Below, in pieces: positions 1 to 64,000 of a stretch of DNA of 64,000 nucleotides. The stretch is from Promethearchaeota archaeon (lineage in GTDB: Archaea > Asgardarchaeota > Lokiarchaeia > Sigyniarchaeales > SOKP01): contig JBHLLT010000001.1 in assembly GCA_048938855.1 (NCBI GenBank), positions 448,124-512,123 on the forward strand, given 5' to 3'. The position numbers and the translations under genes are program-made. Numbering within the stretch: position 1 is the stretch's first letter; the number at the start of each line of letters is the position of its first letter. A model generated the notes under the pieces. The model made no database searches. It was not told the origin of the DNA and saw only the letters and a list, made by a program, of their open reading frames with translations.

Positions 1-953
1 CTTAGAACAGACCCAAGTGCTTCTGATTCTTCTTCTAAAACAAATTCAGTATCATATTCAGAAGCAGAAACTTCAGATTCAAAATCTGGAGGTCCTAATT
101 CTTCAAAGGAGGGTAATTCATCGAGTGGAGGTAGTTGTTTAGTAGGTACAGGTTCTTCTATAACAGGAGCTCTTTCTTCAGAGATAGATTCACCTTCAAT
201 TTCCATTGGAGTATAATCTTCTAAGGGAATCGGAGGAACTTCATCTTCATATACTTTAAATTTGCTTTCTGCGGACACACTTTCCACCACAGGAGGTTGA
301 GTTTCAGTGACTGCTTTCACTTCTTTATCAAGTCCTAAACCTACTGATTTTGGAATAGAAACAATACCACTTTCAGTAGTTGGTTCTAGTTCTTCAAACT
401 CGTCGTCACCTCTTTCCCATTCATCTAAAAAACCAAGTAAGTCATCTAAAGCTTCTTTATCTTGTTTTACTGAGGGTTTTATTATAGGTTTAGCTTCTTC
501 TTCGAATTTTTGCTTCTCTATTTTTTCTAACTCAGATACTTCGAGGGAAAGCATCATTTCAGTAACTTGATCACCTGAAATTAACCTATTTAATTTTCTT
601 GCTAATTCTCTTAAATAACCTAAATAGTATCCAATTCGATAAATTTGAGAAAGCCCTCCAAATACAATATATTCGTCATTAATCGCCATTAAAATACTAT
701 ATCCTGATGTGTTATGCAAAATTATTTCAGTCAATGCACCATGAACAGTAGCTTGATTTAATCTTAATCCTAAATCAATTAATGCAGTACTAGATGCAGA
801 AGTGGCATCAGCATCTAATTCTGAAGAAGTTGAACTAGCTACTTTCATTCCTACTCGAGATAAAACTGCTAGGTTCTCTAAATCTGTTTTATGTTCCTCC
901 TCTTTTAAAAGAAACATCATATTTTTACGAATATCTTCAGCAATTGTAGACAA
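1..953 (-). CDS. Roadblock/LC7 (MglB/LAMTOR-like) domain protein with long acidic, Pro-rich tail; 3' end runs off the window
   Basis: Not in the ORF track. Manual translation from TTG at 953 (AAGGTGGG RBS upstream) gives MSTIAEDIRKNMMFLLKEEEHKTDLENLAVLSRVGMKVASS...DADATSASSTALIDLGLRL...GALTEIILHNTSGYSILMAINDEYIVFGG...IGYYLGYLRELARKL, a roadblock pattern, followed by an E/P-rich tail. The frame is open to the window edge. Confidence 0.85.
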   Translation of the reverse strand, partial: MSTIAEDIRKNMMFLLKEEEHKTDLENLAVLSRVGMKVASSTSSELDADATSASSTALIDLGLRLNQATVHGALTEIILHNTSGYSILMAINDEYIVFGGLSQIYRIGYYLGYLRELARKLNRLISGDQVTEMMLSLEVSELEKIEKQKFEEEAKPIIKPSVKQDKEALDDLLGFLDEWERGDDEFEELEPTTESGIVSIPKSVGLGLDKEVKAVTETQPPVVESVSAESKFKVYEDEVPPIPLEDYTPMEIEGESISEERAPVIEEPVPTKQLPPLDELPSFEELGPPDFESEVSASEYDTEFVLEEESEALGSVL

Positions 954-1032
954 TTATTTTCCCACCTTATTAGAATAAAGATTGAATACTTTTTTTTAGG
1001 CTTTAAATTTATGTATAAATAGAAAGTCTATT

Positions 1033-1770
1033 TTAATATATTTTATCATCACTCTCTTTTAAAAAATTTAACAAATTCATCTGAGTTGAACCTGATTTTT
1101 CAATTTTATCAAAAGAATATCCTGATAATTGACTTATAAGTGTCTTCATTTTAAGGATTACATCTTCCGGAGTCAAATTTTCTGTGTCGATTGTAAAAAC
1201 TGATTCATTATTTGCTAAAAATTGCTTGTAAAATGAAATGATTCTTAATAGATATTCTCTATCATCCTCGTTCCATTCCTTTCTTATTTTTTCTAAGGAA
1301 CCTCTTTGGATAATCCTTTTCATAATTGTATTTGGTTCAGCGCTTAAATAGAATATGTAATTTTCTTTCCATTCTATTGATTTGTACGTGTCTAAAATAA
1401 GATTATAGTCCTTTTCTTTTAAATTCAAACTCTTAGAATAAATTAAAACACATAATGGAGTTCGATCTAAAATTATAATTCTACCATTATATTTATTATC
1501 GAAATTTACTACATTCTGATTGCGTCTAATAAGTTGTTGAAGAAAATGAAGTTCACTTCTAAATCCAATTTGTTTGTCAGATGAACCAAATGGGAAAGGA
1601 GGTTTTTTTACATATCTTTCAGGGAAAAATTTGAATTTGTTATTATCTTTCACCTTTTTATCTTTTTTAAATAGGTTGAATACAGTTGTTTTGCCAACCC
1701 CATGTACTCCAGCAATTGAGATTATGATATTATCCTTACTCCCTTTATTTCTATATAATTGTTTGCCCAA
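1033..1770 (-). CDS. Deoxynucleoside/dNMP kinase family (thymidylate kinase-like) P-loop protein
   Basis: Walker A GVHGVGKT, ILDRT motif, lid RIIQRG. Confidence 0.75.
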   Translation of the reverse strand: MGKQLYRNKGSKDNIIISIAGVHGVGKTTVFNLFKKDKKVKDNNKFKFFPERYVKKPPFPFGSSDKQIGFRSELHFLQQLIRRNQNVVNFDNKYNGRIIILDRTPLCVLIYSKSLNLKEKDYNLILDTYKSIEWKENYIFYLSAEPNTIMKRIIQRGSLEKIRKEWNEDDREYLLRIISFYKQFLANNESVFTIDTENLTPEDVILKMKTLISQLSGYSFDKIEKSGSTQMNLLNFLKESDDKIY

Positions 1771-1902
1771 ATTACTTACTCCAAACCTATTAGACTAAAT
1801 CATGTTAATAAAACTATGGTTAAAATAAAAAATAAATCTAGAGATTATTGATTTATTATATTTTATTAAATTTTATATTTAGGGGGTAATGATAAGGTTA
1901 AA

Positions 1903-2955
1903 TTAGAGAAGGATAAGAATAATCGAAATTATATTATTCAAGAGCCCAGCTATAATCGTATTATATAGATTTTGATTTATTTCATAAATAAATCCAAGCA
2001 AGATGTATGATAGGAAATAAAATAAAAAGAAGTAGATTCCAATTGGAAGTGTGAAAAACAACATAAGAAGTGAATAAACTGAAGCAACTATCAGAATTAC
2101 AATATAATTATTTTTAAATCTTTGTTTTAATGTATTGTGTAAAACCCCCCGAAAAGCAATTTCTGAAAAGGTTGTAACTCCACATAAAGATAATATTAGA
2201 AGTATATTCCAAAGTAATCCGGAATCTCTTATTACTTGATTATATGCTTCAATCCTAGGTGTAATATTAAAAACGTCTAAACCTAAATCTGATATGAAGC
2301 CAAAAAACTGATCAGAAAAGAAATTGAGTAATAATAACATCAGAGCTCCTAAAATACCGATTATTAATGCTAAAGGAATCTTTTTCGATTCAGAACGAAA
2401 TCCTAATTTGGTAAAACTATGCTTTTTGTTATAAATATACCATAGTGGATATATGCCAAATAACAATTCAGGAAGATAACTCAGTAATATTAGTTCAATA
2501 GTAGGAGTAGCTGATTCTGGTTGGAATAAAAATGTTGCTAATAAAAAATATACAATTATTAATATGTAAATACATGTACCAAAAACATTTAATCCCTCTT
2601 TTAAGTTCCAAGTATCCTTCCTTAGAATGAACTTCTGTTCAGGTTCAAGTTTTTTATTAGTAAAAATCAATCCAGGTTTTTTTTGAACAATACCCTTTCT
2701 AATTTCAGAAATTTTCTCTAATTTAGCATTACATATTGGACATTGATCCAAGACTGTTGATGTTATTATAGACTTACAATTTGGACAAGTTCTTGAAACT
2801 CCTTTTTCTGAAATAGGGTGAGGTTCTGGAATATTCTTCCCAGGTGCAATCTTAATAATTAGTTTACCGCAATTCGGACAATATGTCTTACTTTCTGTTA
2901 CATCTGCCCCACAGAAAACACAATACTTAATTTTTTTCTGGTTTCCTTTTGACAT
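1903..2955 (-). CDS. Double zinc ribbon fused to CPBP (CAAX protease/Abi) membrane domain, catalytic motifs degenerate
   Basis: Four CxxC pairs at the N-terminus, about 8 TM segments, SEIAFRG in place of EExxFRG. Confidence 0.75.
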   Translation of the reverse strand: MSKGNQKKIKYCVFCGADVTESKTYCPNCGKLIIKIAPGKNIPEPHPISEKGVSRTCPNCKSIITSTVLDQCPICNAKLEKISEIRKGIVQKKPGLIFTNKKLEPEQKFILRKDTWNLKEGLNVFGTCIYILIIVYFLLATFLFQPESATPTIELILLSYLPELLFGIYPLWYIYNKKHSFTKLGFRSESKKIPLALIIGILGALMLLLLNFFSDQFFGFISDLGLDVFNITPRIEAYNQVIRDSGLLWNILLILSLCGVTTFSEIAFRGVLHNTLKQRFKNNYIVILIVASVYSLLMLFFTLPIGIYFFLFYFLSYILLGFIYEINQNLYNTIIAGLLNNIISIILILL

Positions 2956-3079
2956 TGCTCTTATTCTACTCTAAATCTAGATTATAATGTTATTTTGTAA
3001 ATTATATAAACTAGAAATTATATAATTTTTGTTTACATTTTATTCATTTAATCGGATATTACATTCAATTGATTTTATC

Positions 3080-3466
3080 ATGCTTAAAAAATTTTTCAAA
3101 AGAAGAATTAATGAGATACATCAAAAATATAAGGATAAAAAACTTCTGCTTGTAGATGATATCTCTAACTTTTTTGGATTAGAATCATCAGGAGTTTTGA
3201 AGGTTCGGGGGAATGGGGTTTTATTACTTACAGAAGAAGAATTATTTTTTGGAATGTGGAAACCTAAAATAGACTTAGTAATTTCTATTAAATCTATTAT
3301 TGAGGTTTTAAATCCAAAATCCCATATGCATAGATCGATGTTTCAACCTTTATTGAAGGTAGTTTTTACTAATGATAATGGTGTAGTCGATTCAGCTGCT
3401 TGGTATGTACGAAAATTAGATGATTGGAATAAAGCCTTTAATAAATTAATTCTGAAAGATAGATAA
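3080..3466 (+). CDS. Small GRAM/PH-like fold protein
   Basis: GNGVLLLTEEELFF followed by ISIKSIIEV beta pattern and a C-terminal helix with Trp (LDDWNKAF); ATG at 3080 preferred over TTG at 3029. Confidence 0.55.
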   Translation: MLKKFFKRRINEIHQKYKDKKLLLVDDISNFFGLESSGVLKVRGNGVLLLTEEELFFGMWKPKIDLVISIKSIIEVLNPKSHMHRSMFQPLLKVVFTNDNGVVDSAAWYVRKLDDWNKAFNKLILKDR

Positions 3467-3469
3467 CAA

Positions 3470-4717
3470 TTAATTATCATTTTGCTGCTTTGCATTCTTT
3501 TTTGCAATATTTGCTACTTCCATTAGTAAAAGTCCATGATAATAAGAAATAGAATCAAAAAACCCTTCTCCTAAATCTGATTTACCTGCATGAATTAATG
3601 CCATTTGAGCGTTTAAAGCTGCTCTCATTAAAATTTCAACTCCTTTGTAAATTAAATTTGGAGACCAAGTTTTATTGTATGGATTGGACCACCAGGTGGG
3701 ACAAGAGTAAATTCCACGATTGTAATAATATCTAGCAGTGTTGTAGTAGTTTTCAATTTCCCAATCTTTTGTAAGGTCTATCGTATCTGCTATACTCATA
3801 AGATTATTCAAACTTCTCATCAGTTTCCAATAAAATTTATGAACACTGTTATCAGGGTGATCCCAGAGGGGGTATGGAATTCCTGCTTTTAAATCTTCAT
3901 AAGTTGTACTCCAACTTGATTCTCGTGGAATAATTTTTTTCTTAGCTAAGGGAAAATGGAGATCCAAGTCGGATATAAAAATTGTCTTTAGATTTTTATG
4001 TTGGCCTATTAATTCTAGAACTGTACCTAAGAAAGTTCTATGATAATTTTTTATATGGTGCCCAAAAGTTTCTCCATCTAAGGCAGTTAAAATATAAGTT
4101 GAGTTATCTTTTTCTTTGTTTTTATGAACTGATTTAATATCACTTACAAATTTTTTTGGAGAAATATCCTTAAAAGCTATTTTATTGCTTAATATGTCAT
4201 CCCTAAAGAATAATTGAAGTCCATTTGGAGAGGTGAAGATTTTATCGTATGGCCATTCTACAGGACATGCAATTCCGCTCATTATAACCCATTTATAGCC
4301 TAGCTGACGAAGAAATTTCGCAATACTTCCTGAAATTGCCAATTCTGGTGGAAAGAAACCTTTTCTTTCCCATTGTCCGAATTCTTTCGTATTTATTTCT
4401 TCATTCATTTGAATTTGATGTAAAGCTTCTTTTTCAGGGATTAAAGGGAGGATTGGATGGAACTTTGCCGTTCCAACTATTTCAATTTTGTTTTCAGATA
4501 CTAAATTTTTCAGTAAATCCATTGTGTCAGACAAACCAAATTCATAAAATAACTCAATAAGGATCCCATTAATATTAAGAGAAAATTTTGCATTATCAAA
4601 TTCTTCTAGCAATGAAAACAGTGGCTTGTAACATTCTTTGTCTATAGTTCTTAGAACTTTAGGATCCTGTGTTGGGGGTTGATAAATGTGAAGTAAAGGT
4701 GCCCAATAAGTTATCAA
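3470..4717 (-). CDS. Glycoside hydrolase family 57 (amylase/amylopullulanase-like)
   Basis: HIYQP, HPILPL, GFFPPELA (nucleophile Glu), ALDGETFGHH (acid/base Asp). Confidence 0.9.
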   Translation of the reverse strand: MITYWAPLLHIYQPPTQDPKVLRTIDKECYKPLFSLLEEFDNAKFSLNINGILIELFYEFGLSDTMDLLKNLVSENKIEIVGTAKFHPILPLIPEKEALHQIQMNEEINTKEFGQWERKGFFPPELAISGSIAKFLRQLGYKWVIMSGIACPVEWPYDKIFTSPNGLQLFFRDDILSNKIAFKDISPKKFVSDIKSVHKNKEKDNSTYILTALDGETFGHHIKNYHRTFLGTVLELIGQHKNLKTIFISDLDLHFPLAKKKIIPRESSWSTTYEDLKAGIPYPLWDHPDNSVHKFYWKLMRSLNNLMSIADTIDLTKDWEIENYYNTARYYYNRGIYSCPTWWSNPYNKTWSPNLIYKGVEILMRAALNAQMALIHAGKSDLGEGFFDSISYYHGLLLMEVANIAKKNAKQQNDN

Positions 4718-4788
4718 TTAAATTCCATCCATTTTTTTCATTTTTTACTTTAAATTTTAAAATAAATAATATTCCCATAATTTAAATT

Positions 4789-5904
4789 CTACTTTTCTAT
4801 TATGGTTTCTTTTATAAAGGTACCAAAATGTGTTGCTCCAGATCCAAGGTGGACAAGAATATTATCTCCAATTTTTATATCAACAACAGTTCTAGCTTTA
4901 CCATCAACTCCAATTAGTCGAACTGTTTCGGCATTTTGGCATATGCAACTTAATTGAATTTTTTTATCTTGGTCTATAGCTTCCAGTTCAAATCTAAGCA
5001 TTGGACGTGTTTCTACTTTTATTCTTCCTATAAATACAATTCTAGCATCTCCTTCAGAATTTACTGCTAAAATCTTATCTCCTCCTTTTAATTCACTCAG
5101 ATACTTTGTTCGATAAGTTTTATTTGGATCATCATCAGGTACTAAGATATAAGCTGAAACATCACCAGCATTAACACGAAATGGTCTGGGAGAAATAAAT
5201 TGATTTTTAAGTGTCTCAGAATGAATCAAACAAAACCCTTTTGCCGTTGAACCAACTAGTAATCCCTCTCCTTCATTTAGAAGTGATGTAGTGTCCACAC
5301 ACACTCTTTCACTTTCAGTTATAGTTTGAATTTTCTTAACTGTTGCATTAGTTAATTCTAAATGATATTTTAAGTTTAGGAGATTTTTCAATTCAATAAT
5401 TTCAGCGATACTTTTTGGTTTGATCATGATTCCATCAACACCAATTTCAAGTGTCTTTAGCATAGTCTCTGCTTCTTTTATGGTTTTAACTGAAGCTATT
5501 AGTTCAGTATCGTATGTATGTAATTCAGCTATAAGATTTTCGATAGGAATTATTTTCCAGTTACTTGTGGAGACAATAATAAGATCCACATTTCTACTTC
5601 TTGCTATTTCAATAATTTCTTTTTCGTCTTCTTTAGTTTTTAATTCAAAGAGAACTCCGAGACTTTTATTCTCTTGCTTTTGAAGAATTAAATTGTCCAT
5701 TAATTTTTCTTTATATTCATATATTAAGTATTTAGTAGGAATAAGAGTATTTTTGGAATATAGATTAAACCTCTTAAATTTCTCAAATTCTTTAAAAGTC
5801 TCCTGAGATACAAAAAAATTAAAAAAATTTCTATTTATAGCTTCTTGGACTAGATCCTTAAAAATTTCATTTTTGGATTCAAAATCTAGAATGACTTTTT
5901 TCAT
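4789..5904 (-). CDS. 3-dehydroquinate synthase II (archaeal type)
   Basis: WKIIPIENLIA, LEIGVDG, RVCVDT, GEGLLVGS, RPFRVNAG, QNAETVRL, HFG...ETIIEK. Confidence 0.92.
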   Translation of the reverse strand: MKKVILDFESKNEIFKDLVQEAINRNFFNFFVSQETFKEFEKFKRFNLYSKNTLIPTKYLIYEYKEKLMDNLILQKQENKSLGVLFELKTKEDEKEIIEIARSRNVDLIIVSTSNWKIIPIENLIAELHTYDTELIASVKTIKEAETMLKTLEIGVDGIMIKPKSIAEIIELKNLLNLKYHLELTNATVKKIQTITESERVCVDTTSLLNEGEGLLVGSTAKGFCLIHSETLKNQFISPRPFRVNAGDVSAYILVPDDDPNKTYRTKYLSELKGGDKILAVNSEGDARIVFIGRIKVETRPMLRFELEAIDQDKKIQLSCICQNAETVRLIGVDGKARTVVDIKIGDNILVHLGSGATHFGTFIKETIIEK

Positions 5905-6056
5905 AGTGCTTAAATATTGGTCTATACTAAACTTTTTTGATGAGAATTATTTTATAATATTATACTAAATAATATTAAATTTTTAAGTCTAAAAAATTAT
6001 TTAACATATATAATCAGATAATATAAAATTAAAGTTCTAAATGGTGTATTGATAAA

Positions 6057-6707
6057 ATGGGGTTAAAAAAGAAACTATTTCCACGTAAAAGTAAAGAAAA
6101 AGACGACTTAGTAGCAAAAGCTAAAGGTCATATTCATAGATTGAATATGATGAACAAGAATTATAATAAAAGAGCAGAAATAAGCAGAAAAAACGCAAAG
6201 ATTGCTTTAAAGCGGGGTGAAAAGGATCGTGCAAAAACTTATTTAGTACAATATAAGGCATATCAAATGAAAGTTGACCGTAGTAACAATATCCGATTAA
6301 AGATTGAGAGACAGATTCAAGCAATTGAAGAAGGAATGCTTATATCACAAACAGGTGATGTAATGGGGGGGATTAGAGATGAATTAGAATATATAGCAAC
6401 AAAAGCATCCCCTACAAAAGTTGCTGAGATAGCTGAAGATTCTGAAGCATATGTTGCAGAAATCGAAGAAGCAGCCGACATTTTAGGTGGTGATCCAGAA
6501 ATTGATCTTGCAATTGATGTTACTGATGAATTAAACCAACTTGAAACGGAAATGCTCCTAGAACAAGGGGGAACTATGCCTGAAATTCCTGCTGATGATC
6601 TACAATATATACCTGAATATGATCTTGAAGAAGAGGAAGCTGAACTCAAATCGAAAGATCAACTAAAAGACGAGATCGATAAACTTAGAAAAGAATTGGA
6701 AGGATAA
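6057..6707 (+). CDS. Snf7 family ESCRT-III protein (Vps20/Vps32-like)
   Basis: Basic N-terminal helical hairpin (AKIALKRGEKDRAKTYL), acidic C-terminal half, DELNQLE, MPEIP (MIM2-like), terminal amphipathic helix. Confidence 0.85.
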   Translation: MGLKKKLFPRKSKEKDDLVAKAKGHIHRLNMMNKNYNKRAEISRKNAKIALKRGEKDRAKTYLVQYKAYQMKVDRSNNIRLKIERQIQAIEEGMLISQTGDVMGGIRDELEYIATKASPTKVAEIAEDSEAYVAEIEEAADILGGDPEIDLAIDVTDELNQLETEMLLEQGGTMPEIPADDLQYIPEYDLEEEEAELKSKDQLKDEIDKLRKELEG

Positions 6708-6767
6708 CTCATTTTAACGTAAATTTCTTTTACTTTTTGGAATTAATCCTAATCATTTTAATAATGA

Positions 6768-7787
6768 CTACTTTAATTCTTTCAAAGCAAGAACCATATT
6801 TTTTACTTTATTGATTGCAATTTCATATCCATCTTTTTCTCCAAAAACTTTTAAAGGAAGGAAACCACAATCTGGTTTAATAATTAGATTCTCTCTTCCA
6901 TACAAATCGATGCCCTTTTTGATGAATTTTTTGATAGAATCAATTTTTTCTACATAATCTTCAATTTTCTTATTCAATATTGGTGTAAATTTAGATTCAA
7001 CAGTTCCCATTGCTAATAATTTATCTGTTCCTTGGAAATGTTTTTTCTCATATATCTTAAAATTTTCCTGATTTGTGGTAAATTCATGATCTAAAATATT
7101 TACATTTGTTTTTAAGAGAAGGTCTCGTAGATAAGGACTAATTCTTCCACAAACATGTATTGAGGATAATCCTTTTATTCCAGATATAGCTTTATTAATA
7201 GTTTTAATGATAAAATCCTCTGTATGAAATAAAATCCTCTTCCCTATTAATAATCCTAGTACAGGTTCATCACATGAAATAATGTCTATATTCATTTCAC
7301 TATAAGCAGTTGCTATTTGCTTAATTACTTGAGCAAACGTATCAACAATCCAATCTACCATTACTGCTCTTGGTTCTTCGAAAATTATTGGTTTTAAACC
7401 TTTAGCAATATCATTTTTTAGTATTGTTTCGAATGCTAAGGTGAAGGGTCCGGTTATGCAAGCTTTTGTACCTTGTATAGAACTCTTTAGTTCTGGACGT
7501 TCAGTAAAATAATTGGTAATAAATTTTCCATATTCAAGGGCAATAGGTTCCTTAGGTTTATTAAATTCACCTGATAGATAAAATTTATCATCAATTTCTT
7601 CTAATTGAGGGACAATCTTTGATAATGGAGACAAAAATTGATAGGTCATGGATAAAAGTTGAGGGTAACAAGGGTAATCAATGCCAATTTGAATTAAATC
7701 ATCAAAAACCTTTAGCATATTGTTTAAAGTATTTTCTAAAGGCCAGCTTCCAACTAAAGTTGTAAATAATCCTTCCTTCTTATCCAT
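6768..7787 (-). CDS. Core (single-barrel) methionine synthase, MetE C-terminal/MesA-like
   Basis: TTLVGSWP, ITGPFTLA, DEP, Zn ligands IHVCG and PDCG. Confidence 0.8.
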   Translation of the reverse strand: MDKKEGLFTTLVGSWPLENTLNNMLKVFDDLIQIGIDYPCYPQLLSMTYQFLSPLSKIVPQLEEIDDKFYLSGEFNKPKEPIALEYGKFITNYFTERPELKSSIQGTKACITGPFTLAFETILKNDIAKGLKPIIFEEPRAVMVDWIVDTFAQVIKQIATAYSEMNIDIISCDEPVLGLLIGKRILFHTEDFIIKTINKAISGIKGLSSIHVCGRISPYLRDLLLKTNVNILDHEFTTNQENFKIYEKKHFQGTDKLLAMGTVESKFTPILNKKIEDYVEKIDSIKKFIKKGIDLYGRENLIIKPDCGFLPLKVFGEKDGYEIAINKVKNMVLALKELK

Positions 7788-7865
7788 ATGATATATTATT
7801 ATGACAAAAATATAAATTTAGAATAAAAAATAATGTAAATTTTGCATAAAGCTTGAAACAAAATT

Positions 7866-9827
7866 CTAACTATAAAAGCGCCTTTTATCAAAATTCCTAC
7901 TGTTTTTTTTTAGAGAGTCAATCTCTTCCAAATTTTCTTGTAAATCACCAATTTTTTTTTCAATTAAATAGATTTCTTTTTGAAGGTTTTTAAAAGTTTT
8001 AAAATAATCTACTTCAGAAATTATTCCTTGATCGAATTTATTGTCGAGTTTTTTCAACGTTTCTTTTAAACTATATCGTTCTTTATCTAATTCGAGCATT
8101 TTTTTATGTTTTTCTTTATCAATTTTAAACAACTTCCGTTTATATCTATAAGAATTATCTCGTGGAATATAATCCGAATCAAACAAGTCAGTTAAATGAT
8201 TCCTATTATAATCTTGAAACACAGCTTGGTTATCTAGGAAATTACCATCTTTCTCATTAAAATCTTCTATAAATTGGTTCTGATAATGTGGATTTAAGTT
8301 ATTATTAACATTTATTCTTTGGGCTCCATAATTTTGATACTGATTTGGATTTTGTAGGTTTTGAGAGAAGAAATTATTGTCATTATGATTTGGCATTTGA
8401 GAATTAAAGTTAAAGGGAGGATTTTGGTTAGGATTAGGACGATCATGGGAGACTCTATTAATTCGCTGATATATATTCGAAGCTCCCGGAAAATTTAGCC
8501 ATGGTTGAGCACTATTTTGGGGATTTTGAAACTGAGCAGGTGTTCGAGATGCAATGTTTGCTATTTGGTTGGGATGAACACCAAAAGGATAAGTTAAGTC
8601 TTTATTTGGACTATAAAAATTTTCAAAGTTTTTATTATATTGACATTTTATACTAAAAAATGAGTTAATACTCTCTTCAATGAAATTTGTTAAATCATTT
8701 AAATCTAATTCAATATATTGTAGTTTTTTTGCTGATTTTTCATCATATATAGTAGTCTCATCGAAAGATCTTGCCAAAAGGATATATTCAATCACTCGTG
8801 AAACCGCCTTAGAGGGTAATGTAAATTCATATTTCCCATAGTCGAATTCAATATAAAGCTTTTTGAAGACTTTACCTTTTTCTTTAATTCTTGTTAAATC
8901 TTGAACAGGAGCTTTAAAAATTAATTCGATTTTATTTTTCTTTACACCATATTTATGTATAAATGAAAGATCAAAATTTGTTATGAATAAGATACCTTTA
9001 TCTTTCTTGTATTTGTCATGCGTATTTAATCCATTTGTCAATTTAGCATAAATTGCATATACAGGTTTTTCCCCCTCAGCAAGGTGAAGTATTTTATTGT
9101 AACTTTCAAAGTAATGTTTAACTTTATCTATAAAACTTAAATTTTTTTCAAATGTATCAAAACCATCATTAAATGTTTCTAAATTATTTTTTATAAATTC
9201 ATCAATTAAATTGAAACTACGGGATAAATTTTCAAAAAGCCCCTCAATGATATTTATATTTGAGTTTGGTTGGGCATAAATATCAAAAAAATATTCTTTA
9301 TTTTGATTTACTTGATGAAATTGAACATTAACCTTTTCAAATAAAGTATTTTGAAGATAATTAAATAATTTAAAAAATGCTAATAAATCTGATTCCATTT
9401 GGGGAAAATGGTAATATTTATTAGGAGGATCTCTCACTTCCTTTATTTTAGATTGATAAAGATACAATTTATCAAGAATTTGTTTCAATGGATCGATGAA
9501 TGAGCGTGTTTTTTTAATTAATTCTAAGAAATTCTTTTCTAAATCTTCTTTTTTTTCATAGATATTTATAATTTGATGTGAATCACATTTTGGACAGGAT
9601 TTTAAGCGCTGATTGACTTTAACAACATTTTCTGCTCCACATTCCTTACAAACTTTCTTACTTTCAGAATTTAGCATATCTATATTTTTCGATTTGCACA
9701 CTTGACAAATATAGAAATCCACTTTTTTTTCATGAAGACATTCCGGACAACAACTGGATCCACATTCTTCACAATAATAAGCTAACTTCACATATCTGTG
9801 ACAAAATCTACATACTTGTTCTGTCAT
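7866..9827 (-). CDS. Multidomain protein: Cys-rich Zn finger(s), coiled coil, GRAM/PH-like domain, N/Q/P-rich region, C-terminal steadiness-box/SHOCT-like hairpin
   Basis: Long ORF (ATG at 9827; the track extends it to TTG at 9845); six CxxC pairs; KGILFITNFDLSFI; GIISEVDYFK hairpin. Confidence 0.7.
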   Translation of the reverse strand: MTEQVCRFCHRYVKLAYYCEECGSSCCPECLHEKKVDFYICQVCKSKNIDMLNSESKKVCKECGAENVVKVNQRLKSCPKCDSHQIINIYEKKEDLEKNFLELIKKTRSFIDPLKQILDKLYLYQSKIKEVRDPPNKYYHFPQMESDLLAFFKLFNYLQNTLFEKVNVQFHQVNQNKEYFFDIYAQPNSNINIIEGLFENLSRSFNLIDEFIKNNLETFNDGFDTFEKNLSFIDKVKHYFESYNKILHLAEGEKPVYAIYAKLTNGLNTHDKYKKDKGILFITNFDLSFIHKYGVKKNKIELIFKAPVQDLTRIKEKGKVFKKLYIEFDYGKYEFTLPSKAVSRVIEYILLARSFDETTIYDEKSAKKLQYIELDLNDLTNFIEESINSFFSIKCQYNKNFENFYSPNKDLTYPFGVHPNQIANIASRTPAQFQNPQNSAQPWLNFPGASNIYQRINRVSHDRPNPNQNPPFNFNSQMPNHNDNNFFSQNLQNPNQYQNYGAQRINVNNNLNPHYQNQFIEDFNEKDGNFLDNQAVFQDYNRNHLTDLFDSDYIPRDNSYRYKRKLFKIDKEKHKKMLELDKERYSLKETLKKLDNKFDQGIISEVDYFKTFKNLQKEIYLIEKKIGDLQENLEEIDSLKKNSRNFDKRRFYS

Positions 9828-9850
9828 GTTAATGCTAAAACCCAACCAAA

Positions 9851-9869
9851 AAAGGTAAAATTTACCTTT
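9851..9869. promoter_or_regulatory. 9-1-9 inverted repeat (operator or terminator hairpin)
   Basis: AAAGGTAAA-A-TTTACCTTT; on the minus strand it runs into a T-tract, between rpl35ae and the next gene. Confidence 0.35.
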
Positions 9870-9986
9870 AAAATCGTTATATCAGAAGAATAAGAAATTC
9901 CAAAACATAAAAAAAGTTATAATATTCTAGTATCATGTAATATCCGGATATAATAAAGTGGAGAAATTTATAGAAAAATAAGGATG

Positions 9987-10280
9987 CTATTTTATGATTT
10001 TAACCTTTTTTCCTAAGGCTTGACCAGGAACTCCCGCTTTTTTAAAGTGGGCTCTCACAGCACCATTATTTCCATGAGCTCGAGTTATTAGTCCTCTCAA
10101 TTCTTTACCTGTAGAAGAATTCCAAACAACGGTTCTACCGATTAGTTTATTTGCTTCTTTTCTAGTTTTTATATTAGAAAATACAATAATACAGTGTTTC
10201 TGGTGAACTGTATGGCGTCCACGCTTATAATTTGAAATTACACCTTCCATGCCTAAAATATTCAATTTGTTTAAAGACAT
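9987..10280 (-). CDS. rpl35ae: 50S ribosomal protein L35Ae
   Basis: NYKRG, LIGRTVVW, GLITRAHGNNGAVRAHF, PGQALG. Confidence 0.95.
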   Translation of the reverse strand: MSLNKLNILGMEGVISNYKRGRHTVHQKHCIIVFSNIKTRKEANKLIGRTVVWNSSTGKELRGLITRAHGNNGAVRAHFKKAGVPGQALGKKVKIIK

Positions 10281-10438
10281 TATTGATCCCTAGGTGCTTA
10301 TGTGAGAATATAAATTAATATCAAAAATAATCCAAAACTATTAAGTTTTTTTGATTATAAGAATTTCTTTAAAAATTATTTGAATTAATCAATTATTCTT
10401 ACGAACCAATTATACATATGAATATTTCAAAAATGTTA

Positions 10439-11605
10439 TTAATTTAATAACTCATAAGACTTATTCCACGCTTCTAAATTTAACTCTTTAATATTTTCAT
10501 TGAATTGCGTTTCGGAAATTTCATCACCTACCTTTATCAAATCCTCAACTCTAGTAAGAATCGAGTTCTCAACAGTTTTGAGTTTAATTTTCTTATTCAC
10601 TGGTTTAGATTTTGTATGTTTCCACCAGAACCATTCAGAGTTTATTTCCTGATAAGGTCCTGGAACATAATATTTTTGGCCTTCAATAGGAAAACTATAA
10701 GGTTTATAAACACTAATACATGGAAGAGAAGTGCCAGTTAACCAGTGGATAGATTTTCTTTTGCTTATTAAATGAGAAATTTGAGAACCAGTTGATTCAA
10801 AACCACCATGCATACAAATACCTGCTTCATGATCTCTTAAAATTTCCATCATTAAGCTTGATGTGATTTTACCCTTATTCTCATTTAATAGTAATGTTGA
10901 TCTTCCTCCTCTTGAGTAAGGTGAAGAGATAGTAGAAATTGACAGTCCGGAAAAAGTCTCTGCAAAATCGAAATCATTATCATTTTTACAGTAATTTTTA
11001 TCAATTGCATGTTGAATTATTCCTTTCTTTCTGAGGTCTCCCTTGCCTCTAATTGTCAGGCTGTTTGAGATTGAACGTACATTTTTAACTTTTTCAATAA
11101 TCCACCATTTATCAGCAGTCTCTAAAACATATGCTTCTTTTGGATCTGCAATTATAAATGAATTATGATACATCCAACTTGGATCATGATACGCGCAACC
11201 TCCTCCTTGTCCATATGTTTCTAATAAACTGATAATAATATTCATTGCATCTTTCGCTGTTTTTCCTCTCTCAAGACCCAACCTCAATAAATCCATTCCC
11301 AATAATCCAGTATTTCTTAGTGGTTCATGCGTATTTACAGCTTCATTTCCAATTACAACCCCAAACTCATTTATACCCATTTCTGCTCCCCACATCCAAT
11401 AGGGTTGACTCATTAAAATGGCATAGCTCTCAGAAACTTGGTTGATTTCTAAATATGTACATTTCAAAGTATCTCCTTTATTATAGTTAATTCTAGGAGA
11501 ATATGTAATTAATTGTACTTCATTAAAAGGTCTATCCGAATTTTTACCAAATATAACACTCCCATCTTGAGTTGAGTTACCAAGGGCAATTAAAGTATCA
11601 CACAT
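10439..11605 (-). CDS. Peptidase C69/secernin-like Ntn hydrolase (paralogue 2)
   Basis: N-terminal MCDT nucleophile, FGKNSDR, WMWGAEMGINE, GMDLLRLGLER. Confidence 0.92.
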   Translation of the reverse strand: MCDTLIALGNSTQDGSVIFGKNSDRPFNEVQLITYSPRINYNKGDTLKCTYLEINQVSESYAILMSQPYWMWGAEMGINEFGVVIGNEAVNTHEPLRNTGLLGMDLLRLGLERGKTAKDAMNIIISLLETYGQGGGCAYHDPSWMYHNSFIIADPKEAYVLETADKWWIIEKVKNVRSISNSLTIRGKGDLRKKGIIQHAIDKNYCKNDNDFDFAETFSGLSISTISSPYSRGGRSTLLLNENKGKITSSLMMEILRDHEAGICMHGGFESTGSQISHLISKRKSIHWLTGTSLPCISVYKPYSFPIEGQKYYVPGPYQEINSEWFWWKHTKSKPVNKKIKLKTVENSILTRVEDLIKVGDEISETQFNENIKELNLEAWNKSYELLN

Positions 11606-12811
11606 TTATTTAATTAATTCCTCAGATTTTTCCCATCCATAACTATTTACTTTTTTAATCAATTCTATAAATTCAAGGTCTGAAATATTTTCTTCTTTAC
11701 TAATTATATCATCTATTTGGTCGATCAAATCGTTTTCTACAGCTCTTAGTTTTCCATAATACTCATTTCGCTCAGGAATATCTCTTTTTGGTCGTTTCTT
11801 GTAGAAATTAATAAAATCAAAATGTCTAAACCAAAACCAAATAGGATCTATAGAAGAATAAGGTTTTGATACCATAACTTTTTGTGCATCTGCAGGAAAA
11901 ACATATGGTTTGTAAATGCTTAGACATGGAATAGTGCTTCCTGTAAACCAATGAATTGATTTCTTGTTATCTTTTCTTAAAAGCGAGACTTGAGAACCTA
12001 CTGATTGGTCTTTTCTAAGGTGTCTACATATTTCAACCTCATGATCTCTCAAAAAATTCATCATCTTAGGAACTGTGATCGTTCCCTTATTTGATGATAA
12101 TTGATGTAATGAAAAACCATCTCTATCAGTTATTGGAAACTGTTCCGGAAGGGGAACACGAGAAAAGGTCATTTTAAAATCAAAATCATTGTCATCTTTA
12201 CAATATCCCTTTTCAATAGCGTGCTGGATAATTCCTTTCCTTCTCATATCGCCTTTAAATCTTACGGATATATGATTAGAAATTGAACGAAAATCTCTAA
12301 CAATTTCTGCAATCCACCAATCCCCTGCAGTTTCTAGAACATAAGCTTCAGTTGGATCTGCTATGAGATATGAATTATGATAGTTATACTGTGTTAAACT
12401 ATGAGAACCACCTTGTCCATAATTTTCTAATAAATCAATAATAACCTTTAAAGCTTCTTTTGCGGTTTTTCCTCTTTCAAGTCCTAATCTCAGAAGATCC
12501 ATACCAGTAAGCCCAATATCTTTTAAAGGTTCTCTTGTTTGTATAGACTCATTACCAATAACTACATTATATTCGTTTGCACCCATCTCTGCCCCCCACA
12601 TCCAATAAGGTTGACTTAAAATAACAGCAGCAGATTCTTTTACGTGGGGAATTGAAATATGAGTACATCTTACTTCGTCACCATGAGAATAAGTTTTCCG
12701 CGGAGTATAAGTTATTAACTGGACTTCCGATTCATTTCTATCACTGTTTTTTCCAAATATAACATTCTGATTTTTAGACCAATTACTTAAACTTACGTAA
12801 GTGTCACACAT
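11606..12811 (-). CDS. Peptidase C69/secernin-like Ntn hydrolase (paralogue 1)
   Basis: MCDT, FGKNSDR, WMWGAEMGANE; stop codon directly abuts the next ATG. Confidence 0.92.
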   Translation of the reverse strand: MCDTYVSLSNWSKNQNVIFGKNSDRNESEVQLITYTPRKTYSHGDEVRCTHISIPHVKESAAVILSQPYWMWGAEMGANEYNVVIGNESIQTREPLKDIGLTGMDLLRLGLERGKTAKEALKVIIDLLENYGQGGSHSLTQYNYHNSYLIADPTEAYVLETAGDWWIAEIVRDFRSISNHISVRFKGDMRRKGIIQHAIEKGYCKDDNDFDFKMTFSRVPLPEQFPITDRDGFSLHQLSSNKGTITVPKMMNFLRDHEVEICRHLRKDQSVGSQVSLLRKDNKKSIHWFTGSTIPCLSIYKPYVFPADAQKVMVSKPYSSIDPIWFWFRHFDFINFYKKRPKRDIPERNEYYGKLRAVENDLIDQIDDIISKEENISDLEFIELIKKVNSYGWEKSEELIK

Positions 12812-12887
12812 AATAGCTAATCCTTTTTAATGAATTAATTTATTACTAAATTCTATTTAAATGTATTTTTTATACAATAAATGGTTT

Positions 12888-13274
12888 TTATAGTACAGCG
12901 ATGGCATCAATCTCAATTAATCCATTTGGAAGTGGACAAGTCGCTTCAACTGTGCTTCTTGCAGGGAAGTTTTTGGATACACCATTTTTTTCAAAAAATT
13001 CTCTATATGCTTCGTTCATCTCCTTAAAATCAGATATTTTTTTCAAATAGACCGTGACTTTTACTATATTGGAGATACTAGCGCTTACGGTTTCTAATAC
13101 TTTTTTAATCTTTTCAAATGCAGCGAATGTTTGTTCTTTTATATCTCTTGTTTCTGGGGCAGCAACTTGTCCAGAAATGAAAAGAAGATTCCCCGCCTTT
13201 ATACCAAGATTATATGGCCCGGCTACAGGTGTACCAGAATCTACAATTTCAATATTTACCATTTTGTTTATCAC
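12888..13274 (-). CDS. RidA/YjgF/UK114 family imine deaminase
   Basis: GPY, LFISGQ, VKVTVYL, FPARSTV, IEIDAIA. Confidence 0.92.
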   Translation of the reverse strand: MINKMVNIEIVDSGTPVAGPYNLGIKAGNLLFISGQVAAPETRDIKEQTFAAFEKIKKVLETVSASISNIVKVTVYLKKISDFKEMNEAYREFFEKNGVSKNFPARSTVEATCPLPNGLIEIDAIAVL

Positions 13275-13503
13275 TCAAAAATTTTATATTATACTTTTTG
13301 ATTGTTTCATATTTATAATGATAATTACGATCAACCCTTTGTTATTAAATTTATTTTTTGTCGTATTTGAGTCATACAAATCCAATTTTAATTAAGTTTT
13401 AATAAAATTCATTTTTTAACGAATTAGACTTAATTATATTTAACACAGTACATGATTTTTTGGTTTTAGACCACTAAATGCGTCGTAAAAAGATTGAGAT
13501 ATC

Positions 13504-15291
13504 TTGAATGAAAAAAAAGATAATGTTTGGGTATTTACTTTTGAATACGCGGGAATTGTTAAAGTAGGTGGGCTTGGAGAAGTACCTGCAAATCAAGTTA
13601 AACATTTAGCTAATGATTATGATATCACAGTATTTATTCCCTCACATGGTCTATTACAAAAGCTTGAAAAGTCTTTTAAGTGGGAAAAATTACCTTTCAA
13701 CTGCGTAGGGCAAGTTAATTCTTCTCAATTTGGAATAAATGAACCAGAAATGACATATAATATTGCTTTCTATAGAACTATAATAAATAATGTAAAAGTC
13801 GTTTTATTACACGGTGAAAATCCATTTACTAATAGGTTTTTAGATGATATAATTGTATATAACCCTGATACACTTAGTGGAAAAATCTGTCTTTTTAGTA
13901 TAGGAATGTGTTGTTATATTGAGTATTTAATTGATGAACATAAAGAATTTCTACCAGATATAATTCATATCCACGATTATCATGCTGTTATTCCTTTTAT
14001 TGGAATGAAACAAAAATTAGCTAAAAATGGATTAGATGTAGCTTCAATTATAACAATCCATTTATTAACTTGGCCAAGACATGGGATAGATTTTTATAGA
14101 ATATGTGGAATAGACCAGACTTCAATTTCAGTTAATCTAAAAGAGGGTATTAAATTGTTAAGCTTTTCTGAGATATTTTCAATTTGCGAGAGAATTAGCG
14201 GGGTGTATCAACCCCCAACTATAGAACAAATAGGTGCATTTGTCAGTGATTTAGTCACAACTGTAAGTCAATCATATTTAAAATCAGATATAATTCCTAA
14301 TTGTGGAAATGAGTTAATCGAATTCAAGTCTAATTTTGTTTGGGATGGTTGTGATTGGGATTATAATGAAATTTTACAACAAGTTCTAAAAAACCATGAA
14401 CAGGATATAAGAAAAGCCTTACAATTATCATATGATAAAGAACTAATCCAATCAGATATGAAGGAATATTTATTGACTTATAAATTATCTCATTTAGATA
14501 GGAGTCCCTTAATTCAATCAGAAAAAGTTCTAAAGGTTATAAATGAAATATCCAATGAGACTGTTTTCATTGAAAATGGATATATTAAAGCTTTTGAACA
14601 ATCTGGTCCTTTAGTAATTACCACTGGAAGAATATCCCCACAAAAAGGATTTGAGACTGTTTTTGAGTCAATTCCTAAAGTGATCAAAGTGATTCCAAAT
14701 GCGAAATTTTTATTCCTCATTTTGCCTACTGATTATAGTTTGAATGAAATTCGTAATTATACTCAATATGTTAAAAAATATCCTAATAATGTGAGAATTA
14801 TTTTTGGTGTAGCAAAAGATATATTTCATTTAGCACATATTGCTTCAGATGTTTATTGTGCTTTATCGAGATGGGAACCATTTGGTATTATTGCTTTAGA
14901 AGCTATGTCTACAAAACTTCCTGTGATTGCAACAAAGGTAGGAGGATTTCAAGAATCGATTATTGATATTAGAAATTTTCCAGAAATAGGGACAGGAATT
15001 CTAATTGATAAAGATAATCCCTCTCAATTTGCTAATGCACTAATATCTCTTTTTAAATTAAAGGAGATCTCTGAGAACGTTAAAGATAAGGATTCTATAT
15101 ATGAAACTGAAAATTTTCAGTTGGTTAATCAGATTCCCGATAAAATACTTGAATCTTTGGTATTATTAGATCCTCAATTTTTCAATAAAATTAAAGAGAA
15201 TTGTTATAAAAGGGTGGAACAAAATTTTAGATGGAGTATTGTCTCAAAGAAATTAATTGAATTATATAATCTTATAAAAAGTCTTCGTTAA
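13504..15291 (+). CDS. glgA: Glycogen/starch synthase (GT5)
   Basis: KVGGLG, IHIHDYH, GRISPQKG, SRWEPFGIIALEAM. Confidence 0.88.
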   Translation: MNEKKDNVWVFTFEYAGIVKVGGLGEVPANQVKHLANDYDITVFIPSHGLLQKLEKSFKWEKLPFNCVGQVNSSQFGINEPEMTYNIAFYRTIINNVKVVLLHGENPFTNRFLDDIIVYNPDTLSGKICLFSIGMCCYIEYLIDEHKEFLPDIIHIHDYHAVIPFIGMKQKLAKNGLDVASIITIHLLTWPRHGIDFYRICGIDQTSISVNLKEGIKLLSFSEIFSICERISGVYQPPTIEQIGAFVSDLVTTVSQSYLKSDIIPNCGNELIEFKSNFVWDGCDWDYNEILQQVLKNHEQDIRKALQLSYDKELIQSDMKEYLLTYKLSHLDRSPLIQSEKVLKVINEISNETVFIENGYIKAFEQSGPLVITTGRISPQKGFETVFESIPKVIKVIPNAKFLFLILPTDYSLNEIRNYTQYVKKYPNNVRIIFGVAKDIFHLAHIASDVYCALSRWEPFGIIALEAMSTKLPVIATKVGGFQESIIDIRNFPEIGTGILIDKDNPSQFANALISLFKLKEISENVKDKDSIYETENFQLVNQIPDKILESLVLLDPQFFNKIKENCYKRVEQNFRWSIVSKKLIELYNLIKSLR

Positions 15292-15315
15292 TTTAAAGAA
15301 ATAGGGGTCTAAATT

Positions 15316-16500
15316 CTGATTATATCAAAAAAGTCTGTAATTTTTATTTTAGTATCAGTTTTTATTTTAAATACAGCTACTATCATAGTTTATACATATG
15401 TACCAGCATATATTATCAATTTGGGAGTAAATAACTCTTCAATGCAATTAATTATTACGATTTTTCCCTTGACTGCTTTTGTATTTCCTCCATTGTATGG
15501 TTATCTATCTGATAAAATTCAAAAGAGATTTATATTCATAGTAATTGGAACAATTGGATTAAATATTACTCTTCTTATTTTATTTTTATTTCGAAATCTT
15601 ATCTTATTGGTTATTTTACTATTCTTTTTTGGATTTTTTCTGGCTTCATCAAGCTTATTACTAACTTTATTTGCTGAACTCGTAGAGAATGATAAAAAAC
15701 TAATTTCTTATTATAACGCAATAGTTGTGGCGGGTTGGTTTGTTGGAGCTCAATCTGGCGGTATATTTATTCATCTCTACAATATTGAGAATATTTTTTT
15801 ATTTATTTTGATTCTTTCATTACCAGCCATTATTTCCGTTGCTTTCATAAAAGAAAAAAGGTCTTTAATAATAGAAAGATACAACAACAAAAAAGACCAA
15901 GATATTAATAGTTTAATTTTTAATAATCCTAATATTGAAAATCCAATTTCTCAATCAATTTATTATAGCTTGTTTTTTAGGAATTTTAGTATAAAACCAA
16001 TTATGCCAATACTTATGTTAATTATGAGACCCCATTTAAACAATGATACAACAGCAGTTGGGTTTTTGATAGGGATAAATTTCTTATTACAATTTTTTCA
16101 AACTTTATTAATAGGCCATATAATTTCTATTAAAAATATTAAGCAATTTATGATAATTGGTTATGCATTAAGTGCTATATCTATTTTTGGATATATTATC
16201 TCAAATAATTTCTGGAGTTATTTATTTTTTCAATTATTGGTTTCTTTTAGTTATTCTACACATTGGACAGCCACTACTATATATATTGCCCAAAACACAA
16301 ATCCAAAAAACAAAGGGCGATATGTGGGATATGCTAACACTAGTGTGGCTTCCGGGAGTTTTTTTGGAGGTTTATTTTTCAGTCTCTTGTTGACTATTAA
16401 TCAAGATTTTTATATTTCTATGTATTTTTTACTCATATTTCCTATAATTTCTACAATTATTATTTTACTTAAATTTAAAGTTCCAGAAAAAATCAGGTAA
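15316..16500 (+). CDS. MFS transporter (paralogue 1), probable CTG start
   Basis: Motif A GYLSDKIQKR; about 12 TM once extended; the frame extends 35 codons upstream of the track start to CTG-ATT-ATA-TCA-AAA-AAG, matching the paralogue N-terminus MIISKKSV. Confidence 0.8.
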   Translation: MIISKKSVIFILVSVFILNTATIIVYTYVPAYIINLGVNNSSMQLIITIFPLTAFVFPPLYGYLSDKIQKRFIFIVIGTIGLNITLLILFLFRNLILLVILLFFFGFFLASSSLLLTLFAELVENDKKLISYYNAIVVAGWFVGAQSGGIFIHLYNIENIFLFILILSLPAIISVAFIKEKRSLIIERYNNKKDQDINSLIFNNPNIENPISQSIYYSLFFRNFSIKPIMPILMLIMRPHLNNDTTAVGFLIGINFLLQFFQTLLIGHIISIKNIKQFMIIGYALSAISIFGYIISNNFWSYLFFQLLVSFSYSTHWTATTIYIAQNTNPKNKGRYVGYANTSVASGSFFGGLFFSLLLTINQDFYISMYFLLIFPIISTIIILLKFKVPEKIR

Positions 16501-16501
16501 C

Positions 16502-16660
16502 ATTCCAAAAATCGAATAAGTTCTAGAGTCTTTAAGCATTATTAGATTCAAACTATTATAATAAAGTCAAAGAAAATTGCTATAAAAGAGTTGAAAATAA
16601 TTTTAGATGGAGCATTGTTTCTAAGAAATTAATCTAGTTATTATTAAAAATCTTCGAAAA
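16502..16660 (+). pseudogene. Decayed copy of the 3' end of glgA
   Basis: 16536-16637 reads ALLDSNYYNKVKENCYKRVENNFRWSIVSKKLI* versus GlgA VLLDPQFFNKIKENCYKRVEQNFRWSIVSKKLIE; a Glu codon is replaced by TAG, with indels on the flanks. Confidence 0.9.
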
Positions 16661-16684
16661 TCAAATTTATAAGGAGTTAATTAT

Positions 16685-17887
16685 TTGATAATCTCTAAAA
16701 AATCTGTTTTTTTTATTTTAATCTCTGTTTTCTTTATTTATATTTCCATTATGCTTTTAATAACATTTTTACCTTTGTATCTTGAATTTTTAGATATAGA
16801 ACCAGCAGGTATAACATTATCAATGACCATTATTATGTTCACCTTATTCATTTTTCCCCCATTGTTAGGAAAATTCTCAGATAAAATTCAGAACAGAATT
16901 TATTTTATCTATCTGTTCCCAGTTGGTATTGTTTTTTCTTTAATTTTACTTATTTTTACTAAAGATATAATATTACTAAATATCATTTTATTTATGTTTG
17001 GGTTCTTTATTTCATTTTTAACTGTATATCTTACTCTTTTTAGTGAATTGGTTCAAAATGATAAAAAATGGGTATCGTATTATAATGCAACCTGCTCAAT
17101 TGGAAATTTTATGGGAGTTCTAATTGGAGGTATGTTGATCTTTCTTTTTACAATTGGGAATATTTTCATCTTTACCTTAGCTTCTTTCTTAATAGCTATA
17201 GTTTTTATTGTATTCATTAGAGAAGATAGAAATTTAATATTAGAATCTAATAAAAAAGAATACTCGAATTTTAAAAATGGAAAATTAAACAATCTCTTCA
17301 ATGAAGAACGTAAAATTTCGAATTCTATATACTATAGTCTTTTTTTTAGGAGTTTTGCAATAGTTCCAATCTTAAATGTTCTTGTAAGTATCTTGAGTCC
17401 TCATATAGCTACTACTAGCATTGCTTTTTTAGTTGGTTTAAACCCTCTACTACAATTTTTCTTTATAATTATCATTGGAATCATATTAAATGAAAAAAAC
17501 ATAAAGATATTTCTGATTTTAGGTTATCTATTATCTACTATTATTATAATCGGCTATATTATCTCTTTTGATTTTTGGAGTGTTTTTATTGTTCAAATAA
17601 TGCTCGCTAGTGGTTTTTCAATGTTTTGGATGGCAACAATTGTTTACATAGCTCAAAATTCAAATCCTACTAATAAAGGTCGCTTTATAGGATATGCCAC
17701 GACTAGCACTTATGCTGGCACAACATCAGGTGGACTCTTTTTTAGCTTATTATTAACTGTTTTCCAAGGTAATTATGATCTATCAATGGTCTTTATGATA
17801 TTATTTCCAGCAATCTCAACTATGATAATAATCTTCTTATTCAAAATACCACAAAATAAGTCACATAGTAGCCCAAAAAGCGTATAA
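16685..17887 (+). CDS. MFS transporter (paralogue 2)
   Basis: GKFSDKIQNR motif A, about 12 TM, AAGGAG RBS; colinear with paralogue 1. Confidence 0.88.
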   Translation: MIISKKSVFFILISVFFIYISIMLLITFLPLYLEFLDIEPAGITLSMTIIMFTLFIFPPLLGKFSDKIQNRIYFIYLFPVGIVFSLILLIFTKDIILLNIILFMFGFFISFLTVYLTLFSELVQNDKKWVSYYNATCSIGNFMGVLIGGMLIFLFTIGNIFIFTLASFLIAIVFIVFIREDRNLILESNKKEYSNFKNGKLNNLFNEERKISNSIYYSLFFRSFAIVPILNVLVSILSPHIATTSIAFLVGLNPLLQFFFIIIIGIILNEKNIKIFLILGYLLSTIIIIGYIISFDFWSVFIVQIMLASGFSMFWMATIVYIAQNSNPTNKGRFIGYATTSTYAGTTSGGLFFSLLLTVFQGNYDLSMVFMILFPAISTMIIIFLFKIPQNKSHSSPKSV

Positions 17888-19828
17888 GTTATGAAGAATT
17901 GCATTTGGTTTATCTGGTAATATTTCTAATTCTTTTCTTATCCAATCTGAAATCCATTTATATTTTACTTTAAATCTACTATCCATAAAAATTATTGCCC
18001 CTTTATCAGAAACTTTTCTGATAGGTCTTCCGGAAGCTTGATTTGCTCGTTGTACTGCGGGATATAAGTAAGCAAAGTTCCAACCTTGTCTATTAAATAC
18101 TTTATCATAGTAGTTAATTTTTGCTTCCACTCTAGGAGTTGGTAAATGATAGGGAAATCCGGCAATTATTACAGAATTCATATAATCTCCAGGATAGTCC
18201 TCTCCTTCAGAATTCCTCCCTCCACATACGCCTAATAAGACACCGCCTCCATTTTTAGCCATAGTTTTGAAACCATCCACCAATAAAGAATTTTCAGATG
18301 CTGATAATCCTGATTCTTCAATGAATAGTTTTTTCCTATTCTTTTCTACAATATTCTCAAATCCATTTTTTAACAATCCTTTAAGAATTGTATAGGAGGC
18401 ACAAAAAACTCCGATATTTGCTGGAGTACTTTGGAGCACTTCATCAACTTTTTCTATTATTTTTTTATACATAGTTGGATTTCTACTATCTCTTTTAGTA
18501 TCTACGCCCTCAGTTATAATAGCTTTAATATTTTTATTATTAAATGGTGAATCTGCAACAATTCCTTTATAACTCTTGCCACATTCATTTAATCCCATCA
18601 AATTATTGTACACATATGGATTTACCGTTCCAGAGAGATTTAAACATGTATATCCATTTTTTAAAATAGGAATTGTAACTTCTCTTGGATCTAAGGCAAC
18701 GATTTCAAGTGATATTAACCTCTTTCCCTTATTTTCCTTTGTATTATAACAAAAGAAGTAATTTTCTGATGTATAAGATTCTAACCACTTCAACCAAAAT
18801 TCTGCTAATGAACTAATAAAATCTCTTGAGATTTCTCCATTTGCCACTTTTTCTTCATGAACAGATAAGCTAAAATCATAAAGTTCATCAATAAAGATCT
18901 TAAATCCATTTAGATCAGAAAATCCTAATTTTTTATATATCGATGTTAAGTATCTATCTGGTTCTATGGCTTTTTCATTAACTCGTAGATTCTTTTTCTC
19001 TGTTTGTAATTGATCTAATAATATTTGTACGAAACTTTGCATTAAAATAGGTGATCTATACATTTCAAGATCTTTTAAGCATATTTTTAATGAATATGGG
19101 GTAATCTTTTTTGAATTAATTTCAGTTGCAATATCAATTATATTATGACATTCATCTAACACAAGAATACAATTTTGGAGTTCTTGACCTATAAATTCTA
19201 AAAAAGATTCACGAATATACGGATTAAAAATCCATTGATAATTGCAAATTATTACTCTCATTCCTTCAAGTAAAAATTTACTTAAGAAATAGGGACAGAA
19301 ATTATGTTCCTTACAGAATCCTATTAATTCTTCAGCGTCAATAGGTTTATTAAATAATTCTGGTGCGATTGATAAAGGATTTTCACTTTGTCCTTTCTTT
19401 TTTAATAAATTTAGAAAGTAAAGACAATTCCGGTTTTTTCTTAGATCGGTGCAAACAGACATTGCTTCTCTTGGATTTAACTTGAGAGATAATAATGTTT
19501 TATTTAGGCACATTTCATTCCTACCTCTTATTGAAAGACCATTTAAGTTGACTTTAAAATTGTCAGTAATTGTTTTTTGTGAAATTTTAGTCAATTCCTT
19601 AATTATTCTACGATTTTGAGAATGGGTCCTGCACATATAAATTATTTTTAGATTTTTCTCAAATGCTAAAGGAAGTAAACCACATAATGCAATAATTGTT
19701 TTACCTGTACCATTAGGAGCTGATAATAAAGTAATCTTCTTTAATCTAGAACTTTCTTCAATTTGACTAATGACTTTTTCTTGATTTTCTCTGAAATTCT
19801 CGTAAGGGAAAAAGGATGAATAATTTAT
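17861..19828 (-). CDS. xpd: XPD/Rad3/DinG family Fe-S DNA helicase, probable ATA start
   Basis: The frame extends upstream of the track start and encodes FFPYENFRENQ (Q motif) and SAPNGTGKT (Walker A); Fe-S cysteines, DECHN, SEGEDY, QASGRPIR. Confidence 0.9.
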   Translation of the reverse strand: MNYSSFFPYENFRENQEKVISQIEESSRLKKITLLSAPNGTGKTIIALCGLLPLAFEKNLKIIYMCRTHSQNRRIIKELTKISQKTITDNFKVNLNGLSIRGRNEMCLNKTLLSLKLNPREAMSVCTDLRKNRNCLYFLNLLKKKGQSENPLSIAPELFNKPIDAEELIGFCKEHNFCPYFLSKFLLEGMRVIICNYQWIFNPYIRESFLEFIGQELQNCILVLDECHNIIDIATEINSKKITPYSLKICLKDLEMYRSPILMQSFVQILLDQLQTEKKNLRVNEKAIEPDRYLTSIYKKLGFSDLNGFKIFIDELYDFSLSVHEEKVANGEISRDFISSLAEFWLKWLESYTSENYFFCYNTKENKGKRLISLEIVALDPREVTIPILKNGYTCLNLSGTVNPYVYNNLMGLNECGKSYKGIVADSPFNNKNIKAIITEGVDTKRDSRNPTMYKKIIEKVDEVLQSTPANIGVFCASYTILKGLLKNGFENIVEKNRKKLFIEESGLSASENSLLVDGFKTMAKNGGGVLLGVCGGRNSEGEDYPGDYMNSVIIAGFPYHLPTPRVEAKINYYDKVFNRQGWNFAYLYPAVQRANQASGRPIRKVSDKGAIIFMDSRFKVKYKWISDWIRKELEILPDKPNAILHNLYAFWATM

Positions 19829-19916
19829 TTTAGCACACCATAAATTAAAATATAATTTTTATACTTCAATAGAATTTATATTGCTATAGACTTTATAAAT
19901 TTAAAAATTTATAGTG

Positions 19917-21362
19917 TTAATCATGTAATATAGGGTTTCTTGCCGCTTGAACAGCATCTAATCGCTTAACATATGTATTATGAGGAGCAGTTTTAAGTAT
20001 TTCAGGACTAATTCTTGCTTCTTCATAAATTTTATTCATTATTTTAACAAAGTTATCTAAGGATTTTTTCGATTCAGTTTCAGTAGGTTCAATCATCAAT
20101 GCTCCTGAAACAATCAATGGAAAATAGATCGTGGGCGCATAAACTCCATAATCAAGTATACGTTTACCTATATCTTCAGTTGTAATTTCATTAGGCATAT
20201 TTCGATCAGAAAGTACAAACTCATGTTGGCAGATCCGGTTAAAAGGAAGAAAAAAATTCTTTTGTAAGAGAACTCTTAAATAATTTGCATTTAAAACAGC
20301 TATTTGGCCAACTCTTTTTAAACCTTCAGCTCCTAAAGCTAAAATATAAGCGTATGCTCTAATAATAACGCCAAAATTACCCCAAAAGGCTCGTATTCTT
20401 CCAATTGATTTATAATTGTTTTCTTTACATATAATTCCGTTTTGAGTTGAAATTAAGCAAGGTTCTGGAAGAAATGGAACGAGCTCATCTATAACTCCAA
20501 TAGGTCCTGATCCTGGACCACCGCCACCATGTGGAGTAGAGAAAGTTTTATGCAAATTCAAATGTATAATATCAAAACCCATGTCTCTAGGATGACAAAT
20601 TCCCAACATTGGATTTAAGTTTGCTCCATCATAATAACATAATCCACCACTTTCATGAACAATTTTAGTGATTTCCTTAATTTGTCTATCAAATACTCCT
20701 AATGTATTCGGATTGGTTAGCATTATACCGGCAACATCACCTTCTTTCATGGCAAATTCTAACTTATCTAATGGAACTTCTCCATATTTATTTGATTGTA
20801 TTTCTATTATTGAGAATCCCGCCATCCTAGCAGAGGCCGGATTAGTTCCATGAGCAGAATCAGGAACAATAATTTTATTCTTTTTAATGCCTTTACTCTC
20901 AAAATATTTTTTTATCATTAATAAGCCAACTAGTTCTCCATGAGCTCCTGCTGCCGGTTGCATTGTAAATCCATCCATTCCTGTTATTTCACCTAATAAT
21001 TCGGAGATATGATAGAGTAATGCAAGACACCCACTATTTTTCTCTTGTAAAGGATGGATTTGAGCAAAACTTGGCATTCTGACTATCTTTTCATTTATTT
21101 TAGGATTATACTTCATGGTACAAGAACCTAATGGATATATACCTGTATCTACACCATAATTCCGATTACTTAAATTAATAAAATGACGAACTATTTCAAC
21201 TTCTGGAATATTAGGAATTGGTAAATCTATTCTTTGGTAAGATTTTGGTAAAATTTCATTAATATCAGTTCCATCAATGTCCATTTCAGGAACAAAATTA
21301 TTCGATTTACTATCTATTTCCTTTTCAAAAATTAATTGAATGTTAGAATCTATGATTTTCAC
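19917..21362 (-). CDS. gcvPB: Glycine dehydrogenase (decarboxylating) subunit 2
   Basis: YPLGSCTMKYNP, SAHGTNPAS, HLNLHKTFSTPHGGGGPG, IEPTETES. Confidence 0.96.
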   Translation of the reverse strand: MKIIDSNIQLIFEKEIDSKSNNFVPEMDIDGTDINEILPKSYQRIDLPIPNIPEVEIVRHFINLSNRNYGVDTGIYPLGSCTMKYNPKINEKIVRMPSFAQIHPLQEKNSGCLALLYHISELLGEITGMDGFTMQPAAGAHGELVGLLMIKKYFESKGIKKNKIIVPDSAHGTNPASARMAGFSIIEIQSNKYGEVPLDKLEFAMKEGDVAGIMLTNPNTLGVFDRQIKEITKIVHESGGLCYYDGANLNPMLGICHPRDMGFDIIHLNLHKTFSTPHGGGGPGSGPIGVIDELVPFLPEPCLISTQNGIICKENNYKSIGRIRAFWGNFGVIIRAYAYILALGAEGLKRVGQIAVLNANYLRVLLQKNFFLPFNRICQHEFVLSDRNMPNEITTEDIGKRILDYGVYAPTIYFPLIVSGALMIEPTETESKKSLDNFVKIMNKIYEEARISPEILKTAPHNTYVKRLDAVQAARNPILHD

Positions 21363-22705
21363 ACCTCTAATCTCTCCTTAGAAGCCAATTGAGCTGCTTC
21401 AAGGAATTTATCAATAGATTGTTTTGAATTTATTTCAGTTACACACACTAGAGCAATATTTCTCATTTCAGGATAGTAATTTGAGATTTTTAATGGAGGT
21501 AAAAGCTTTAATTGTAGGCAATGGGCAATTAAAGAATTAATATCAGGACACATCACAAGAAATTCATTGTATGTCGGCTTTTTATTTAATATTTTATATC
21601 CTTGAATTTTACTTAGTTTTTGTTTTAAATAATGACTCTTTTGAAAATTTTGATATGCAACCTCCTTTAAGCCATTTCTTCCTAACGCTGAGAGATAAGT
21701 TAAAGCAGCTAAGGAACATAATGCTTGGTTTGTACATATATTAGAACTTGCTTTTTCTCTTCGTATATGTTGTTCACGAGCTTGCAGTGTTAAAATAAAA
21801 CCTTCTCCATCTCCATTTATTTCTTTGGTTTTTCCAATCAATCGTCCCGGCATCTTTCTTAAAAATTTTTGTTTAGCAGTAAAAATTCCTAATCCAGGTC
21901 CCCCAAAAGTTGGGGTAATCCCAAAAGATTGCCCTTCTGCGACAAAGATATCAATATCTGTTGTTCCAGGAGGTTTTAATATTCCTAAGCATGTAGGATC
22001 TGTCATTGCTTGAATAATTAAACAACCAGGATTATTATCTCTTATAATATTTACTAATTTGGAAGAATCTTCAATATCACCAAAAAAATTAGGACTTTGA
22101 AATAAAACTGCTGCTATATTGTTAGATAGTAGTTCCTTTAAATTATCTTCAGTTGCTAAGATAACATTAATATCTTGCCCCCAACAATAGGTTCTAATGA
22201 CTTCTACATATTCCGGATGAATTCCTTCAAGCAATATAATAGAATTCCTTCGTGTAATAATTGTTGACATAATAGCTGCCTCAGCTAGGGCTGTTGATCC
22301 ATCATACATGCTAGCGTTGGCAACATCCATTTGGGTCAGTCTGGATATCATTGTTTGATACTCAAAAATAGCTTGTAAGTAACCTTGACTAGCTTCAGCT
22401 TGATATGGAGTATAGGCAGTATAAAATTCTGATCGAGAAGTCACAAAATCTACCAACGAGGGGATGTAATGAAAATAACACCCAGCTCCTAAAAAAGAAC
22501 TTGTATATAATTCATTTTTTTTAGAAATATTCTCTAATTGATGTAAAATATCTGGTTCAGATAATCCAGATGATATATTAAGTTTTTTAATAAGTAAATC
22601 ACTAGGCACATCTTTAAATAATTCTTGTAAAGTTTTTACACCAATTACATTCAGCATTTCTTCAATTGTTTGGTTATCGTGAGACACAAAATCCAATTTA
22701 AACAA
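21359..22705 (-). CDS. gcvPA: Glycine dehydrogenase (decarboxylating) subunit 1
   Basis: FLGAG, EFYTAYTPYQAEASQG, ANASMYDG, LQAREQHIRREKASSNICTNQAL. Confidence 0.96.
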   Translation of the reverse strand: MFKLDFVSHDNQTIEEMLNVIGVKTLQELFKDVPSDLLIKKLNISSGLSEPDILHQLENISKKNELYTSSFLGAGCYFHYIPSLVDFVTSRSEFYTAYTPYQAEASQGYLQAIFEYQTMISRLTQMDVANASMYDGSTALAEAAIMSTIITRRNSIILLEGIHPEYVEVIRTYCWGQDINVILATEDNLKELLSNNIAAVLFQSPNFFGDIEDSSKLVNIIRDNNPGCLIIQAMTDPTCLGILKPPGTTDIDIFVAEGQSFGITPTFGGPGLGIFTAKQKFLRKMPGRLIGKTKEINGDGEGFILTLQAREQHIRREKASSNICTNQALCSLAALTYLSALGRNGLKEVAYQNFQKSHYLKQKLSKIQGYKILNKKPTYNEFLVMCPDINSLIAHCLQLKLLPPLKISNYYPEMRNIALVCVTEINSKQSIDKFLEAAQLASKERLEV

Positions 22706-22752
22706 CTCAATTAATTTTTCAAAAATTAAATAAAACTATAAAGAAAAAGATT

Positions 22753-23148
22753 TTAATTTTTTTCATTTTGGATTATTTCTTTATATTCTTCATTAGACAA
22801 AAGCTCATCTATTTCACTTGGATGAGAAAACTTAATTTTAATCATCCAACCTTTTTCATACGGAGATGAATTAACTAGTTCTGGATTATTAGCAATATTA
22901 TCGTTAATAGCAATAATTTCTCCAGATAATGGCATGATTAGATCTCCAACTGCTTTTACGGATTCAATTTCTGCTGCGTTACTTCCTTTTTCGAACACCA
23001 TACCAATTTCAGGAAGTTCTACAAATACAATATCACCCAATTGATGTTGGGCAAAATCAGTTATTCCTACTATTGCTATTGAATCTTCAAGTTTAATCCA
23101 TTCATGAGTTGATGTATATTTTAAATTATTGGGTAATTTATGTTCCAT
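22753..23148 (-). CDS. gcvH: Glycine cleavage system H protein
   Basis: HEW, GITDFAQHQLGDIVFVELP, lipoyl-Lys motif IESVKAV. Confidence 0.97.
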   Translation of the reverse strand: MEHKLPNNLKYTSTHEWIKLEDSIAIVGITDFAQHQLGDIVFVELPEIGMVFEKGSNAAEIESVKAVGDLIMPLSGEIIAINDNIANNPELVNSSPYEKGWMIKIKFSHPSEIDELLSNEEYKEIIQNEKN

Positions 23149-23186
23149 ATTTGTTCACCTTTTCTTCACTAAATATACTGTTATTT

Positions 23187-24284
23187 TTACACATTACGGT
23201 AAAAGGGTGTAGTTGCTATTTTTCCTTTCAAAAGTTTATTGCGAATTTCTATATTGATCTCAGTACCTACATCCTTATATTGTTTTTTTACAAGGCCCAA
23301 ACCTATTGTTTTTTTAAGAGTTGGGGAATACCCTCCAGAAGTAACAAATCCAATCTCATCACTGTTCTTAAAGATTTTATATTTTTCTCTAATAATACCT
23401 TTATCAATTAAATTAAGACCTACTAATACTCTATCTGTCCCCTCAGATTTCTGCTTCAATAAGATTTTTTTTCCTATGTAATCTATTCCCTCTTTTGGTT
23501 TTACTAACCAAAAAAGACCCGCCTCAATAGGAGAAATTGTATCACTTATCTCATGGCCGTAAAGTGAGTAACAGGCTTCTAGTCTTAAAGAATCTCTTGC
23601 TCCTAATCCTGCTGGTTTGGCACCAGTGGCAATTAAAATAGTCCATATCGTTTCTGCAAACTCATTTTCAAATGATATTTCAAATCCTTTCTCTCCGGTG
23701 TAACCAGTTCTAGCTATAAAAACAGGGTTTTCTTTAATTGAGCAATGAGTGAAAAAGAATCGATTGATCTTTGATAAATCTACATCTACTAATGGTTGTA
23801 GCAAAGTATCTGCATTAGGGCCTTGAAAAGCCATGCGAGTTCTTTTTTCCGATAGATTTGTAATCTTTACATCCATATTTCCAATATGATCTTCTAACCA
23901 TTTCAAATCTTTTTCGATATTACTAGCATTAACGATCATTCTAAAGCGTTCAGAAGTTTCCTCGTAATAAACAAGGTCGTCTACAACAGTCCCATTTTCA
24001 AAGCACATGCAAGAATATTGTCCTTTAGAAGGTTCCAATAAATTAAGATCATTTATCATCATATATTGAAGAAAATCAATTACATCTTTTCCTTCGAGAA
24101 GAAATTCTCCCATATGTGATATATCGAAAACTCCAGCATTAGATCGAACGTTTTCGTGTTCTTTTATAATACTATCATATTGAACTGGCATCATCCAACC
24201 AGCAAAACTAACCATACGCGCTCCAAGGTTTAAATGGGTCATGTAAAGAGGAGTCTTTTTATTATGTGTTGATTCAGAGTTCAT
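23187..24284 (-). CDS. gcvT: Glycine cleavage system aminomethyltransferase T
   Basis: FAGWMMPVQY, FDISHMGE, RTGYTGEKGFE, GLGARDSLRLEA. Confidence 0.96.
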   Translation of the reverse strand: MNSESTHNKKTPLYMTHLNLGARMVSFAGWMMPVQYDSIIKEHENVRSNAGVFDISHMGEFLLEGKDVIDFLQYMMINDLNLLEPSKGQYSCMCFENGTVVDDLVYYEETSERFRMIVNASNIEKDLKWLEDHIGNMDVKITNLSEKRTRMAFQGPNADTLLQPLVDVDLSKINRFFFTHCSIKENPVFIARTGYTGEKGFEISFENEFAETIWTILIATGAKPAGLGARDSLRLEACYSLYGHEISDTISPIEAGLFWLVKPKEGIDYIGKKILLKQKSEGTDRVLVGLNLIDKGIIREKYKIFKNSDEIGFVTSGGYSPTLKKTIGLGLVKKQYKDVGTEINIEIRNKLLKGKIATTPFYRNV

Positions 24285-24383
24285 AATTTCTACACAATGT
24301 TATAGTACTAATGTGTTTGGTTTATATAGTGGAATAGGAGAAATCATAAAAATTTATTTATTAGATATATTATAATAAAGAAA

Positions 24384-25256
24384 ATGAATGAAAAAAATAA
24401 TAATAATTATTATTTATCATTAAAAGACATTATATCTGAGAGTCTTTTAAGAGATTTGATACTATTCACTTTCCTATTTCTTTTAATCCTTACTCAAGGA
24501 TGGGAAAATATATTTTTATTATTATTTCCTTTAATTACATTTGTATTTTCATTGTTCTTTAGAATTCTTAGTAGCAGCAAATTGAAAACGGAATTCACTA
24601 ATAGTATTATTATATATAATCCGTTAGGGCTTGAAAAAAAAAGTGCGAACCGACTTTTCTATTGTACACTCTTCCAACTAATTTTGATATTTTGGATTGG
24701 AGGTGAGTCATTATATGATTCACACATTGTTCAAAATTATTACTCATTTTTTTTAGGATTTCTTGTGTTTTTATATACATTTAGTTTCTTTTGGATTTTT
24801 ACTGATTCTTGGAAATATACGAAAATAGAAATATTAGATGAATTATCTAAAGCTAATTCAATTTCATTATCATCGGAGGATGATAAAAAAATACTTTCCT
24901 ATCTTTCATTACAAAATATTAAGTTCGTAGCTTATATCACATTCTTAATTTTCATCTCAATTAACATTTTAAACATATTAATGCTTTTCATCACAAATTA
25001 TAGTAATATTGGAATGCAAGTAATTCTTCCTGGTTCTCAAATTCTAACAATTTCATATTTGTTCTTTGGATTTCTATTTATTTCACCAATTATAGCTGTT
25101 TTTATTTTAATTAAGAATTATAAAATTATCAATAAAATTGATAAAAAGAAATTAGAAAATATTCTTGAGTCATTACCTAGAAATGTTCAAATAAAAATAA
25201 CTGAAAACCTTAAAGCATTGAACATTAAAAATATAAAACAATTAAGACGTGAATAA
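24384..25256 (+). CDS. Hypothetical multi-pass membrane protein (about 6 TM)
   Basis: Long ORF with hydrophobic segments; no recognisable motif. Confidence 0.6.
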   Translation: MNEKNNNNYYLSLKDIISESLLRDLILFTFLFLLILTQGWENIFLLLFPLITFVFSLFFRILSSSKLKTEFTNSIIIYNPLGLEKKSANRLFYCTLFQLILIFWIGGESLYDSHIVQNYYSFFLGFLVFLYTFSFFWIFTDSWKYTKIEILDELSKANSISLSSEDDKKILSYLSLQNIKFVAYITFLIFISINILNILMLFITNYSNIGMQVILPGSQILTISYLFFGFLFISPIIAVFILIKNYKIINKIDKKKLENILESLPRNVQIKITENLKALNIKNIKQLRRE

Positions 25257-25298
25257 AACAAGAAATTTATTTAGTTAATTTCACAATTTGCATACTTT

Positions 25299-25832
25299 TT
25301 ATTCTAATTGTTCCTTATTTTTAAGAATTGTACGAGTAATTAGTTCAAATATCTTTTTATTATTTTCTCCGCTTTTTGAAGAAGTCTCAATAAAATAATT
25401 AATATTATACTTTTCCTTAAATTTTTCAGCTTGTTCAAAATTAACACTTCTCCTTTCATCTGCTAAATCTGCTTTTTCTCCTACCAAAATAAATACAGGG
25501 TTATTAGCATTAGAATTTACAATTTGATACCATTCCTCTAAATTATCAAAACTAATTCTGCGTGTTATATCATAACATAATAAGCAACCTGTTGCTCCTC
25601 TTGAATAATTAGGTAAAAAAATTCTAAATCGCTTTTCTCCTGCGAAATCCCAGATCTGAAGATTGGCATTTATTTTTCGATTGATTTTAATGCGGTGGAT
25701 TAAGAGATCTGTCCCTATAGTGATTTTTTGAGGAATAAATTGTCCTGTCGCCAATCTCTGTATCATTGTACTTTTTCCGACGCCTCCATCTCCTACAACG
25801 ACGATTTTAAAGAGAAGTTTTCGATTTGACAT
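25299..25832 (-). CDS. Rab-like small GTPase
   Basis: G1 GDGGVGKS, G2 TIG, G3 WDFAGE, G4 EKAD, G5 ETSSK; no C-terminal Cys prenylation motif. Confidence 0.9.
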   Translation of the reverse strand: MSNRKLLFKIVVVGDGGVGKSTMIQRLATGQFIPQKITIGTDLLIHRIKINRKINANLQIWDFAGEKRFRIFLPNYSRGATGCLLCYDITRRISFDNLEEWYQIVNSNANNPVFILVGEKADLADERRSVNFEQAEKFKEKYNINYFIETSSKSGENNKKIFELITRTILKNKEQLE

Positions 25833-26009
25833 TGTTTTTGGTTTGAACTGAGAAATTAATATAATTATAATAAATATCGAATTTAATTAATTTTTGTTTC
25901 TATAAATAATAGATTAAACGGAGTTTTCATTCAAGTTGCAAAGAATCTATCATCATATAAGAAATCAGTTATTAAGTTAAAGTAATAATAAAAAATTAAA
26001 AATAATTAA

Positions 26010-26954
26010 TTAATCTTCCAGAATATCCTTTAATTCATCTATGTTAAGTTTCAGATAGTTAGCGGATATTAATTCTTTACCCAAAAGAGTTAAGAAATTT
26101 TTCTTACGTTTCTTATTTAAAAACTTCTTCATCTCAGATAAATCAGGATTTGGATCAGTAATTTCTATTAGTTTTTTTTTAACTGCAGTATCTACTACTT
26201 TTTGTCCCACATCAGTTCTAATTATAAGCAATGCTTCCCCAGAACCTTTTGGAGCACCCCATGGTGAGTATGATATATCCGAAAATTCCCCTGAGAAATC
26301 AGTACAATATTTGCATCCTGTCATTCCTCCAGATGAACACGCATATGCTATTCTCAAAGATGTACGTTCTGCTCCTGTATTGAAATCTGATGTTAATATT
26401 TTTGCTAGACCTTGAATATGACATGGATTAGCTAAAATACCAATATCTCGCTTATATTCTTTATAAGCTTTTCCAATACCAGTAATTAAAGGCCCAGCGT
26501 TGTCCATTGTAGCTTTTGGTATATATTTTTTTGCATCTTTTGCATTATCTACTACAACAGGAAAAGCAACAGGTGGTTTTTTACTTTTAACTTCGCTTAA
26601 AACCATATTTTTTACAATACCTGCTTCAAAACCTGCAACAACAAGATTATATAATATATCATCTTTATTTTTAGATTTAACTTGAATGATATCATTATAG
26701 ACCCCAACTGCTAAATCTATGCGTGTCTTACCGAATAATTTCTCTTCAATCTTCGAGATTGGTAAAAAACTTCTTGGACATGAATTATAGCAGAGCCCTA
26801 CAGTTTCAGCGCATTCATCTACAACGTAAGCTTCGCCCGTTTCTTTATTAAAATCCATATGTGGACAGAATGCATTACATGAACCGCAATGAATACACAA
26901 CCCAGAATAAATCACTTCATTTTCAAGATCTTGACTTGATTTTTCGACTTTCAT
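26010..26954 (-). CDS. FrhB/FdhB family (F420-binding beta subunit-like) Fe-S protein
   Basis: N-terminal CIHCGSCNAFCP...CYNSCPR ferredoxin, GILANPCHIQGL, GCKYCTDF...SDIS, LLIIRTDVG. Confidence 0.8.
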   Translation of the reverse strand: MKVEKSSQDLENEVIYSGLCIHCGSCNAFCPHMDFNKETGEAYVVDECAETVGLCYNSCPRSFLPISKIEEKLFGKTRIDLAVGVYNDIIQVKSKNKDDILYNLVVAGFEAGIVKNMVLSEVKSKKPPVAFPVVVDNAKDAKKYIPKATMDNAGPLITGIGKAYKEYKRDIGILANPCHIQGLAKILTSDFNTGAERTSLRIAYACSSGGMTGCKYCTDFSGEFSDISYSPWGAPKGSGEALLIIRTDVGQKVVDTAVKKKLIEITDPNPDLSEMKKFLNKKRKKNFLTLLGKELISANYLKLNIDELKDILED

Positions 26955-26979
26955 AAAAATTCACTTTATGCTTTGTATC

Positions 26980-26997
26980 AGTGTGAAATTTCACACT
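26980..26997. promoter_or_regulatory. Perfect 18-bp palindrome, probable operator of the frhB-like gene
   Basis: AGTGTGAAATTTCACACT, 25 nt upstream of the start and downstream of a minus-strand AAAAAACCTTTTTATT BRE/TATA-like element. Confidence 0.6.
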
Positions 26998-27149
26998 AAT
27001 TGAAATCTCCCACCAATAAAAAGGTTTTTTATATAATTTTAAGTTGAAACTAAGTCTTTTTGAATTATTTAAGACAAAAAATTGTATTTAAATGAAGAAC
27101 TGAAAGTTTTTAAGACTATGAAGTGTTAAAAATAACATATTTTTTAGAT

Positions 27150-27437
27150 TTAATCTAATAATCTAGAACAAGTATCATTGAGTTTTTTTATTAAATGATC
27201 ACGATCCTTCCAAGTAATCCATGTGCTACCTGATTTCTCAAAATGAAATCCATCATATTGTTCACTTATTTTTGTTAATGTTTTTTTAACAAAGCTCCAA
27301 GAGAAACCAGTCTCCTCAACAATTTCAGCAATAGCAACAGGATGATTTAATTCGAGAGAATTGTTAAAATAATCAACGATCCTGTCAAAACCAGTTTTGG
27401 GAGCATCTTTATCTTCAGACATTACATTATTCCTCAA
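27150..27437 (-). CDS. Small winged-helix (HTH) protein, putative regulator
   Basis: VAIAEIVEETGFSWSFVKKTL helix-turn-helix followed by a beta wing (FHFEKSGSTWITW). Confidence 0.6.
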   Translation of the reverse strand: MRNNVMSEDKDAPKTGFDRIVDYFNNSLELNHPVAIAEIVEETGFSWSFVKKTLTKISEQYDGFHFEKSGSTWITWKDRDHLIKKLNDTCSRLLD

Positions 27438-27592
27438 TAATTATGCTTTTTTTAAAATTATATTTTTCTAATAACCAATATACAATAATAATGTGAAATT
27501 ATTGATTAATGTTATTTTGGATTATATATAATTAATTTATCTAAATATAATATTTAATTTGTATAAATTAATTGTATTTTAAACTTATTCTT

Positions 27593-28801
27593 CTATTTTC
27601 TCATTTGAATGAATTTACCAGATTTCATTAATTGACATGGAGTAAAATAGCCTAAATTTGATTCTCTGACAAAATTGTCAAGAAGATTTGTCCATTCTTT
27701 ATATTTTTTTTTTCCTACACCAAATGGTCCAGGTATATCCATTCCAGCAAGCATTGTATCATCTATAATTTTATAACCAGAAACTACTCCTTCCTCCAAG
27801 AGTTTACATCCCTCATTCAACTGAATTGCCAAAAAAAGTTCAAGATTGAGGATGTTTGCTTTTTTATCTGAGGTTATTAGTGGTTTCCCTTTGATCCATT
27901 TAAACAGACCTTCACCGGTTTTTCTACCCAATTTTCCTTCATTTACTAATCGTTTCAGGGTTTTACCAGGAGCAAAATCAGTAGAAACAACTTTTTCAAA
28001 GTATTTCATAGTGTTATAAATAACATCAAGACCTAAATAATCCCATTTGGCAAATGGTCCAATTTTCATTATCTCTTTTACATCAGCATCAAGTGTTTCT
28101 AATGGGATTTCTTTCTCCATTGCATAATCTAAAAGCCAATTTATATAAGCAGTAGTTCCTAACATTAGCCGATTTACAATGAATCCTGGACTCTCTTTTT
28201 GTAGAATTGGTAAAAGTCTTTTTCCTTTGAGAGCAGGTAATCGATTGCAAAGGTTTTTTGTAATTTCAATAGTCTCTTCTGAAGTTTCTTTCCCTTTTAT
28301 AATTTCAATTAATCTAAGTACTACTATAGGGGTAAAAAAATGACATCCGATTACTTTATCTGGTCTTCCTGATAAAGATGCGATTTTTGTTATACTCATC
28401 GTTGATGTATTAGTAGCTAAAATTACATGTTTAGGGGCAAACGTTCCTAATTTTTCAAAGAGTTCTTGTTTCAATTTCATTTTTTCTGGAATAGCTTCAA
28501 ATATAAAGTCTACATTAGAGATTGACTTCTTTAGATTTATTTCAGTTTTAAGATTTCTCATAAGAGAAGAAGCTGTATAACCTTCTTTTAATAGTCCTTT
28601 GTTTTCTAATTTTATCAACCCACTATGGATTTTCTTTTCTGCTAATTCGAGTATTTCACCATATAAATCATTTAAAATAACGTGTTCTAATCCTCCCATT
28701 AAAGCTACTTGAGCAATTTCATGACCCATTGTTCCAGCACCAATAACAGCAACTCTATTAATATCGTTTATCTTTCCCATTTTGTAATTCATCACTTTCA
28801 A
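27593..28801 (-). CDS. 3-hydroxyacyl-CoA dehydrogenase family
   Basis: VIGAGTMGHEIAQ, EAIPEK, ATNTST, GCHFF, PGFIVNR, GKLGRKTGEG. Confidence 0.92.
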   Translation of the reverse strand: MKVMNYKMGKINDINRVAVIGAGTMGHEIAQVALMGGLEHVILNDLYGEILELAEKKIHSGLIKLENKGLLKEGYTASSLMRNLKTEINLKKSISNVDFIFEAIPEKMKLKQELFEKLGTFAPKHVILATNTSTMSITKIASLSGRPDKVIGCHFFTPIVVLRLIEIIKGKETSEETIEITKNLCNRLPALKGKRLLPILQKESPGFIVNRLMLGTTAYINWLLDYAMEKEIPLETLDADVKEIMKIGPFAKWDYLGLDVIYNTMKYFEKVVSTDFAPGKTLKRLVNEGKLGRKTGEGLFKWIKGKPLITSDKKANILNLELFLAIQLNEGCKLLEEGVVSGYKIIDDTMLAGMDIPGPFGVGKKKYKEWTNLLDNFVRESNLGYFTPCQLMKSGKFIQMRK

Positions 28802-28850
28802 TTAAAAATGATTAAATTATGGTTATATTTATAAAGAATTTGAATTCAAA

Positions 28851-29897
28851 CTAAAGGAAAAAAGTTGAGATTAAAAACCATGAGAGTAACATTGTCCCTA
28901 TTCCAAGAAATATTGATATAGGTAAACCTGGCAAAATTTTATTTCGTTTCAACCCTGAAATGGTAATTCCTGTTCCTATTATTGTTGCTAAAGCAGTTAA
29001 AATCATGACTATCAGATTATTAGTTTGGACTAAAGCACTCGACGTAAGCATACTATAAAAAGCTAAATCTCCAATCCCAATCTCTATTTTTGAAGTATCA
29101 TATTGATATTCCCCCTCTTTTATTTTTTTTTGTAATTCCTGTTCTAATATATCCACTTCTTCCTCTGGACTTGATGCAATATCTATTAATTGTTTGATAG
29201 GTCCACGCTTATATAAGACTGCAAAAATATCCCAACAGGAAATCCCGATTAAGATAGCTAAAGTTGTCCATAAAGGCATTAAGACGCCCATGGATGCTCC
29301 AATTAACAACCCAATATATAAAACGATAAAGTTTTTTATTTTTATTGATTTTGAGGTAAAATATAAATATAACATAACCATAGTAAAGAAAGCTGCTAAG
29401 AATATTAATTCATAATAAAAAACATAGAATGCTACAGGTGAATTAGAAAATATTAAATATAAAAATATCTCCCCAAAAAACCACGTTTGAAAAAAACCAA
29501 TTAACCCAAAACTAAATCCAAAAATATACATTAATGCTCCAATACCTTTTTTCTTAATTATGAAAATAATAATAAATGCAGAAATTCCCGCTAATGCAGT
29601 ATAAATTAATCCATTTAGTATTCCTCCTAATATACCATATTCGCTTTCCGGAATATAACCTCCATCAATTTGAATTCCAGCTTCAATATATGTTAAATAA
29701 GCTAGAATTGCTGCGATAGTTATTACTAAAATTATTGGTATTGGATATAAATTTCTTTTGATTCTGTAAGTGGGGAAAAAATGAGGAATAGAGTCTTTTT
29801 TTACTAAATCAACATCTTTTTCTTCCATATTTGTCGAGTTGTTAATCTGTTGTTCTTCTGTGTTTTTTTCAGCTAATTTCTCTGTTGTATCTGTCAT
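28851..29897 (-). CDS. Presenilin family intramembrane aspartyl protease (A22)
   Basis: ISCWDIFAVL (YD Asp), GIGDLAFYS (GxGD), LPGLP (PAL-like), about 9 TM. Confidence 0.9.
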   Translation of the reverse strand: MTDTTEKLAEKNTEEQQINNSTNMEEKDVDLVKKDSIPHFFPTYRIKRNLYPIPIILVITIAAILAYLTYIEAGIQIDGGYIPESEYGILGGILNGLIYTALAGISAFIIIFIIKKKGIGALMYIFGFSFGLIGFFQTWFFGEIFLYLIFSNSPVAFYVFYYELIFLAAFFTMVMLYLYFTSKSIKIKNFIVLYIGLLIGASMGVLMPLWTTLAILIGISCWDIFAVLYKRGPIKQLIDIASSPEEEVDILEQELQKKIKEGEYQYDTSKIEIGIGDLAFYSMLTSSALVQTNNLIVMILTALATIIGTGITISGLKRNKILPGLPISIFLGIGTMLLSWFLISTFFL

Positions 29898-30051
29898 AAT
29901 TTCATAAAAATGATTATAAAAAATAATTAATCTAATTTATAATAGAATTTATGACTTAAATACCTATTAATAATAAATTTAAACCCACATTTACATGTTT
30001 ATTATCCATCCAAGAAACTTCTTATAGAACGTAACTTTTAAAACTCTGATA

Positions 30052-30798
30052 ATGCCAAGATTTCAGAAGTATGAGCAAAAAATTCGCAATTACAAAAATA
30101 AGTTAAAAAATTTAATTACAAGAATAGGAATAACTTACACGGACGAATTTGAATTAAATTTTGAAGCACCAAAAAAGCTTTCACTTCCTTGCCATATAGG
30201 AATTCTCTTTTTTGGAGATTTTGATGAAGATCTGTTTGAGAAAATTAAAATTTATTTAGAAAAAATATTTGATTCTTTTTTTTTTTCCGTCAAGAACTTA
30301 GGTACTTTTAACTTTTCTTTTGAATTAATCTCAAAAGGCGTTAGAACAGAATATCGAAAGATAAGAAAATCATCTGATAATATAAAGATACATCCTACTA
30401 ATAAGTTTTACCAGATTTTGATTAATAAAAGAGTAGAAGAAAACCTAGGGATGATAATTGCAGTGACAGATCTGCCTCTATATTCTAGTACTGATGATAA
30501 TGTTATATTCCTATTTGGAGAAGCTCATTTAAAACATCGTTGTTGTGTAATATCATCATTGAAATTAAAAGAACAGTTTTATAATAAAAAACCAAATTTA
30601 TCTATTTTTGAACAAAGAGTAATAAAAGAAACAATTCATGAAATTGGACACATCATATTAGGCTCAAATCATTGTCTTGATAACTCATGTGTTATGTGGT
30701 TCTCTCGTGATATAACAGAAATTGATAGTAAACTCTTTGATTTTTGTCACAGTTGTAAAGAAAAATTAGAACAAATTCGAGTAAACTATAATTTTTAA
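30052..30798 (+). CDS. Archaemetzincin (peptidase M54)
   Basis: FLFGEA, KETIHEIGHIILGSNHC, CVM, FCHSC. Confidence 0.85.
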   Translation: MPRFQKYEQKIRNYKNKLKNLITRIGITYTDEFELNFEAPKKLSLPCHIGILFFGDFDEDLFEKIKIYLEKIFDSFFFSVKNLGTFNFSFELISKGVRTEYRKIRKSSDNIKIHPTNKFYQILINKRVEENLGMIIAVTDLPLYSSTDDNVIFLFGEAHLKHRCCVISSLKLKEQFYNKKPNLSIFEQRVIKETIHEIGHIILGSNHCLDNSCVMWFSRDITEIDSKLFDFCHSCKEKLEQIRVNYNF

Positions 30799-30804
30799 AA
30801 AAAC

Positions 30805-32055
30805 CTAAAATGATACAATTGGTAATTTGTAAGTGAATTCCTTTACTAATTCTACTCGTTCTTTTCTTTCTCTTTTATAATAACGAAGTGGGTAAAGTTC
30901 ATTTATTATAAATTTATATAGTTTTATCCATGTTTTAGCTACTTTACTTATTTTGTAATTTTGGGCTATCATTTTAGAGTTTATAGCCATTTCTGCTCGT
31001 AAATCATCATCCTTAAACAATGTTACCACTTTATTCTTAAAATCTTCAAGATCATTTGCAAGGTATCCGGTTTTACCATGTCTAATTACATTGGATATTC
31101 CAGTGGCATTTGCTCCAATACAAGGCGTTCCTTGTGCCATCGCTTCGATTAAAACTAATCCTTCTGCTTCTACCCATGACCAAAGGCATGATAAATCAGC
31201 TGTATTATACAATTGCAATAAATCTCTAAAAGGTACCCGCCCTAAATATGAAACAATATCTTCATAATGCTTTCTTTTTATTAATTTCTTAACATGAGTA
31301 CTTGATGGTCCATCGCTACCAACAAGTACTAAATGCGTATCAGGAACTTCCTTTTGAATTTTCCTGAAAGTTTTAATTATGCTTAATTGATGTTTTTCAG
31401 GAGATAATCTTGAAGCATATAAAAGAATTTTTTTACTATCTAGATTATACTTATCTCTTATTCCATTTTCTCTTACATCTTTAAAATACAAATCTGAAAT
31501 ACCATTTGTTAAGCATATTATTGGTTCTTTAAATCGTTGTTCTCTGAGTAAATCTTTCTTGGATCTTGTTGGAACCGAAACAAGATCATACTTGTCTAAA
31601 ATATGTCTTTCATATCGCCATACCCAGTCTAATTTTGAGAGTGTTTTTCCAAAAACAGGTATATACTGAGAGGTATAAAAACTAAGGGGAGAATTATGAG
31701 TTCCAGCCATCGGAATACCTAAGTATTTTGCCCAATTAATTGCCATTGACCCATAACTTGCATGAGTATGAATATGCGCAATATCTAGATAATCATGGGA
31801 ACAGAAAAAATACCTATGTATTGGAAAGCTTAACACAAAACCAGTTTTTGGTCCTATTTTTGCTCCAAAAAAATTATAGAGGTGTAGATTCGTTGGTTTA
31901 ATCTTAGGTTTTTGAATCCCTGGGGCAAAGACATGAACATTGTGTCCTGTATATTTTGCAATACCTTCAGCTAGATTTCTACAAGCAATGGCAGTACCAT
32001 TAACCTGTGAATACATTGATGTAAAAAATCCAATATCGAGTTTCTGTTTAACCAT
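30805..32055 (-). CDS. Glycosyltransferase family 4
   Basis: NGT, HIHT, TNGI, SRLSPEK, EAEGLVLIEAMAQGTP. Confidence 0.88.
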   Translation of the reverse strand: MVKQKLDIGFFTSMYSQVNGTAIACRNLAEGIAKYTGHNVHVFAPGIQKPKIKPTNLHLYNFFGAKIGPKTGFVLSFPIHRYFFCSHDYLDIAHIHTHASYGSMAINWAKYLGIPMAGTHNSPLSFYTSQYIPVFGKTLSKLDWVWRYERHILDKYDLVSVPTRSKKDLLREQRFKEPIICLTNGISDLYFKDVRENGIRDKYNLDSKKILLYASRLSPEKHQLSIIKTFRKIQKEVPDTHLVLVGSDGPSSTHVKKLIKRKHYEDIVSYLGRVPFRDLLQLYNTADLSCLWSWVEAEGLVLIEAMAQGTPCIGANATGISNVIRHGKTGYLANDLEDFKNKVVTLFKDDDLRAEMAINSKMIAQNYKISKVAKTWIKLYKFIINELYPLRYYKRERKERVELVKEFTYKLPIVSF

Positions 32056-32626
32056 ATTATATCAAATATAAAAGAATAAGGCTTTTAGACAATAGTATTA
32101 GTTATCGAAACAAATGTTTTATATAAACATGTTTTTTAATATATAAAAATATGTATGATTTAATAAAAAAAATTCGATTTTTTAATAAGGACTATAAACT
32201 ATAAAATTAAAGTTATTAATGTAATTGTTAGTTTCGTAAATTAAATTACTAATAATTATGAAAAATTTAAATATTTTAGATAAAAAGGGTTTTTACATGC
32301 ACATTTTTTAACATTATAAATTATTTTTTTAAATGAAAAATCGATTGATTTTATTCTTTTATCGATAATAGATGAATTGGTTATCTGCATACTCAGTGAT
32401 CCTAAGGATATTTAGCTTATATTCCTTTAAAATATTTAATATGTTGAATATTTGTTATTTTTAAATCTCTTAAAATACACATATTATATTTCTAACCATG
32501 AAAATTGTTAAGATCTATTTTTTCTCAAAAAAGAAAGTAGGTTTTATAATGTATTTTATTAAGAGCCAGTTTAAATTGGTGAATAAAATGATAAATTTTT
32601 TTTGGAATGTTTAATAACTTAAAATC

Positions 32627-32803
32627 ATGGACGCTCAAGAAGAAAAAAAAATTATTGAAGACATAATGAAACAAAGAAGATTATCTTATTCTATAGAAAT
32701 ATTAGATGTCCAAGGAGATAAGTATACTATACGTAATAATTTTAATTCTACAATTGTATATATTAAGAAAGGAGATACTTATTTCTTAGAAGAAGAAATA
32801 TAA
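32627..32803 (+). CDS. Small hypothetical protein (58 aa), not in ORF track
   Basis: MDAQEEKKIIEDIMKQRRLSYSIEILDVQGDKYTIRNNFNSTIVYIKKGDTYFLEEEI*; protein-like composition within otherwise non-coding DNA. Confidence 0.7.
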   Translation: MDAQEEKKIIEDIMKQRRLSYSIEILDVQGDKYTIRNNFNSTIVYIKKGDTYFLEEEI

Positions 32804-32998
32804 TATACATAAGTTAAAATTTGAAATCAATATTTGTTTTCAGATTCTATCTTCAAAAAATTACTTTCCCCTAAAAGTGTTTTATTTTTTATTTGTTAAT
32901 TAAAAAACTTATATTACATTTTAGATAAGAATTTAAGATAAAAATTGTATACTTTAATTAATAGAAATTAGATAATTTAAGCAATTTTTGGTAGATAG

Positions 32999-34135
32999 AT
33001 AATTCGAAGAAGAAGAATAGGGTCAGATAATACAGAAAGCAAATTTATTGAAAAATTTAGAGCCGTAATAAATGATAATCTATCAGTATCAATCTATAAT
33101 AAAAAGAATAGATCATTTATTATAATTCGAAAAGATTTAGCAAAACCGTATGAAATCGAAGTAGATGCATCAGAAGCACCAATATTGAATAAAATGCTAA
33201 ATGAACCCGAACCTTATGAGAGTTCTATTGCGGATATTAAAATTTTAGAAGAAGAAGTATTTCCCATAAATGATGCTTTCCAGACAGTATTTGGTAGTGA
33301 TAAAGAATTTAAATTAAACTCTATCAAATTAGCGATTGGTAGTAATTTTCATGATTATGTAACAGTCGGAGAAACTGATTTGATAAAATTTGATGTAAAA
33401 CCAACGCTTAGTGGATTAAGAGATTTTATTAAGGATAATAAAGAAGGAATTTTAGGTTTTTTAGATAGTGAATTTATTAGTGAGGAGGGTAATGTAATAT
33501 ATCTAAATTGTGGAAAAAAGAATCTCTCAGAGAACGTCTATTCAATAAAAGTATTAATTCTCTCTTCTATGCAACAACGAGGATTTTTTCTTCAACAAGA
33601 ACATAAATATTATGGACTTCAGCTTTACTTAATAATAGAATCAAGAAAACCAAATGATGATATGATTTTTGAATTATTAAAGGAAATTGGCATTGATTGG
33701 GAACTAATATTCTTTAGAAGAAAACTTGCTATACATGATTGGATGGAGATTGAATGTGAGAGGAATTCTGAAAATCTTAAAAGCTTTCTGAGGGCTAAAT
33801 TTGAGACACTGAATTATTTTGATGTAAATAATATTATTCGGCTAGTAGTTAAAAATCAATTACCTTTTAAAGTCGCAAATAAAATGGCTTCATTGTTATA
33901 TAAAATGAAAAATGAGCGAGCTCTTAGAGTTCAAGATAAAAATTATAAAGAAAATCTTTATCAAGAAGATCCAATTCAACAGGATGAATATTCAATTACC
34001 CTAAAAAAAGCAGAAGTAGCTGCAGCTGCTAAACTAGCATGCGCTTATTTAGGTATCCCACAAAAGATAAAATTCGACAGAGATATTTCTAACGATGATA
34101 TTGTTAAGTATGAAGCAGAACTAATGAATATGTAA
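32999..34135 (+). CDS. Hypothetical protein; start uncertain (frame open from ATA at 32999, track start 33185)
   Basis: 62 extra sense codons (IIRRRRIGSDNTESKFIEKFRAV...) in frame upstream of the TTG. Confidence 0.65.
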   Translation: MIRRRRIGSDNTESKFIEKFRAVINDNLSVSIYNKKNRSFIIIRKDLAKPYEIEVDASEAPILNKMLNEPEPYESSIADIKILEEEVFPINDAFQTVFGSDKEFKLNSIKLAIGSNFHDYVTVGETDLIKFDVKPTLSGLRDFIKDNKEGILGFLDSEFISEEGNVIYLNCGKKNLSENVYSIKVLILSSMQQRGFFLQQEHKYYGLQLYLIIESRKPNDDMIFELLKEIGIDWELIFFRRKLAIHDWMEIECERNSENLKSFLRAKFETLNYFDVNNIIRLVVKNQLPFKVANKMASLLYKMKNERALRVQDKNYKENLYQEDPIQQDEYSITLKKAEVAAAAKLACAYLGIPQKIKFDRDISNDDIVKYEAELMNM

Positions 34136-34198
34136 TTGCTCTTTTTAAATAACCTAAAAATTAGAAATTAAATAAAATTATTGGATTTTTTCCCGTAC

Positions 34199-35194
34199 TT
34201 ATTTTAATCCATATGATTGTTTTAGAAGTTCATTATTTACACTTCCGAAAGTTATACAATTACCTGTTAAACTATTTGCTATAGTGTATACTGCTGGAGC
34301 AAATAATCCGGGATCAATATCGTAAAAATTATAATTTGCAGTTTTAAAAGTTTCTAGGAATGGTTTTCCATAACTCGGAGATGTATTGGCAGGTGCTTTT
34401 CTAATAAGTTCAAAAATTTCTCGTTCTCTATCTTTTTCTACAGAAATATTATAGTAAGTTAACCCAGCAGCACTTATTGAATCATTTGTACGACCCATGG
34501 CACCAAGATCATCTTTAGCAATAGGGGCAATTGTGGCCGTTCCAAAACCATCATTTATTAAATCTATTGGAAATTTTATTTCATGTAACTTATGAATTCC
34601 TGTTTCCACAATTCTAGCAGCCACTTGTATTGAACCCACTAAACAGGCTGTTGGGGCAAAGACAGCATAAGTTTCAGTTGGATCAACACCACATTTTGTA
34701 GCTATAATATCCATTACTTCTTCATTTGGAGATTTAGGGGTCTCGAAAACAATAACAGCACATTCTGAATTATCAATATAATCTAATTCATCAAAAATCT
34801 TCTCTACTTTACCTTTAGCACGAGCGGGTCCAGATCCTAGGGATTGAAATATTACTTTTTTATTTACTTGACCATTTTTCTCAACTTCTTTTTTTAATTT
34901 AACATTCCATCCTGCTAATTGAGAGGCCATGCATGAAATTATTGGCTCCGAAGTATAAACATTCACACTTGGGATGAAATGACCATCTAGATTATATGAT
35001 GAAAATTCAACAGAACCTAAACCCCCCATACAAATTTCTCCAACTAGTTTTCCTCCATTCCATGATGCTTTGACCATATCAACAACGATTGATCCATTCT
35101 CTAATCTATGAACCTCAGCATTATAATAATCTTTATTATCAATAATTTTTTCAACAATTTGCTTTGCTAATTCATTTATTTTTATGTGATGCAC
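34199..35194 (-). CDS. mch: Methenyl-H4MPT cyclohydrolase
   Basis: EICMGGLG, CMASQLAGW, LGSGPARA, GSIQVAARIVETGIHKL, AMGRTND, FYDIDPGLFAPA. Confidence 0.95.
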   Translation of the reverse strand: MHHIKINELAKQIVEKIIDNKDYYNAEVHRLENGSIVVDMVKASWNGGKLVGEICMGGLGSVEFSSYNLDGHFIPSVNVYTSEPIISCMASQLAGWNVKLKKEVEKNGQVNKKVIFQSLGSGPARAKGKVEKIFDELDYIDNSECAVIVFETPKSPNEEVMDIIATKCGVDPTETYAVFAPTACLVGSIQVAARIVETGIHKLHEIKFPIDLINDGFGTATIAPIAKDDLGAMGRTNDSISAAGLTYYNISVEKDREREIFELIRKAPANTSPSYGKPFLETFKTANYNFYDIDPGLFAPAVYTIANSLTGNCITFGSVNNELLKQSYGLK

Positions 35195-35275
35195 TTATTT
35201 TCACTTTGTTAAATTTACTTTTTTAATTGACTATTTATTATTAATTTGATAATTTAATATAATGTATTATTAATT

Positions 35276-36814
35276 TTGCTACTCCCAGATAAAATGAAGA
35301 ACTTCGAAAATAAATTCGAGAGATTCAATGATGCAATAAATATTGTAAAAAATAATTTTATTGACTTTATCAGTAAAAATAACTCATCTATCCATATATA
35401 TACTCATTTAGATGCTGATGGATTAAGTGGAGGCGCAATTTTAGGTAAAGCTTTCATTCGAGAAAATCTTCCTTTTCAAATTACTATTTTAAAGCAATTA
35501 GAAAAAGATATTATTATTAATATCTCAAAGGATGTAAAAAGTTTTAATAAATTTTTATTCTTCACCGACTTTGGTAGTGGTCAATACCAAGAGCTTCAAA
35601 AGGATTTGATTGTGAAAGAAAATTTCAAGTCTTTTATAATATTAGATCATCACCTTCCACAAAATATATCCAGTAAAGAAGAGACTGATTTGCTTGAAGA
35701 CATATTCAATAAGACTTATCAATGGCAAATAAATCCTTACTTTTTTGGGTTTGATGGGAGTTTAGAGGTATCTGGAGCAGGTTTATGCTATTTTTTTGCT
35801 AAAAATTTAAATTTAAATAATATAGATTTATCTTCCAATGCAATTATTGGGGCGATTGGGGATATTCAAAATCAAGGCCCAAATAAATCTTTTTTTGGCT
35901 TAAATTCATTAATTTTGGAAGATGCTATAAATTCAAATTTTATTGAAATCAAGAGTGACTTAAATTTTTCTTCAATAAAGCCATTAAATGAAGCAATTGC
36001 GTATTCTAATGAAATAGATTTACCTGGGTTAACTGGTGATATCAACAGAACATTAATTTTTTTAAAGACCTTAGGGATTTTAATGGAAAACTCAGATGGC
36101 AACATTAAGTCCTTAAGTGAGCTTGATAAGGATGAGAAACAAAAAATTTCTTCAGCAATTATTGAATATGGTTCATTAAAATTGGATATTGAACCAAGTG
36201 AAATTATAGAAAAATTAATTATAAATAGATTTCTTTTAAAAAATGAAACGATTGGAACGGATTTATATGATGCTGGAGATTTTTCTAATCTCTTGAATGC
36301 ATGTGGTAGATTAAAACATGGTTCATTAGGGATAGCAATAGCTATGGGAGATCGAAAGAAATCTTACAATAAATCTCAAGAAATCCTTCAAGATTACAAA
36401 AAAACCTTATTAAAGAGTCTAGGATGGCTTAAAGATAACAAAAAAATTCAACAGATGGAATATATTCAATATTTCTTTGCTGAAGATGTTATTCCTGACA
36501 CAATGGTTGGTACAATAGCTTCAATGATTGTTTTTGAAGATAGTGAAGGTTTTGATAAAAATAAACCTATATTTGGTCTAGCCAAAAGAGAAGATGAAAA
36601 TGCTTATAAGGTTTCTGGGAGAGCCCATAAAATGATTGTGAATAAAGGTGTAAATCTATCAACTGCTATTAGAGAAGCTTGTGAGCAATCTGGATTAGAT
36701 GTATTGGGTGGAGGCCATCCTCCTGCAGCAGGAACAAAGATCCCTATCGATAAAGTAGATATTTATTTGGAAAATTGTAATATAGTTATTCGAAAACAAC
36801 TATATGGGAAATAA
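35276..36814 (+). CDS. RecJ-like DHH/DHHA1 phosphoesterase
   Basis: HLDADG, DFGSG, LDHH, GDIQ, LNACGR, GGGHPPAAG. Confidence 0.9.
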   Translation: MLLPDKMKNFENKFERFNDAINIVKNNFIDFISKNNSSIHIYTHLDADGLSGGAILGKAFIRENLPFQITILKQLEKDIIINISKDVKSFNKFLFFTDFGSGQYQELQKDLIVKENFKSFIILDHHLPQNISSKEETDLLEDIFNKTYQWQINPYFFGFDGSLEVSGAGLCYFFAKNLNLNNIDLSSNAIIGAIGDIQNQGPNKSFFGLNSLILEDAINSNFIEIKSDLNFSSIKPLNEAIAYSNEIDLPGLTGDINRTLIFLKTLGILMENSDGNIKSLSELDKDEKQKISSAIIEYGSLKLDIEPSEIIEKLIINRFLLKNETIGTDLYDAGDFSNLLNACGRLKHGSLGIAIAMGDRKKSYNKSQEILQDYKKTLLKSLGWLKDNKKIQQMEYIQYFFAEDVIPDTMVGTIASMIVFEDSEGFDKNKPIFGLAKREDENAYKVSGRAHKMIVNKGVNLSTAIREACEQSGLDVLGGGHPPAAGTKIPIDKVDIYLENCNIVIRKQLYGK

Positions 36815-36838
36815 TTTACATTTTTGTAAGGTTAAAAC

Positions 36839-38146
36839 TTAGATTTTATATATTTCTCCAATTTCTGGAGCAACTGAATTATAACCATTCTTCACTAATT
36901 CACTCGCAAAAGTAGTTGTCGATTTATTGTCACCATGAACACAAAAAATATCATTAAAACTTTTTTTTCTGAATTTTAAATTTTCCACATATTCATAGAG
37001 ATGCAAATTATCTGCATGACTTGAGAAATCAAAATAATCATAATCACATTTTGCTTCAATTTGAAAATTATTAAAAATATTTTTTTTCTTTTGTGATTCT
37101 TTAAATTGAAAAATTCCATTATCTAATAAACCTCTCCCTGGGCTTCCTTCGACTTGATATCCTACTAAATAGATTGCAGATCGTGGATCGTTTAATACTG
37201 TCTCTATATAGTCTATTGCAGCACCCCCTTTAAGCATACCAGAAGGAGATATAATAACACCATTTGATTTTTTCGCATAAATTCTATCCTTTTTCCTTGA
37301 AATAAATTCAGCCCTTTTTAGCGCTTTTTTAAAAGATTTTATGTCTTTTATAAACTCTGGGTGTTGTAGATAAATATTTGATACTTTTCTAGCTAAGCCA
37401 TCAATAAATATCTTGCCCGTATAGTTATATTTTTCCAAAATTAATAATGCTTCTTGTGATCGAGCTACTCCAAAAGCGGGAATCAAAACATTCCCTCCAT
37501 TCTCAGTTATATCAATTACTTTATCAACAAACTTTTCCTCTAGGATATTTCGTGGAGGGTGTTCTCTTAAAGCGTATGTAGATTCGATGATTAGAGCATC
37601 TATTTCTGGTATTTCAGTATGATTTGCTGGGGGAATTAAATTTGTATCTTGAGTGTTGATATCTCCAGAGTAGAAAATACGCTTATTATCAACTTCAAGT
37701 AAAATTGACACACTTCCAGGTATATGCCCTGCATCAATAAAGGTTATATAAAAATTGTTATCAATTTTTTGACGTATACCATTCTTTAAGAAATAAGAAT
37801 TTTTTCTTAAGTGATCTAATTCCCTAAAACCAAAAGGATAAGGATAATTTGAAATTTTAATCATATCTCTTATCAAGAGTTCTGTAATTTCAAGGGAAAT
37901 TGAATTTGTAAAACAAGGAACTTTAGATGATTTGTATACAAATGGTAAAGCTCCTGAATGGTCAACATGACTGTGAGTAAGTGCTATTGATTTTAGATTA
38001 GTAAAGTCTGGTTCAAGGGGCAATCGATCATCACTATTAAATCCAATACCATAATCTAATATACACTTCGAACCACTTTTAGATTCAACTAAAATACATG
38101 ATCGTCCAATTTCTCTACAACTTCCTAAAAAGGATACTTTTGTCAT
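36839..38146 (-). CDS. Metallo-beta-lactamase/beta-CASP ribonuclease (aCPSF2-like, no KH domains)
   Basis: EIGRSC, THSHVDHSG, AGHIPGS, SGD, IESTY, PAFGVARSQE, FSSHAD, VHGD. Confidence 0.9.
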   Translation of the reverse strand: MTKVSFLGSCREIGRSCILVESKSGSKCILDYGIGFNSDDRLPLEPDFTNLKSIALTHSHVDHSGALPFVYKSSKVPCFTNSISLEITELLIRDMIKISNYPYPFGFRELDHLRKNSYFLKNGIRQKIDNNFYITFIDAGHIPGSVSILLEVDNKRIFYSGDINTQDTNLIPPANHTEIPEIDALIIESTYALREHPPRNILEEKFVDKVIDITENGGNVLIPAFGVARSQEALLILEKYNYTGKIFIDGLARKVSNIYLQHPEFIKDIKSFKKALKRAEFISRKKDRIYAKKSNGVIISPSGMLKGGAAIDYIETVLNDPRSAIYLVGYQVEGSPGRGLLDNGIFQFKESQKKKNIFNNFQIEAKCDYDYFDFSSHADNLHLYEYVENLKFRKKSFNDIFCVHGDNKSTTTFASELVKNGYNSVAPEIGEIYKI

Positions 38147-38314
38147 TTTATAAAAAAAAAGATCTAAACCTTATAAAAATATTATATTAAAAAAAAAATC
38201 AAGAAATATCAACTTTTTTGAAATTCTTAAAAAAGACAAGAAATTTTTGATATTGGATTTGTCAGCTCAAGATGGAAAAAAAATAAATAATTAAATTTAC
38301 AAGAAATCTAAAAA

Positions 38315-39073
38315 CTACTTTATTTTAGGGATTGAATTTATCAGTAGGGCGATAACATTATTGACATTTTTGCCAAAAATTTCAAGAATCTCTTCCCAAG
38401 TGACGGGGGCCTCATCTTCTTTCCAACAATCATAATCTGTGGACATAGCAACAGCAGAATAAGGAATTCCTGCTTCATTTGCCAGAATAGTTTCAGGAGC
38501 AATGCTCATGTTTATTACATCAGCGCCCCATACTCGAAACATATTTGATTCTGCTCTTGTGGAAAATCTTGGCCCTTCGATTGTAACAACTGTTCCAGTT
38601 TCATGGTGTTTAAGATTTAACTCCTTAGCAGTTTCGATTAATATTTTTCTTAATACTTCAGAATATGGATCTGCCATTGGAGTATGCTTCATATCTCCAG
38701 GTGCAAATTCTTCATAGAATGATATTTTTCTAAGACGCGTAAAATCTATAAATTGATCAAGAATAACCAGATCACCTCTTTCTATTTTTTCCCTTAGACT
38801 TCCACAAGCAGTTGTTGCGAGAATATGAGTACATCCTTGATCTTTTAATGCATGTATATTAGCTCTATAATTTACCTGCGTAGGAGGGATTGTGTGTTCT
38901 CTTCCATGCCTAGCTATGAGGGCGACATCAACATCATTTATTTTTCCGACTTTTAACGGGGAACTAGGTTTTCCAAACGGTGTTTCAACACTAATATCCT
39001 CAGCATTCTTTAAAATATCAGGGTTATCCAATCCTGAACCCCCTATTATTCCTATCTTTACCATTATTTTCAA
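38315..39073 (-). CDS. mtnP: S-methyl-5'-thioadenosine phosphorylase
   Basis: IGIIGGSG, ARHG, NYRANI, IEGPRFSTRAES, INMS, TDYDCW. Confidence 0.93.
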   Translation of the reverse strand: MKIMVKIGIIGGSGLDNPDILKNAEDISVETPFGKPSSPLKVGKINDVDVALIARHGREHTIPPTQVNYRANIHALKDQGCTHILATTACGSLREKIERGDLVILDQFIDFTRLRKISFYEEFAPGDMKHTPMADPYSEVLRKILIETAKELNLKHHETGTVVTIEGPRFSTRAESNMFRVWGADVINMSIAPETILANEAGIPYSAVAMSTDYDCWKEDEAPVTWEEILEIFGKNVNNVIALLINSIPKIK

Positions 39074-39211
39074 CTTGTATAATTTTTAAAATAGTAAATT
39101 TAAAATTTTATAAATTTTTTGTTATTGAGCTATTCATTGCTAAGATATTGATTTTTGATTTTATTATTATTAGTGCAAACTATATTTCTTAAATTTAATT
39201 TATATTTCATA

Positions 39212-40207
39212 GTGAAAAATAAAGTTTTAGTTCTTGGGTCATTAGCTTTTGATTATATTATGGGTTTCAAGGAAAGTTTCATTAATGCTGTAAACATTGA
39301 TCTCGACAAAGAGAAATACCAGAGTACTGTCACAGCAGATAGTCGTTATCAATTTTTTGGAGGAACTGCTGGTAATATAGCATACAACCTTGGACTTTTG
39401 AATATTGCAAAAGTCTCTTTATTTGGTTCAGTAGGAGATGATTTTGAGAGATTAGGATATATGAATCATATGAAACAATTTAAAAATATCGATTTGCGTT
39501 TAGATATTTATAAAGAACATTTTACAGCTGCTTGTTATATAGTTAATGATATTAAATCTAATCAGATGATTATTTTCCATGGTGGTGCTTTAGACAAGTG
39601 TAAAGAAATTGATTTAAAAGTAAAAATTTCAAATCCAGAAGAATATATTTATGCAATCAATTCGGCCCAGAGTGTTGAAGCTATGATAAATTTTGGAAAT
39701 CAACTAAGTGATTTAAAAATCCCAACTATTTTTGATCCTGGTCAAGTTACACCTCTTTTCAAAAAAGAGGATTTAATAGATTTACTTAAGAAATCAGAAA
39801 TAATAATTGGCAATACGTATGAAATAAATCAAATAAAAAAGGTAGCTGCTTTAACGGAAGAGGAAATTCTTGACTATATTGACTCAATTATTATAACAGA
39901 AGGATATGATGGTTCTAAATTAATTTATAAAGATAAAAGTAATAAAATTTTTAAATTTCATGTTCCTATTGCCAAACCAGATAAAATTGAAGACACAACT
40001 GGAGCAGGAGATGGATATCGTGCTGGAATACTTACTGGTCTAACTATTGATATGACATTATTGGATTCTTGCCGATTAGGTGCAATTATTGGTTCATTTG
40101 TAGTTGAAACAAGAGGAGCTCAAACTCAAAAGTTTAATATAGAAATGATAAGAAAGCGATTCTTCAATACTTTTGGTTATATTCCACCAGAGTTAGAAAG
40201 AATATAA
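39212..40207 (+). CDS. PfkB family nucleoside (adenosine-type) kinase
   Basis: GSLAFD, GGTAGNIAY, FDPGQ, DTTGAGDGYRAG; GTG at 39212 preferred over 39155. Confidence 0.85.
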   Translation: MKNKVLVLGSLAFDYIMGFKESFINAVNIDLDKEKYQSTVTADSRYQFFGGTAGNIAYNLGLLNIAKVSLFGSVGDDFERLGYMNHMKQFKNIDLRLDIYKEHFTAACYIVNDIKSNQMIIFHGGALDKCKEIDLKVKISNPEEYIYAINSAQSVEAMINFGNQLSDLKIPTIFDPGQVTPLFKKEDLIDLLKKSEIIIGNTYEINQIKKVAALTEEEILDYIDSIIITEGYDGSKLIYKDKSNKIFKFHVPIAKPDKIEDTTGAGDGYRAGILTGLTIDMTLLDSCRLGAIIGSFVVETRGAQTQKFNIEMIRKRFFNTFGYIPPELERI

Positions 40208-40261
40208 AAAAATTTTAAATAAATAATAAATCCTTAGTAAAGTTGGGTTAAAAAAGACACT

Positions 40262-40789
40262 TCATTCTTCAACAGGAATATCTATTAAAGAGAGAATATC
40301 ATAACTTTCTAATTTATCTCTACCGTGTAAACTTCCTGTTAATTCAATTATAAAAGCTATTCCTATTACTTTTCCACCAGCTTTCTCAATTAGATTGCAT
40401 GCTGCTTTAGCAGTCCCTCCAGTAGCTAATAAATCATCAAAAACTAATACCTTGTCTCCCTCTTCAATCGCGTCAATGTGCATTTCAATTGTATCCGTAC
40501 CGTACTCAAGATCATAAGTTTCTTTTAGCGTTTTGTATGGTAATTTTCCCGGTTTTCTTATTAAAACAAATCCCGCTCCCAATTGATAAGCTATTACTCC
40601 ACCCCATACATAGCCTCGAGCTTCAATAGCAGCTACCTTAGTAATTCCCTTATCTCTATAGTGATTTATAATTCTATCACATGATTCTTTAAAAGCTGAG
40701 TGTAATTTAGCTAATGTTGTAATGTCTTTAAACTGAATTCCCTCTACAGGAAAATCTGGTACATTTCTTATATAATCTCCTAAATTCAT
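40262..40789 (-). CDS. apt: Adenine phosphoribosyltransferase
   Basis: PDFPVEGIQFKDIT, EARG, RKPGKLP, YDLEYG, DDLLATGGT. Confidence 0.96.
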   Translation of the reverse strand: MNLGDYIRNVPDFPVEGIQFKDITTLAKLHSAFKESCDRIINHYRDKGITKVAAIEARGYVWGGVIAYQLGAGFVLIRKPGKLPYKTLKETYDLEYGTDTIEMHIDAIEEGDKVLVFDDLLATGGTAKAACNLIEKAGGKVIGIAFIIELTGSLHGRDKLESYDILSLIDIPVEE

Positions 40790-40830
40790 ATTACATCATT
40801 TTATTGTTTTAGATTTAAGATAAAATTACT

Positions 40831-40870
40831 TAAAATTGATAATTAAAAATGATAATTAAAAATGATTAAT
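40831..40870. repeat. Imperfect 13-bp tandem repeat x3 in the apt / Rag-like divergent region
   Basis: TAAAATTGATAAT TAAAAATGATAAT TAAAAATGATTAAT. Confidence 0.5.
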
Positions 40871-41010
40871 TAGAAATAAATTCATTTTCATTCAAAAACA
40901 AATTTACAATTACTAATTAGAAAAAATTAAATAAAAATTAAAGTATAAGAAATATATTAAAGATAAAGAAAAAAAAAAATCAAATTGATAACAGATAGGA
41001 GTTATTTATC

Positions 41011-41967
41011 TTGAAAATTTTACTTTTTGGACCAGCTGGAGCAGGTAAGACATCCTTAATGCGAACAACCTGTCTTGGATACAATTTTATGAAGGTTTTA
41101 AATCTGAAACCTACAAAAGGAGTTTCTCGAGAGAATTTTATATTCCGTGGTATAATGGAACTTAACGTTTGGGACTTAGGAGGTCAAGAACGATATATGG
41201 AACGCTACTTCTCAGAATCTCAACGAGAATTAATTTTTTCAGAGGCAACTACTGCGGTTTTTATGGTCGATTCTGCTGCGATTGATCCTGAAGTACGAGT
41301 TATTTTCGATAAATTTTTGACATATATATTTGAATTCTCTCCTAAGATGGATATGGTTTATGTCCTGTTAAATAAAATTGATTTAAAAGAATCGAAAGAG
41401 GATGAATTCTATGAGATTTTAACCAAGGATTTAAATGATGGTTTATTATCAAAACTTTCGTTTACTCCTGTCTCTGTTAAAGAAGGGAGTGCTCAGCATA
41501 GGTTAATTGAGATCCTTGATTATGAAATTCAAAAGAATACCTTATCAATGCAACGCTTAGGAAAAATTCGTCATTTATTGGATGAGCTAAAGATAATTAC
41601 ATTATCTGAATACTTATTATTCAACCAACCTGATGGATTATTAATTTCTTCTACATTTGGTAAATTCGAGTCTAAACCATTAAAATTCATGAAATTTGAA
41701 ATAGGAACTTTAGATTCTAATATTTATACAATTTATCAACAAATTATGGAACTTCAGAAAAATGCAAGTCTTTCTCCATTATCTTTATCTACAGTTGTTT
41801 ATGAATCTGATAGTTGTTGGATTTTAGTTAAAGAAGTTAGTAGTGGAGCGGTTTTAATGGCTGTAACAAAAAATAAACAGCCAGAATTGTTTACAGGCGT
41901 AATGAACGCATTAACAGGAGATTCGTTCAAAAATTTAAAATTTTATTTGAAATCTTCTGATTTTTAA
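41011..41967 (+). CDS. Rag/Gtr-like GTPase with C-terminal roadblock-like domain
   Basis: GPAGAGKTS, LKPT, LNVWDLGGQERYMERYF..QRELIF (compare RagA LNLWDCGGQ..FMENYF..QRDNIF), NKID; C-terminal YLLFNQPDGLLISS. Confidence 0.82.
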   Translation: MKILLFGPAGAGKTSLMRTTCLGYNFMKVLNLKPTKGVSRENFIFRGIMELNVWDLGGQERYMERYFSESQRELIFSEATTAVFMVDSAAIDPEVRVIFDKFLTYIFEFSPKMDMVYVLLNKIDLKESKEDEFYEILTKDLNDGLLSKLSFTPVSVKEGSAQHRLIEILDYEIQKNTLSMQRLGKIRHLLDELKIITLSEYLLFNQPDGLLISSTFGKFESKPLKFMKFEIGTLDSNIYTIYQQIMELQKNASLSPLSLSTVVYESDSCWILVKEVSSGAVLMAVTKNKQPELFTGVMNALTGDSFKNLKFYLKSSDF

Positions 41968-42025
41968 TTTGGATAAGATAAAAGGAAAAGTAGATTTTAA
42001 AAAAATGTATTAAATTTACTTTTAA

Positions 42026-42871
42026 TTATTGTTCCTTATCATATAAGCCAATTTTATTAAGAAAATGTTGTTTAGCGTGATGGGGTCTTCTAATTACTGA
42101 ATCATTAACTTTTTCAATTTCTCTTGCTTCATCACACATATGAGCTGCTGTCCTCATCATTTCATGAGCAGCTGCTAAAAGTGGCATATATTCGGATCTG
42201 TCCTTTAATTGAAAACAAGCTTTCCCAGTGACTTTAGATACAGAAGCAGCAAGTTCAAAAGCAGCAATCGCTTTAGCTTTTGCATAGGGATTAGAAAAAT
42301 TTGCTGCATTTGTTGCTATATTAGCATCAATAATTATTTGAGGTAAAGTTGGTGTTCTACCCTCAAGCATATCCATTATTACTTTATTCAATTCTTCTGC
42401 TATTACACGTAGGGAACCTGTAATTGCTAGGATCTTTAATAGATCTGCATTAAAGATACTCATTTCAATGGGATCAAGAAAAGGTCGACGTGCTCCAATC
42501 ATACTATCAGAACCTACTAGAATGTACCCCATATTTTTCTCTTTAATCTCTTCAACTGCTTTTTTTGCGGGGGAATCAGATATAACTATTGTAGGAATAT
42601 TTCCTGCCATCTCTCTTGCTGCTTTTGGCCCCGGTAAAGCTGCGTTTGGACTTGACATGATAATTAATTCAGGGCCCCACATTAATAAATTTTCCATAGT
42701 TCTTGTACAAATTTCTGGAGGATGCATTTTTGCACCAGAAGTTACCTCATGAATATTAATTCTCACAGATTCAGCACGTTCATCCATTAAAAAGGCAAGA
42801 AGTAAAGAGGATCCTATGGTTCCATTCTTTAAAATTCCAATCTTAAGAACTTTTTCACTCATTATCCACAA
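42026..42871 (-). CDS. mtd: F420-dependent methylene-H4MPT dehydrogenase
   Basis: DERA, SGAKM, SPNAALPGPKAARE, DSMIGARRPFLDPIEM, NPYAKAKA, AREIEK; real start probably at MSEKV. Confidence 0.94.
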   Translation of the reverse strand: MWIMSEKVLKIGILKNGTIGSSLLLAFLMDERAESVRINIHEVTSGAKMHPPEICTRTMENLLMWGPELIIMSSPNAALPGPKAAREMAGNIPTIVISDSPAKKAVEEIKEKNMGYILVGSDSMIGARRPFLDPIEMSIFNADLLKILAITGSLRVIAEELNKVIMDMLEGRTPTLPQIIIDANIATNAANFSNPYAKAKAIAAFELAASVSKVTGKACFQLKDRSEYMPLLAAAHEMMRTAAHMCDEAREIEKVNDSVIRRPHHAKQHFLNKIGLYDKEQ

Positions 42872-43027
42872 TCTTATTTATAATTTCGAATTTAAATTTT
42901 AAAGATAATTCCTATCAATTTTTCAATGTTTTTAATTTTTATTTTAACTTTTATAAAACAAGGAACTCTATTAGTAAATACACACTAAAAAAAAGAAAAA
43001 TTACAAATATAAGTTGGAGTAGTTAAA

Positions 43028-43939
43028 ATGGAGATTAATGGAGTGGAAATTGAAGATACTTTCTGTGAAGCTTTTGGAGCTGTTTTTGCGAGAGTATTAG
43101 TAACAGCTAAGAATAACAGATGGGCTTCAATAGCAGCTCAGGAAGCGACTGGTTATGGTACATCAACAATTGGATGTGATGCTGAAGCGGGAGTTGATTT
43201 ATTTGTTTCTTCGGAAAATACCCCAGATAAGCGCCCTGGAGTCATATTAATGTTTTTTAAGAACAAAAAGGATGAGATGAGTATGGTTTTAACACATCGA
43301 ATTGGTGAATGTATTCTTACTTGCCCTACAACTGCATGTTTTGATGCATTAAATGACTCTCTTGATCGATCAAAGGAGTTTGAAGTTAAATCTGGTAATA
43401 ATTTAAAATTTTTTGGTGATGGATTCCAAGAAAAGCTTGAAGGGGTTTATACATTTGAAGCGTTTAAGATTCCAGTTATGGAGGGAGAATTTGTTGTACA
43501 AAACTCTTTCAAAGTGGGGAAGGGAATCGCGGGAGGAAATTTTTTAATTATAGGAAAAGATCAAAATTCTGCTTTAGAAGCCGCTGAAAAGGCAATAAAT
43601 GCAATTAAAGATATACCAAATGTAATTGCGCCATTTCCAGGAGGAATTGTACGTTCTGGATCAAAAGTTGGCTCGAAATATGAATTCATGAGAGCTTCCA
43701 CCAATGAAAAATATTGTCCTACTTTAAAAAATAAAATTGAGAATTCGGAATTGAATGAGGAAGACAAATGTGTTTATGAAATTGTTCTTGATGGCGCTAC
43801 TGAAGATGTTGTTAAAAAAGCATTAAAAGTAGGTATTGAAGCTGCAGTTAAAGTCCCAGGGATAACCCGTATATCTGCAGGGAATTATGGTGGTACTCTT
43901 GGTAAATTTCAATATTCTTTAAGGGCCATTTTAAGTTAA
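43028..43939 (+). CDS. ftr: Formylmethanofuran:H4MPT formyltransferase
   Basis: MEINGVEIEDTFCEAF, CDAEAG, TPDKRPG, LTCPTT, FFGDG, GIAGGN, SGSKVGSKY, ISAGNYGGTLG. Confidence 0.96.
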   Translation: MEINGVEIEDTFCEAFGAVFARVLVTAKNNRWASIAAQEATGYGTSTIGCDAEAGVDLFVSSENTPDKRPGVILMFFKNKKDEMSMVLTHRIGECILTCPTTACFDALNDSLDRSKEFEVKSGNNLKFFGDGFQEKLEGVYTFEAFKIPVMEGEFVVQNSFKVGKGIAGGNFLIIGKDQNSALEAAEKAINAIKDIPNVIAPFPGGIVRSGSKVGSKYEFMRASTNEKYCPTLKNKIENSELNEEDKCVYEIVLDGATEDVVKKALKVGIEAAVKVPGITRISAGNYGGTLGKFQYSLRAILS

Positions 43940-43968
43940 AATATAGAAAAGAAGGAATATATATAAAT

Positions 43969-45645
43969 TTATAATTTTCTTTTTATTTTTCTTTGAGGAG
44001 TTTCTTCTTTATCTTTTTCTGGTTTTAATTCTTCAGTTTCCTTTTTCTTAGGTTCCTCTTTACTAGGCTTTGCTATAACTTTTTTCTGTGTTCCTGTTTT
44101 ACTTGAAGATATTTCTTTCTTTTTAGGTGGAGTTCTTTGAATTTCACTTCTTGATTTGAAATAACTATAAGTAGCAATTATACCCAACATAAGTCCTAGA
44201 GATACTCCTCCAAAAATTAAGAGCCATGGTAAATAATAACTTACAACATCTGGAATAATTCGAATCGCCTGAGGCGCTTTATCATAATCATCAATAAGAC
44301 TAACAACAGCACCATCCGAATCAATGGCGTATATGTATACATACCAGATACCATCAACTAAATCAAAAGTCCTAATAGTAATCTCAGTGTTTTCTCCGAT
44401 ATAAGTTCGTGTAAGATTGAACCATTCATTATTCGCACTTAATAGAGCCACTTTTACATATGCTAATCCTTCAGTATCAGATAGATTAAAAGAAAATACT
44501 AAATTTCTGCCATAGAATACCGAAATTGGTTTATCCATGCTTAGTCCATTAATTGTATAAGAGTTTATTTCAGGAGCATTATTTTTAACGATAAGATAAG
44601 TCGATTTTGATGAACTTCCGCCATTTGGGTCAATTAAGGTCACATTGACTTTATATTTGCCTATGGGCCTATTTGCAGGAATATTAAATGTTTCTGAGAA
44701 TAAATTATTACTATCAAATGCAATTTGATTTTGAATTACTAGTACACCTTCAGCATCATAAATATACATCCAAGGTATTAAATCTTCTGATTTACTCTCT
44801 ATATCAGTGACGTTAAATGAGATTGTGAAATCCTCTGTTCTTAATACTTCTTCAGGCGAAAGATTTAACCTTGAGATTATTAGTGGTTTATTATTTCTTA
44901 CATAAAAAGGGAAATAAGCAGTTCCTCTTCTCCCTAAAAGTCGATCAGTCATATTCAATTGGATATAATAAAATTCATTCTTTCCGAAAGTTTCATTTAA
45001 CAACTGAAATGAGATTTGATTTATATTTCTATCAAAACTCATAATGTTATTTTGGGTTGATTCTTCTAGACTATCAACTATACTCGTATTCCACGTAAAA
45101 TCATAAGTACTAAAATTACATACTAGCATTTCTACATATAATGTGTCGTTAATATAGTATTGGCAACTATTTAGATTTACCATATAATTTGAAAGAATGG
45201 TGAAATTTGTATATGTAGTGTGTGAATTTAATAATTGATGGGTTGAATTGTAGATTAGGAAACTAACATTTTGAAAGCCTAACGGAGCATTGTATTCTGG
45301 TCTATATTTATAATTATAAGTATGGAGAGCTATATTTGACATATCAAACAATCTAGTGGATCCATTACTAAATGATATTTGCATGTTCACATAATCTGTA
45401 TCGGGAAAATCAAAAGTATTTATCGTTATATTGATGGTTTCAAATAGTCGATATATATTTGTGGTATTTCGTGTTATTGCCCAATATGGTAAAGCGGGTT
45501 GAGCTAATTTAGGAACTATAGATTCCTCATTCTTGGAATAATTAAGTGATTGTGAATTTAGGAGGGTCGCACTTACGAAACTAACGAATAAACTAATAAT
45601 TATGAAAAAAAATATCACTCTATTTTGAATTTGTCTAGTTGCCAA
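43969..45645 (-). CDS. Single-pass cell-surface protein with Ig-like repeats and Lys/Glu-rich cytoplasmic tail
   Basis: N-terminal signal/TM, beta-rich repeats (NNKPLI, NNAPEI, G.Y.V.V...D), many NxS/T sites, C-terminal TM. Confidence 0.7.
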   Translation of the reverse strand: MATRQIQNRVIFFFIIISLFVSFVSATLLNSQSLNYSKNEESIVPKLAQPALPYWAITRNTTNIYRLFETINITINTFDFPDTDYVNMQISFSNGSTRLFDMSNIALHTYNYKYRPEYNAPLGFQNVSFLIYNSTHQLLNSHTTYTNFTILSNYMVNLNSCQYYINDTLYVEMLVCNFSTYDFTWNTSIVDSLEESTQNNIMSFDRNINQISFQLLNETFGKNEFYYIQLNMTDRLLGRRGTAYFPFYVRNNKPLIISRLNLSPEEVLRTEDFTISFNVTDIESKSEDLIPWMYIYDAEGVLVIQNQIAFDSNNLFSETFNIPANRPIGKYKVNVTLIDPNGGSSSKSTYLIVKNNAPEINSYTINGLSMDKPISVFYGRNLVFSFNLSDTEGLAYVKVALLSANNEWFNLTRTYIGENTEITIRTFDLVDGIWYVYIYAIDSDGAVVSLIDDYDKAPQAIRIIPDVVSYYLPWLLIFGGVSLGLMLGIIATYSYFKSRSEIQRTPPKKKEISSSKTGTQKKVIAKPSKEEPKKKETEELKPEKDKEETPQRKIKRKL

Positions 45646-45652
45646 AATATCC

Positions 45653-48424
45653 TCATCTTCTTAATTTCTTATATTTAATATGCTTATTTTTAAAATACAA
45701 TACAATTCCAATTGGTGCAAGTATGGGTAAAACGTAGAATAATACGAGATTTAAATTTGATAATTGAATAGAAATTTCAAAATAAAACAGAGCAATATCG
45801 TCATTTTCACTATCTTTTAACTCAACTCTATATTTTTTTACCCCAAATTCGTATGGATTAATAGTAGGTATTATAGTGGTTGTTATTGTGTTCTTCCCAG
45901 TAATAAGTTGATCAATATTAGTTGTTCGTTTTACGTTGTTTATATATAATGAAAATTCTTCAGCATTTATTTGATTGTTTTGGATTATAATAATTAAATA
46001 AGCTGAATCTCCTTGGGGTATTGTATCAGGAAAACTAGCACTTATAATTTCAAATCTCGGTACTATTTCAACGTTAAAGATTTTTGAGTAAAATATTGTG
46101 TTATTTATTGAAATTTCCATTTTTAATGTAATTGTATTATTTGATATTGTATCCAGAGTCTTTATATAATATATTACCGTTCTTCTTTCATTCTTGTTTA
46201 ATGTCTCCTCTTGAATGAAATTTTGGATGGACTTTTCTGTAATCCCTTTAAAACTTACATTTAAAGACTGGGTTGCATTTGGGAGAAAATTTTTCAATGT
46301 CATAGATAGGAATATGTTATCTCCTTTAACTACAGAGTCTTGATAAAGAAAATTGCTATAGTCAAATGAATATCCAATTTCTACTATTCTTAATATCTCT
46401 AAATATATTATATTGTCTTTTTGTATCCTGAAGTATATTTCACTATTTCCTGGTTCTGCTCCAAATTTAGCTGTAAGGTTAAAATTGATTTGGACTTGTT
46501 GAGAAACTGTAAAATTAATTATTTGTGAAGGATAATTAACTATATCTTGCCCTATTAAGGAGGCTGTTAGTGTCAAATCTTCGTTACGGGAATAGTTAAT
46601 GGTTATAGATACATTAACAATTGGTCCATGATATAAAATTCGTGGCACACCTTTGATTGAATCACTAATCAACCCAGACGTAACATTGAATAACTTAATA
46701 GTGTCAGTTAATTTGAAATAAGTTGTATTAGCCCATAAGTATATATAGTATCCATCATTTATAGGCAATGCTTCCGTTATATTATATAAAAGCGTATAAG
46801 AGGTTTCAGGATCTCCAATAAAATCTTCAAATTCATAAAAGAATGTTCCATTTGGGTACTTGAAGATATAATTAATTGTAAAGTTTGTAATATCATATCG
46901 TATTCTATATCTTCCATAAGAGTCATTATTTGGATTGAAGAATTGTCCTGTCTTTTTAAATGAAAATACGGATGTTATATTCAAAACATCTTGGTTAAAT
47001 ATAAAATTCGGTCTTTCTTCTGATACATTAAAAAATGAGAATAATCTTGTGCTATTATAGATCTTGAAAGCATCTAAGTATGTTTCACCTAATTTAAGAT
47101 TGGAGTGAAAAGATTTTGTTGAATTTGTTAAATTAAAATTATACGCTTTATTAGAGGTATCATATAAATTACTTTCAATTGAATTGTATATTTCTAATGC
47201 TCTATTGTAATAGTTTATATTTCCTGTGACTTCGAATAACTTCAAACATGCACTCATCATCAGACTGTTATCTTTAAGATCCTTAGTATGGTCAAATATT
47301 GTACTCCATCCTGGAGTAGCAATTTTTTTATATAATCCATTATCATATAAAAATTCAAGACTATTATAAAGATCAATTGCATTTTGATAATAAATTGAAT
47401 CATTTGACATGCCTGATTCAATCCAAAAATCTAATAGCGTTATTATACCTAATGCATTTGTACTTAGATGATAGTATTTTTGTCCAGCAATAGATGTATC
47501 CCAATTCTGATTTGCATCATGATAGAACGCTTTATCAGATGAATCCCACATATATCCCTTGTCAACCATGTCAATCATTGTTAGATTTGCTAGTTCAAAC
47601 GCACGATCTCGAATTGTTGGTGCTAAACCTAGATTTACATAAGTTCTATGAATCAAAAGGTTTGCTAGAATTGCATAAAAATTACTTTCCGAATATTTTG
47701 TATTTGAAGAATTATACTGATAAAATCCATTGTAAGTTAACCTAGCATCCCAAAATTGAGAAGAATTTATTAAGTAGAACATTTCATTAATTGATTGCCT
47801 CGGAGTTGTACCTCTGAGAGTAAAACTATTGATATCATCGCCAATGTTTTCAATTAAAAGGAAAATTGGCATTAAGTTATCAATTAAATATCTATCGTCA
47901 TTTTTAATGGCACCTGTAATATTATCTATTGATTTTACAAAACCATATTTATATTCATTTACATTGCCCTCGTACCATAAAGTCGTATCTTTTAAATCTA
48001 AGTAAGTTTGATATGTTTCAACGTCATTTAGTTCCATTTGCATCAATGATTTATAATATAGTAAATTGTCTTCTGAAAAAATTGTACCATCAATAATATC
48101 ACCATTGGTATCTCCATATCTATAATATAATGGTACAGAAAAACCTAAATTTGATCGATAAGAGTGTTCAAAAAAATTTCTTAAGTCATCAAAATTTTTC
48201 GTAAATGGATCCTGAAGTATTGAAATTGGAGTATTTGTTTGTAAATCATCAATGATAGAATCATTACTGATATCATTTGAAGATGTCAATTCATGATTGG
48301 GAGAGGTAATAAATAAGTAATTAAGTAAAAAAATAAATGTAAGGGTTAAACAAATAAGTATTTTTAGACTTTGCTTTTTTTGGTTTTTCCTCTTACCCAA
48401 ATCTGATAAATTCGAAAATTTCAT
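45653..48424 (-). CDS. Large membrane-anchored surface protein: six-hairpin (alpha/alpha toroid) glycosidase-like domain plus Ig-like domains
   Basis: N- and C-terminal TM; recurring motifs RYLIDNL, KYSESNFYA, YHLSTNAL, KDLKDNSL, KSFHSNL; beta-rich C-terminal half. Confidence 0.6.
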   Translation of the reverse strand: MKFSNLSDLGKRKNQKKQSLKILICLTLTFIFLLNYLFITSPNHELTSSNDISNDSIIDDLQTNTPISILQDPFTKNFDDLRNFFEHSYRSNLGFSVPLYYRYGDTNGDIIDGTIFSEDNLLYYKSLMQMELNDVETYQTYLDLKDTTLWYEGNVNEYKYGFVKSIDNITGAIKNDDRYLIDNLMPIFLLIENIGDDINSFTLRGTTPRQSINEMFYLINSSQFWDARLTYNGFYQYNSSNTKYSESNFYAILANLLIHRTYVNLGLAPTIRDRAFELANLTMIDMVDKGYMWDSSDKAFYHDANQNWDTSIAGQKYYHLSTNALGIITLLDFWIESGMSNDSIYYQNAIDLYNSLEFLYDNGLYKKIATPGWSTIFDHTKDLKDNSLMMSACLKLFEVTGNINYYNRALEIYNSIESNLYDTSNKAYNFNLTNSTKSFHSNLKLGETYLDAFKIYNSTRLFSFFNVSEERPNFIFNQDVLNITSVFSFKKTGQFFNPNNDSYGRYRIRYDITNFTINYIFKYPNGTFFYEFEDFIGDPETSYTLLYNITEALPINDGYYIYLWANTTYFKLTDTIKLFNVTSGLISDSIKGVPRILYHGPIVNVSITINYSRNEDLTLTASLIGQDIVNYPSQIINFTVSQQVQINFNLTAKFGAEPGNSEIYFRIQKDNIIYLEILRIVEIGYSFDYSNFLYQDSVVKGDNIFLSMTLKNFLPNATQSLNVSFKGITEKSIQNFIQEETLNKNERRTVIYYIKTLDTISNNTITLKMEISINNTIFYSKIFNVEIVPRFEIISASFPDTIPQGDSAYLIIIIQNNQINAEEFSLYINNVKRTTNIDQLITGKNTITTTIIPTINPYEFGVKKYRVELKDSENDDIALFYFEISIQLSNLNLVLFYVLPILAPIGIVLYFKNKHIKYKKLRR

Positions 48425-48637
48425 TTTTATTAATTATAATTATCAAATAAATGTTTACTGAGGTTAAATTATAATGTAAAAAAATCCTTCTCTTTAAAAT
48501 TTTTTCTGACTGTTTTCAATAGATCACAATATATATCAAGTGTTCAAAATACGATTCTTCGCTTATAATTATAAATTTCTAAAACGTATATAAATAACGT
48601 TGATTTGAACTTTTCAAAATAAGATTTTTAAAAAAAC

Positions 48638-50134
48638 TTAGAAAGATCTAATTCTTTTTTTTAATATTTCGACAAGGTTGTCTATTTTGACTCTTTCTTG
48701 TTTCATCGAATCTCTAAATCTTAGAGTAACTGTATCATCCTCTAAAGAATCATAATCAACTGTTATACAAAATATTGTACCAATTTCATCTTGCCTTCGA
48801 TATCTTTTTCCTATGGAACCTGCTATATCATAAAAAGAGTTGATACGATTTTCTAATAATTTTCTATGAACTTTTAATGCTAAACCTCGAATTTCTTCTT
48901 TATTTTTAACGAGAGGGAAGACTGCTACTGTATTAGGAGCTAAAATAGGGATTAATTTCAGATTTATTCTTTCTTCTTCTACGTAAAATGAGGTTTCAAG
49001 TAATGTATAAATAATTCTGTCAATTCCAAAAGCGATTTCTAAAACTTGTGGAATCTCTTTAACATTTGAATCAGAAGTCATATTCACCTCAAAATTTTGC
49101 TTAGAAAATTCTGCATGTCTTCTTAAATCATAATCTGTCCTATCGTGAACCCCACATATTTCAACCCATCCAAATTGTTTTGTCTTTATTTCCAAATCCC
49201 ATGCATCATCAGCATAATGAGCTCGTTCATTCATTGAATGCTGCCGAAATCTAATAGATTCTTCTGGGATCCCCAGAATTTTAGTTAAATAGTAGCTAAT
49301 ATAAATGCAATATGCGAAAGCTGGCTTCTTTACAATATTAGTTTTTATTGCTTTCTCAAGCGAAAATATTTGAGGTGCATCAATTTTCTTTTCTTGTAGT
49401 TCCCAATTTAATAATGGAACAGATTTCTCTTTAAATTCATAATATTCTTCAAATTGCATTTCTTGATCTTTACTTATGAACATCTGTAGTTCAAATTGAT
49501 CAAATGCCCTCATTCGAAGAACTCCTTGTCGTGGAGAAATTTCATTTCTATAAGCTTTTCCAAACTGATAAACTTTAATAGGATATTGCCTTCTTGCATC
49601 CTGATCTAAACGATTAAATAATAAGTAAGTCGTTGTGGCAGTTTCAGGCCTTAAATATGCGGTTATATCATTTCCAACTTTTGTTTTTAACATCAAATTG
49701 TATTCTTCGATTTTGTTAAAAGGAGCATCACATTTTGGACATACTAAATTGTTTTTATGTATGATTTTCTCCATCTCCTGAAATGATAGACCATCTATCA
49801 TTAGATCTGGAAGCTTTTCTTGAAGAAATTTATCAGCTCTATAGAGAGTATTACATTTATTACATTTAATAACGGGGTCAATAAAGCGTTCTAAATGTCC
49901 AGATGCTATCCATACAATTTCAGGTAATATCGTTGGACATTCAACCTCTCCAAACCCAAAATAACGTAATTCTCGTCGTAATAAATTTAATATATTATTT
50001 TTAAGAGCCATGCCAGCGGGGCCATATGAATAAAACCCTGCTAGGCCACCATAGATTTCTGGCGAAGGTCCCCAAATAAAACCTCTTCTCTTTAATAGAG
50101 AGTTAAAAGTATCAATATTATCTTCGATTTTCAT
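48638..50134 (-). CDS. glyS: Glycine--tRNA ligase (homodimeric type)
   Basis: RRGF, EIYGG, YLRPETA, GKAYRNEISPR, RAHYA, DRTDYDL, SIGKRYRRQDEIGT. Confidence 0.96.
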   Translation of the reverse strand: MKIEDNIDTFNSLLKRRGFIWGPSPEIYGGLAGFYSYGPAGMALKNNILNLLRRELRYFGFGEVECPTILPEIVWIASGHLERFIDPVIKCNKCNTLYRADKFLQEKLPDLMIDGLSFQEMEKIIHKNNLVCPKCDAPFNKIEEYNLMLKTKVGNDITAYLRPETATTTYLLFNRLDQDARRQYPIKVYQFGKAYRNEISPRQGVLRMRAFDQFELQMFISKDQEMQFEEYYEFKEKSVPLLNWELQEKKIDAPQIFSLEKAIKTNIVKKPAFAYCIYISYYLTKILGIPEESIRFRQHSMNERAHYADDAWDLEIKTKQFGWVEICGVHDRTDYDLRRHAEFSKQNFEVNMTSDSNVKEIPQVLEIAFGIDRIIYTLLETSFYVEEERINLKLIPILAPNTVAVFPLVKNKEEIRGLALKVHRKLLENRINSFYDIAGSIGKRYRRQDEIGTIFCITVDYDSLEDDTVTLRFRDSMKQERVKIDNLVEILKKRIRSF

Positions 50135-50305
50135 TTTACAAGGACTATAAAAGTTTGAATCTTATCCTCAATTTTCATATATGTTAAAAAGTGTATTATA
50201 CTATTTGTATTTTCAGATATTACAAGCAAATTAAAATAAATTTTTATAATAGGAATATAATAATATTATTATATTTTTTATTAAAACTAAAATCAAAATT
50301 GATAA

Positions 50306-51169
50306 ATGATGTTATTTCAAGATTTCCAATATTTCGACTTCTGGGATGCCCTTGAGTTTGGCCTTTATTTTGTTATCGTTGGTTATTTTTTTCTCTTGTT
50401 TTTCTACTTCCTATTCATGCGATATAGAACATCAAAGAAACCTTATTGGTTATTTTTTAGTTTATTCTTTTTATGTTTCGGGATTGCACGTGTATTTTTC
50501 ATAATTTATTATTTTTTCGCTCCAGAAATATGGGATGGAGCAACTAATGGACCAGAGGTTGTAGCTTTTCTTATGATAAATTATAGATTAGCAACATTTT
50601 TTACATGGGTTGGAGTTGCTTGTGCTGTAGGAGTATTGGGTATTTTACTATTTCCAACTGATACACAAATCGAAGAAGAAGAAAATAAAGGAAAATCTTT
50701 CGTAACATGGTTTAGAAACAGTAATAATCTCAAACTTTTTGTCCGTTATGCGTTAATCGTCATTCCAATTATTATAGGGATTCTTGCTTTAACATTATCT
50801 GAGGGGCTTTTTATGGATCCTGATTTTCCATCACATTATGGTGTACCTGATAATATTATTAGAATAATTGTAGGAACTTGGGAATATCCTCTTGGTAGAT
50901 TTCTATTAAATTTCATTTTTATGCCGTTGTTTCTCGTATTAATTCCATTTATCTTTCTTTATCTCGCATGGAAAACTTTTGGTGTACTAAGAAAATCGTA
51001 TGCTTTAAATGCTATTGGTTTTCTTATCTATTTTATAGGGGGAAGAATACTTCAAGGAGCACTTGATGTACTTTCCCTACCTCATGTAAGAGCAATTTTA
51101 CCGCCTTTACTAATTCTATTAGCACTCCTTATCTTAGTAATAGCTAATAACTATGAACAACTTAAATGA
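50306..51169 (+). CDS. Seven-TM membrane protein of unknown function
   Basis: Seven hydrophobic segments counted by eye; no soluble output domain. Confidence 0.65.
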   Translation: MMLFQDFQYFDFWDALEFGLYFVIVGYFFLLFFYFLFMRYRTSKKPYWLFFSLFFLCFGIARVFFIIYYFFAPEIWDGATNGPEVVAFLMINYRLATFFTWVGVACAVGVLGILLFPTDTQIEEEENKGKSFVTWFRNSNNLKLFVRYALIVIPIIIGILALTLSEGLFMDPDFPSHYGVPDNIIRIIVGTWEYPLGRFLLNFIFMPLFLVLIPFIFLYLAWKTFGVLRKSYALNAIGFLIYFIGGRILQGALDVLSLPHVRAILPPLLILLALLILVIANNYEQLK

Positions 51170-51383
51170 TTCTATTTTTCTTATTTATAATGATATTTTA
51201 ACGCAATTATAATTCTTAGAACTCCTTTAAATTATTTTTTTATTAATAGTAATTTTTGTCTTTTTACTAGTTTTTAAGAACTCTTTTAAAAAAAAGATTA
51301 AAAATTTAAAACTGAAGATCTTTACAATTAATATATTTGAATTAATTAATAAAGAAAAGAATTAAAAATTCAAGGAAAGATCC

Positions 51384-53018
51384 ATGACAGTCCACGGAAA
51401 TCAATATCTTTTACCATTATTTATTAGAAAAAACTCACGTCCCCTTTCAATGCAGGAGAATGACGAGTTAACTCTTGCTTTTTATTTATTATCAAAAAAT
51501 TTAGAAAAAAATAGTAGAGTAATTTCTTTTTCAGGGTTACTTTGGCCAATTTTAAGTATTCAAGGAGTTATAAGTACCCATATCATGTTAGATGGATTGA
51601 ATTTATTAAAAAATTTAGGACGCTTTTCTAATCCTCCTCGACAACCTTTAATAGGTCATATTCTTAGAAATATTGATAATAGAACTCAAGTTGAGCAATT
51701 AGACTTATTAAGTGATGTCTTAACGTATAAAGACAAAGAAGCTGAAGAGATTGGAGAGGGAGAAGAATCTGAATTTCATACTCTTAAAATAGATGGATTA
51801 ATTAACCCAGATTTTCTTCAAACATTATTATCAATTATTCCCTTAATTGAATATAAACCCATTTCAGATTATACTGTATTAGATGTGAGTATTTCTACAG
51901 AAAATGCATTATCTCTCTCAGAAGAATACCGACAAATAATCAATACGATGAAAGGAAATGCCTATAGGTGGAAAACTCAAATTGAATTAATAGAAAAGGA
52001 AGTAAGTAAATGGCTTATTGATTTAAATGTTCAATTAAAGGATATAGATACAAGATATTCAAGTCAAATTTCTAAAGCCACTATATCTATTGATACTCAT
52101 CAGGTAGATGAACAAACAAAATTGGAACAGGATAAAATAGATCAATGGAACGTTAATGAAAAGAAGAGAATAATTGAAAACATCTCCACATTTTTCAAAA
52201 CATTTGAGCGAGAGCTTGAAGAAATAATTAAAAAGAATAGATTTTTTACTAGTGATGATTCTTTAAAAAGTAAAGTTTTTGAGGATCTAATACCTCATTT
52301 TGAAAATCAATTTAATTATTTAACAACCGAATGCCAGAGATTTTCAGAAACCCTTACAACACTTAAACAAAAATTTTATGAATTAACGGCACGTGCTTCT
52401 CAAATAGACGATGAAGCGACCCAAAAATTGCAGCAATTTAAGGATTCTTTACAAATAAAATTAAAAGATAGAGATAAACAGTTATCTGAATTCCAAAGTG
52501 AAAAGCAAGTTAAGTTATCCGAGCTACAGAATTTGAAAACTCAAATAGAAACTAGATTTGAAACTATTAAACAGATTATTCAGAGAAAGCAAAATATATG
52601 TTTACAAGAAGCACAAGCATTAACTAGATGGTCTCTTAATGATAATCAATCAGATCTATTTTCAAGACCTATACAATGGATTTATATGCCCGTTTATGCT
52701 ATGTTTATTGAAAATGAAGATAACATGGAAGAATATATGAATATATTATTTCCAGGGTTTATAACAACTGACCCTAATAATATCTATGAAGATATTTCAG
52801 CTACTTTTGTTAGTTTAAAGAATATGTTAAAGAATAAAATGGAGAATGATATGGCTATTCGATCAAATTTTGAATTTTCATGCGAAAGGAAAAATCTAAG
52901 AAAAGATCCAAACATAATAAAGAGATTACAACTGGGAATTTCAGTGTTAAGGGAAAAGGGACTATTAAATGAGGATAGTGAGAATCTAATTCGAGAAAAT
53001 CTAAATCTTATAAAATAA
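51384..53018 (+). CDS. Long coiled-coil protein with globular ends
   Basis: Central E/K/Q-rich heptad region of about 230 aa, flanked by LLWPIL and IYMPVYA strands. Confidence 0.7.
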   Translation: MTVHGNQYLLPLFIRKNSRPLSMQENDELTLAFYLLSKNLEKNSRVISFSGLLWPILSIQGVISTHIMLDGLNLLKNLGRFSNPPRQPLIGHILRNIDNRTQVEQLDLLSDVLTYKDKEAEEIGEGEESEFHTLKIDGLINPDFLQTLLSIIPLIEYKPISDYTVLDVSISTENALSLSEEYRQIINTMKGNAYRWKTQIELIEKEVSKWLIDLNVQLKDIDTRYSSQISKATISIDTHQVDEQTKLEQDKIDQWNVNEKKRIIENISTFFKTFERELEEIIKKNRFFTSDDSLKSKVFEDLIPHFENQFNYLTTECQRFSETLTTLKQKFYELTARASQIDDEATQKLQQFKDSLQIKLKDRDKQLSEFQSEKQVKLSELQNLKTQIETRFETIKQIIQRKQNICLQEAQALTRWSLNDNQSDLFSRPIQWIYMPVYAMFIENEDNMEEYMNILFPGFITTDPNNIYEDISATFVSLKNMLKNKMENDMAIRSNFEFSCERKNLRKDPNIIKRLQLGISVLREKGLLNEDSENLIRENLNLIK

Positions 53019-53042
53019 TTTCGAACGTTTAAGTTTTGTATC

Positions 53043-53726
53043 ATGTCACAACCAAAATTAGAACGCAAGCGAAGATTGGATCTAAAAAAAAGAAAGATAA
53101 GGGCATTTTTTTTATCAATCGAAACAAAGAAAAAACAAGATGAAGAAGTTGACAAGAAATCAGAGGAGCTTTACCAAGATGGCATGGTTTATATCCAAAT
53201 GAGACTTCCTGTTGATAAAATCACAACAGAATTTGAAACAAAATTAAAAGAAAAAATTGAACATAATATTGTTAAAGCTAATATTAGAGAAGCTACTAAT
53301 GAAGATCTTGACAGCCTAAAGCATATTTATAATCGGGCTTGGTTGACTTCAAATACTCCTTTCCGTCCTATAACTAAGACAGACCTAAAAAAAATACTTG
53401 AATATCCAGAAACTGTCTTTCTTATTGGGAAAATATATGGAACAGATGCTTCTTTTCTACTTCTAGATTTTGAAGGAGAAAATAAAGAATTTGCTATTAT
53501 AGCAGCTTTAGCAGTTATCCCTAGATTTCAAAGAAGAGGGGTTGGTACCATTTTAGGGATGGCTAGTTGGCAGTACCTAAAAGAACACTTTCCAAATGTA
53601 AAAGAAGTCAGATGTGAAGTATATAAAGATAATAAAGTATCTTATTCGTTCATAAAAGGTTTAGGATTTGAAGAATATGATACCAAGATTTATAAAAAGG
53701 AAGATTTTGAAATTCAAGAACAATAA
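53043..53726 (+). CDS. GNAT family N-acetyltransferase
   Basis: IREAT, LAVIPRFQRRGVGT (motif A), NKVSYSFIKGLGF. Confidence 0.88.
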   Translation: MSQPKLERKRRLDLKKRKIRAFFLSIETKKKQDEEVDKKSEELYQDGMVYIQMRLPVDKITTEFETKLKEKIEHNIVKANIREATNEDLDSLKHIYNRAWLTSNTPFRPITKTDLKKILEYPETVFLIGKIYGTDASFLLLDFEGENKEFAIIAALAVIPRFQRRGVGTILGMASWQYLKEHFPNVKEVRCEVYKDNKVSYSFIKGLGFEEYDTKIYKKEDFEIQEQ

Positions 53727-53730
53727 TTAT

Positions 53731-55152
53731 CTAATTTTCTAATGATTTGATTTTTTCAGTTATTAAATTCAGATTGTATTCATCCTGAATATTTTGATAA
53801 AAGTTACGAGCTCTCTCAAAATACGATAAAGCGGTTTCAATCATTCTTTTATTAACATATATATCCCCCAATTTTTGAAGAATAACAGCACTTTCTTTAT
53901 AATATTCAGATTCTTCATAGATTTCTAATGCTTCTTCAAAAAAATTTATAGTGTATGTTGTATCTTCTTCATATTCTAAATATATTTTCCCAATTTTATA
54001 TTTAAGTTCTGCACTTTTAATATTATCTCCGAATTTATAAAAAATTTCACGAGATAAATCATAATATTCAATAGCTCGCTTAAATTCTCCATTTGATAAG
54101 TATAATTCCGCCAAATTTTCTAAAATTTCACCTTCTTTAATGTTATCACCAATTTCAAAAGCACGAACAGCTTCAAGACTTTGTAAAAATAGATCTTCTG
54201 CTTTAGTATTATTATCTCTTAAATGGTAAATTTTGCCAAGGTATAAATAACATTCCCATTCTAATTTTGCCTTTATATAAACAGAAATATTTTCCCCTAA
54301 TGCATCAACTAATTCTAATGCTTTAGTTAAATGATTATATGACTCTTCATAATCTTCATCCATCAAATAATGCAATTTCCCATATTTTATCTCTGTTTGT
54401 ATAATTCCATAGATATCTTCTTTTTCTTTAAAGAACTCAAGATTTCTTTCTAATATTTTTCTTATTCGATCATAGTTTTTTAATAGATAAAGAACTTCAA
54501 CCAAATTGCTAGAGGATTTTATCTCATCAAATATCAAATTTTCCTGTTTAGAAAGTTTAAAAGCTTTCTGATAATATTGATAAGAATTCTCTAAATCCTT
54601 AAGTAAGAAATATATATTGCCCAAATTGTTGAGTATTTTAATTATTTTCGAATAATCTTCTAATTTTTCTAGAATTTCGAGAGATCTATTAAAATGATAA
54701 ATTGCTTGATCAAAAAGACCATTATCTTCATTTATTATTCCTAGTTCGTTGTGACATATAGCCTCATTAAGCAAATCATTCTCATCTCTAAAAATTTTTA
54801 ATGCAGATTCAAGGTTTTTTGAGGCATTTGTTAAATCTCTCTTTTTATAATATAATCCTGATTTTTCTAAAAATAATGTTCCTGAGATTGGTTCTCCAAG
54901 GATTTCTTTACGCTCTATGGTTTCATCAATTTTTTTTATTTTTTGATCTATTTCTTCATCCTCTATTATAGTTGTTTCGTATTCTTGTTCATCTTCTTCC
55001 ACATCTAAGTGATAAATCTCTGATTCATCATAGGGAAATCTCACATTTCCATTTAATGGGTCTTCAAGGTTCACGAGTAATGGTTTATTACAATTTCTAC
55101 AATATGACCAATTTTCTTGAATAGGATTGTTACAGTATGGGCATGATTTCAT
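53731..55152 (-). CDS. Zinc ribbon + tetratricopeptide repeat protein
   Basis: CPYC...CRNC, acidic linker, about 9 TPR-like repeats (NNLGNIY, AIEYY). Confidence 0.85.
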   Translation of the reverse strand: MKSCPYCNNPIQENWSYCRNCNKPLLVNLEDPLNGNVRFPYDESEIYHLDVEEDEQEYETTIIEDEEIDQKIKKIDETIERKEILGEPISGTLFLEKSGLYYKKRDLTNASKNLESALKIFRDENDLLNEAICHNELGIINEDNGLFDQAIYHFNRSLEILEKLEDYSKIIKILNNLGNIYFLLKDLENSYQYYQKAFKLSKQENLIFDEIKSSSNLVEVLYLLKNYDRIRKILERNLEFFKEKEDIYGIIQTEIKYGKLHYLMDEDYEESYNHLTKALELVDALGENISVYIKAKLEWECYLYLGKIYHLRDNNTKAEDLFLQSLEAVRAFEIGDNIKEGEILENLAELYLSNGEFKRAIEYYDLSREIFYKFGDNIKSAELKYKIGKIYLEYEEDTTYTINFFEEALEIYEESEYYKESAVILQKLGDIYVNKRMIETALSYFERARNFYQNIQDEYNLNLITEKIKSLEN

Positions 55153-55300
55153 AAGTGAAGAAACTCTTGGCGATATTAAAGACTTTTAATAAAGAAATGA
55201 AAATAACGTTATTTATTTTTAATCACTATCTATTTGAAGATTAATATTACTAATCCTTTCCAAAATATATGAATAATTGAGAATTTTCAACCAAAATATT

Positions 55301-56017
55301 CTACTTTATTCCTCTAATTAGAGGTACTGCATCATAAATTTGATGTATTTCATAATCAGGTTGAATTTTTTTCAATTTTGGAGAATTCGAATCATTTATC
55401 CATATTGTTAACATATTACTCTCTTGAGCTCCCTTAATATCTGTTTCCAACAGATCTCCAATATGAATTGCATTTTGTGGTTTGCATTTGATTTTATTTA
55501 AAGCTGTTTCAAACATGATAGGGTTAGGTTTATAAAAACCTGTTTCATCTGAGAAAATTGTAAATTTGAAATATTTATCAATATTATAATTGACGAAGAT
55601 TTTCCTAATGACATGACCAGGAGTAATTCCTGTATTTGAAATTAACCCAATATTATAAGTCTCTGATAAATCCTGAAGTGTTCTTTTCACACCAATCTTC
55701 AAGAAAGGAGGATCGTGCAACATTATTTCTTCAAATTGTATTTCAATTTTCTTACTATGAGATTGAGTGATATTAATATTCAGAGCTTGTAGTAATCTTG
55801 AAATTCGCTCACGTGTATATATATGACGATAGTTAATATCTTTCAAATTTCCATCCGATAAATGGAAAGTTTTATTAAATGCGTTGTTAACAGCTTTGAG
55901 CGAATATGATATCTGATTTTTTGTTAAATATTGAGTAAAATAATATAACCTTAAATCCTTATACGATTTGTTTTCAAATAATGTATTCCATAGATCAAAA
56001 GTAACTAATTTTATCAT
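55301..56017 (-). CDS. HAD family hydrolase
   Basis: FDLWNTL, ISNT, KP, HIGDLLETDIKGA. Confidence 0.9.
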   Translation of the reverse strand: MIKLVTFDLWNTLFENKSYKDLRLYYFTQYLTKNQISYSLKAVNNAFNKTFHLSDGNLKDINYRHIYTRERISRLLQALNINITQSHSKKIEIQFEEIMLHDPPFLKIGVKRTLQDLSETYNIGLISNTGITPGHVIRKIFVNYNIDKYFKFTIFSDETGFYKPNPIMFETALNKIKCKPQNAIHIGDLLETDIKGAQESNMLTIWINDSNSPKLKKIQPDYEIHQIYDAVPLIRGIK

Positions 56018-56190
56018 CTTCTCTACAATTCTTAAAATATTTGATAATTTATTACATTTTTAGGAGCATCTTTCTTTAAGTATTATCAGGATTTTTTTAC
56101 ATTTTAGTAAAATTTATATTCTCAATTTACTTAATATTTTCAATTCAAAGATAGTAAATCCAATTTATTAATTGAAATGGAGGTAAAATT

Positions 56191-56496
56191 ATGCCCAAAT
56201 TTTTAGTTATACATCCTATACCCAGAAATGTAATGGAAGGGATGAGTGAAATACCACCTGAAGAGAATAAGCAAATCATCGAATTACGTTCCTATTGTTC
56301 TATTGATGCATATTGGATTAAGTCATTCTATGTCCCAGAATTAGAAAAATTATTCTGTGAATGGAATGCAAAAGATACTGAAACAATCAAAGAAGCACTC
56401 GATAAAGTTGAATGGCTCGCAACAGAAGGAATTTATGAGATGAGTGTAATAGAAGCAGAAGACTTCAGGGAAAAAGTACAGGAAATAACAGTTTGA
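56191..56496 (+). CDS. DUF4242-like small protein
   Basis: MPKFLVIH, WIKSFY, KLFCEWNAKD.E.I; strong GGAGGT RBS. Confidence 0.6.
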   Translation: MPKFLVIHPIPRNVMEGMSEIPPEENKQIIELRSYCSIDAYWIKSFYVPELEKLFCEWNAKDTETIKEALDKVEWLATEGIYEMSVIEAEDFREKVQEITV

Positions 56497-56503
56497 TTTA
56501 TTA

Positions 56504-57892
56504 CTACAATGTCATCAAAAATTTAGTTAAACCATTTGTAAATACTGAAAAAGCAACGTTTCTAAACCACCAGAATTTCGGATTGAATAAGAATCTCAAT
56601 AATCTCTTTCCAAAGAGAAAAAATCCGATATCATTGTAAAAAAATCTGTAGCTCTCGTCAACTAATTCTTGGATTTCATCACGACCCATATCCGGAGTAT
56701 TCATAATTGCTTTAATATTCCATTTTTCCCATTTAAAATCTTTAGTGATCCATCCTTTTTCCACAGCATTATCATAAAGTGGAGTTCCTGGAAAAGGAGT
56801 AATAGGACAAGTCATCATTAGATCAATATCTAATTCTTTCATTAATTTAAATGTTCTCCACGTATCTTTGGTATTTTCTCCGATATTCCCAATAATGAAA
56901 GATCCGAAAACCATAATTCCATTCTTATGGCATAAATTAATAGCTTTTCGGACTTTATCAAGTGTATATTGTTTCTCCATATTATTTAAGGACATTTGTT
57001 TGAAACTTTCAAATCCTATAAAAAAACACATAAAACCTGCATTAGCCATAGCTTTTACCATATCTGGGTTATTAGCAATATCATCTACTCTTGATTGACA
57101 AACGAACATTAAGCGTTTACTCAATTTTGTTTTTTCTAAAAGCTCACATATTCTCATAACTCGCTTCTTCTGCAAACTGAAATTATCGTCTGTAAAAAAT
57201 ACGAGTTTTGTCGTATCTGGAACTTTTAATAATTCTTCAATTACTCTTTCGGGAGATTTGGTTCGGTATCTACCTTTATGAAATTGAGTAACACAACAAA
57301 AATTGCATTTAAATGGGCAGCCTCTTGAAGTTTCACATACCCAAGCTGGAACCCATATATAATGATAAGGATTAGATTCGACTAAATCATTACGAGGAAA
57401 TGGTAATCGGTCTAAATTCTTAATTAAGGGTCTATCTGGATTATGAAATATAGTTCCATTTTCTTTATAAGAAAGTCCTAGAATTTGATCTTTTGGCTTA
57501 TTTTCCAGCAATTCTCTAAAAGTAATATCCCCCTCTCCTCGACAGATCATATCAATACAATCAAATTCATCTATGATATTAGGAACCAATGTGGGGTGAA
57601 ATCCCCCCAAAATAGTCGGGATGGAGTTTCTTTTAGCAATTTTACATATCTTCAATACAATTCCAAAGGTATTAGTCATACATGTTATTCCAATCAAATC
57701 AAATTGCCGTATTTTTTCCTCTAATTTATTAATTCCGCAAGAATGGTCAGCATTTAGATCAAGTATTTCAATATGGTGATTAAGATCTCTGACAGCTCCC
57801 GCTAGTGTTAATAGTGATAATGGGGGACTACACATGACTTTCCCCATTCCCTCTCCAATTTGAAATGGAGGATATATTAATAAAATTTTCAT
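56504..57892 (-). CDS. B12-binding domain radical SAM enzyme (class B)
   Basis: PPLSL, GGFHPT, GEGD, TSRGCPFKCNFC, DDNF, GFES, TPFPGTPLY; start at MKILLIYPP preferred. Confidence 0.92.
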   Translation of the reverse strand: MKILLIYPPFQIGEGMGKVMCSPPLSLLTLAGAVRDLNHHIEILDLNADHSCGINKLEEKIRQFDLIGITCMTNTFGIVLKICKIAKRNSIPTILGGFHPTLVPNIIDEFDCIDMICRGEGDITFRELLENKPKDQILGLSYKENGTIFHNPDRPLIKNLDRLPFPRNDLVESNPYHYIWVPAWVCETSRGCPFKCNFCCVTQFHKGRYRTKSPERVIEELLKVPDTTKLVFFTDDNFSLQKKRVMRICELLEKTKLSKRLMFVCQSRVDDIANNPDMVKAMANAGFMCFFIGFESFKQMSLNNMEKQYTLDKVRKAINLCHKNGIMVFGSFIIGNIGENTKDTWRTFKLMKELDIDLMMTCPITPFPGTPLYDNAVEKGWITKDFKWEKWNIKAIMNTPDMGRDEIQELVDESYRFFYNDIGFFLFGKRLLRFLFNPKFWWFRNVAFSVFTNGLTKFLMTL

Positions 57893-58000
57893 TTTAAAGC
57901 GTAACTGCATAAAATTAATTTTTTATAATTAATAATTTGTTAATTCTATATAAGCTTTGTTGTTTCTACATAGCTCAAAATCCTTGATAATCTGATTGAT

Positions 58001-58022
58001 ATAACATTTCAATAACATTTCA
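58001..58022. repeat. Perfect 11-bp direct repeat x2 in a divergent promoter region
   Basis: ATAACATTTCA ATAACATTTCA. Confidence 0.45.
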
Positions 58023-58101
58023 AGAAACTTCGACACATACTTTTTATTATAAAAATAGTTAAAAAGGATCTTAATTAAACAAAAGTAAAAAGGTGATTTT
58101 A

Positions 58102-58248
58102 CTGGACGCAAAATTATTTAAAAAAACATTTCCTTATATTTGTGAGGATTGTGGTGAATTTGCGCACACATTACATAAATTTTGTGATAAATGTGGTGCG
58201 AATGCTCTAAGGAAAGCTAGTAATAAGGATTACAAAAACCATAACTAA
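58102..58248 (+). CDS. Zinc-finger micro-protein (48 aa), not in ORF track; CTG start (or GTG at 58093)
   Basis: (M)DAKLFKKTFPYICEDCGEFAHTLHKFCDKCGANALRKASNKDYKNHN*; AGGTGA RBS 5 nt before the CTG. Confidence 0.75.
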   Translation: MDAKLFKKTFPYICEDCGEFAHTLHKFCDKCGANALRKASNKDYKNHN

Positions 58249-58299
58249 AAGTAATAGATTTATTTTTGTTAAATTTTTTTTTTCTTTATTAAAACTAAT

Positions 58300-59217
58300 T
58301 CAATTTAGAGTTTTTTCAAATTCTTTAAGTTCTTCATTTATCTGTAAGTCATTTAAACCCAATGACTGTAAAAGAATTTTAAGTTGAACAATAGCATTAT
58401 TAGCTTTAATGTTCTTAGCAATATGGAGTGCCCTAATAAATTGATTTTTAGCCTCTTTAATTCTCCCTAAATAAAAGAGTGTTTCCGCTGCATAGCTAAG
58501 ACCACGCAAAATCAGTTCCGCATAGTTTCCGTCAATCGCTACATTAGTCCCTTTTTTGAAGTAGATAAGAGCTTTTTCAAGATAGTTGTTTTTCTTTTGA
58601 AGAATTCCCAAATTAAAATATGAAGTGATAATTCCCTTTCTATCATTAATTTCTTTAAATCCTTTTAATGATTTTTTATAGAGATCAAATACAACATCCC
58701 ATTTTTCATTATTTTCATAAATGTAAATTAAATTTCCCAAACAGTCCAATAAATTATATTTATCATTGTTATCGGAGCAAATTGCACTACAATCCAGAAA
58801 GATGTTTGAAGCTTCATCAAATCTATTTAATTTAAGATAATTATTTCCTATTCCTTTTAAACATATAATCTGTTCTTGAACCTGTTTTAATTCCTTATAA
58901 ATACTATAGGCTTTTTCATAAGATTCAGAAGATTTCTCATAGTTACCTTGTTTGAAATATAATGTCCCTAACACTCCATAAACAGCAGCTTGACCAAATC
59001 TGTCTTTTTGTTTCTTAAAATGTTTTAAACAGATTAAATAATTATGTTCTGATTCTATATAATTTTTCAATTGGAGTTGAATTAGAGCAATATCGCTTAA
59101 TTCTTTAATATAATTTGCGTCTTTTCCAATCTGTTCTAATTCTTTTAAATTTTCCTTTTTTTTTTCTAATAAATCAGCTAATTCTTCTTTATTAGGCTCT
59201 TTTTCATTTTCTAACAT
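58300..59217 (-). CDS. Tetratricopeptide repeat protein
   Basis: Repeats such as YGVLGTLYFKQGNYEKS, YFNLGILQ, AKNQFIRAL. Confidence 0.85.
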   Translation of the reverse strand: MLENEKEPNKEELADLLEKKKENLKELEQIGKDANYIKELSDIALIQLQLKNYIESEHNYLICLKHFKKQKDRFGQAAVYGVLGTLYFKQGNYEKSSESYEKAYSIYKELKQVQEQIICLKGIGNNYLKLNRFDEASNIFLDCSAICSDNNDKYNLLDCLGNLIYIYENNEKWDVVFDLYKKSLKGFKEINDRKGIITSYFNLGILQKKNNYLEKALIYFKKGTNVAIDGNYAELILRGLSYAAETLFYLGRIKEAKNQFIRALHIAKNIKANNAIVQLKILLQSLGLNDLQINEELKEFEKTLN

Positions 59218-59254
59218 AAGTAATTGGGGGGGCTATTATCTCAAATTTATATCT

Positions 59255-59692
59255 TTATATATTTAACTCTTCCAAGATTTCTACAGCATTCTTTACGTAT
59301 TGTAGACACTTTCTTTCAAATAATTCATTTTGGCTGAAATACTCTTTTCCTTCGGGGGTATTAATATCACAGCCAAGTAATTCTTTGCACATCAAAGAAC
59401 CATTAATTTCCTGAAATTTATTAGAAAAATTTCTTATAATTTGATATGTATTTTCTTTGGCATTAACATTTTTATTAACACCCATCCCATGTTTTAAACC
59501 AATAGCCATAAAGGCACCGGTTACTGCACCACATGTATTTCCAAGGCGCCCCATTCCTCCTCCAAAACCGGTTGCTATTTTTAAAGCTATGTTTTGATCT
59601 AATCCATATTTAGTACTAAAAGTACTCAATACTGATTGAGCACAGTTAAAATCTTCTTTAAAGCGGGAAAGAGCGTTTTTTACTTTTGACAT
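59255..59692 (-). CDS. C-GCAxxG-C-C family putative redox protein
   Basis: FNCAQSV, GFGGGMG, TCGAVTG, CKEL, terminal C. Confidence 0.9.
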   Translation of the reverse strand: MSKVKNALSRFKEDFNCAQSVLSTFSTKYGLDQNIALKIATGFGGGMGRLGNTCGAVTGAFMAIGLKHGMGVNKNVNAKENTYQIIRNFSNKFQEINGSLMCKELLGCDINTPEGKEYFSQNELFERKCLQYVKNAVEILEELNI

Positions 59693-59726
59693 TTTACAGA
59701 CCTTCTTTTATTTTTAATTTAAAAAT

Positions 59727-59749
59727 ATAAGAAATATAACATTTCTTAT
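59727..59749. promoter_or_regulatory. 9-5-9 inverted repeat between divergent genes
   Basis: ATAAGAAAT-ATAAC-ATTTCTTAT. Confidence 0.35.
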
Positions 59750-59803
59750 CTATTATATATTTAGAGATAGATTTAGAATATTATGTGAAATAAGGAATTT
59801 TTT

Positions 59804-60916
59804 ATGAAATTAAAAGCAAGATTATTCGATAAACTTGATGATAAAAAAGTTAGATGCCATGTATGTGCAAATGAATGTATAGTTTTACCAGATAAAGTGG
59901 GAATCTGTAGAACAAGAAAGAATTTTGATGGAGAATTATTTACACTTATATATGGTTCACTTATTTCCGCTGGAAGTCTGGATCCTATTGAGAAGAAACC
60001 TCTTTATAATTTTTGGCCAGGTGCTACAGCATATTCAATTGCATCAATCGGATGTTCTTTCAAATGCCAGAATTGCCAGAATTGGAATATATCACAAGCA
60101 AATCCAACGGACAATGGAAAAGATGGATTTTATAATCTTACGGGGTATGAAAACCGTGGAATGTCATTAGTTGAAATGACTCCTGAGCAATTAGAAAAAA
60201 GAGTGGTAAAGAGTGGAGCAAAAACTCTTGCTTATACATATAATGAACCATTAATATGGCACGAATGGATTCTGGATACGGTACCTTTGCTTAAAAAACA
60301 TAACATTAAAACTATTTTAGTTACTAACGGATATTCCACTCCAGAAGCAACAAATGAATTGATTGAAGTAGGAATCGATGCTGCAAATATTGATATTAAA
60401 GCTATGTCTGATGATTTTTATAAGAAGATATGCGGTGTAACGTCTGTTAAACCCGTCTTAGATACCGCTAAACGATTTAAATCTAATGGTATTCATGTAG
60501 AAATCACAAACTTAATTATACCAGATTTAAATGATAGTACTGAAGATATCCAAAAATTGTGTGATTGGATTGTAGATAATCTAGGAAAAAATACTCCGAC
60601 TCACTTTTCCGCTTATCACCCTGATTTCAAAATGCCATCAATGAAACGTACTCCTTATGAAACATTAAACAAGGCATATACTATTGCTAAAGAGACCGGT
60701 CTTTTCTTCCCATACGTAGGAAATATAGCTCATGATAAAGGAAGTAATACCTATTGTCCAAATTGTGATTATTTATTAATGGAAAGGCGAGGTTATAGCT
60801 TTAAAAAGATCGAAGTAACAGATGAAAATAAATGCCCAAATTGCTCTTATGAGTTAAATAATGATATTATTGGGAAAATTAATAAACATCCTTCACACAG
60901 ATATACTTTCATCTAA
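59804..60916 (+). CDS. amrS: AmmeMemoRadiSam system radical SAM enzyme
   Basis: CHVCANEC, GICRTR, DPIEKKPLY, GCSFKCQNCQNW.ISQ, YTYNEP, YVGN, TYCPNC. Confidence 0.93.
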   Translation: MKLKARLFDKLDDKKVRCHVCANECIVLPDKVGICRTRKNFDGELFTLIYGSLISAGSLDPIEKKPLYNFWPGATAYSIASIGCSFKCQNCQNWNISQANPTDNGKDGFYNLTGYENRGMSLVEMTPEQLEKRVVKSGAKTLAYTYNEPLIWHEWILDTVPLLKKHNIKTILVTNGYSTPEATNELIEVGIDAANIDIKAMSDDFYKKICGVTSVKPVLDTAKRFKSNGIHVEITNLIIPDLNDSTEDIQKLCDWIVDNLGKNTPTHFSAYHPDFKMPSMKRTPYETLNKAYTIAKETGLFFPYVGNIAHDKGSNTYCPNCDYLLMERRGYSFKKIEVTDENKCPNCSYELNNDIIGKINKHPSHRYTFI

Positions 60917-60978
60917 AGAAATTACATTCATCTTAACTAATTTGATTTTGTAAAAAAAATATAATGAAAAAAAAAGAT

Positions 60979-61626
60979 TTAGAACAGATATCCTATTGAA
61001 ATTCCAAATACTAAAACTAAGAATCCTTGAAGAAAACAGAATGCTGCAACAATAAAAGCTATAGGAGGCCATGAGATAAATTTTGAAATTTTCATTAACC
61101 CTCCAATATAGAATTTTGCTGTAAGTGCAATTATAGCAAAAATTATTATAAACAATATAACAAAGAATACAGTTGGATTCATGAATAATCCAATGACTAC
61201 ATAAGCTGCTGCGGGCATTACCATTACAAGAACTAATACTACAGCACTTCCTGCTAAAAGTCCAACAACGCTAGCTATCGGAAGATCATTAATAGGTTTT
61301 AAAAGCGTAAGAATTCCAAAAATTATCAGTATAGCCGAGGTAAAAATGCTTACTTCTCCACTTATAAAGGCTATACTTGGTGGTACATTTTCCATTAACC
61401 CACCAACCCCACTTAATATTGCTAAGATACCAATAATGAGACCCAAATAAGTGAGAACTTTTAGGAATTTAGTCACTTTCATATCCCAATCTTCTGTCTT
61501 TCGCTTCTTTACAGATCCTCGTCTCTTAGCTTCATATATGCCGAAAATTAACCACATAATCCCTAAGATCAAAACAAAAAAACCAGCCATCCGTCCAAAG
61601 AATGCCATAAAATTTTGAAAAATCAC
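60979..61626 (-). CDS. Hypothetical multi-pass membrane protein
   Basis: About 6 hydrophobic segments; AGGAGTGA RBS before the GTG. Confidence 0.7.
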   Translation of the reverse strand: MIFQNFMAFFGRMAGFFVLILGIMWLIFGIYEAKRRGSVKKRKTEDWDMKVTKFLKVLTYLGLIIGILAILSGVGGLMENVPPSIAFISGEVSIFTSAILIIFGILTLLKPINDLPIASVVGLLAGSAVVLVLVMVMPAAAYVVIGLFMNPTVFFVILFIIIFAIIALTAKFYIGGLMKISKFISWPPIAFIVAAFCFLQGFLVLVFGISIGYLF

Positions 61627-61741
61627 TATATTTCACTCCTTTATTTTGTTAAGTTTATGATGAAATTATTTTATTATTATATATTTATTTTGCTTTAAAA
61701 TTCTAATGTAGTCCAATAATTAAAAACGTAGTAAGAAAAGC

Positions 61742-63436
61742 TTAGGTAATAAATGAGACTGTTTTTTTGATGTAATCCATGTATAGATCAATTTCTTGGT
61801 TTTTTTTGTTTTCATTCCAAGAATATTCCTCAGCCATGATCTTAGCAACTTTACTAGCTGCGATAATTGCTTTTTTGTGATCAATCCATAATGACATTTC
61901 AGTACGTCTACAAAAAACATCAATCAGATGTGGAGTTAGTTCATATCTTAAGCAGTATAAGATTTCTGCTTTTGTGAAATTATTCTCTTCAATAATCCTT
62001 TCCTTCAGAGATTCATCTTCCTTTATCATTTCTAGGATTTTAACTGCCCCTTTACCGTATTGTTGATAAAGATGATCATAAATATCATTATCTAGTTTAA
62101 CAGGGTAATCTTTTAATTTTTCTAACCAATTTTCTTTTTTATCCCCAATAATAAAAGGTTGTCTACTGAAATGCTGTTTTCGTTTAATATGGAGAAAAAT
62201 TTCCTTTTCTGCAATTTTATCGAATAAATCTTCTGCCATAGCGCGCCATTCAGTTAATTTACCCCCGGTGATTGTCAATAAGCCATCATCAGAGAAAAAT
62301 ATGACATGAGATCGTGAGACTTCGCTTTCAGATTTGCCCTTCTGCATAACCAATGGTCTAATTCCAGCATATGTAGAAAGAATATTATCATATCCAATTT
62401 CAGCATTTGGGAAATATTTTTGAGTGGATTTAATTAAATAATCAGCGTCATCTTTTGTACAATAAGGATTAGCTAAATCTTCATTGTAATCTGTATCAGT
62501 AGTCCCAATAATCGTAAAATCTTTGTCTCTAGGTAAAACAAAATAAACACGACCATCAATCGTTGAATATAGAACATTTGCTATGTTATTCCGGATATAT
62601 TTACGTCGATATTGTAAATGGACTCCTTTAGTCGGTCGGATAAGAGGATTTGGAATAGGATCAGGATAAGTTTCAAGCAATTTATCTGTCCAAATTCCAG
62701 TCGCATTTACGATTAATGTCCCTTTAATCTCAAATTGGTCTTTATTTTCAATATCTTTACATTTAACTCCCTTGATAATATTTTCTTCTTTGACATATCC
62801 TACAACTTTGCAATAATTCAAAACGTCAGCTCCCCTTATTACAGCTTCTTTTAATGTCTCAATTGTTAATCTGGCATCATCAATGTTATTATCATAATAA
62901 ACAGCTCCTCCTAAATTACCCTCTCTTAAAAATTCAGGTTCTATTTCAGAAATTTCCTCAGATGTGTGCCATTTATGTTGCTTAAAGTTTTTAAATTCTG
63001 ATTTATCATCACTTAAAAAATCATATATTTTAATTGCTGCTTTTAATTCTCTTGCTTTATATTTTCCACCTTCTATTACAGGTAAATAGAATGGTAATGG
63101 TCTAACTAAATGAGGGATGTGTACTCGCATCCAATTTCGTTCTCTTGAAGCTTCCTTTACTAAATTCATTTCACCGTGAGTAATATATCTTAAACCTCCA
63201 TGAGCTAATTTTGAACTTCTTGAAGATGTTCCTGCAGCGAAATCCTGCATGTCAACACAGGCAACTTTTAATCCTCTCATTGCAGCTTCTCTTGCTACCC
63301 CTGCTCCAGTTATTCCTGCCCCTATAATGATAATGTCATAATTAGTTTTTTTTAATTTCTTTATTATATTATCTCTGTTCTTAAAATTCCATAATTGATC
63401 AAATAATTTTTTTTCCAGTGCTTCCATATTCCTCAT
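61742..63436 (-). CDS. FAD-dependent glycerol-3-phosphate dehydrogenase/oxidase (GlpD/GlpA family)
   Basis: IIGAGITG, DFAAGTSSRSSKLAHGGLRY, DDARL, VNATGIW, GTTD, AGIRPL, GGKLT. Confidence 0.92.
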   Translation of the reverse strand: MRNMEALEKKLFDQLWNFKNRDNIIKKLKKTNYDIIIIGAGITGAGVAREAAMRGLKVACVDMQDFAAGTSSRSSKLAHGGLRYITHGEMNLVKEASRERNWMRVHIPHLVRPLPFYLPVIEGGKYKARELKAAIKIYDFLSDDKSEFKNFKQHKWHTSEEISEIEPEFLREGNLGGAVYYDNNIDDARLTIETLKEAVIRGADVLNYCKVVGYVKEENIIKGVKCKDIENKDQFEIKGTLIVNATGIWTDKLLETYPDPIPNPLIRPTKGVHLQYRRKYIRNNIANVLYSTIDGRVYFVLPRDKDFTIIGTTDTDYNEDLANPYCTKDDADYLIKSTQKYFPNAEIGYDNILSTYAGIRPLVMQKGKSESEVSRSHVIFFSDDGLLTITGGKLTEWRAMAEDLFDKIAEKEIFLHIKRKQHFSRQPFIIGDKKENWLEKLKDYPVKLDNDIYDHLYQQYGKGAVKILEMIKEDESLKERIIEENNFTKAEILYCLRYELTPHLIDVFCRRTEMSLWIDHKKAIIAASKVAKIMAEEYSWNENKKNQEIDLYMDYIKKTVSFIT

Positions 63437-63616
63437 TTTATCAAATTTATAAAAATAATTTAATTTTGTGGATTATATCTAAATAAGTTAACTTCTCAAA
63501 TTATTGAGATTTTCTTATAATAATATTTATCTTTTGGAAATGTAAAGATTTAAAATAAAAAATTAAGTTCATATATAAGTACTGCTAATTTCTGAATCAA
63601 AAAAGGAAAGTTAAAG

Positions 63617-63997
63617 ATGTCCAAATCTGAGAAAAAGAAAGTTTTAATCGTTGATGACGCTGCATTCATTAGAAATAGAATTAAAAAGGTAGTTGAGAAA
63701 ATTGAATATGCTGATGTGATAGGCGAAGCGGCAAATGGAGGTGATGCAATAACCCTTTACAAGGAATTGAAGCCAGATTTAGTAACAATGGATTTAATTA
63801 TGCCAGATGTGGATGGAGTCAAAGCGATCGAAGAGATCATGAAATTTGACCAGAAAGCGAAAATTATCGTAGTTAGTGCAATAGGACAAGAGTTAACTAT
63901 CACTGATGCATTAGGGAAGGGAGCAAAAGAATACATTAAAAAACCATTTAAAGAAGAAGATATCTACAGAACTCTCGAACGTTTCTTAAGACCTTGA
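63617..63997 (+). CDS. Stand-alone CheY-like response regulator
   Basis: VLIVDD, PDLVTMD (phospho-Asp), VVSA, KPF. Confidence 0.9.
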   Translation: MSKSEKKKVLIVDDAAFIRNRIKKVVEKIEYADVIGEAANGGDAITLYKELKPDLVTMDLIMPDVDGVKAIEEIMKFDQKAKIIVVSAIGQELTITDALGKGAKEYIKKPFKEEDIYRTLERFLRP

Positions 63998-64000
63998 ATT

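Follow-up and report, generated by a model that had tools for sequence, protein, structure and literature searches.

The gene at positions 7866–9827 on the minus strand of the window (the whole 64,000-nucleotide stretch of Promethearchaeota archaeon DNA that was analysed) encodes a 653-amino-acid protein that is almost certainly a Lokiarchaeia member of the Asgard Znr_CC_PH_SB family (cog.011556). It probably acts as a Vps23-type ESCRT-I component lacking the UEV domain, in which a C-terminal steadiness box (SB) would sit on Vps28 and a PH domain on the anionic membrane. The architecture, which had not been recognized in the initial annotation, is already known: a 2024 study named it Znr_CC_PH_SB after its three zinc ribbons, coiled coil, PH domain, and SB, and regards the family as a likely ESCRT-I component that was probably ancestral in Asgard archaea and whose PH domain is membrane-associated (Makarova et al., 2024, PMC10936438). 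The query adds no new architecture; what is new in the present analysis is the prediction of the Vps28 interface, the counts of linkage to Snf7, the lysine loops of the PH domain, and the contrast in linker length together with the linker motifs.

Gene Identity and Family Membership

The open reading frame was judged to be real, with its ATG start codon at 9827; a TTG lies in frame at 9845, but near homologues begin at or close to the ATG. Every motif quoted in the initial annotation is present in the 653-residue product, and the features described below stand above chance. A protein search with the query returned 242 homologues, of which those carrying a taxon name were nearly all labelled Asgard archaea, and a deeper search reached relatives down to ∼20% identity. 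End to end, the query is 54% identical to Lokiarch_16740 of GC14_75 (KKK44603.1, 650 aa), of which it is the orthologue by sequence comparison and which was given in a 2018 review as the Asgard counterpart of Vps23/TSG101. Lokiarch_16740 was equated by length and gene order with the cog.011556 gene of GC14_75, which the supplementary gene table of the 2024 study gives as 1953 nt (650 aa) between L35AE and MetE/Vps20 (Makarova et al., 2024, PMC10936438). The two proteins have the same domain order, and their genes share the order dipeptidase C69, L35Ae, this gene, MetE, Vps20-type ESCRT-III, and DHQS.

AlphaFold, given 89 sequences, modelled residues 1–405 and 561–648 of the query with confidence and residues 409–560 as disordered. 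A similar layout can be read from the published sequence of ThorAB25_08990, the Thor "SB" protein used in yeast two-hybrid (Hatano et al., 2022, PMC9192718), which also has a Cys cluster, a helical region, a PH motif, and a C-terminal hairpin; its linker is shorter than that of the query and not N/Q-rich, and its locus tag adjoins the Thor ESCRT-III, Vps4, Vps25, and Vps22 genes.

The Steadiness Box and Its Predicted Pairing With Vps28

The C-terminal helical hairpin (aa 561–648; 7884–8147, minus strand) carries a Vps23-type steadiness box, in agreement with the initial annotation, which had named SHOCT as the lookalike. Pfam Vps23_core (PF09454) matches aa 567–621 (7965–8129) with an E-value of 7e-4 in the whole protein and 4e-5 when the hairpin is searched as a fragment, its score of 20–24 bits being just below the curated cut-off of 26.8. 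Comparison of the family profile with the PDB placed yeast Vps23 in the top three positions (E 4e-5 to 2e-4), with TSG101 (E 0.011) and Vps28 (E 0.02) lower down, and the hairpin also aligns gap-free with the one at the N-terminus of the Vps28 family of Loki. A SHOCT identity was rejected after the hairpins of the query and three relatives gave no match to PF09851 at E-values up to 0.1.

In the eukaryotic ESCRT-I headpiece, Vps23 is joined to a hairpin at the N-terminus of Vps28. A complex of the query SB (aa 556–650) with the genome's own Vps28, which had been proposed as a check in the initial annotation, was predicted with a score of 0.72, as against 0.01 for the best of three controls; the mark applied to such scores is one that 58 of 80 solved pairs and 2 of 110 mismatched pairs attained. 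At least 94% of the contacts were shared between runs, the partner pLDDT was at least 81, and the predicted interface sets SB helix 2 (aa 609–624) against Vps28 residues 8–45. Since ESCRT-I heads have already been solved, this pass may stem from likeness to, or memory of, those structures and is not proof of binding; the model nevertheless makes it likely that the SB binds Vps28. Yeast two-hybrid results suggest that free-standing SB proteins of Loki and Thor may bind Vps28 and that the free-standing SB protein of Loki binds Vps22 (Hatano et al., 2022, PMC9192718).

It is extremely improbable that the hairpin is instead a generic SHOCT-like or coiled-coil oligomerization element in a protein unrelated to ESCRT. 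Bacterial proteins combining PH and SHOCT domains do exist, one such cluster occurs among the structural neighbours, and the SB score lies below the Pfam cut-off, but the lack of a SHOCT match in the four hairpins, the position of Vps23 as top PDB match, and the Vps28 complex all speak for a steadiness box, as do two observations described below, namely a conserved ESCRT-III neighbourhood and one lineage that fuses the zinc-helical-PH module to a Vps22-type core.

Hairpins resembling the SB were also observed elsewhere. Four other long open reading frames of the genome (L111, L112, L113, and L114, on G000 contigs C64, C34, C71, and C28) end in such hairpins, with E-values of 3e-5 to 0.013 against the family SB profile, and are possible competing partners of Vps28; one of them has an IFT52 GIFT-like N-terminus and one a helix-hairpin-helix start. 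Similarly, a DUF4062 and TIR protein (P0248) has a C-terminal SB-like hairpin that matches query aa 580–635. Because SB-like hairpins terminate several unrelated proteins of the genome, the hairpin by itself is no mark of an ESCRT-I core subunit. With Vps23/TSG101 the query shares a C-terminal SB placed after a Pro-rich disordered stretch and the (predicted) pairing with Vps28; in contrast to Vps23/TSG101, it has no UEV (no Pfam match, the N-terminus being the zinc module) and no long stalk leading straight into the SB, and it carries a zinc module, a helical bundle, and a PH domain.

The Zinc Module

The N-terminal zinc module (aa 5–88; 9564–9815, minus strand) was delimited by Cys conservation and fold matches and consists of three zinc-binding units with 12 cysteines, as in the Znr_CC_PH_SB family; these cysteines are 90–100% conserved in 89 relatives with 17–78% identity to the query. 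The published description speaks of three zinc ribbons (Makarova et al., 2024, PMC10936438), whereas the present model points to a cross-brace finger into which a single ribbon is inserted, an arrangement already guessed in the initial annotation and plausible from the zinc module folded alone. In that model, ZZ, U-box, and B-box fingers are the matches of the outer part (∼45 residues across 1–90) and RNA polymerase zinc ribbons those of the inner hairpin (34–77), with Z-scores that are all ≤5.1 and thus too unspecific to assign a finger family. If the ligands are paired according to the aligned ranges of these fold matches, Cys 6, 9, 19, 22, 27, 30, 78, and 81 look like an outer B-box/ZZ-like cross-brace finger, into which a zinc-ribbon hairpin formed by Cys 41, 44, 60, and 63 is plausibly inserted.

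FYVE fingers have the spacing CxxC..CxxCGxxxCxxC..CxxC, and the FYVE-like finger and ESCRT-0 affinity claimed in the initial annotation are the part of it that did not hold. The likeness of the query finger to B-box/ZZ/RING cross-brace fingers is at least as great as that to FYVE: among 81 members, Pfam matched B-box in 74, double zinc ribbon in 64, and FYVE in 15, the last weakly (best E 4e-4). The R(R/K)HHC patch that binds PI3P and the WxxD motif are both found in 0 of the 89 relatives, and on these motifs a FYVE lipid sensor was rejected; three fold searches with the zinc model also gave no FYVE structure among their 50 best matches, a result that alone excludes nothing. A true FYVE-type lipid sensor acting with the PH domain, as an archaeal forerunner of Hrs/Vps27, is therefore very improbable in spite of the cross-brace Cys spacing and the weak FYVE matches, and no Vps27 orthologue was found in Asgard archaea according to the 2024 account (Makarova et al., 2024, PMC10936438). 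The likeness to Hrs/Vps27 (zinc finger, coiled coil, and P/Q-rich tail) is superficial, as the query has no VHS or UIM (no Pfam match), no PSAP, and no FYVE lipid motif but has a PH domain and an SB, which are absent from Hrs; it is not a homologue of Hrs/Vps27.

The zinc module is fairly likely to bind protein and not to act as a lipid sensor. An unlikely proposal as to what it binds is that it forms a B-box/RING/ZZ-like site for ubiquitin, E2, or protein N-termini, and so provides a cargo-reading arm in those Lokiarchaeia that have no canonical UEV-SB Vps23. The best sequence and fold matches are indeed to RING, B-box, ZZ, U-box, and UBP fingers, and no canonical UEV-Vps23 was found in GC14_75 (Hatano et al., 2022, PMC9192718); a Pfam search of the present genome for UEV likewise gave no match, but neither did the controls. 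Besides the unspecific fold scores, this proposal is countered by Thorarchaeia, which retain the family even though no ubiquitin genes were identified in them (Hatano et al., 2022, PMC9192718).

The Helical Region and the PH Domain

The long helical region noted in the initial annotation was recovered in the AlphaFold model as three long helices (aa 89–132, 144–181, and 188–242) with pLDDT >90, together spanning aa 89–242 (9102–9563, minus strand). This coiled-coil or helical-bundle region has no specific family match but fits the coiled coil by which Znr_CC_PH_SB proteins are defined; considered as part of a possible BAR-PH arrangement, it gave generic coiled-coil matches only. It leads into a domain of GRAM, GLUE, or bacterial-PH type (aa 243–357; 8757–9101, minus strand), assigned by fold and Pfam, the PH fold being adopted by residues 238–358 in the model. 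The GRAM/PH domain of the initial annotation thus stands. The best fold match is the PH-like domain of Lam6 (Z 13.2, rmsd 2.5, 107 aa), followed by the PH-GRAM domain of MTMR2 (Z 13.0) and human GLUE (Z 11.5), and Foldseek matched yeast Vps36 GLUE with an E-value of 3e-4. Among the PH fragments of 72 members, Pfam found bPH_3 in 38, GRAM in 23, and Vps36 GLUE (PF11605) in 17; bacterial PH and GRAM score equal to or above GLUE, and the domain falls in the same fold clade as Vps36 GLUE. A DH-PH (RhoGEF) identity, ranked first by Foldseek with an rmsd near 20 Å, was rejected because the PH part alone aligns well. The PH domain is followed by two helices (aa 358–405; 8613–8756, minus strand) that are well modelled by AlphaFold.

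Two conserved Gly-Lys loops occur in the PH domain, at aa 294–299 and 317–323, and contain at least two K/R residues in 86 of 89 and 89 of 89 relatives, respectively. On balance, the domain is more likely than not a lipid anchor for the membrane, although with less assurance than the SB is assigned to Vps28. It shares with the GLUE region of Vps36/EAP45 a GRAM/GLUE-type PH fold, a faint resemblance in sequence (E 0.03 to yeast Vps36), and the presence of zinc fingers in one chain with the PH domain; however, the zinc module of the query precedes the PH domain, whereas the NZF fingers of Vps36 lie inside GLUE, and the query has no tandem winged-helix core. The protein would work like Vps23 at one end and like Vps36 GLUE in the middle, and it belongs to neither family.

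Other PH-like sequences were seen in passing. A stand-alone small open reading frame at 3029–3466 on the plus strand of the window, 2.6 kb from the Snf7 gene, has a GRAM/PH-like motif and weakly resembles the family PH domain (E 8e-4), with no Pfam match. Clusters of Bathyarchaeota and Chloroflexota proteins in the ESM Atlas contain helical-plus-PH modules of like shape, one of these clusters being annotated GRAM / Vps36_ESCRT-II.

The N/Q/P-Rich Linker

Between the paired helices and the SB hairpin lies a linker (aa 406–560; 8148–8612, minus strand), delimited by the AlphaFold model and by composition, which agrees with the low-complexity region described in the initial annotation. N, Q, and P together make up 46% of residues 405–530 against a genome background of 13%, the highest such content of any 126-residue window among 1659 long open reading frames of the genome, and the model is disordered here, with pLDDT <50 at 409–560. 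The linker measures ∼115–430 residues in the closer Loki-type relatives versus 8–65 in many distant members. Two stretches within it, aa 486–502 (8322–8372, minus strand) and aa 543–549 (8181–8201, minus strand), are 75–100% conserved in 44 close relatives and are, from their sequence conservation, possible binding motifs. The motif P(S/T)AP is absent from the query and occurs in 2 of 89 relatives. Neither the Loki-specific N/Q/P linker nor its motifs are mentioned in the available part of the 2024 account (Makarova et al., 2024, PMC10936438).

Gene Neighbourhood and Distribution in Asgard Archaea

The gene is convergent with an ESCRT-III gene of the Snf7 family (6057–6707, plus strand), which corresponds to Lokiarch_16760 by gene order and by a visible likeness in sequence, and a MetE-like gene (6768–7787, minus strand) lies between the two; the gene for ribosomal protein L35Ae lies upstream (9987–10280, minus strand), and both flanking genes have the same order in GC14_75. 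The source genome also carries Vps28 (G000:C49:50117–50734), as well as a Vps22 with ESCRT-III nearby, the intervening open reading frames being read as Vps25 and Vps4. The synteny suggested for checking in the initial annotation was examined in 34 Asgard genomes sampled across families. The full N-terminal module was present in 26, and Snf7 lay within 10 kb in 16 of these 26, which represent 14 families, with the two genes tail to tail in 14 of the 16. The rough chance expectation for such linkage is ∼2% per genome, related genomes not being independent. Two of the 10 unlinked genomes gave no Snf7 match at all, and the link has been lost in at least one genome of the same genus that consists of a single contig (G189). 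At E ≤1e-8, 352 of 400 Asgard genomes matched the family profile, weak SB-only matches included; weak matches near 1e-9 are mostly SB-only and to other proteins. As 7 of the 34 sampled genomes had SB-type matches only and 1 had none, some lineages may run ESCRT without a Znr_CC_PH_SB protein.

Three further genes near ESCRT loci were observed. A membrane protein resembling the CAAX protease Rce1, with a double zinc ribbon at its N-terminus, is encoded at 1903–2955 on the minus strand of the window, 3 kb from Snf7. A zinc-ribbon and multi-pass membrane protein, Yip1-like by eye, is encoded directly 5′ of the genome's Vps28 (L001:489–1391), and a small GTPase gene lies directly 3′ of the ESCRT-III/Vps4/Vps25/Vps22 cluster (L010:5827–6381).

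The breadth of this distribution bears on a different and less likely role, that of an ESCRT-0-like cargo adaptor that does no more than plug into ESCRT-I and is not a fixed core subunit; the query would then compete for Vps28 with other SB-tailed Asgard proteins, and its linker would cluster cargo or form condensates like HRS. Multidomain SB proteins are indeed seen as functional analogues of ESCRT-0 in the 2024 account (Makarova et al., 2024, PMC10936438), and such a role is consistent with the further SB-tailed open reading frames of the genome and with the long linker and its two conserved motifs. However, the gene occurs almost universally, mostly as a single copy, and keeps its ESCRT-III link across many families, which fits a core part, and no Hrs hallmark is present. 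The shortness of the linker in many non-Loki members also means that it cannot be central to the function of the family. The preferred identity remains that of a Vps23-type ESCRT-I component.

A Vps36-Like Fusion in One Asgard Family

In three proteins (P0212, P0260, and P0261, 64–77% identical to P0212), the SB is replaced by Vps22-type tandem winged helices, so that the layout of zinc module, helical region, PH domain, and winged helices is that of Vps36. Fusion-type genes occur in the MAGs H2M.186, H2M.176, and DZ1B.307 (cut by a contig end in DZ1B.307), all of one Asgard family; the fusion loci are L014:8001–9806 (P0212), L015:8001–9818, L016:4159–5613, L012, and L013, with Snf7 nearby in L012, L013, and L014. 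In H2M.186, the fusion is near Snf7 and ∼6 kb from the UEV-Vps23, Vps28, and Vps22 genes. The fusion-bearing genomes retain a separate plain Vps22, and no SB-ended family member was seen in them. A search for more long winged-helix fusions returned only the three known. Vps22-type winged helices also terminate two further long Asgard proteins (L060:13–2109, G310; L075:1450–2607, G307), whose helical N-termini are unrelated.

By sequence, the fused winged-helix part matches Vps22/Snf8 structures (E 6e-7) and gives no Vps36 match, and the second lysine loop is lost in the fusion proteins. A Vps22 tree that includes the fused winged-helix part puts it on a long branch apart from the Vps22 that these genomes carry separately; as its bootstrap is unsettled and it contains no eukaryotic rows, this tree cannot place the fusion relative to Vps36. 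An independent fusion is more likely than Vps36 ancestry because the winged helices are nearer to Vps22/Snf8, the second lysine loop is lost, and the fusion has been observed in a single family. It is rather improbable that the GLUE domain of eukaryotic Vps36 derives directly from the family PH domain, Vps36 having arisen when the module moved from the SB plug onto a second copy of Vps22, with the Loki linker possibly an HRS-like condensing arm. One Asgard family nonetheless made the swap from SB to Vps22 while keeping a separate Vps22, so such a step is possible inside archaea.

Proposed Role in Asgard ESCRT

As a UEV-less Vps23-type component, the protein is predicted to pair through its C-terminal SB with the N-terminal hairpin of Vps28, like Vps23 in the eukaryotic headpiece, while the two lysine loops of the PH domain would dock the complex on anionic membrane lipids and the helical bundle may serve as a spacer. 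Protein partners or cargo would probably be bound by the zinc module and the linker motifs, and Vps28 would pass on to Vps22/Vps25 and ESCRT-III/Vps4. The membrane-targeting ESCRT adaptor put forward in the initial annotation thus survives in part: it matches the published view, the ESCRT-III neighbourhood, and the predicted Vps28 complex, and only its ESCRT-0/FYVE component falls away. The Znr_CC_PH_SB protein would thereby supply the membrane targeting done in eukaryotes by the GLUE domain of Vps36 and by ESCRT-0. Of these eukaryotic membrane recruiters of ESCRT, Vps36 was not found in Asgard archaea (Hatano et al., 2022, PMC9192718), and Vps27 is reported as absent in the 2024 account (Makarova et al., 2024, PMC10936438). 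The Znr_CC_PH_SB family, which the literature surveyed describes through prediction and two-hybrid only, is the best candidate for bringing Asgard ESCRT to membranes.
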